A stretch of 52,140 bases of DNA, counting the filler, from Jimgerdemannia flammicorona (Eukaryota): NCBI GenBank assembly GCA_003990765.1. It is 2 parts of 2 records of this genome, joined end to end, with 100 filler letters (N's around TTAATTAATTAA, not from the genome) between each part and the next. Parts side by side here need not be neighbours in the genome. Positions count along the whole stretch, not along the records: positions 26,124 to 52,140 come from RBNJ01000767.1; 1 more part is not named here. The stretch is one strand, 5' to 3'. Position numbers and translations under genes: made by a program. Positions within the stretch are counted from its first letter, which is position 1; each line of letters starts with the position of its first letter. Below, in pieces: positions 1 through 52,140 of this stretch. The notes below the pieces were generated by a model. That model was not told where the DNA came from, did no database searches, and saw only the letters and a list, made by a program, of their open reading frames with translations.

Positions 1-40
<40 letters not shown>
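1..40 (+). repeat. Poly(A) tract, probably the tail of a retroelement lying upstream of the window
   Basis: 40 A residues. Similar tails end the retroelements at about 17246 and 45796. Confidence 0.5.
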
Positions 41-44
<4 letters not shown>

Positions 45-454
45 ACTTTAATTATTAATTACTTTCTATATAATTTTATATAACAAAATTTTGAAATACA
101 GATATTAACTATTATAATAGACAATGTCTCCAATAATATCACATTTCTCTCTATTTTGGCAATAAAACTTCAATAAAAAAATATAATCTTTGATACCAAT
201 AATAACTATATATAGTATCAAGCCCATGTTCTGAATCTTGCTGCTCAAGATTATCTCACACAACTATTCAGTGATTGAAGTGAAACTAGCAAGAGTTTTA
301 ATACTATTTCAAAGTTATATAAATTGATTGTTATAATTCGATCATCACTACTATAGCAAAAAAAACTTACTGAACAATATTTGGATATTAGTATATATTG
401 GAACTCAACATTTATGATGATTGAATGAGTACTAATACTTACTATAGTATATAG

Positions 455-1937
455 TATTATATAGTAGTTGCTGAGTCTTCAAATATATCAGATTCTCTTC
501 AAGATATATCTCTTAGACTAACTCAAGTTTGTTATAAGTAAGTTCTTATTAGAGTGCCTTTCTAAGGTCTTATAGTCCTCAAACTTCTTATCTTTAAACT
601 ATCTTATTATCTCTTAGATTTCTTGCAAGGAAGTGTATATATTATACTGAGAAGACTGACTTTATTTTAGAGGAAATAAGAGAGGTATTTATACAAAATA
701 TAATTCAATAGTTACTAAGATATAAAGCTAAATATAAATTCCAATAACTAAAACTACTAAGTTCCAAGGTCAGTTCTGATGGTTGTACAGATTCAGAATG
801 CTGGCATTATTCAGTATACTGGTGCTGGCATTATTCAGTATAACAAAGAACTTAGAGCAGAAAGTTCAGGATTATGGGGGCTTTATCTTTGTTATCACTG
901 AAGGAGATAAGATCTGCGAATTTGTCATCATCATCATGCAGATCACACATCCTGCATATGTCATACATTTCATATTCTTCAATGTTACATGAGATGACAT
1001 CATTACCAATAACATCATCATGTTCAGTGGCAGCAGGAATAAGGAGATCTGGAGCTCTCCAGTCTATGAGATTCTCTTCTACAAAATAGGAGACAAATGT
1101 GGGGTTTTGGGGAGGTCTAATCTGAATGCTTGGGCCTTGGAATACTGAGATCAATCCTTGCAGAAATTGGTCTGGGTTGTCCTGAAGGATGAGATACCAG
1201 AAGTCTTCTGCTTCATCACTATTGAGGGTGATAGTGAACTAGGCTTCTGTAGCCACCCTGGCTTCTAGTACATTGATATGGTGAGATAATAGATCTCTGA
1301 AATCTGAGACTCTAATATACTCCAAGTTGGAGATCAACCATAGTGCATGCCTGAAGATCTGATGGATCTTTTTAGCTGTCCTCATTTTGTATGTATATAT
1401 CTATGAGAGTAGCATCTTGTAGCTCTTGAGTGCTGGCCTGTGGGAACTCCTGGCAGAGGAGGTTTCCTATTTCATACTCCTGCCATATTTGGAGGCATTC
1501 AGTAGCAATGGTGATCCTGGTTTCCATTTTATGGTAGTAGAGAATATAGTGATAAGAGTCACCAGTACCCAGGTTGACACTAGGAGTCCTTCTTGAGTGG
1601 GTCCTCATAGCTCTTCTGATATCTTGGAATATCCTTTCTTTGACCAAGGTGTCTTGGTAATTCCTTGACCTTGAGGTTTGGCAGATAGCAGGCATTTTGT
1701 TTGTAGTAAGTCTTTGGGCTATTTTGGAATTAGTGGGTCTTGTTGGTTGCTATTACTGCAGTTCCTTGATCCTTCTTTTATATTCCCCAAGATACTCATA
1801 CTGTGGTCACAATGACTCACAGTTGGTCATCATTGCTCATCTCATATGTCATATAATCTCCTTATGCTTCAATCTGATAGCTTATAAGGAAAGGCTGTCT
1901 CCTGTACTGATGTCATTATTCTGAGATCACTGTTATA
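455..1937 (-). repeat. 3' LTR of the Gypsy element
   Basis: Aligns end to end with 13537-15025. Differences are mostly C/T and G/A transitions, and the TG..CA termini have decayed. Confidence 0.93.
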
Positions 1938-2349
1938 TCTTTCTCCTGAATAAGAATCTTCTTGAGCATCCTTATTCATTGGTCCAGTTCTGAAAAATTT
2001 GCTGATCCCATAACCTCTGGCAAGGGGTCAAAAAGTGGTATTTATAGGCTGGCATCTTCCCTTTGTATTTTGGTATAATGGTGAAGAGTCGCTCCCTTTA
2101 TATAGAACAAGGGTCTGATTCTGATCTTGACCAATCAGTTGACAGTTTGAACTTCTCTGACTTTGAAAGTCTTATGGATGAGTAGTTGCCAGTACTGTAT
2201 CTCTTAAAGAATAGTCTAGACAGATAGCCTGCTGGTTATAGGACATGCTGTTATGATTCACAGACTAGAACCTCATGGGTGGTCATCATGTTTTACTTCT
2301 CTTATATAGATTTGTGGTACTTCTTGAGTCTTTTCCTATGTACTGTAGT

Positions 2350-5300
2350 AGGCAGTATGGTCCTTGAGATTTTTTTAAGCCAGAAGGTGGTTCCCTTGAT
2401 ATCTTGCATATAGAAGGGTCCTTCCTATTTGGGCTCCAGTTTTCGTAACTATGAGGCTTCTACTATATTTCAATACAGTAGAACCTTTTCTCCAATTCAG
2501 ATGGGTTCTAGAGTCTTGTGATTCTTTTCTGCATTCTTCCTTGTCAGCACTTGTGACTTGGTGATATAATCTTCAGCCTTCTTCCTGATTTGGTGTAGTC
2601 TCTGGATTTCTGCATCAACTCATCTCCAAGTTAGGTCTAGATTTGTGGCTGAGATTCCATCAGAATCTTCTCTAAAGAGCAGTTCCCTTGGAGTAAAGTG
2701 TGTGCTCTGTGACTGTATATCTTATAGGACAGAGAGAGTAGTTGGGAGATAGTTATCCCAATTCTCATATGTCTCTGAGATCTTCACTAGAATGTTCTTG
2801 AGGGTCTTATTAGTTCTCTCTGTTTGTCTATTTCCTTGAGGGTGGTACATGGTGGTCTTGATGTACTGGATCTTATATTTCTGATACATTATCTTATGGA
2901 ATCCATTGACAAATTCCATACTGTGGTCTGTTGTGATTTGCTTTGGTGTCTTGTAGCAGCAAATAATTTCTCAGTGCAGAAAGTCAGCTATAGAGAGGGC
3001 ATTGGCTTCTTATAATGCTCCTGCCTCTATCCATTTGGTGAAGAGGTCTACAATAACTATAATATAGTAGTTTCCTGATAGTATTACTGGTAGTGATCTA
3101 ATAATATCCATTGCAATGTGGTGGAAGAGAATAGGCTCAATTCTTGATGACCCAGGTACTTGGTCTTACTGATCTTATTTCTGTTTTTAGTACTTGTTAC
3201 ACTCTTTGACAAATTGGCATAGGTCTTCTTCCATCTTAGGCCACTATATGGTTCTTCTTATCTTGTCATATATGTTGGTTCCTCCTAGGTATCCTTGCTC
3301 ATATACTTCCTTCATTACTTGATACTTCTTGTGTTTGAGTATTACTAGCTTTCCTCCTTTTCTGAGTATAGTGTTGTCTAGTTCAAACTATTTCCAAGTC
3401 CAGTTGATAATGGTGATTGTCCAGGGTTTGAGGTGGTTGGGCATCTTCTGCTGCCTAAGATAGCTGATTAATCCATAGTATAGCTCCTTATTCATGTTGA
3501 ATAGTCTTGATGGGGATGTTTTGAGATGTCCTTGAGAGTACATCAGCATTGGTATTGGTTCTTCCTGAGTGGTGCTTGATAGTGCAGTTATACTCTTGCA
3601 GTCTGTAGATCCATCTGGCATATATTCCTTTGGGGTTCAGGGTGTAGAATAGCCAGGCAAGAGTGGAATGGTCTGTTTAAATAGTGAAGTATTTCATAGC
3701 TAGGTAGTAGTAAAACTTGTCTACTACCCAAACTACTGCTAAGCATTCAAGCTTGCATAACTCATAGTTCTGTTCTGCTCCATGGGTACCTTGGCTTGTG
3801 TAGGAGATGATATATTCATATCCATCTTTCTTCTGAGCTAGGACTGCTCCAAGTCCTATAGTACTTATATCTGTCTGCAGGATGAATTCTAGGTTCCAGT
3901 CTGGTCTTCTGAGGATAGATGCTTGGGTCAACCTGGTCTTGAGTTTATTGAAGATTTCTTGGTACTCCTTAGTCCATTCAAATTTTGTTTCCTTCTTCAG
4001 TAGCTTGTAGATAGATACTGTGATGTTAGAGTATCCTTTGATAAATCTTCTGTAGTAGCTGGCCAGTCCAAGGAAGGCATGGACTTCTGTGATTGTTCTG
4101 AGTCTTGGGTAGACTGCAACAGCCTCAATCTTCATGGAGTCTGTGTAGATTCCAGTCTGGTTGATGAGGTGTCCTAGGTAAGCAATTTCTTGAGCTGCAA
4201 ACTTGCATTTCTTGGGCTTGATATAGAGGCCATGCTCCTTGAGCTTCTTGAGGGCTAGCTGTATGTGATTGATATATTCCTGTATAGTGTTGCTAAAGAT
4301 GATCATATCATCAACATAGACAAAGAGCCATTTTCCAATCTTATTACAGAAGACTCTATTCATCATTTGCTGGAAACTTGCTAGGGCATTGCACATTCCA
4401 AATAGTATTCACAGGTAGATATAGGTGGCATCAGGTATGATGAAGGCTGATTTCTCACTGGTATCTTGAGTGAGATCAATCTGATGGAAGCCTGAGAACA
4501 GATCCAAGATAGTGTAGTATTTGGCTTTACTTCCAAGGGTAGTAAGGATTTCTTAAATATTTAGCAAGGGCTGCTTATTCTTCTTGGTGATAGTATTGAG
4601 CTTCCTGTAATCAATGCAAAGTCTTGGTGCAAACTCTCCAGGCTTGCTTTCTTTCTTCAGGACAAGGACAATGGGTGAGGTCCAGAGGCTGATAGCTTGC
4701 TTGATGATTCTAGCTTCTTCCATTTCCTTGAGTTCTGCTTGCAGCCATTCTCTGTAGGCAGGTGGTATGGGTCTGGCTTTCTGATAGATGGGCTTGGTAT
4801 CACTAGTGTCAACCTCATGATAGTACTTGGGTTCTTGATTGTGGATATCCCTAAAGTCTGTAGCAAGTACTCCTTTGTTTTGGTGCAGGATCTTGAGAAG
4901 TTGTTCCTCCAGAGGAAAGTTTTCTCCAATGATATATGTGTGCTTATTCTGGTTCTTGTCTTTCTTGTGTTCAAGTTTGATAATCTTGGTGGTGGCATAG
5001 GCTCTTCTTCCAGTAGATCTAAAGCCTTGTTCTTCTCTCTTGGTCTTGATGAGTTTGATGGCTTCTATGATCTTGGGCTTCTTGATTTTGTAGATCAGCA
5101 TTTGGCCAATCCTATCATACTTCTTGACTTTGAAGGGGGTGATGTGGTTGTGATTTCTGACTATGAAGAAGATCTTGTCAGTGTAATCAGGGTCAATTAC
5201 TCCTCCTTCAACTGAGATTTCACTTTTGGCCAGACTGCTCCTGGTCTTGATAATTTCAACATGGTTCTCTAACAGCTTGACTTCAATTTCAGTACCAAGT

Positions 5301-6340
5301 AGGGTAGTGGTCTGTGGTTTGAGGGTAACATCTTGAATGCTGGTAAGGTCTATTCCTATAGCTCCTTCAGTCTTGTATTCTAGGATCTTGGCTTTGGGGT
5401 GAAACTTCTTGACTTTGAGAGTGATGTCTGATTCTTGTTCCTCCTCATCATCACTGTCAGCCTAAAGCTCTAGGGACTGGTCATCTTCTTCAGCTTTTGT
5501 TTTTGCTTCAGTGGCTTCTTGCTCATATTTCTGTTGGCAGATTTTCCTGACTTCACTGATACAGGACCAGTAGTCATTCAGGTATTCAGAGCAGTACATC
5601 CTAGTACTATGAGGGCATCTTTCTTGAGGGACATAGCCATCAATGATCTTGTTGTATCACTGCTCATCTGTGAGCTTGGATGTCTTGTTCTTGTTCTTAT
5701 TCACTGAGTGTATGAAGACCTCTGTATCCTCTTCATCTCCTTCCTCTATGTCTAGTAGAACTCCTTTATGGACATTGATAGAGACTCATACCTTTCTTCC
5801 TCTATAGTTGATCTGCATCTTCTGGGCATTGAGGTCAATGATGGCCTTGGCCTTGTGAAGCTATTGGTTACCAATGGGAATATTATAGTTGGTGGTACTT
5901 GTAACAATCACATCTACTGGGATGGTAGCTCCTCCTATCTTGATGGGGACTTCTCGGATTTTGCCAAGGGGGGTAGCTCATATACTATCTACTGTAATAT
6001 AGACCATCTTGGTAGACTCTTCAATGTCCCAATCTAGGCAGTCAATTGCCTTCTTACTCATGAGACATCCTCTAGTACTGGTATCAATGATGGCATCAAA
6101 GATACAGTCTTTGATCTGACATGAGGTATAGGCTGATGTCTTGCACTGGTCTTTGGATTCTTTATCTGAGTTTTCAGATTCTTCCTGTGCATTGTGAGCT
6201 TCTATAATCTTGTACTCTTGATTCTTGGCAGTAGTTACAAGTTCTACTCTCAACTGCTATCTGAAGGCAGAGACTTCAGCTAGTTGTCCAAAAGTAGTAT
6301 TGATCTTCTGTTCCTTAAGGTCCTTGTAGATATCATACTT
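2350..6340 (-). pseudogene. Gypsy pol: aspartic protease, dUTPase, reverse transcriptase, RNase H, integrase; multiple stops
   Basis: AIIDTS (PR), RLCIDYRKLN, YVDDMII (RT), FLGLASYYRRFI, ILQTDIS (RH), YHPQGNRQTERTNKTLK (IN). Confidence 0.93.
5009..5425 (-). pseudogene. dUTPase domain inside Gypsy pol, between PR and RT
   Basis: In frame with ORF 4553-5101: VKKFHPKAKI, GAIGIDL, RSSLAK, GGVIDPDYT, DRIGQML, REEQGFRSTG. These correspond to all five trimeric dUTPase motifs. Confidence 0.9.
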
Positions 6341-6369
6341 GTGAATCTTGGTCTTATACAGCTTCTATT

Positions 6370-9300
6370 TTTATTTTTTAGTCACTTGGACTCCGTCTTT
6401 ATTACCAGTCTACAAATAAGTATACAATATCACTACCCACTAACCGATCCCCATAGGGGGGCCCCTCCCTACCTCTTCCCATATAAAGACCACTCTCTCA
6501 CTAATGACTCCAACCCTCCCACCACTCTGACCACAGATTTTCACCACCAAGTGGTGCCTCCGACCCCCCTGCAGCCCCCAACCAAGCCACCAGCCTGTCA
6601 AGATGTTCTCCATAAGATACTGCCACCATGATACCCAGCTCCCCAAGCTCTGTCACCTCTCCTCCTCAAATACAAATAGCCAGTAACTGGCCAGCCCAAC
6701 CCAAATAGCCAATGCCCAGCCTAAAGTAATCCACTCCACTCCTACTCCTCCTATCAGTCAATCCCTCAGGTCCTCTCACCTTCCCTGTATATCATCACCC
6801 CTATACCTCACTCCCAAGCAGTCCCCAATGGCCTACCAAAAGTCTCCCAACACCTCACACTCCCCTAGCCAATGTTCTGGCATCTGTACAAATCCCCCTT
6901 CCTGCCCTACATTATGGCACTCCTCATAGTTGAAGTAGCCCCCTATGACAAGGTGTCCTGAGCAGAAATTAAGCATTACATTCCTCTCAGCACGTGCCAC
7001 CAGACCACCCAGTACTTTGGCGGCATCTATTTCTTCACTGTAGCACTCCAGATCCAAACCCTATGCCAGTCCCACTCCTCTCCAATTCCAACTCCTTGCC
7101 AACCACTAGGCCACAGATCCTGGCCTAGCCCCCTTTGGCATTCTACTCTATCACCAATGTTGAACTCAGGTAAAGGTACTCCACCCAGTAGAATGCCATC
7201 CCATCTCCACATCGCCAGGCCCCAAGCCCTCTCCCCCTCATTCCCTTGCCAGTGAATACCAATGTAGTGTGCCCCCTCTGCTATCCCCCACCAGAAGCCT
7301 TTATATCGCAGTTGTGCAGTGTTCTGAAGTCCAACTAATGAAAGAAGATCACCAGTCAAGCCTCTTGGTGATGACCACCTCTCTCAGACCTTCTGCAGCA
7401 GGGGAACCCAACCCCCTCCATGCAACTCCACTGCCCTCTTAAGCCACCATACCCACAAGCAGTGTAGTTGTTTGGGGAAGTCCACCAGCCCAAGGCCACC
7501 TCTCGCCACCAGTAGGGACAAAGTCTCCCAACTAATCTGACTCTGTCCGCCAGCCCAAATCTATCCCTTGGCCACCTTCACCAATCTCTTCACCACCCAG
7601 GCTGGGAAGTCCAGATAATAAGCCAAATACCACAGCTTCGGCAGCCAGTATATATTCAGAATCGAGATCCTTCCTGCCAGAGAGAAGTGTCTTCCTCCCC
7701 AACCCTGCAGGTCCTTCTCCCAAATTCCAACCCTCTGCTCCCACCACAGCCTGGGCAGAACAGACCTATAAACCAACAAATAGATGTCCAAGTACTGCAC
7801 TGCCTCTCTGGTGGGGAGAATTGTTCCAATAATCTCTCCTCCCACCAGACCATTGCCCAGCACCATTGTTTCACACTTGTGCCAATTCAGCTTCACCCCA
7901 GAGTTCTCCTCATATCACTCCATGGTCTTTTTGAGCTCCTTGACATCAGTAATCACTCCCAAACCAACTGCCATATCATCCGCAAAGGCTCCAACTTTCC
8001 AGCCAACTCCATAGATAGAGAGCCCCACTATCCTCTGCTGAATTCTGTCCATTAGAGGTTCCAAAGAAAGAGCATACAAAATGGGGGACAATGGGTCCCC
8101 CTGGGGCACTCCCCTACCCAGAGAGAAAGCCACCCCTCTATGCCCATTACACAAGAGTGCAGTCCTACTCCCTTCCAGTAGGCTGACCATTGCTGACCGA
8201 AATGGGACTGGAACCCCAATTCTATCTAATACTTTCACCAGCCAGACTCTCCACACCCAGTCATAAGCCTTCTCCTGATCCAAGAAGACAAGACACCCAT
8301 CCAGTCCACAGGCTCTAGCACCTTCAATAACTCCATGTACCCACGCTGTACCATCTCTAATAAGCCAACCCCTGATGAAGCCCCTCTGCTCAACACCAAC
8401 AATTTGCTGGGCTACCTTCTGTAGCCTTGCGACCACCACCTTAGTCACCAACTTTTGGTCCATATCTAGTAACATTATCGGCTGCCAGTTCTTCCAATCC
8501 TCATGCCTTCCTTTGTTCTTATAAAGCAGCATCACCAGCCCAAGATCCTGCTCCCCCACCCATCTTCCTGACTGCAATATAAAATCACACAGTGCTGTCA
8601 TCTCCTCCATCATGCCCGGGACTCCAATCATTCGCTTCCAGAAGTCCCAGGGTAGGCCATCCTCCCCAGGTGCCATACCTGAGACTGTCACAGCAAGAAC
8701 CTGGTGGATCTCATCCTCCTTTACAGACATCCCCAGGTCACCTAGTCCCTCAGCTTATAGTGGGTGCCAATCCTCTAATGTTCAGTCAATGGCTATAGCC
8801 TCTGCCCCACCCTCCTCCTCACTCCACAATCCACTCCATTGCTCCTTCAGTGTTCCAAGGATATCCTGTACACCATGCACTAGTACACCATCCGAATCAA
8901 GTACCCCTTCCCACTGCTGCTGTACCCTTCTTGCTCAAAGTATCCTCATGAGAAACTTGGAAGGCCTCTCCCCTTCCTTCAGCCCCTGCCAATGAAGCTG
9001 TGCCACCAGGCCTTGCATTCTTGACTCTTCCTCTTCCCGCAGTACCTGTTGTAGTTCCCCAACCTCCATCTTTACCCTCATTATCCTCCAATCCTCTACT
9101 CCCTCCACTACTATCAGACTTACCCATTCCTCCAGGAGCCTAGCCAATCTAGTAGAAGCCCAATGCACTCTCTGCCTTCGCTACCTCCCAGCCTCTCTGC
9201 CAGCCTCGCTCCAGTACATCCTGGCCATCTCTTTCATCCTCACCCACCAAACCCCAATTGGGGTCCCTTCCTGCTGCCAGTTCTCCACCTTCAGCTGAAT

Positions 9301-12243
9301 GTCTTTCGCCCACTCCTCCCACCAGAACTCATCATCCATCAAGGAGGAATTTAGGCACCAATGTCCAGACCCATCACCACTTCCCCCAAAACACCCCTGT
9401 CTCAAAAGACCCCAGTGATCTGACCACAGACAACATTCCACCTCTAGCACCTTCCAAACATCACGGCCCCAACAGTTGGCTATCAGAATCCAGTCAATCC
9501 TTGTCCCCAGGCCTCCAGCCCAATGAGTATATACCCTCCTGTCCCCCCAGTACTCCCTACCAGTATCCATCAGTGCTCCTAGCCATTCGACTTCCTCCCA
9601 TATTGCCAGCCCCCCACTCCTGCTCTCAGCACTCCATCCTCCATCAGTTCTATCCAACTGTATATCCCAAACCATATTGAAGTCTCCACCAAGCATATCC
9701 ACCCCAGTCTCAGCAAGAATCCCACTCTTCTGGAGCTCTTTCACCCAATCCACATGCTCCCCCTGCATGGCAGAGCAGTAACAGGAGCCAACTGTGACTG
9801 GCTCCCAACCTGCACAAATTCACTTACCCCAGACCAGTCTCTCCCCCTAGCTCCTCACATTCCTTATCTCCCCTCTGCCTTTCCGAACTAGAATCCCAAC
9901 CTTGCTGTTCCAAATTGCCACATCACCCTATTCCTTTGTCCATTCCATCCTATCAGAATCATCCTCACACCTGATATCCTGCAAGAGGAAGAGATCGGCC
10001 TCCAATCCCTTCAGCCAAATAAAAATGTTCCTACATCTAACTGCTCCCCTTAGCCCATTCATGTTCAAAGAAAAAATGTTGATTGTACTATTCATAATGA
10101 AATACTGTTTGTTCTCAGTCGATCTCTACTGCTCTATGCTCATCTCCTCCTGTGCCATGTCCAGATTATGTTCTGCTATCACCTCCTCCTCTTCAGCCCT
10201 CTGAGCCTCCAATCCAGCCAACAGCTCATTCATCTCCTCATCAGCCTTCTTCTCAAACTCCTCTCTGTACTCAATGCAAGCCTCCTACCAGAGCTGCAAT
10301 CCATAATGCTTGTTCCAACAGTACTTAGCCCTTTCCCCAGTGATAACTGCCATCTCTGCCTCCCACTCTTTGTCCACCTCATATCCTTCCTCCTCCAAAT
10401 ACACCACAAGAATTTCCACCTTCAGTGCCATTGCCACTCCTTCCCCCTGCAAAATTCTCATCCAGTGCTCGTCACTCATTCCATATAAGTCCACCTCCCC
10501 CAACTCTTCTGCCACCAGGTTATTCATCATCTGGTACATCCAAAGTAAGTTTCCCACCTCCTTCCCTCCAGGGGTCACCAGCCTCCCTCTGTCCAGCATC
10601 ATGGTGTTAGCTCTGGTACTCGCATCCTCATCCCACACCTCCGGGACATCCACCAGTTCCTCCTCTCCGGCTGCCACTACTTGATCCCCACTCATCACCT
10701 CCAGAATACTGAATTTCACCTGCTGGGTCCCCAGCATTGTCACGTCCTCCCCAATCTTGTTTCTGGAAGCCGGGTCATACCTGATAAGAGGGGAAGGAGT
10801 GGGGGAGTTCTCCCAGACTTCATCCCAAACCTCCAAGATGCCATCAGCATATGGATCACTAATCTTCACCTCTTTTGCCTTCCCTGTCTCCACCCCATCA
10901 TCCCCACTCCTCTCGCCAGCCCAGATGCTCGCTCCAGCCCCTTCCGCACCTGTCTTCTTGCTCGCATCCTTCTGTGGTCCACTCCCCAGTTTAGCCAGCA
11001 GATCCTTCTGTCTCTTCTGCCCCTGAGCCCTTTCCCACTGCACCTTGTCCACTTGAATCCTCTTTCCATCCACCATCTCTAGGTATGTCGACTCCTCGAA
11101 AGTCTTCCAGGCCTTAGCTCACTGCTCCACAGCCCCATCCAGTTCCTTCAGCACTTCTAATAAATCCTCTTCCTCTTCTTCACTTCCTTTCACCCTTATC
11201 ACCTTGCACAGGATCACTCTCCAACCCATCACCGAAGGCCAGTCCCTCACCTTCCCAGTAGCCTCTTTCCCAGCCAGCTGAATCCTCACATCCACATCCC
11301 CAGTTCGGAGCGTAGTCCCTTCCCAGACCCTGAATCCGATATCCACCACCTCTCCATACTCTGTCATAACATCCTCTACTCTCTTTCTTGTCTCTATTGC
11401 CATCACCATGGGTACTCCTTTCACCAGCAGTTGGACCATCCTCGGATCCCATTTCAAACATCTCGCCATTGGTACACACACCTCCCCAACCACCAACCCA
11501 ACCTTCAGTACCTCCTCCAGCAGTTCAGCCTCCTCAAAACCCACTTCTACACCCTCTAGTCCCTTTAGAAATTTCACCAAAGCAGCTCCTGCCACCTGCT
11601 TAGCAATAAGCCCCAGCACCATTTTCACCATCACTGCTAAGCCCTGGAAGTACAGTGTAACCGCGAATGCTGAGATCGATTTCTTGAGTAACGGGGCCAC
11701 CACCAGGCCCATTACGCCATCCACCAAATCACCTTATCTTCTAAGCCCCAGCTGCTCAGCCTCGCCAACAGCCATCATATCTGGATTTTTTTCCAGATTA
11801 GCAGTCCCATCGCCATCAGCAGTCACACTCCCCCCAGCCACTACTCCCCCAGCTTCACTGCCCCCCCTTCCAAGGGCCACTCCCCCTCACCCTGCTGCCT
11901 TCTTGTTCTCCTTGCCCCTCCTCAGCCAGCCCTCCAGCCCTGATGCCTGCTGCCTCCCCTTCACCATCTCTGCAAAGCTCAACCTCCCAGACCCCTGACC
12001 TCTACCAGTACCTCCACCCCTTCCTTGTCCACCTGCCAGCAGCCCCCTTATGCTCCCTCCCAGGCCTGGGCCCCTCCCAACTTGCTGCTATTCGAAAGCA
12101 CTTGGGTCGCCCTGCCTAGTACACATCTCAGCTCGCCTATCAGTTGTCATGTTGTTAGTCTCTTTGCTCCAAAAACGATGTTATGAGTGCCTTCCAAAGG
12201 TTGTGTAACCTGAGTGGTACCAGAGAAAGATGTGTACTTGGTC
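6370..12243 (-). mobile_element. Full-length non-LTR retrotransposon (LINE, L1/Tx1-like) inserted into Gypsy gag; inactivated
   Basis: ORF1 about 12150-10100. ORF2 about 10095-6440 with APE (SLNMNGL, GGDFN, RIDW), RT (DQEKAYD, GVPQGDPLSP, FADD) and a C-terminal EHWLGEC. Short A-tail. ~29-bp TSD at 6341-6369 and 12244-12272. Confidence 0.93.
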
Positions 12244-13428
12244 ATGGATCTTGGTCTTGCATAGCTTCTGTTCCTTCTTGCTCTCACTTTCTCCTGAGAC
12301 TGGAGTAGTGTCTTCTATAATTTGGTAAACAGCTTCATCTAACTCCATGTCTTGGTCAATCTCCTCAGGTTGGGTCTTGCTTTGAATAGTGATAGCTGGG
12401 GTCTTCTTTGGTCTTCCAACTGGCTTACTGTTGCTCTTCCTGTCATAGGGCTTGGACTGGGTTCTGGTACCTTCAGTAGCAGGGTAGAATTCAAGCTCCT
12501 TGTAGTATTCTTCATCATCAGTGTCACCAATCTCCTCAATGACTACTGCATTGGTTTGTTCTCTGGTTCTGCTAGCATTGCTTAGTTGGGCTTTGTGTCT
12601 TGTTTCAGTCATGCAACTCTTTGTATAGTGGCCTTCTTCTCTACATCTGAAGCATGTAATATTGCATTCTTCTATAGCAGCTACAAATCTCTGCACTGGT
12701 CTCCTGTTGGTACTTTAGACTTCTCTAACAACATCACTAAGATATGCAGTCATCTCAGTAAACTGCTTGGCAAGTTCTTCCACTGGGTTAGCTTTGGCTG
12801 CCTTGGGAGTAAGTGGGGTTAGTTATCTGTTTACAACTGTGGTAGGTATAATACTAGTTGGCTTTGATGGCTCCATCTTAATGCCAGTTATTTTCTCCAT
12901 TAAGTGTTCAGCAGAGTGTCTGATAGTCCAATATCTCTGTGCAAAGACCACTTTCTGATCAAGGGTCAATGCAGCTGGGGTAGACCAGATTGCTAGGGCA
13001 ATTTCAGGGTAAACTCCTTTGAGGAAGGTTGAATCCACTATTTGTTCCTTAAGGTGGTCATCATAGCCAGCTAAGACAATCTGGTGGTAGATTCAGATAT
13101 AGAATGAGTTGGGATCTTTACTAAGTCTCTGGCAGATAGTATTAAGTTGATCCTTAAGAGCTTGCTTGATCTCTTCAGTATAATATGTTGTTCTGAGGAA
13201 GACCTTCATGTTGGCAAGTTTGGCTGCACCAGCATTAGTAATAGTGGCTGCATTAAACTTGTCTCTGGCAGATCCTCTGAGGCTGACTGATAGAAGGGTC
13301 AATTGTGCATCCACACCAAGAGCTTGTATAGTAGCAAATTGTTCAAAGTCTTCAATAAAGGTCAGGATTGACTCTTCAGTAGTATATTTATAGAATGTGG
13401 GAGGATATATTTCTATCTTATCTTGCAT
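12244..13428 (-). pseudogene. Gypsy gag with CCHC zinc knuckle, interrupted by the LINE
   Basis: Capsid-like SLRGSARDKF and CFRCREEGHYTKSC knuckle; in-frame stops. Confidence 0.88.
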
Positions 13429-13536
13429 TCTTGCAGGGGTGACTCTTGTAGTCAGAGTAGTTATTGTGGAGGTTATTTGTTTTTCAGCTTGAAAGTGAGG
13501 GATTCATCTTGAATTACCAGCCAATAGGTACCAAGT

Positions 13537-15025
13537 TATCATATAGTAGTTGCTGAGTCCTTCAAATATGCCAGATTCTCTTCAAGGTATATCTCTTAGA
13601 CTAACTCAAGTTTGTTATAAGCAAGTTCTTATTGGAGTACCTTCCCAAGGTCTTATAGTCCTCAAACTTCTTATCTTTAAACTGTCTTATTATCTCTTAG
13701 ATTGCTTGCAAGAAAGTATATATATTATACTAAGAAGACTGACTTTATTTCAGAGGAAATAAGAAGAGTATTTATACAAAATATAATTCAATAGTTGCTA
13801 AGATATAAAGCTAAATATAAATTCCAATAACTAAAACTACTAAGTTCCAAGGTCAGTACTGATGATTGTATAGGTTCAGGATGCTGGTATTATTCAATAT
13901 TACATCAAAATACTGATGCTTACATTATTCAGTATAATATTGAACTTAGAGTAGAAAGTTCAGAATCATGAGGGCTTCATCCTTATTGTCACTAAAGGAG
14001 ATGAGATCTGCAAATTCGTCATCATCATCATATAGGTCATGCATCTCGCATATATTATACGTTTCATATGCTTTGATATTGTATGGGATGACATCATCAC
14101 CGATGATGTCATCACATTCAGTGGCAGTAAAAACAAGGAGATCTGAAGCTCTCCAGTCTATAAAGTTCTCTTCCACAAAATAGAGGACAAATGTGGGGTC
14201 TTGGGGAGGTCTAATCTGGATACTTGGGCCTTGGAATACTGAGATCAATCCTTGTAGGAATTGGTCTGAGTTGTCCTGAAGGATGAGATACTAGAAGTCT
14301 TCTGCTTCATCACTATTGAGGGTGATAGTGGACTGGGCTTCTGTAGCCACCCTGACTTCTAGTGTATTGATATGGCAGGATGATAGATCTCTGAAATCTG
14401 AGACTCTAACATACTCCAAGTTAGAGATCAACCATGGTGCATGTCTGAAAATCTGATAGATCTTCTTAGCTATCCTCATTTCACATATATCCATAGGAGT
14501 GGCATCTTGTAGCTCTTAAGTGCTGGTCTGTGGGAACTCCTAGTAGAGGAGGTTTCCTATTTCATACTTTTGCCATATTTGGAGGCATTCAGTAGTAATG
14601 GTGATCCTGGTTTCCATTTCATGGCAGTAGAGGATATAGTGATAAGGGTCACCAGTACCCAGGTTGATACTAGAAGTCCTTCTTAAGCAGGTCCTCATAG
14701 CTCTTCTGATGTCTTGGAACATCCTTTCTTCGACTGAGGTATCTTGGTAGTTCCTTGACCTTGAGATTTGGCAGACAGCAGGCATTTCATTTATGGTAAG
14801 TCTTTGGGCTATTTTGGGATTGGTGGGTCTTATTGGTTGCTATTACTGTGGTTTCTTGATCCTTCTTTTATATTTCCCAAGATACTCATATTGTGGTCAC
14901 AATGACTTATAGTTGGTCATCATTGCTTATCTTATATGCCATATGATCTCTTTATGCTCTGATCTGGTGGCTTGTGAGGAAAGGCTCTCTTGTACTGATG
15001 TCATCATTCTGAGGTCACCATTAAA
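13537..15025 (-). repeat. 5' LTR of the Gypsy element
   Basis: Direct repeat of 455-1937. Confidence 0.93.
13946..14785 (-). pseudogene. LTR-encoded ~279-codon ORF of unknown function (second copy at 852-1695)
   Basis: ORFs 14540-14785, 14291-14494 and 13946-14248 share one frame, broken by two TAG codons that are CAG and TGG in the other LTR. Confidence 0.7.
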
Positions 15026-16084
15026 ATAGATTATTAATGATAATATTATAGAATAAGATATAACTTATTAATTAATATTAACTTATTTAAATATATATAA
15101 TTTAGATACTAGATTCTATGGCTCCCACTGATAAAGATATGCAAGATATAGTAATTGAAGAGAATGAGTGAACAAAATTGAGAGAAGTTATTAAAGTTTT
15201 GGAGGTAAGTAAAAAGGTATTTATTAGTATTTTTACAGATTTAGTTTTACTTTACTCATCTTTTTTTATACTTTTATGCTTGATTTTCCTTTAGTATTTT
15301 AATGAATATACAAAAGAAGTTGTTTGGCAAAAGTTCTAATGATATATTCTGCAATTCTGATATATAATCTTTTAATTGATCAACTTGAAGATCTGCTAGA
15401 CTTATTGGAGAATGAAGATACATCTCTCTCAAGATAAAAAAAAACTATCAAAGTAGCTTTGAAGAAGCTTAAAAAATATTATTCAAAACAGGTACTTCCA
15501 TATTTTCTATCAGTACTAGTAAGTAAAGTATTGTTTTTTATAAATTAAAATAAGAAATTTCATTATTTTGATTATAATTTCAATATTTGACCAGTTTTAG
15601 ATTTACAATTAAAGCTCTAATATCATAAAGATCAAGACTGGGAAAAATAATTTATTGAAGAGACAAAGCAATCAATTACAGATATATATCAGAAAAACTA
15701 TATACCTCTATTGGGTTCTGACTATAGTTTGGATAACTATACAAATAATTCTATTATACAGTATCTTTATAGTAAAAAAAGAAAAAAAAAAATCTTCAAT
15801 AGATGAGCTTATAATATATTTGTCTACTGATTAAGTAGTCTTATTGAAGGGTATTGGTATATTAGATTGGTAGAAGATAAGAATTTTCATAATTATTTTT
15901 ATTAAATATTACAAGTTTTTGTCTCTAAAATTCTCTATATTTTAAATTTATAGAGATATCAAATGGACTTTTCTAATTTGAGTAATATGGTCAGAGATTA
16001 TCTGGCTATTTCTGCAATAAGTATACTAGTTAAATGGGTGTTTTTCAGTAGTAAAGAGCTTGTTATATTAAGGAGATACTCTTA

Positions 16085-17246
16085 CCTCTTTCTCCACTAC
16101 CTTACTGGTCATAATAGTTTGGTAAACAACCTTCTAAGTCTACTTTCCACAATTATTACTCTCTCTATCTTGGGTTGGTTTGCTGTACCTATTATAGGGT
16201 AGTGAGAGAGAGACAATAGTAATGAGTTGCCCCTTTATTGGTATCAGATCAGTATCTTCTCTACTTTTTTACAGTTTCTAGTATCTTTGGCTATATCTAG
16301 AGTATATCTATTTTAGTGCAGTACCTTCTTCCTTTTGCTATCACCAACAAGATACTGTCTCAGTATATCACAGGCTGTATAGAGAGTCAGCCAACCTTGG
16401 ATATCAAGTGCTCAATATAGGTTATCTATAGGTTCTCAGTACCTGTAGTGAGACTCTCTAGCTTTGGCAAGCTTCTCAGTGAGCACAGTTCTGATATAGA
16501 TGACTGCTTTTCAGATGTTATCAGGATGGGAGAGAAGATGGCCATCACAGATAGGAGGAAGGGTGATAACAGTAGACCAGTAGGGTATCAGGCTGGGGGC
16601 AATTGTCAGGGCTAGGGTGGGTACTGCTTTAGTGGAGCCTTTTGATTGGTGCAGAGTAGTTAGGTGATAGGTATCACTCTTGGCTTCTTTTGGTGATTTA
16701 GCAGGTTGGGCCCTAGTCATTTGGGGGCCTGAGGCTAACTATTTTAGGTATCTTGGCTACACTCAACTAAAACTGAGAGCTGACATAGCAATATAATCGA
16801 GACTCACAGACTTGAGTAGTGGGGTATTGGGGGTCTTCTTCCATCTCATGTATAAGTTCTTTACTCACCTTGACTGAGAGAACCAGGCCCTATCTACTGT
16901 AATATACTTTGATGAGAGTTTTTTCTTTATCTGTCATTCTTTTTAGGGTAGTAAGAGCTATTCTATTTGGCTCAGGTATGGTCTTATACATATATTGGGG
17001 TCTCAGGCATACACTTTCAGTCATTGGTATATGGCTGAGTTCCCCTAGTAGTAGGGAGAGCATGGTATACAGAATGAGGTACAGGCCAACATAGGTCCTG
17101 CTGTATCTGATATAGTTAAACTACTGGACAATAGCTAGTCTAGGTTAATGAGAGAGCAGTACTTAATGAGTGGTGGGGGAGGGTTTTGGCCTATATAGTC
17201 TAGATTCTCTTCTAATAAAAATCCATAGGACTTGAGTTAATTAAAA
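16085..17246 (+). mobile_element. ~1.2-kb polyadenylated retroelement, copy 1
   Basis: Colinear with 44602-45796. AATAAA is followed by a poly(A) tail. Confidence 0.8.
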
Positions 17247-18168
17247 AAAAAAAAAAAAAAAAAAAACATTACTATTAATATTAGTATCTTCAGAAATCTC
17301 CAAGTTAGTATTATTATTCTTATTTTTATTACATATCTACATTATCTATATACTCATTCTCTTAGTTTTTTTCAGATTTAATATCATTAGGGAGATTTTC
17401 TCTATATATCTTATCTTTCAGATCTTCTACTTTATTTTCTACCACTTTGAGTTCCAGTGCTACTGTAGATTTGATATTAGGCTTTTTGTCAAATAATTCT
17501 TTTATTCAGAAAAACTGGGGGCATATCTACTCTAGCTTATTATTAATTATCATATTCTTTATAAGCTACTTTTTGCTAAGACTTATCCCTGTCTCCTTTT
17601 GACTCTTTTTTAAAGTTTCCTTGAACTTCTTTTTGTATATATCCCACCACTGCATCATATTGTTGATAGAGATCATAAGACCTTTTGTCTTGATATTCTT
17701 TGATACATAAGTACACTATCATCAGACTAAAGACTATAATCTTTATGATTTTGAAGTTACTATCAATACCTATTTTCTTAGAAATTCTGTAAATAGCTTT
17801 GAAATTCTCCTTATTTTCAGCTAGCCCATAATTATGCAGTAGTAATTGGGAGATAGACAGATCTTCTTATTGGTCTTCTCTTCATTGTCACTCATATTAT
17901 CTGAAAGCAGTAAGGAATGATGTAAGACTAGAACTATAGAAAAGTAGAAATTATAGTAGATACTGTAGCAAGTGGTAGGTACTTTATTCTTTGTTGAAAT
18001 TGTCCAAGGGTTGGAGATCAACATGATTTAGTAGTGTAGGTGTAGGTCATAGGTGGGGGTGTTCATAGGGTATTTATGATATTTTGGCCTCTTATGATAT
18101 GATAAGTCAAAATCATGTGCCTCAAGAGGCAGCTGATTATGATTTGGAAATCATATCATAAGGCTCTG
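17247..18168. mobile_element. Unclassified decayed repeat or transposon end
   Basis: CpG-depleted sequence ending in a 13-bp inverted repeat (18091-18103 / 18150-18162), just before CpG-rich unique DNA. Confidence 0.3.
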
Positions 18169-18613
18169 TGTTATCATGAGAAATTTTTCCAAAATATCAT
18201 ATGCCATTTCACCCATCTTTGATTCGAGTCCTGCTTGTGCAGATGGAGCCGTAGATGAATTCGCTGCGAACGTGATTCAGAATTGACGGTGATGGTCTTG
18301 GTGCGTGGCATGTCGTTAAAGGAGTTTCGAACATTCGAAATCTTTCCAAAGTTTATGAGGTCATCAGGCCGCTGTCACCAAGACGTAAGGTAAACGCAGT
18401 ACACAGTTTCGCCCTTGCTCAAGGGGCTCATCAGTTGGTTCAAGAGCAACCAAGACCGGCGTGGGACCTGCGCTGATACACCCAAGGCGTTCCACCCTAA
18501 GCTGGCCTACTCACGTGACACTGAGGAATGACGTGTAGCAAACAATGAAGGTGACTCAGCCCCGCAGTCAAACGTTCCTTTGCACATTTCAATACTCTGC
18601 CAAGAGCATTGCA

Positions 18614-20093
18614 ATGGACAATTCCTCACAAAACGAAATCAGGATCACCTCCCATGCCACCCCAGCTTCAAACGACACCGACTTGGAACTTTTCTCCGAT
18701 TTCCAAATCCCCCGTTTGCAACCAGCTAGCGTGACCCTCGGCAACTTTATCGGTCAAGGCGCCTCAGCCCGTGTCTACAAGGGAACCATGCAGGGCTCAA
18801 CTGTGGCAATTAAGCAGTTCAAATTTCTCGTCTTATGTCCCGATGCCAAGGAGGTGGAGGCCACCATTCGTAACGAGTTGAAACTCCTCGGTCGTCTCCG
18901 TGACTCCAACTTTATGTTGCATACGTTTGGGTATATCCATGAGGCCTGTATGCTGTCGATTGTGATGGCCTATGCTGAAAACGGCGACTTACGGGGGTGC
19001 TTACGTACCGGAAAGCTCGCAGGCGACTGGCTGATAAAGGCCAAGTTTTGCATGGACATTGCAGTGGCGTTAGAATCTCTTCATAAACAAGGGATTATTC
19101 ACGGCGATCTCAAGCCAGAGAATATTCTGTTGGACAGTTCCCTGACACCAAAAGTAGGTTGCGAATTTTAGTTGATTAATGTGGATTTTCTAGTATGGGT
19201 CTCGATTTTAACAATTTTGTATTATCATTAAATATATTAAGATTTCAGACTTCGGCCTGAGTAAGACCTTCACATCCATCTCTCGAGGCTCTCAGCTTGG
19301 GCGAACTCTCCGCTACATTCCTCCAGAGCGTCTCTCTGATCAAAAGCTCACGCACCAAGAATTAATCCTGTGCGACATATATGCGTATGGGTTGATCGTA
19401 TTGGAGGTCGCAACAGATGGCAAACAGCTATATGGAGAAATGAGTAATCAGGCTGTGATAATCGCTAAAATTCGCGCAGTTGCTCAGCCGCATTACACTA
19501 GCGACCTTCCTTACGATACACCTCGGACATTTCGGGATATCGTAAATCAATGCTTGAAGTGTAATCCGTCAGACCGTCCATCTCTCACTTTAGTGCAGGA
19601 TTCATTCAAAGCATACGCTGGTAATACCCCACCGCCTCCGTCACTCCCTCGTACCGTCCCCAAAACACTATCACCGGTGCCAATCAAGGAAGGGGATAAT
19701 GGCGGGAGCACCGAAAGCAATGGTGGTGATAAGGAAGAAGGTGATGGACGAGGGAGAGAATATGTTAGAGTAGTATATGTTAGCAGTAGATATAAACGAG
19801 TTAGACAATTACGACGACGACGACTTCGATCAGGTGCCACAGAAGTGAGACCTTGTTCCACAGAAGTGGCACCTGGTCACGGGACTCTGCCACGTCCCGT
19901 GGTCATTATCGTTATTTTTTTTTTTTTACCCGGAACTGAGTCCGGGTCCGACGACCATGTAACGCCACCCATTTCGTATAACAAGCGACGCGTCATCTGC
20001 AGACCTACTCTAAACTCTACGGAGATGATTCGCGTTGAAGTTTCTAGGTACGAAGTGACCTCGCTGTGCCATGCACATTTTGCTTTGTCTTGA
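18614..20093 (+). CDS. Tyrosine-kinase-like (TKL) protein kinase, copy 1; intron 19154-19241; 3' end uncertain
   Basis: IGQGASARVY, VAIK, HGDLKPENILL. A GT-AG intron restores K-ISDFG, followed by TLRYIPPE, DIYAYG and PSDRP. The ATG at 18614 is shared with copy 2. Confidence 0.88.
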
Positions 20094-22068
20094 AACGAAA
20101 GGAACCACCCCCGCGATTAGTCGCAGCGAATCGCTGCTTTGCGGTGAAAACACCCTAAGTCACCAATGAAAATCGCTCACGACCCAACAACTTTTTTTTG
20201 ACAAAGCAGTATTCTACATCGTGGTTTGAACCATGGCAAAGAAGGTGCTAAATTACGCGTAAACGTCACCGTCTCGGCAAGCCCTGCATAGGACAGAATA
20301 TAGAACTTTTTGTTTTTGGAATCTCTGGGGTTCTATTATTGTATTGAGGGGAATGGGGAGGGGGGGGGGGGTTTGTTGTTTTTGGAACAATGTCATTGCT
20401 CTAATATTATAATATACTTTATAAAGTTCATTATTTACTATGGATACAAGAACCATCAGCCATCCATTATTTAACCGCATGTTTTCTCGGAAAAATTTTG
20501 CCGCGATCTTCTGTATGATCCATAGGTAAGAGAAGTGAGTATTTGTGAGCAGTCAGATGTAGAAAAATTTGATGGGATGATGTTAGATGGTGGGTGAGGA
20601 AAAGAGGTGGAATGCAGTTTGCGCCGTATCTTTCAGTGAGCAACATATTTGAACTAAATTGACACCTTGCAAAATCATGAAAGGGCACAAAACAAAACCG
20701 GAATCTCCGAGTCGTTGTTGATAAATGACGACATTACTTTTATATGCCAGTCGACAGTGTCCAAGGAGAAGTTATGACGCGGCCTCGATACGATGGATCG
20801 ACCAACAGGGTGTGTATGACGTGATCAGATCTGCTGGAAGAAGCCGCGATCCGCACAAGCCCTACATCATTACCATTTGTCGCGATGAGAATCTCGTGCA
20901 CAGGGGATCAAATGCTTGTGTGCTATTCGTTAACGTGCCAATGAATGCAATGACAGAAGGATCTACGCCCACTGTAAATGGTAGTCGATATAAGATGATA
21001 GCAGGAAGCACACAATTATAGCACGAGCGTGGTGAAGCCTTTAAATTGTCCACACAAGTATCATTATTGCAATGTTTGGCAAACCAATTTATATTTTTAT
21101 TTTGAGTTACTGAACGGTCTACTTGATAACTGATTGGCCACGTTAATGGCGCCTTTCCAAAAACTCTTTGATTTGTTACAAGTGCACCAAAAAATCGTTC
21201 GAGCTGTCACTACACAAAGGGAACAGACAAACAAAATCGAAAATGAAAGCTGCTCCAATAGATATGAAAAACACGTCCAGCTTGAATGTTACCAAAATAG
21301 CCTCTTGAATCGAACTTCGACGTCTGCTGGTTTTGTTTCGATATCGAATGAATGAGCGGCCCTCTCAAATATAGACAATAATATTCAAATGATGGATGAC
21401 ATGAATGTATCACTCTAGCAAAATATTTGATGACGAGGATCGAATTTGATAATAAAATTCCAAAAGTCCACGGAAAGGAAAATAGGCAAAGAAATATTTT
21501 CAAGCAATGATTATTAAACGGGACAAAAAGTCCGATGTGTGATAAAAAAATATTCTGATCCCCATACCCATCAGAAACCCAAACGAACAAGCCAATTTCC
21601 ACTTTTAACTATCCACTCATGCTACTCACACATTTTTGATCCTATCGAGCGCTTCTTTCGACGAGAGGATTCGCTGCTGCCGATGTTCGAGCGTGACGAG
21701 TGGCACCAGAATATGAGCTAATATACAGTCACACAGAACTTTTTGGCGGAACAACATAGTTGACTACATAATTACGCCATGCTTTTGTAGTATACCTGGA
21801 ATGAGATCTTTCTAAATTCACGAGGTCTTCGACGACGTTTCGGACTTGAGGTTTTTCCGCTGTTCAGGAAAGTAAGTTGTTAATTAGCAAATTCGTATTC
21901 GTATATACAAGACTTTATCCACGTGATCTTCCAAGCGGGTGGCCAGGTAACGACCAATCCCAAGAGAAACTGGTGACGTGTAGCAAACAATGGAGATGAC
22001 TCAGCCCCGCAGTCAATCGTTCCTCAAGTCACATCCCAATACTCCCAATACTACTCCCAAGCACCGCA

Positions 22069-23428
22069 ATGGACACTTCCTCACAAAACGAAATCAGGAT
22101 CACCTCCCATGCTGCCCCAGCTTCAAACGACGCCGACTTGGAACTTTTCTCCGATTTCGACATTCCCCGCTTGCAACCAGCTAGCGTGACCCTCGGCACC
22201 TTTATCGGTCAAGGCGCCTCAGCCCATGTCTACAAGGGAACATTGCAGGGCTCAACTGTGGCAATTAAGCAGTTCAAATTTCTCGTCTCAAGTCCCGATG
22301 CCAAGGAGGTGAAGGCCACCATTCGTAACGAGTTGAAACTCCTCGGTCGTCTCCGCGACTCCAATTTTATGTTGCATACGTTTGGGTATATCCACGAGGC
22401 CCATACACTCTCGATTGTGATGGCTTACGCTGAGAACGGCGACTTACGGGGGTGCTTGCGCACCGGAAAGCTCACAGGCGACTGGCTGAGAAAGGCCAGG
22501 ATTTGCGTAGACATTGCAGCGGCGTTAGAATCTCTTCATAAACAAGGGATTATTCACGGTGATCTCAAGCCAGAGAATATTCTGTTGGACAGTTCCCTAA
22601 CACCAAAAGTAGGTTGCGAATTTCAGTTGATTTTCTAGTATGGGTCTTGATTTTAACAATTTCGTATTATCGTTAAAATATATTAAGATTTCAGACTTCG
22701 GCCTGAGTAAGACCTTCACATCCATCTCTCGAGGCTCTCAGCTTGGGCGAACTCTCCGCTACATTCCTCCAGAGCGTCTCTCCCGTCAAAAGCTCACGCA
22801 CCAAGAATTAATCCTGTGCGACATCTATGCGTACGGGTTGGTCGTATTGGAGGTCGTAACAGATGGCAAACAGCTATATGGAGAAATGAGTAATCAGACT
22901 GTAATAATCGCTAAATTTCACGAAGTTGATCAGCCGCATTACGCTGATGGCCTTCCTGACGACACACCTCGGACATTTCAGGAAATCGTAAATCGATGCT
23001 TGAAGTATAATCCGTCAGACCGTCCATCTCTCACTTTGGTACAGGATTCATTCAAAGCATACACCGATAATATCCCATCGCCTTTGATACTCCTTCGTAT
23101 CATGCCCGAAACCCTATCACTGGTGCCAATCAATGAAGGTGATGACGCGGAAGAGGGAGGTGATGGAGGAGGGAGAGAATGTATTAGACTAGTACATGTA
23201 TATGTTAGCAGTAGACGTAAACGAGTTAGACAATTGCGACGACGACGACGACTTCGATCAGGTGCCACAGAAGTGAGACCTTGTCCCACAGAAGTGGCAC
23301 CTGGTCACAGGACTCTGCCACGTCCCGTGGTCATTATCGTTATTTTTTTTTTTTTTTACCCGGGACTGAATGCGGAAACGACTTGGACCTCCGACTCACA
23401 TAAATGTAACGTCGCCCATTTCGTATAA
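22069..23428 (+). CDS. TKL protein kinase, copy 2 (tandem paralogue); intron 22609-22687; 3' end uncertain
   Basis: Same catalytic motifs and intron position as copy 1; nucleotide sequence highly similar. Confidence 0.88.
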
Positions 23429-24099
23429 CAAGCGACGCGTCGTCCGCAGACCACCTAGTACTCCAATGGCTAATAGGTATCGTGTTGACTACCAAAATGT
23501 CGCAGTAACTATCTTTTCTTCTCGTATGCTCTAACAAGCGCATCACCCGATTTCGGGTTAGGGGAACGTGGCAAGGCGACGATGCGTCAGCCTTGTCCGC
23601 GGACCTACGCTACGGAGATGATTCGAAGGTTAGGCTATTTCTAGGTACGAAATGACCTCGCTGTGCGGATGTATGTGGGGAAGAAGAGCGTCTAATCTTT
23701 CTCAACACATTCTGCTTTGTCATGGAACCACAACCCGCGTTGTCATTTGTAGCCGCCAGCATTCCAACTGCCTCGTTGTGCGCGAGACTCGCGATTCTCC
23801 TAATCAATTCTCACGCGGTCCCTTTGCTAACTCAGCTATTTGTCTCTCTATCGTAACGATACTGTTGTTAATGCACGTACATATTAAGAAATCGAAGGTA
23901 TATGCCATTCCTGTTGTTTTTCTTCTCTCTCAAGCGGTCTGAATTTTGACATTAGTGCATCTTTATATTTCTAGCACAGTCATGCTGGTCTTCGTCTATT
24001 ATAGCATCCAAGAGAAGCATCTGACAGCGATAACCCCGAGAAACGCGCCGGGAGAGAGCGCGGTGAAGGGGGGCACGGTGAAGGGGGCCACGGTGAGGT

Positions 24100-25560
24100 G
24101 GGTGTATTATGGCTTTTGAATGCGACAGTCTGACAGACAGAAAGGACGTACAAAGGTGCGTAGGTGGCCATATGCCTCGATCCTCTCAACGTTGAAGGAG
24201 GGAGTCAGCGTAAGACCCTGGGAGGTTGCGCGGAGATGCTTTGGCGCAATGGCGTCGGAGAAGGCGAGGCCTGGTGAATACAGAGTGATGAAGTGAAAAG
24301 AGTTTGCAGTTCGACAGCTGCGACGTTGAGGAGGCTCAAGTAAGTAAGTCTATTCTGGTCATCTCTTTGACTGGCCAGAGCTAAGAAGATCTACGAGGAA
24401 CTGAAGATGTTTCGTAACACCGGTTTTATTCTCGTTCGATAGATTCTGACATGACATGATCTTATACATATATATATATCTATATAGACCAATGTAGTGG
24501 CGGATCAACGATGAATTGGGCGACGCATTCATGTAGCACCCATCAGGGGAAAAGTTCGTGCATCTAAATTCCGTATTCACATCTGCGCTGAATCTGTACT
24601 CAACCCGGAGCAGCTGGACAGTGCTGGGAGCGTTGTTTGGTTTATTTGAGCAAAGTGGTTTAATGACATATCTGTGTGATTGCAACCTGACAGTTTTTTT
24701 TTTTTACTCGCTAGCTTTTCAGCCGAACGACAAGCATTAGAAAGTGGAAAGTGTACATTGTGGTATCTACGAGGTGCGAAAATCATACAGGAACTGAGTG
24801 TAGGAAATTTGGAAATACTGGATTCGGTCCTTTTCGTTGGCAACGACAATACTAGCGAAGGGTTTTAATTTGGATATTTGCCACATTATGAATCTGCTTC
24901 GATACATGTAAGTCTGATAAATATTTCATGACTATGGCCCTTGTTTGTTGTTATCTATTTATTTTGATGAGGTACATAAGGATTATCAAAGCGAAAAATA
25001 TATATATATATTTATAAAAGCGCACATCTTGTGTTTGGTAGGGTTATTACCATTATTTTTGTCTGTGATCTCCCTTATCTTCACCTCGAATTTCTCGTCA
25101 CTCAATCGAATAATAGCGAAATGATACCGAGAGCATCGCAAGACCATCGATCACCCGCGTTGGAAAATGCCGATTGAATTGGATGCTTACCGTGTGTATA
25201 TATATATACCGTTATCGTCATTGGTCATCGCATACAGGCATACTAGAAGTTATCCTATCAGGGACATAATCTAGGGATAACCTGCCTTGGATCTGGGTTT
25301 TCGCTTTACAAACGAGCTGGGTCCCCACAAGAATAGGACACAAAGCCTTTGCGGAATGCATACAAGACTGATGAAATCTATCGAGGTCGCTGGTGGCGAA
25401 TTTGGTACTACGCGCCTTGACAAAGCTCACTATGCCCGATTTTTTTTTTACGTGCTTCCATTACAAATCTTAGTTGGGGGAAATTTCTATGCATCGATGG
25501 AGTTGGTAATACTCGACAGAATTAAGGAGATTGTCAATTATATTGCAGGTTATGGTAGGT
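24100..25560 (+). pseudogene. Possible decayed intron-containing gene of unknown family
   Basis: CpG-retaining DNA with GTAAGT donors, pyrimidine-rich acceptors and short open segments containing stops. No coherent model could be built. Confidence 0.2.
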
Positions 25561-26023
25561 AACCTGGTCACGTACAAAACTCTAACATCGATCTTTAGAT
25601 TCCAGTCTTGAAAATTATGACACTCACGTTCGGGGGGGGTACTCCATTCAGAAAGTCTTGCACACAATTACCTCTCGCTTCAACAAAGGACCAACTTTCT
25701 AACGGAAGGTCACCTCACTTGGACGATTTGAGGAAAAATATACGCTGGCAAAACAAAACAAAACAAAAAAAAAAATCCTAAGCCGTCCCTTACTAACAAA
25801 ATATGTTGCCATTTCAATTAGATGGTTTGTCGGTGCGAAATGCTTCAAAGTTGAAGAATCAAGGTGAGGGTGTTGAGGTCGGGTTTAGGGCGTTACAGGC
25901 CGTATCAGAGTGGCAGTGGTGCCCAAGGTGACGCCAGCGCGTGCTCTGGGTACGGCGGTGGTGCCCAATTAAATCGTTAACCATTACTAAATGCTTCTTT
26001 GAATGCTTTGATAATCGCAAAAA

Positions 26024-26123
26024 NNNNNNNNNNNNNNNNNNNNNNNNNNNNNNNNNNNNNNNNNNNNTTAATTAATTAANNNNNNNNNNNNNNNNNNNNN
26101 NNNNNNNNNNNNNNNNNNNNNNN
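26024..26123. other. Assembly gap with artificial TTAATTAATTAA linker
   Basis: N runs flank a palindromic 12-mer that stops all six frames; total length 100 nt. Confidence 0.97.
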
Positions 26124-26319
26124 TCTAAATGCTATGCTAAATCGGGGTATTCGATTTGGATAATGTCTAAGAAATTAGACAATGTCGAAATCGAGGACTG
26201 CTAACTATAAGGCTATACTACTTTGGGAATGGGTGCGATCAAGTGTCTATTCCCTATTTCCTTCTTCCAAATTCGACTGTACTGTCACAATGTATAACTA
26301 CTCTAAACCAAGAATAGGA

Positions 26320-27290
26320 AAAATATAATTATTGTTTTTGTAGATTATCTTAGCAAATAAGTTTACTTTATACCTACTACCATAACTACAATAGCATCCA
26401 AAATTACTATACTCTTATTTGATAATATCTTTCACTATTATGGTCTTCATAAGACATTGTTAGTAACTAAGATCTGAAATTTACCAGCTATTTTAAAAAG
26501 CTCTATACTCTTACCTTAGAATTAAACTAGTATTATCCACAGTCTTTTATCTTAAAACTGATGACTAAACTGAAAGGATGAACTGAACTCTAGAACAAAT
26601 ACTAAGGAACTATGTTTTCTATAAATAATATAATTGATATAAATATCTTACTATAGTTGAGTTTATCTATAACAATAGCAAAAAAGCTTCTCTTAGAATG
26701 ACTTTATTTTTTACTAATATAGAATAGAATCTCATCATCTATCAAAGCTATAGATGAACCCTCTACTATTAAAGCTGTTAAAGAATTCTTACTCTAAATA
26801 TATAACTCAAGTTAAATTATAATTGAGAATTTATCTCAAGCTCAAAACCAACAATCTCAATATATCAACAAGTACTACTAAGAAGAAACTTTTAATATCA
26901 GTAAAAAGGTTCTAGTGATATTTAAGGATACTGAGTTGATAATCTTAAGTACAGACCTTTTTTTAAAGATATTATATATGTTTCTCTAATATCCTATAAA
27001 CCAGTTTTACTAGATACATACTATCAAAATTCACTCAGTCTTTAATATTCAATATCTTAAGTAATATAATGAAAATTATGATAAATTATTTTTAAATTAA
27101 ACTGTAAAACTATCATTATTTATTATTATTAATAACTATAAGAAATATAAAGTTGAACAAATGTAGCTACAAGAATCATCCAGAATATCTTATTAAATAG
27201 AAAGATTATCTGATCTATAATACTATATAGAAACTCAGAACAAATCTCCAAAATATTACTAACTTAGTTCAAGAATATAATTCTTTGAAC
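26320..27290 (+). mobile_element. Heavily mutated chromovirus-type Gypsy integrase and chromodomain remnant
   Basis: Decayed FVDYLSK, TD(G)(Q)TERMN(R)TLEQILR, YKVEQ and EYLIK(W)K(G)Y motifs. Confidence 0.75.
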
Positions 27291-27299
27291 AACTAGTTA

Positions 27300-30200
27300 A
27301 AATACTTCAATCATTACTGTACTATATATATTATCTCTCTTAAACACTATTAAGTACTCTTATAATTATTATAAATAAAATCAAAAACTCAGATATACTC
27401 ATAGCAAAATTGATACAAAAGAAATATTAATTATTTAGAAAAATAGTAAAACTAAAAAGGCAGTCTATTCTCTCTATATCACTAGTGAGAAATGAGAGAT
27501 AGATATTTAAAAAAATTCCTTATAGGAAATTCTCTAGCAATAAATAATGTAAAAATCACTTTCTATATATAGTATCAAATATATAATCCTGTAATATATA
27601 ATTTTAATATATTAGATAACTATATTATAAGTATACTTTTTTTTGAGAAAAATAGATATTATTAGACTTTTGACTATTTACTTGATATAATGATACTAGA
27701 ACAAATTAGAAGAACTCAATAAAGATATCAAAAACTAAAAAAGAGGAAAGTTGGATAATCTTTAAGCTGCTAAAATTATATATTACTTTTTGAACAAATC
27801 TAGAAATTATATATAAGATCATAAAGCTAAGTCAAACTAAAGTACAGATTATAAAGCTAAGTAAACTTGAAGTCACAGAATATAAGATATATAAAAACAG
27901 AACCTTATCAATCAAAATTGAAAGCATATATATTAGATATATATAGTATACTAAAATAGAGAACTATAACAAACTAAATAATAACCACAATACTTAAATA
28001 TATACCCAGCCATAACTACTAATGTCTACAACTATATCTATACTAATATGTAGAATCTATTATCATCTGGACCATCTCTCTCTTATTTCTCATAAATATC
28101 CATAGCCTATGCACCCCTCTATTTTATAGAAGTTTAATAGAATATACTGAATATACTTAGCATAGTCTACTTGGATAAATCTCAAGTTACTATTAAATTG
28201 ACTGCCTCTTCTAAGATATAGTTAACTATTACTATGATACAAATATTATGTACTAAATTATCTCAATATTAGAAACTCATTATATATAAATATCAGAAAC
28301 AGAAACTCTTTTATATCTCTAAGTCACTATTACTGAAATAGTTACTACTTTGACCTATATCCAAATTGATGATATAGTGTAAGAACTCAATCAGAAATAA
28401 ATTGAGTATGCTCAAACAACTGACAGACCTCTCTGATAACTATATTCTATAATACTCCAAGTTAGATATATTATAAAGGATATCTATGATATAATTCAGG
28501 TTGATAATGATAAAGTAGAAGACAATAATCTCTCTGATACTGAGATACTCTCTAGCTAAGAATCTCTGCCAACCCTGATCACTCTATTAACTTTACTAAT
28601 AGATTTATTATAGTATATAACTATCTATGAGACTTATTGAGATAATGACTACTGGTATGAGTACTAACCTATATTTATACCTAACTACTTTAACTATAAT
28701 AAAGAAACAGAATAACATAATCTATATCTCCAGGCAATTCTTAAGATAGAACTAATAATCTCATCTTCTGAGAATGAGTGACATGAAGAATAACTATTAG
28801 TATACTATAACTCTACAATATACAATACTGTAATCTATCAAAGATATACTAATAGTGAATCTAATAAAAGTAAAGATAATATACTCCTTCTCTATCTACT
28901 AATATTATATATATCTAGTATATGAGACAGATAATACCATCTTATAGAATAATTACTTTATTCTAATATATTATTATATAAATAAATAAAGAGATATAAT
29001 CTAAGAACTACTCTTCTTAAATAACTACTTTATCCAAGATGATATCATTAATAGTGATCTTATTGAAGACTACCCAGATAGTGTCTAAATCTATAAATAG
29101 CTTAGCAGTCATTAGGATAGTTAAATTAGCTTAGTATTATATAATTATATTGTAACTTATCAGTCAGTAGATCTCTTAATATATCAGTTTACACTTTATA
29201 CTATATAACTACATTCTGACTTATTAAGTACTAAAGTATTGTATCTATATTTAGTCTAGTTCAGATAGCCTTCTATTAGTATAAATACTCTCTTTCTAGA
29301 CTTCAGAAACTTAAATAAAAATATAGACAAACTGAGTACAAACACTTTTCTATATAAATATATTTTCATATATTACTCCTAGTATTAGCTAATAGCAATA
29401 TTATAAATAGTGAATAAATCTAGTTAATAACCTATAAATTACTTTTAAATAAACTAATAATATATTAGATTGTACTTCTAACTAAATCTTGAAATTTCCT
29501 AATTGAGTATTGTTGTAATAATATGTTAATTCAACTAGTTTTTTAAACTTTCTGAAATAATTAAAATTTAGAACATTTAGAATAAGTTTAAAAAAAAGAA
29601 CTTTAATTGAGATGTCAACTCAATCTTAAAATCAATAAGTATAGAGGATATACTCTATATGAAATTGATCTTGACCTAAAGAAAACAGTTTTCCAGAATA
29701 TTCAGAACTTTCCAAAAACTATTTCAGAACTATATAATAGTATTCTAACAAAGTACTCTCTTATATTTAGCAATATAATAATGAAATAAATCTTATAGTA
29801 AACTATATATCAGTAATAAAACTATATATCAGTAAAAGATAATTATGGGATATTTATAATAAAAAGTGAGTAGAAATATAATATACCTTTCTAGATCTCT
29901 CTTTTAAAGTATTATATTATATTCTTCTTATTCTTCTTTTTCTATATTTGAGTTTTTCTACTATTAGAACCTATATATTGGAATGGCAACTTGATATATA
30001 GACATATGGCTTTATGCTATATACCATTCTATCAGTTTTATATCATTTATCAGTAATATATAAAATATACAACTTAGGCATTTTAAATAAATTACTTCTT
30101 CTATTCATAACAATAGGTTATGAGCTCTGGTTAGCAGCTAGAGTACCTTTAGTTTATACACTTTACCAACAAACACAGATGTGAGCTAGAGTGTCAAGAT

Positions 30201-32800
30201 AGATATCTCTACAATAGCCCTCTGATAATGGAAAACACAGTTTCATTATAAGAGAAGCCTGCTAATAGTAATAATGAAGTCCTTCCTAGTAATAGAGATA
30301 ATTACCAAAACACCTGCTTAGATGTTTGAGGCAATTACAAGTCCTTCTAGATAGCAGACAAAATCCTCTCTAGTGTTGAGGTAATTATAAAACCCTCTCA
30401 AGTAGTTGAGGTAATAATGACAATAAGAATGCTAGCCAATAAGACAGATAAAGCCATATATAAGATCAGTAATAAGCTCAATAGAGATAAATCTAAACCC
30501 AAGGTCCAATGTGGTAAATAAGATCATCAAGACCAATATAGTCATCAGTGATATAGTCAGTAATGAGATACAGCCAATGAGACTACAGAAAAGACCAATG
30601 AGTTCAATATGGCAAATGAAGTCAGTATGGACAACAAGATCAAAAAGCATAGATAAGGTAAATACCAAATAAGATCAAAAGTATGTAATGGGGATGAATC
30701 TAAATCTAAGCTCAAAATGAGTACAACTAATTGAGATTTGAAGGTAACTATAATTATTGAGAGATATATAAATACTACAAGAAGAAACTACTATAGTACT
30801 ATCAATAGAGTAATTATTGCCAACAACATCAGTAGTATGAATACTGCCAACAATATCAATAGTAGAGATACTACTAATAATATCTAGCAAATATATCAAT
30901 ATAGTTAATAATAATGATGATATATATATCTAGCTAATAGATTTTAATATAATATAGTATATAATACTATATTGTATATACTAGGAATAATAATAGACTG
31001 TATTAATAATAATATATATATATTCCAAAGGTATAATGATAACAGTAACAACTATGTCAATTAGAAATAATATCTATATCTAGTAATGATACCTATCAAC
31101 AATATTAATAGTATTGGATTAAGTAAGAGCATCAATATCTGTAATTAACAATATCTATAACACTTACCTTCTATAATACCAATCAGTCTACAGTAGATAT
31201 AATAAGTAAAGTAAGATACTTTTTAGTCTTTTAAAAGCCTCTCATATGACATATATATTTCATATCTGTATTGCATATATAAATTGTATTTTTTGTAGAT
31301 ATTTCAGATATTTTGGAACACTTTTTGGCCCATAAAAATTCCTAGATAGTTGTAATTCTAGGTTATATACAGTTCTAATTTTTATATATATTATATTACT
31401 TTTTCTTCTAGTTTGTATTCTCTTTTTTCTTAGATATAGTTGATATTCTTTTTTTTGTTTTGGCATATATATCTTCTTGTATAGGTGTATTGGACAACTT
31501 AATATATAGATATATAACTTTATACCATACATTATTCTATCAGTTTTATATTATTTATTAGTAATATATAAAATATGTAACTTAGATATTTTAAATAAAT
31601 TGCTTTTTCTATTCATCACAACAATATTTTTTATTTTCACTATAGTTTCTTATGTTTTAAGTATAGATAGATATTTAGTACTCTTTTAGTATATTAGCAG
31701 TTATTTTACAGTTATTGCTTAATTATATTATATTATATTCTACTTATATTATATTCTTTTTTATATATTATCTCATTTTAAAATTTCTATTATTTTAATA
31801 TCTCAATAATATGACTTATATATATATAACTACCTTATCTTTAAGCTATATTACTTGATGTATAAATATATACTATTCAGAATAATAAACAAAGCTCCTC
31901 TTTTTCTCACTCTATATTTTCAACTAAGTTAAAATAAAGATAATAATTAATTTATTAGATATATATATAATACTAAAGGTTATATATTTATTTTGTCTAA
32001 ATATCTTGAATAGGTTTAAGTAAATGTTTGTATAATAGTAATTATTTATTTTTTAGCTTAAAAGTGAGGATTTTATCTTAAATTATTAGCTAATAACTAA
32101 TAAGATATAATATGAAATACTTAATCTGCAAAATATATATAGGAGATTTTTTTATCTTAAATTCTTAATCTTTTTTAGCTTTTCAGAGTTCTCAACAAGG
32201 TATAAGATAGATGAGTTTGAACACTATCTATATATGTATCTGTAGACTTACTAGTTCCTTTATCTCTTTACTTTTGAACTATTTTGATCTGAGGGTTAAT
32301 TTCTCTAGATACTGGAGATATTTATATAAGTTTATAAACTAATTAGTTACTAAGTTATGTATAACTTATTTTATAATATATAGATTTTTTATAATTATAA
32401 GTTTCTAAGAAAGTAAAATATTTCTTTATACTATATAGATTGAATAACTACTATCATTATATTATACTAAATTTAAAAATCAAATTCAGATACTTTAATT
32501 AAATTTTTATCTTCTAATTCTTATTTCTAATCCAGATTAACCATTATACTAAGTAATATTTCAGAATTAGTTTAAATAATATTTACATTTTAAGATCTAT
32601 TAACAAAATATCTATATATTATTATTAAAAAATTTTAATTTATAATTTATTTATTTATTACATTAGAGTTATTTGAATAAGTTACTATACTATGTATATA
32701 ATAAACCAGTTTATATTTAAGTTATATGAATATTTCTGAGATATTTAATAAATATATTATTATGATAGTTTCTTGTTAGATATTACTAAGATTTAATTTA
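27300..32800. mobile_element. Very AT-rich, decayed transposon debris
   Basis: Almost no CpG and strong TpA excess. Contains a ~130-bp direct repeat (about 29985-30114 and 31493-31625); the first copy is followed by GGTTATGAGCTC, resembling a fungal copia PBS. Confidence 0.5.
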
Positions 32801-32878
32801 TATAGTTATGAGCGTAGTTCAAACTTCAGCAAAGTGGCCGAAACCGCTTAGCACGCGGAACGTTCATGCGTACTCCTT

Positions 32879-33003
32879 TAGCTTAGTTCTGTTTCAATCT
32901 CATTGCAGTTTAGTTCCTGCCTTTCCTGCAGTTTTAGTTCTGGCATTTCTGCAGTGTTTAGTTCTGGCATTTCTGCAGTTTTATTTCCTGCATTCCTGCA
33001 TTT
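32879..33003. repeat. Short tandem repeat, ~22-24-bp unit (TTTAGTTCTGGCATTTCTGCAG)
   Basis: About five degenerate copies visible. Confidence 0.7.
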
Positions 33004-33788
33004 AAATCGTTCCCTTAGTTTAGCTCGGACTCGGTTAATGTACGCCAGTCTCAGCGCGCATTGCAGTTCGTCGTCGTTTTCTTTACCGTCCATTCTCGTC
33101 GTTTCCGTTGCCGTCCTTTCTAGCACGAAGTCGTACGATATTTAGCAATTAGTCGTTAGTAATTGTTTGTCAGTAATTTCGTATCTTCAAGTTTGCCTAC
33201 CTCTCCCACCCATCCCTCATGGTTGAAGGGCAATAAACGGCCCCCTTCGCATATGAACGCGAATGGCGGGCCTTGGGAAGCGCATCCTTCCTTATAACAA
33301 AACCCATTACATTACATTACATTACATTTTCTTCGCAACACGTATTTTCGTTTACATTTATTTCTATGCCGGCATTTCTTATGCGACGTTTACATATATT
33401 GTACTCTGGTCTTTATGCGACGAGACACTTTGAAATATTATCTATTTACCAATATTATAAAAAAATAAAAATATTAAATAAATCGTACTAAAAGTACTAT
33501 CTAGAATAATATATATCTAATATAAATATTATTTTCTTTTTAACCAGAGACTTACAAGCATGATAGAGTATTTATATAGATGTAACAATCCATTAAACAG
33601 ATATGATATAATGGGAATGGTTGAATCCAAGACAGCTTATTTAATACTAAGCGCTTTTCACAGTGTTAACCTCGGCATGCTGGCGGATTCTAAATTGAAT
33701 AGCACTAGTCAGAAAGATTTTAAAAACTGTTTAACAATGACGCCCATCATACCTTTGTTATCCAGCTGAAAAAGCCTCGTGACAGGGT

Positions 33789-36700
33789 CTAGAGAAGTGG
33801 TGAAAGCACAAGAACATCACGGCCGATGCTTTCTACTGAAAAATGCACAAAACATACGTCAGCTGAATCGAAACACCCACGTTCAAACAATTTCCGACAT
33901 ACCTTTAGACTTCAGAGACTTGGCGCCCTCGACAGAGATTATATTCTCTAAAAATACACATATATCCAAACATCAGCTGAATTTAATCACCCAAATTGAA
34001 CCAGCCACAAACTGATTTCTATCATATTTACCTGATATATTTAGCTTGCTTAGTGTTATGTTATCCGTTGGAACCTCGGCTAGGGCATAGGCACCTTCAT
34101 CGCTAATTTCGTTAACTATAAGGAATACGCACACGTCAGGATCGAATCACAAACATTCAAAAATGCAAACACTAGTTTCGGGCATACATGCGAGATCCAG
34201 CTCAGTAAGGGTTGTGTTCTGTTTTAACGACACTGCTAGAGCACGGGCACCCTCATTGCCAATTTTGTTATCTATAATGAATATGCGCTGTCAGCTGGAT
34301 TGATTCCCCAAAATTCAAACAGCTACATATACAATTATTTTTGACATACTGCGGAGATTCAAATCGGTCAGAATATTGTTCTTCTTCAGAGATTCGGCCA
34401 GAGCACGGGCGCCCTCAGATTTGATTTCATTCCCTAAATATGGACACATCAGCTCTGGATTAGACCACACACATCGAAACAGCATATACTGATTTCTGGC
34501 ATACCTAAAAGATTAAGCTGGGTAAGCGTCGTGTTATGCTTCAGAGACTCGGCCAGAGCATAGGCACCCTTAGCGCCAATGTTATTCCCTGGAATATTCA
34601 CAAATTGAATATGTCAGCCAGATTGAGTCCCTCATATTCAAACAGTCACACTTATTTCCAACAAACCTGGGAGATTCAGCTGCATAAGCTTCTTGTTCCG
34701 CTTCAGAGAGTCGCCTAGAGCACTGGCACCCTCATCCCCAATTCCGTTACCTGTTATGAATAAGTTCACGTCAGCTGGATTGAAGTACCCACATTCAAAC
34801 AGTCAAACACTTATTTACTACATACTGTAGAGATTTAGATGAGTAAGCGTCGCGTTGTGTTTCAAGGAATTGGCCAGAGCATGGGAACCCTCAGCACCAA
34901 TGTTATTCCCTGAAAATTCATATAAATGCACATGGCAGCTTGATCGAATTACACACAGTCAAACGGTCACTCGATGACTTCCACTTACATAAGAGATTCA
35001 GCTGGTTAAGAGTCGTGTTTTGCTTCAGAGACTCGGCCAGTGAACAAGAACCCTTAGCACCAATGTTATTCCCTAAAAAATGAACGTATTTGCACACATC
35101 AACTGAATGGAATCACTCACATTTAAACAGTTACTCACTGAATTGCGACATACATTCCAGATTCAACTGTGAAAGGACAGTATTCTGTTTCAAAGACTCG
35201 GACAGGGAACGCGCACCCTCATCGCCAATTCCGTTATCTAAAATGAATTTGCACGCTTCAGTAATATCGAATCACCCACATTCAAACAATCACATACTGA
35301 TTTCCGATATACCTTCGAGATCCAAAAGAGTGAGGGTCGTGTTCTGTTTCAGAGGCTCGGCCAGAATATGGACACCTGCAGCACCGATGTTATTCCCTGA
35401 AAATTGCACAAATATGAATACATTATCAGGATCGAATCAAACACTCAAACAATGATTTCCAACATACATTTGAGATTCAGCTGGGTAAGCATCGCATTCT
35501 GCTTCAGAAATTCGGCCAGAGCACGGACACCCACAGGACCGATGCTATTCCCTAAAATAGAAATAAATATGGACATGTCAGCTGGATCGAATCAAACAGT
35601 CATAAATTGATTTCCAAATTACCTTCGAGATTCAGTACGGTAAGCGTCCTGTTCTGCATCAGAGACTTTGCCAGAGCATAGGAACCGTCAGGGCCAATCT
35701 TATTATCTGAAATTTGCAAAGTTATGGTTACGTCAGCTGGATCGAATCAACCTCATTCAAACGAGCCACACTTATTTCGAACATACTGGAGAGGTCCAGC
35801 AGGGTAAGCATTGTGTTCAGCTTCAGAGATTCGGCTAGAGCACGGGTACCCTCAGCTCCAATGTTATTCCCTGAAAAATTCAAATATGCAATGTCAGCGG
35901 GATAAAATCGCCTAAATTCAAACAGTCATTGACTAATTTCTGACATACTGGAAATCCTAAGTTCGGTAAGCGTCGTGTTCTGATTCAGAGACTCGGCCAG
36001 AGCACGGGCACCCTCAGCACCGATGTTATTCCCTGAAAAATGCATAAAAATACACTGGTCAACTCAGTCGAAATACCTACATTCAAACAGTTGCACATTA
36101 ATCGACGACATACCTGAGAGATCCAGTTGGGTTAGCGTCGTGCTCTGTTTTAAAATGTTTGCTAAAATGGCGCTTCCTTCGTCGCCAATTTCAAATTCTA
36201 AATAAAATTAAAATGTCAAATATTCTCTAAGTTAAATGCTGATGCTTTAAAATATAAAAATATAAAATAATCTCCTTACCAGAGAAATTCAACAGAATAT
36301 GATCTATGACATTGCCAGAACATATATTGATATTGTCATTTCTGCTCACTAAATAATGAAGTAATATACGGATTTAATCTATATGAATTATTATATATTT
36401 TATCATAATATCTATAAAATAATTATAAATTCTCAATTACATACTTTCAAAATCCAATTCTGGGTATATTTCACATTCATCCATTATATGTATAATATTA
36501 TATATAAACGTTTACACTTAATATATAGTGATAAAATTATTCAAAAGATTAATCATATAAATACTTACCATTATATAAGAAATTGAAAGATAAAAAATTA
36601 AACTCTACTGAAAGAGATAAGTTTGAAATATCAATAAAAGTATTAACTATTAGTTTTATCAAATATATTAAAATAATTATATGTATTATGATTTTTAACA

Positions 36701-39700
36701 TACTTTGAAAATTTTGATAAGTAAGGGTAGTGATCTGTTTCAAAGACTCGATCAGAGAGCAAACATCCTCATCTTCAATGCCATTATCTAAAAAGAATAT
36801 ACACATGTTAGCTGGATTGAATCACCCTTATTCAAAAAGTCAAACACTGATTTCTGACATACTTGGAAGATGCAGCTGAGTAAGTGTCTTGTTCCACTTC
36901 AGAGACCCAACCAGAGCACGTTCACCTTCATCGCCAATTATATTATCTTTAATGAATATGCACATATCAGCAGGATGAAATGACTGACTGATAATAAAAC
37001 ATTCACACATTCATTTCCTACATACCTGAGAGATCAAGCTGGGTAAGCATCGTGTTCTGTTTCAAAGACTCAACCAGAGCACAGGCTCCTTCATCACCAA
37101 TTTTGTTATCTATAATGATTATGCACACGTCAGCTGGATCGAATCATGGACAATCGACCAGTCTCACGCTGATATCCATACCTGATAGATTCATCTGTGT
37201 AAGCGTCGTGTTCCAATTCAAAGACTCGGCCAGGGAACTGGCACCTTCGTCGCCAATTCTGTTATCTGTAATGAACACACAAATATAGTCATATCGAATA
37301 ACTCCCATTCCAATAGTCACATATTAATTTGCAACATACCTGAGAGATTCAGCTGGGTAAGCGATGTGTTTTGCTTCAGAGACTCGGCCAGAACACGGGC
37401 ACCCTCATCATCAATTTCGTTATCTATAATTATTAGGTATACGTCAGTAAATGAAAACGTACACATTCAAACATTGTCACACTAATTCCAACATACTTTC
37501 GAGATTCAGATGGGTGAGCTTCGAGTTTTGCTTCAGAGACTCGGCTAGAGCACGGACACCCTCAAAGCCAATGTCGTTATCTAAAATGAGTCAGCTTGAC
37601 CGAAACATCTCACTAAAATTCATACAGTCAAACGACATACGTTCAAGATTTAGCTGGGTAAGCGCCATGTTCCACTTGAGAGACTCGGCCAGAATAAGGG
37701 CACCCTCATCGCCAATTCCGTTACCTATAATGAATATACACACGTCAGCTGGATCGAATAACCCACAATCAAACATTTACACAATGCTTTCCAACATACC
37801 TGAGAGACTCAGGTGGATAAGAGTCATATTCTGCTTCAGATACTCAGCAAGAGCACCGGCACCCTCATCGCCAATTCCGTTATCTATAATGAATTTATGC
37901 GTACATCATTTGGATCGAACCACTCACATTCAAACAGACATACACTGATTTCACCGATTTCGAACATACTGTAGAGATTTAGGTGAGTAAGCGACGTATT
38001 CTGTTTCAGACACTCAGCTAGAGCACAGACACCCTCGGCACCGATGTCATTCCCTGGAGAATAAATATGCACTTGTCAGCCGGATTGAATCACATACAAT
38101 CAAATAGTCACATAATAATTTCGGACATACTGGAGAGATTAAGTTGGGTAAGCGTCATGTTCTGCTTCAGAGACTCGGCCAGAGCATGAGAATAGTCGCC
38201 AATTCCATTATCTAAAAGGATATATGTATCAGATGGATCTCATATGTAAATTGTCTACTGATTTCCTACATACATTCCAGATTCAGATGGGTAAGTGTCG
38301 AGTTCTGCTTCAGAGAATTAGCCAGAGCACGGACACCCACAGCACCTATGTTATTCGCTGAAAAATGCACAAATATGTACACGTCAGCTGGATCGAATCA
38401 CCAACATCCAAAGAGACATACATTGATTTACGACACACATCGATTTATGACATACATTCCAGATTCAGGTGGGTAAGAGTCGCGTTCTGCATTAGAGACT
38501 TGGCCAGATGACGGGCACCATCGGCACCAATGCTATTTCCTAAAAAAAAAAAGCAAAAAATATTTACACGTCAGCTGGATCCTATCTCCTACATTAAAGC
38601 AGTCACATTGACTTCTGACCTAATAGATTCAGCTGGATAAGCGTCGTGTTCTGCTTCAGAGTCTCGGCCAGAGCACGGGCACCCTCATCGCCAATTCCAT
38701 TTTCTATAATGATTTGTACACGTCAGCTGGATCGAATCACGCAATTTCAAATTGTCACACACTGACTTCCAACATACCGTAGAGAATCAGCTGGGTAAGC
38801 ATCGTGTTCTGCTTCAGCGACCCGGCCAGAGAACGTGCTCCCTTAGCACCAATGCAATTACCTAAAAAATGCACAAACATGCAAACTTCAGATGGATCAG
38901 AGCACCAAGATTCAAACAATCACATACTGATTTCTGAAATACCTAAGAGATTCAGTTCGGTAAGTGTCGTGTTTTTCTCCAGTGACTCGGCCAGAGCATG
39001 GGCACCCTTAGCGCCGATGCCATTCCCTGAAAAATGTCCAAATATACTCACGTCAACCAGACGATATAACCCACATTCAAATATTTACGCACTGATTTTC
39101 GACATACATTCGAGGTTCAGCTGGATAAGCGCCATGTTCAGTTTCAGAGACCCGGCTAGGGCAAGGCCACCCTCATCGCCAATTAAATTCTCTATAATGA
39201 ATATGCACAAGTCAGCTGGATCGAATCACGCACATGTAAACAGCCATACATTGATTTTGATATACCTCCGAGATTCAGGTGAGTAAGCGTCGTGTTCTGT
39301 TTCAGAGCCTCGGCCAAGGCATTGGCACCATCATCGCGAATTCCGTTATCTATAATTAATATCCACATGTTTGTTGGATAGAATCACCCCCATTCAAACG
39401 GTCACACACTGTTTTCCGACTTACTGTTGAGGTTCAGCTGGGTAAGTGTTGTGTTCCGCTTCAGAGGTTCGGCCAGAGCACACACACCTTCGTTACCGAT
39501 GTCTAATGACATTTACATGTGGAGGTTATTGATACTTATATACAGCCAAATTCTACGTTCGATATTGATTTAACGAGTATTTCAACGTTTTTATATACCA
39601 TACCTGTGAATTTTAGGTTTTTAAAAATTCCTTGATGCATCGCCCAAACCATCGACTCAAATTGCTTGCTTTCCAAAGATAGCCGCGGCGCCGTTTTGCC

Positions 39701-52140: not shown

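Follow-up and report, generated by a model that had tools for sequence, protein, structure and literature searches.

Receptor diversity in lampreys is generated from short LRR-encoding cassettes: the variable lymphocyte receptors (VLRs) are assembled somatically, flanking cassettes being copied into an incomplete gene. VLRs are named in the available text of Hoss et al. 2019 (PMC6642158), where vertebrate NOD/NLRC genes are described as having one 28-amino-acid LRR per frame-preserving exon, with the exon border 'within the beta-sheet'. For fungal NLRs, the accessible part of the survey by Dyrka et al. 2014 (PMC4986451) reports no LRR motifs. As given in the sections available of that survey and of PMC9815663, the sensors of fungal NLRs are TPR, ankyrin or WD repeats (PMC4986451, PMC9815663), the highly conserved repeats are near-identical, intron-free and variable in number (PMC4986451), and the N-terminal domains known from them include CHAT (PMC9815663).

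An LRR array found in Jimgerdemannia flammicorona (GCA_003990765.1), in a window of 52,140 nt that comprises the whole stretch of DNA analysed, resembles the NOD/NLRC genes, as described in the text available, in that its exons preserve the frame, carry one 28-residue RI-type LRR each and are bordered at a fixed point of the repeat, and in that the LRRs follow a STAND NTPase, here via a predicted fusion. This parallel with the exons of vertebrate NLRs with RI-type LRRs, drawn already in an earlier, sequence-only reading of the locus, is in print. The host here, however, is a fungus, the NTPase is NB-ARC-like and accompanied by DUF7779, TPR and ankyrin repeats rather than being a NACHT, and the predicted introns are short and still mutually homologous. 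With fungal NLR-like STAND proteins the locus shares an NB-ARC-like NTPase, TPR and ankyrin repeats, and it has relatives in J. flammicorona and other Mucoromycota; it differs from those proteins, as far as the accessible text describes them, in that its repeats are LRRs whose protein identity is 0.61 and each of which comes with an intron. In contrast to those of VLRs, the cassettes here are normal exons that share orientation and frame and have canonical splice sites.

The array lies on the minus strand (39502..33903) and contains 33 exons, all of phase 1 and all with lengths that are multiples of three (33/33). Thirty are 84 bp long and there is one each of 81 bp (38211-38131), 78 bp (39502-39425, the first LRR exon) and 45 bp (33947-33903). 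Thirty-two of them each encode a single RI-type LRR (30 of 28, one of 27 and one of 26 amino acids) and the 45-bp exon encodes a half repeat. The sequence-only reading had given 33903..39502 and 32 exons with one repeat of 26-28 residues each; these coordinates match exactly the start of the first LRR exon and the end of the last short exon, and the count was borne out. When joined in phase 1, the exons form an open frame of 923 codons. After a 67-nt intron, translation indicates a terminal coding exon that starts in phase 1 (33789..33835, minus strand), its TAG stop ending at 33789. At the 3' end of the array, an nhmmer search with the unit model recognises a further, decayed unit at 33830-33692 on the same strand (E 9.6e-6, covering positions 6-157 of the model).

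The array introns are 60-98 nt long, with one of 506 nt, and are distributed 16/4/13 by length modulo 3. GT..AG borders are present in 34/34 predicted introns, the donor being GTATGT in 21/34, and a YTRAY branch-like motif is found 8-45 nt upstream of the 3' splice site in 28/34. Some splice sites are weak (GTCAGA, GTTTGT and one AAG acceptor). Retention of any of the 34 introns would introduce an in-frame stop. The exon border does not shift relative to the repeat: in every array exon it falls one base beyond the LxLx strand. Constant exon length beside variable introns speaks indirectly for the predicted removal of the introns. The earlier observation of exon lengths in threes against variable introns was correct, but it had been taken to imply selection on splicing; the pattern is that of selection on the reading frame and on the geometry of a 28-residue repeat, not on splicing choice.

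The repeats belong to the RI type (Pfam LRR_6, PF13516). The class was tested with the pattern LxxLxLxxNxIGxxGaxxLaxxL over 28-29 residues: I4, L12 and L22 are invariant and N2, G8, L16, N19, L25 and L27 occur at 0.91-0.97. When three single-exon ORFs were scored with LRR_6, two passed the cut-off of 23.4 bits (28.1 and 27.1) and the third scored 22.7. The nearest solved sequences to the repeat profile include an RI-like protein, 5irm/5irl and RI itself. Identity between repeat exons is 0.73, 0.74 and 0.59 at codon positions 1, 2 and 3, respectively, and dN/dS between units is 0.43 overall and 0.27 at scaffold positions. The most variable residue (3.11 bits) is position 1, that of the split codon.

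The 32 repeat exons are separated by 31 short introns, whose mean pairwise identity is 0.654, compared with 0.687 for the exons. As the introns are mutually homologous, the duplicated unit is exon plus intron, as had been claimed. Seventeen intron columns are at least 0.8 identical (donor and last three columns excluded), which is more than the third codon positions suggest; a conserved CTGAC is read as the branch site, and would account for these columns only partly. A search of the whole window with the unit profile gave 32 full units and no significant copy elsewhere in it. Exon identity reaches a maximum of 0.857. Among all pairs of exon-plus-intron units in the array none exceeds 0.80, the mean being about 0.68, and identity is independent of distance along the array; no neighbour or block structure was seen in the unit identities and the longest exact repeat in the array is only 28 bp. 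These values give no sign of recent unequal crossover or conversion, for either of which there would be little substrate, and they point to an old burst of duplication whose copies then diverged independently. The near-identity of the highly internally conserved fungal NLR repeats is not found among these units.

The middle of the array is different in composition. The 506-nt intron (36198..36703, minus strand; nhmmer and translation) has a GC content of 0.19 and sits between units 18 and 19, the two most degenerate repeats. It contains two mini-ORFs, open in phase 1 and with splice-like borders (36607-36569 and 36348-36280), and its traces of the unit are faint and non-significant (nhmmer E 0.27 and 0.45). 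There is no in-frame ATG upstream of unit 19, which must therefore be spliced to unit 18.

Upstream of the array, the ORF at 42013..39539 contains a large exon (39604..41958, minus strand; Pfam and match to P0069) that encodes a P-loop NTPase (GLGGMGKS), DUF7779, TPR_10 and at least three ankyrin repeats. DUF7779 (31.3 bits, cut-off 27), TPR_10 and Ank pass their cut-offs; NB-ARC falls short at 15.8 bits (cut-off 23.5), as does nSTAND_NTPase5 at 22.4 bits (cut-off 34). The relatives P0081 and P0083 of this NB-ARC ORF carry PF00931, and the better-modelled relatives P0072 and P0075 continue into long ankyrin arrays. A public J. flammicorona model, P0069, is 100% identical to the ORF over 52% of its length and stops before the array. 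The exon ends one base into a codon, after an LRR-strand-like tail (...IFKNLKFT), and this is the same repeat position as the end of every array exon. The first LRR repeat is without its first two residues, as expected if the preceding exon completes the unit. A 101-nt phase-1 intron (39503..39603, minus strand, GTATGG..TAG) is predicted between the ankyrin exon and the first LRR exon. GC is at least 0.40 across 33.7-43.9 kb, and neither junction has an AT-rich spacer; the flanking spacers have values of 0.14-0.30. Phase, repeat position and the lack of a spacer favour a putative fusion of the array to the NB-ARC ORF.

The next ORF (42047..43808, minus strand; Pfam) encodes a CHAT (caspase-like) domain (59.9 bits, cut-off 24) and part of another P-loop NTPase domain, unrelated to the one above: its first half is present, with Walker A and B, and it ends before the helical part. 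AAA_16 and NACHT are below cut-off in this ORF, and no significant similarity between its NTPase and that of the NB-ARC ORF was found. A candidate 88-nt phase-1 intron (41959..42046, minus strand, GTAAGT..TAG) would join the two ORFs in frame, with the reading ...KIVRGVFKFF-A-STMDVNVESSE... across the junction. Alternatively, these are two adjacent genes, the second starting at ATG 41950; relatives of the NB-ARC ORF begin at the equivalent position.

It seems probable, with moderate confidence, that the array, produced by old tandem duplication and constitutively spliced, forms the C-terminal sensor of a STAND (NLR-like) protein. Such a protein would consist of an NB-ARC-like NTPase, DUF7779, TPR and a few ankyrin repeats followed by 32 RI-type LRRs, possibly with a CHAT protease domain N-terminal to the NB-ARC-like part; both junction introns are predicted, and the LRRs would be presumed to sense a ligand. 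In the proposed origin, a unit of ~160 bp (84-bp exon and ~75-nt intron) would have been duplicated in tandem in an old burst, starting from an exon of phase 1 at both ends, the only way in which duplication keeps the frame. As in-frame exon duplication requires symmetric phase, the phase symmetry can be explained by origin alone. The copies would then have diverged independently, with repeat geometry holding exon length at 84 bp, purifying selection holding the scaffold residues, residues near the beta-strand (positions 28, 1 and 3) free to change and the introns drifting in length. Splicing most likely proceeds by intron definition and takes out every intron constitutively, without alternative choice, to give one long LRR solenoid, which the two degenerate middle repeats may split into two horseshoe-sized halves.

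The array could instead be a separate LRR-only (RNI-like) gene starting at ATG 39512, beside an NB-ARC-TPR-ankyrin gene ending at 39541-39539, but this seems unlikely. The ATG is in frame, within the predicted 101-nt intron and 9 nt before the first LRR exon, and a stop codon closes the upstream ORF 65 nt beyond the proposed donor. LRR_6-only RNI-like proteins are also common in Mortierellales and present in J. flammicorona, and LRR_6 was found in no relative of the NB-ARC ORF among the matches listed (0/68 longer and 0/120 near-length, with 764 found). Also counting against the fusion, LRR units were seen at none of 40 metagenome loci encoding relatives, most of them short or bacterial. However, the 26 nt from stop to ATG are too few to accommodate a 3' end, a promoter and a leader, the AT-rich spacer that marks every other gene boundary in the window is absent, and the strand-like tail of the upstream exon, ending in phase 1 at the homologous repeat position, and the shortened first repeat both argue for a single gene. 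It is extremely improbable that the array is the decaying, non-functional remnant of a pseudogene: 923 codons are open over 33 exons, both changes in exon length are in threes (-3 and -6 nt), all 34 splice-site pairs are intact and dN/dS at the scaffold positions is 0.27. Decay would nevertheless fit the AT-rich, degenerate middle (units 18 and 19 and the 506-nt intron), the decayed unit at the 3' end, the lack of an annotators' model for the array and the position of the locus among retrotransposon pieces.

The sequence-only reading had proposed a receptor-diversifying device, in which symmetric exons would be skipped, in a regulated or stochastic manner, or units would often cross over unequally, to give receptors that differ in the number and order of repeats. 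That either process would keep the frame is true by construction. None of the 33 exons disturbs the frame, the junctions all fall at one place in the repeat and, since the split codon is the most variable, each new junction would add a novel residue to the predicted binding face. The few weak splice sites leave room for skipping, there may be dead exons within the AT-rich middle intron and, according to the available text of PMC6642158, a symmetric LRR exon of human NLRP3 is alternatively spliced with functional effect. The genome also has a paralogous array, P0258, with repeats that are 0.87 identical in protein and in some cases identical, so the family can expand or homogenise. The proposal is nonetheless distinctly unlikely for the present array. 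Its units are old and roughly equidistant, no near-identical pair or block betrays recent exchange, and symmetry is needed for duplication itself. The short introns and strong GTATGT donors fit intron-definition splicing, under which exon skipping is rare in fungi. No conserved intron RNA structure that might steer exon choice was predicted (0 pairs in 31 introns), and a related LRR gene (P0280/P0340) has 8 repeats in both of two strains, with 455/457 residues identical over the shared part. An NB-ARC-LRR receptor of a coenocytic mycorrhizal fungus, varied at the RNA level through a sensor of at least 32 symmetric micro-exons, is very improbable. If it did exist, skipping of single exons or pseudo-exonisation, possibly in the AT-rich middle intron, would give varied lengths and new junction residues on the binding face, a splicing-based repertoire convergent with the exon-modular NLRs of vertebrates.

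If the fusion to the NB-ARC ORF is real, the preferred reading would place an NB-ARC protein with 32 RI-type LRRs, the classic NOD-LRR layout, in a fungus, with the same one-repeat-per-exon gene structure as that given for NOD/NLRC genes in the vertebrate text available. NB-ARC/DUF7779 is joined to LRR_6 elsewhere: ENA protein P0232 has two NB-ARC/DUF7779 modules and LRR_6, its NTPase being just 24-26% identical to that in the window. In Cladochytrium replicatum, P0198 (KAI8814434.1) likewise has a putative STAND NTPase and then an LRR_6 array with 18 LRR_6 stretches; its TIR_2 and nSTAND/NB-ARC matches are weak, below the Pfam cut-offs.

The repeat class itself is shared with RNI-like/LRR_6 proteins of early-diverging fungi (P0195 from Mortierella alpina and, in J. 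flammicorona, the Crinkler-MYND-LRR protein P0340 and P0258), whose consensus, NxIGdeGAxALAeaLKxNttLtxLnL, is close to that of the array; these models have 8-22 repeats and, unlike the proposed protein, no NB-ARC. As a natural case of tandem duplication of exon plus intron the array is a clean one, its intron copies still being recognisable. In P0258, whose repeats are more alike than those of the array, introns have been read through at the same repeat position as the array introns, and this sister array also appears to have one repeat per exon. It was deposited as a low-quality protein and, as the public annotation at the present locus stops before the array, micro-exon arrays of this kind are likely to be undercounted in surveys of predicted proteomes.

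Between 33700 and 39700, on the minus strand, short open stretches follow one another, each coding one leucine-rich repeat (LRR) and set between an upstream AG and a downstream GT. The curated model resolves them into an array of 33 exons running from 39502 to 33903 on that strand: the usual length is 84 bp (thirty exons), and the exceptions measure 78 bp, 81 bp (38211-38131) and, for the last of the 33, 45 bp. A terminal exon starts at 33835, with a stop codon ending at 33789. All exon lengths are multiples of three, every intron falls between the first and second base of a codon (phase 1) and the joined phase-1 exons give 923 codons free of stops. A sequence-only reading had placed here 32 single-repeat exons of 26-28 residues, all in phase 1, and its limits, count and phase agree with this model.

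The 34 introns bounding array exons all start with GT and end with AG, a GTATGT donor is present in 21 of them and a YTRAY motif lies 8-45 nt before the 3′ end in 28; each of the 34, if retained, brings in an in-frame stop. The GC content is 0.48 for the exons and 0.30-0.44 for the introns, save for one long AT-rich intron at 0.19. The short introns measure 60-98 nt and their lengths divide 16/4/13 modulo three, whereas exon length is altered only twice, by 3 nt and by 6 nt. This contrast between fixed exon and variable intron length shows selection on the reading frame and on the 28-residue repeat, and is indirect evidence for real intron removal. It had been taken to imply selection on splicing; selection on splicing choice is not shown by the contrast alone.

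The repeat consensus is x-N-x-I-G-(D/A)-E-G-A-x-A-L-A-E-S-L-K-Q-N-T-T-L-T-x-L-N-L-x, in which I4, L12 and L22 are invariant and N2, G8, L16, N19, L25 and L27 nearly so. Three single-exon ORFs scored 28.1, 27.1 and 22.7 bits against Pfam LRR_6, the ribonuclease-inhibitor (RI) type of LRR, for which the cut-off is 23.4 bits. Searched against solved structures, the repeat profile matched ribonuclease-inhibitor-like protein, 5irm/5irl, GALA protein, LRRC34, DRC5 and ribonuclease inhibitor. The most variable position is 1 (3.11 bits), the codon of which is split by the intron, followed by 28, 3 and 10. LRR proteins usually contact their ligands around the LxL strand, which positions 28, 1 and 3 flank. 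Between-unit dN/dS was 0.43 overall, above 2 at positions 1, 3, 10 and 28 and 0.27 on the remaining scaffold positions; as this set of positions was picked after the entropy table and the sequences compared are paralogous repeats, the values point to a constrained scaffold with surface positions that are relaxed or diversified, and not to proven positive selection. Open frames of 123-167 codons also occur on the plus strand at 35084-35455, 37451-37948 and 38783-39286, crossing several units together with their introns. None of these three had a Pfam match, and they were taken as chance antisense frames and rejected as genes.

The proposal that the duplicated unit is exon plus intron held up. 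The 31 short introns between repeat exons are mutually homologous, with a mean pairwise identity of 0.654 as compared with 0.687 for the 32 exons; exon identity at codon positions 1, 2 and 3 is 0.73, 0.74 and 0.59. A DNA profile of the unit found 32 full copies and, at the 3′ end, two decayed pieces (33913-33851 and 33830-33692); elsewhere in the window it gave no significant match. The decayed unit at 33692-33830 (minus strand, nhmmer E 9.6e-6) spans the terminal exon and sequence past the stop, so the present stop arose inside a former repeat.

The best unit pair is at most 0.80 identical, the closest relatives of each unit are dispersed across the array, and mean identity shows no trend over lags 1-12 (0.656-0.681). 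The longest exact repeat within the 5.6 kb is 28 bp, which we estimate to be near chance expectation at ~69% identity over ~80,000 pairwise positions. With these three features combined, namely low best identity, a flat lag profile and a short longest repeat, neither unit identities nor exact repeats of the array point to duplication, conversion or unequal exchange in recent times, and homologous exchange would now find little substrate. The picture is one of an old amplification burst, after which the units would have diverged independently. Two unit subtypes are visible from intron 3′ ends (33948-39424): IGDEG units follow introns ending ...TTCATTATAG, and IGA(E/K)G units follow longer introns ending ...TTTGTGCATTTTTCAG. 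By eye the two partly alternate as D-A-A triplets. A block or higher-order D-A-A repeat structure is unsupported, there being no period in identity against lag (0.656-0.681).

The long AT-rich intron (36198-36703, minus strand, 506 nt, GC 0.19) interrupts the array near its middle and is flanked by units 18 and 19, which are the most degenerate of all its repeats. The unit profile left only traces in it (nhmmer E 0.27 and 0.45), and decayed units may lie inside. Two phase-1-open mini-ORFs of 39 bp (36607-36569) and 69 bp (36348-36280) with splice-like borders are present in the intron, as are donor-like sites spaced roughly one unit apart. Speculatively, units 18 and 19 and this intron could form a hinge between two horseshoe-sized halves; another speculation is that two or three dead units lie buried there.

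Directly upstream of the array is an NB-ARC-like ORF of 824 residues with a P-loop (42013..39539, minus strand). Pfam gave DUF7779 (31.3 bits, cut-off 27), TPR_10 and three ankyrin repeats, with NB-ARC and nSTAND matches sub-threshold. The public model overlapping this ORF, P0069 (hypothetical protein BC938DRAFT_482652, Jimgerdemannia flammicorona), is 100% identical over 52% of it, stops inside the ankyrin region and leaves out the array. J. flammicorona paralogues of the ORF stand at 79-80%, and relatives in other samples and Calcarisporiella at 34-56%.

Several features of the junction suggest that the array probably belongs to the NB-ARC gene. With its GTATGG donor at 39603 the big exon ends in phase 1, the phase of all array exons, the ...IFKNLKFT tail before this donor resembles the strand end of a repeat, and the repeat on the first array exon is short of precisely its two opening residues. 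The alternative start for the array, an in-frame ATG at 39512, is only 26 nt past the upstream stop, and this too favours fusion, as does base composition: between 33.7 and 43.9 kb GC never falls below 0.40 and neither junction has an AT-rich spacer, while the spacers flanking this island have 0.14-0.30. Against fusion, LRR_6 was found in none of the 68 longer and none of the 120 near-length relatives of the NB-ARC ORF among the matches listed, and two well-modelled relatives run on into long ankyrin arrays. Nor did DNA or protein profiles find LRR units in any of 40 metagenome loci encoding relatives, though this is weak evidence, most of the loci being short or bacterial.

Upstream of the NB-ARC ORF lies a second ORF of 589 residues (42047-43808, minus strand). 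It matches the CHAT domain at 59.9 bits and ends halfway through another P-loop NTPase, which has no significant similarity to the NB-ARC-like one. A candidate intron of 88 nt (42046-41959, minus strand, GTAAGT..TAG) joins the two ORFs in frame, but relatives begin at the position that corresponds to the ATG at 41950; the chances that the CHAT ORF is spliced to the NB-ARC ORF by the predicted intron seem evenly balanced. Joined in this way, the protein would contain one and a half NTPase modules. Either a rearrangement scar or a pair of packed genes may account for the arrangement of CHAT and half NTPase.

The repeat profile was searched against 1.84 billion representative proteins, giving 35,984 matches at E up to 0.001. 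None of them had the per-repeat score expected of the array's own product (the best reached 620 bits over 44 stretches), so the array seems to be unannotated in public protein sets. Names were looked up for 30 of the 150 matches listed. P0258, a partial protein deposited as LOW QUALITY, comes from the same J. flammicorona strain but another contig and has an LRR array in which good repeats alternate with recurring non-LRR stretches, starting after L-N-L-x and ending before x-N-G-V-G. To judge from these borders, the stretches are intron read-through at the same repeat position as in the window array. Its nine recognisable repeats, some of them identical, share 0.87 protein identity as against 0.61 in the window array; the P0258 array thus looks recently expanded or homogenised, unlike that of the window. 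P0280 and P0340 are one Crinkler-MYND-LRR gene in two strains, identical at 455 of 457 residues over the shared part and with the same eight repeats in both. Among Mortierellales, RNI-like proteins are common. A protein of the chytrid Cladochytrium replicatum, P0198, has weak TIR and weak STAND matches together with 18 LRR_6 stretches, and P0232, an unnamed ENA record, has two NB-ARC/DUF7779 modules followed by LRR_6; to go by these two, early-diverging fungi seem to have NTPase-LRR layouts.

In gene structure the nearest match to the array is the vertebrate NOD/NLRC group, for which the part of Hoss et al. 2019 (PMC6642158) dealing with LRR exons describes one 28-residue LRR per exon, strictly frame-preserving and with a constant border. 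The same part proposes frame-preserving LRR exons as a precondition for alternative splicing, shown for NLRP3. In protein family the nearest match is the fungal NB-ARC-TPR/ANK group, in which LRR motifs were not found according to a passage of Dyrka et al. 2014 (PMC4986451); fungal NLRs are described again in a later paper (PMC9815663) as carrying ANK, TPR or WD repeats instead of LRRs. A literature search found no relevant report on leucine-rich repeats of Jimgerdemannia, and in a 2025 survey of Sordariales (PMC12258605) neither this genus nor the term LRR occurs in 12 of the 17 supplement files. A fungal NTPase-LRR protein may already have been described in print. The units of the window array are too diverged to fit the pattern of highly conserved, recombining repeats in the fungal NLRs of this group.

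The locus product is most likely an intracellular receptor of the STAND (NTPase-plus-repeats) class, and its long LRR solenoid would, to judge from the family, serve for sensing or auto-inhibition as in other NLRs. An exon of the same phase at both ends could be duplicated in tandem with its intron, the frame being kept and the copies inheriting working splice signals. Since only same-phase exons duplicate in tandem in frame, the way in which the gene structure arose explains it best, and use of exon symmetry for diversification is required by nothing observed. Short introns with strong donors fit constitutive splicing by intron definition. Conserved RNA structure in the introns, of a type able to steer exon choice, was sought with RNAalifold on 31 introns and gave 0 pairs. 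The suggestion that the array is a receptor-diversifying device, by exon skipping or unequal crossover, is possible in principle, but the units (at most 0.80 identical and flat with lag) and the lack of intron RNA pairs lend it no support. A more solid point is that a fungus probably has an NB-ARC-type protein whose sensor consists of RI-type LRRs, coded by an apparently unannotated array of 33 symmetric micro-exons that has at least one sister array elsewhere in the genome.

Elsewhere in the window, two tandem protein-kinase genes lie on the plus strand (18539-20093 and 22000-23428), and in both of them a short gap separates two ORFs. Two runs of N, 88 in all, occupy 26024-26067 and 26080-26123 and are followed by 26,017 bases, from which the window was read as a scaffold of two or more contigs. 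Retrotransposon pieces with reverse transcriptase, RNase H and a dUTPase domain are found on the minus strand at 3677-5461 and 7915-8754. In the 6-kb stretch from 6000 to 12000 the GC content is near 0.5 and the GC skew strongly negative, reaching -0.53, which sets it apart from the remaining window.
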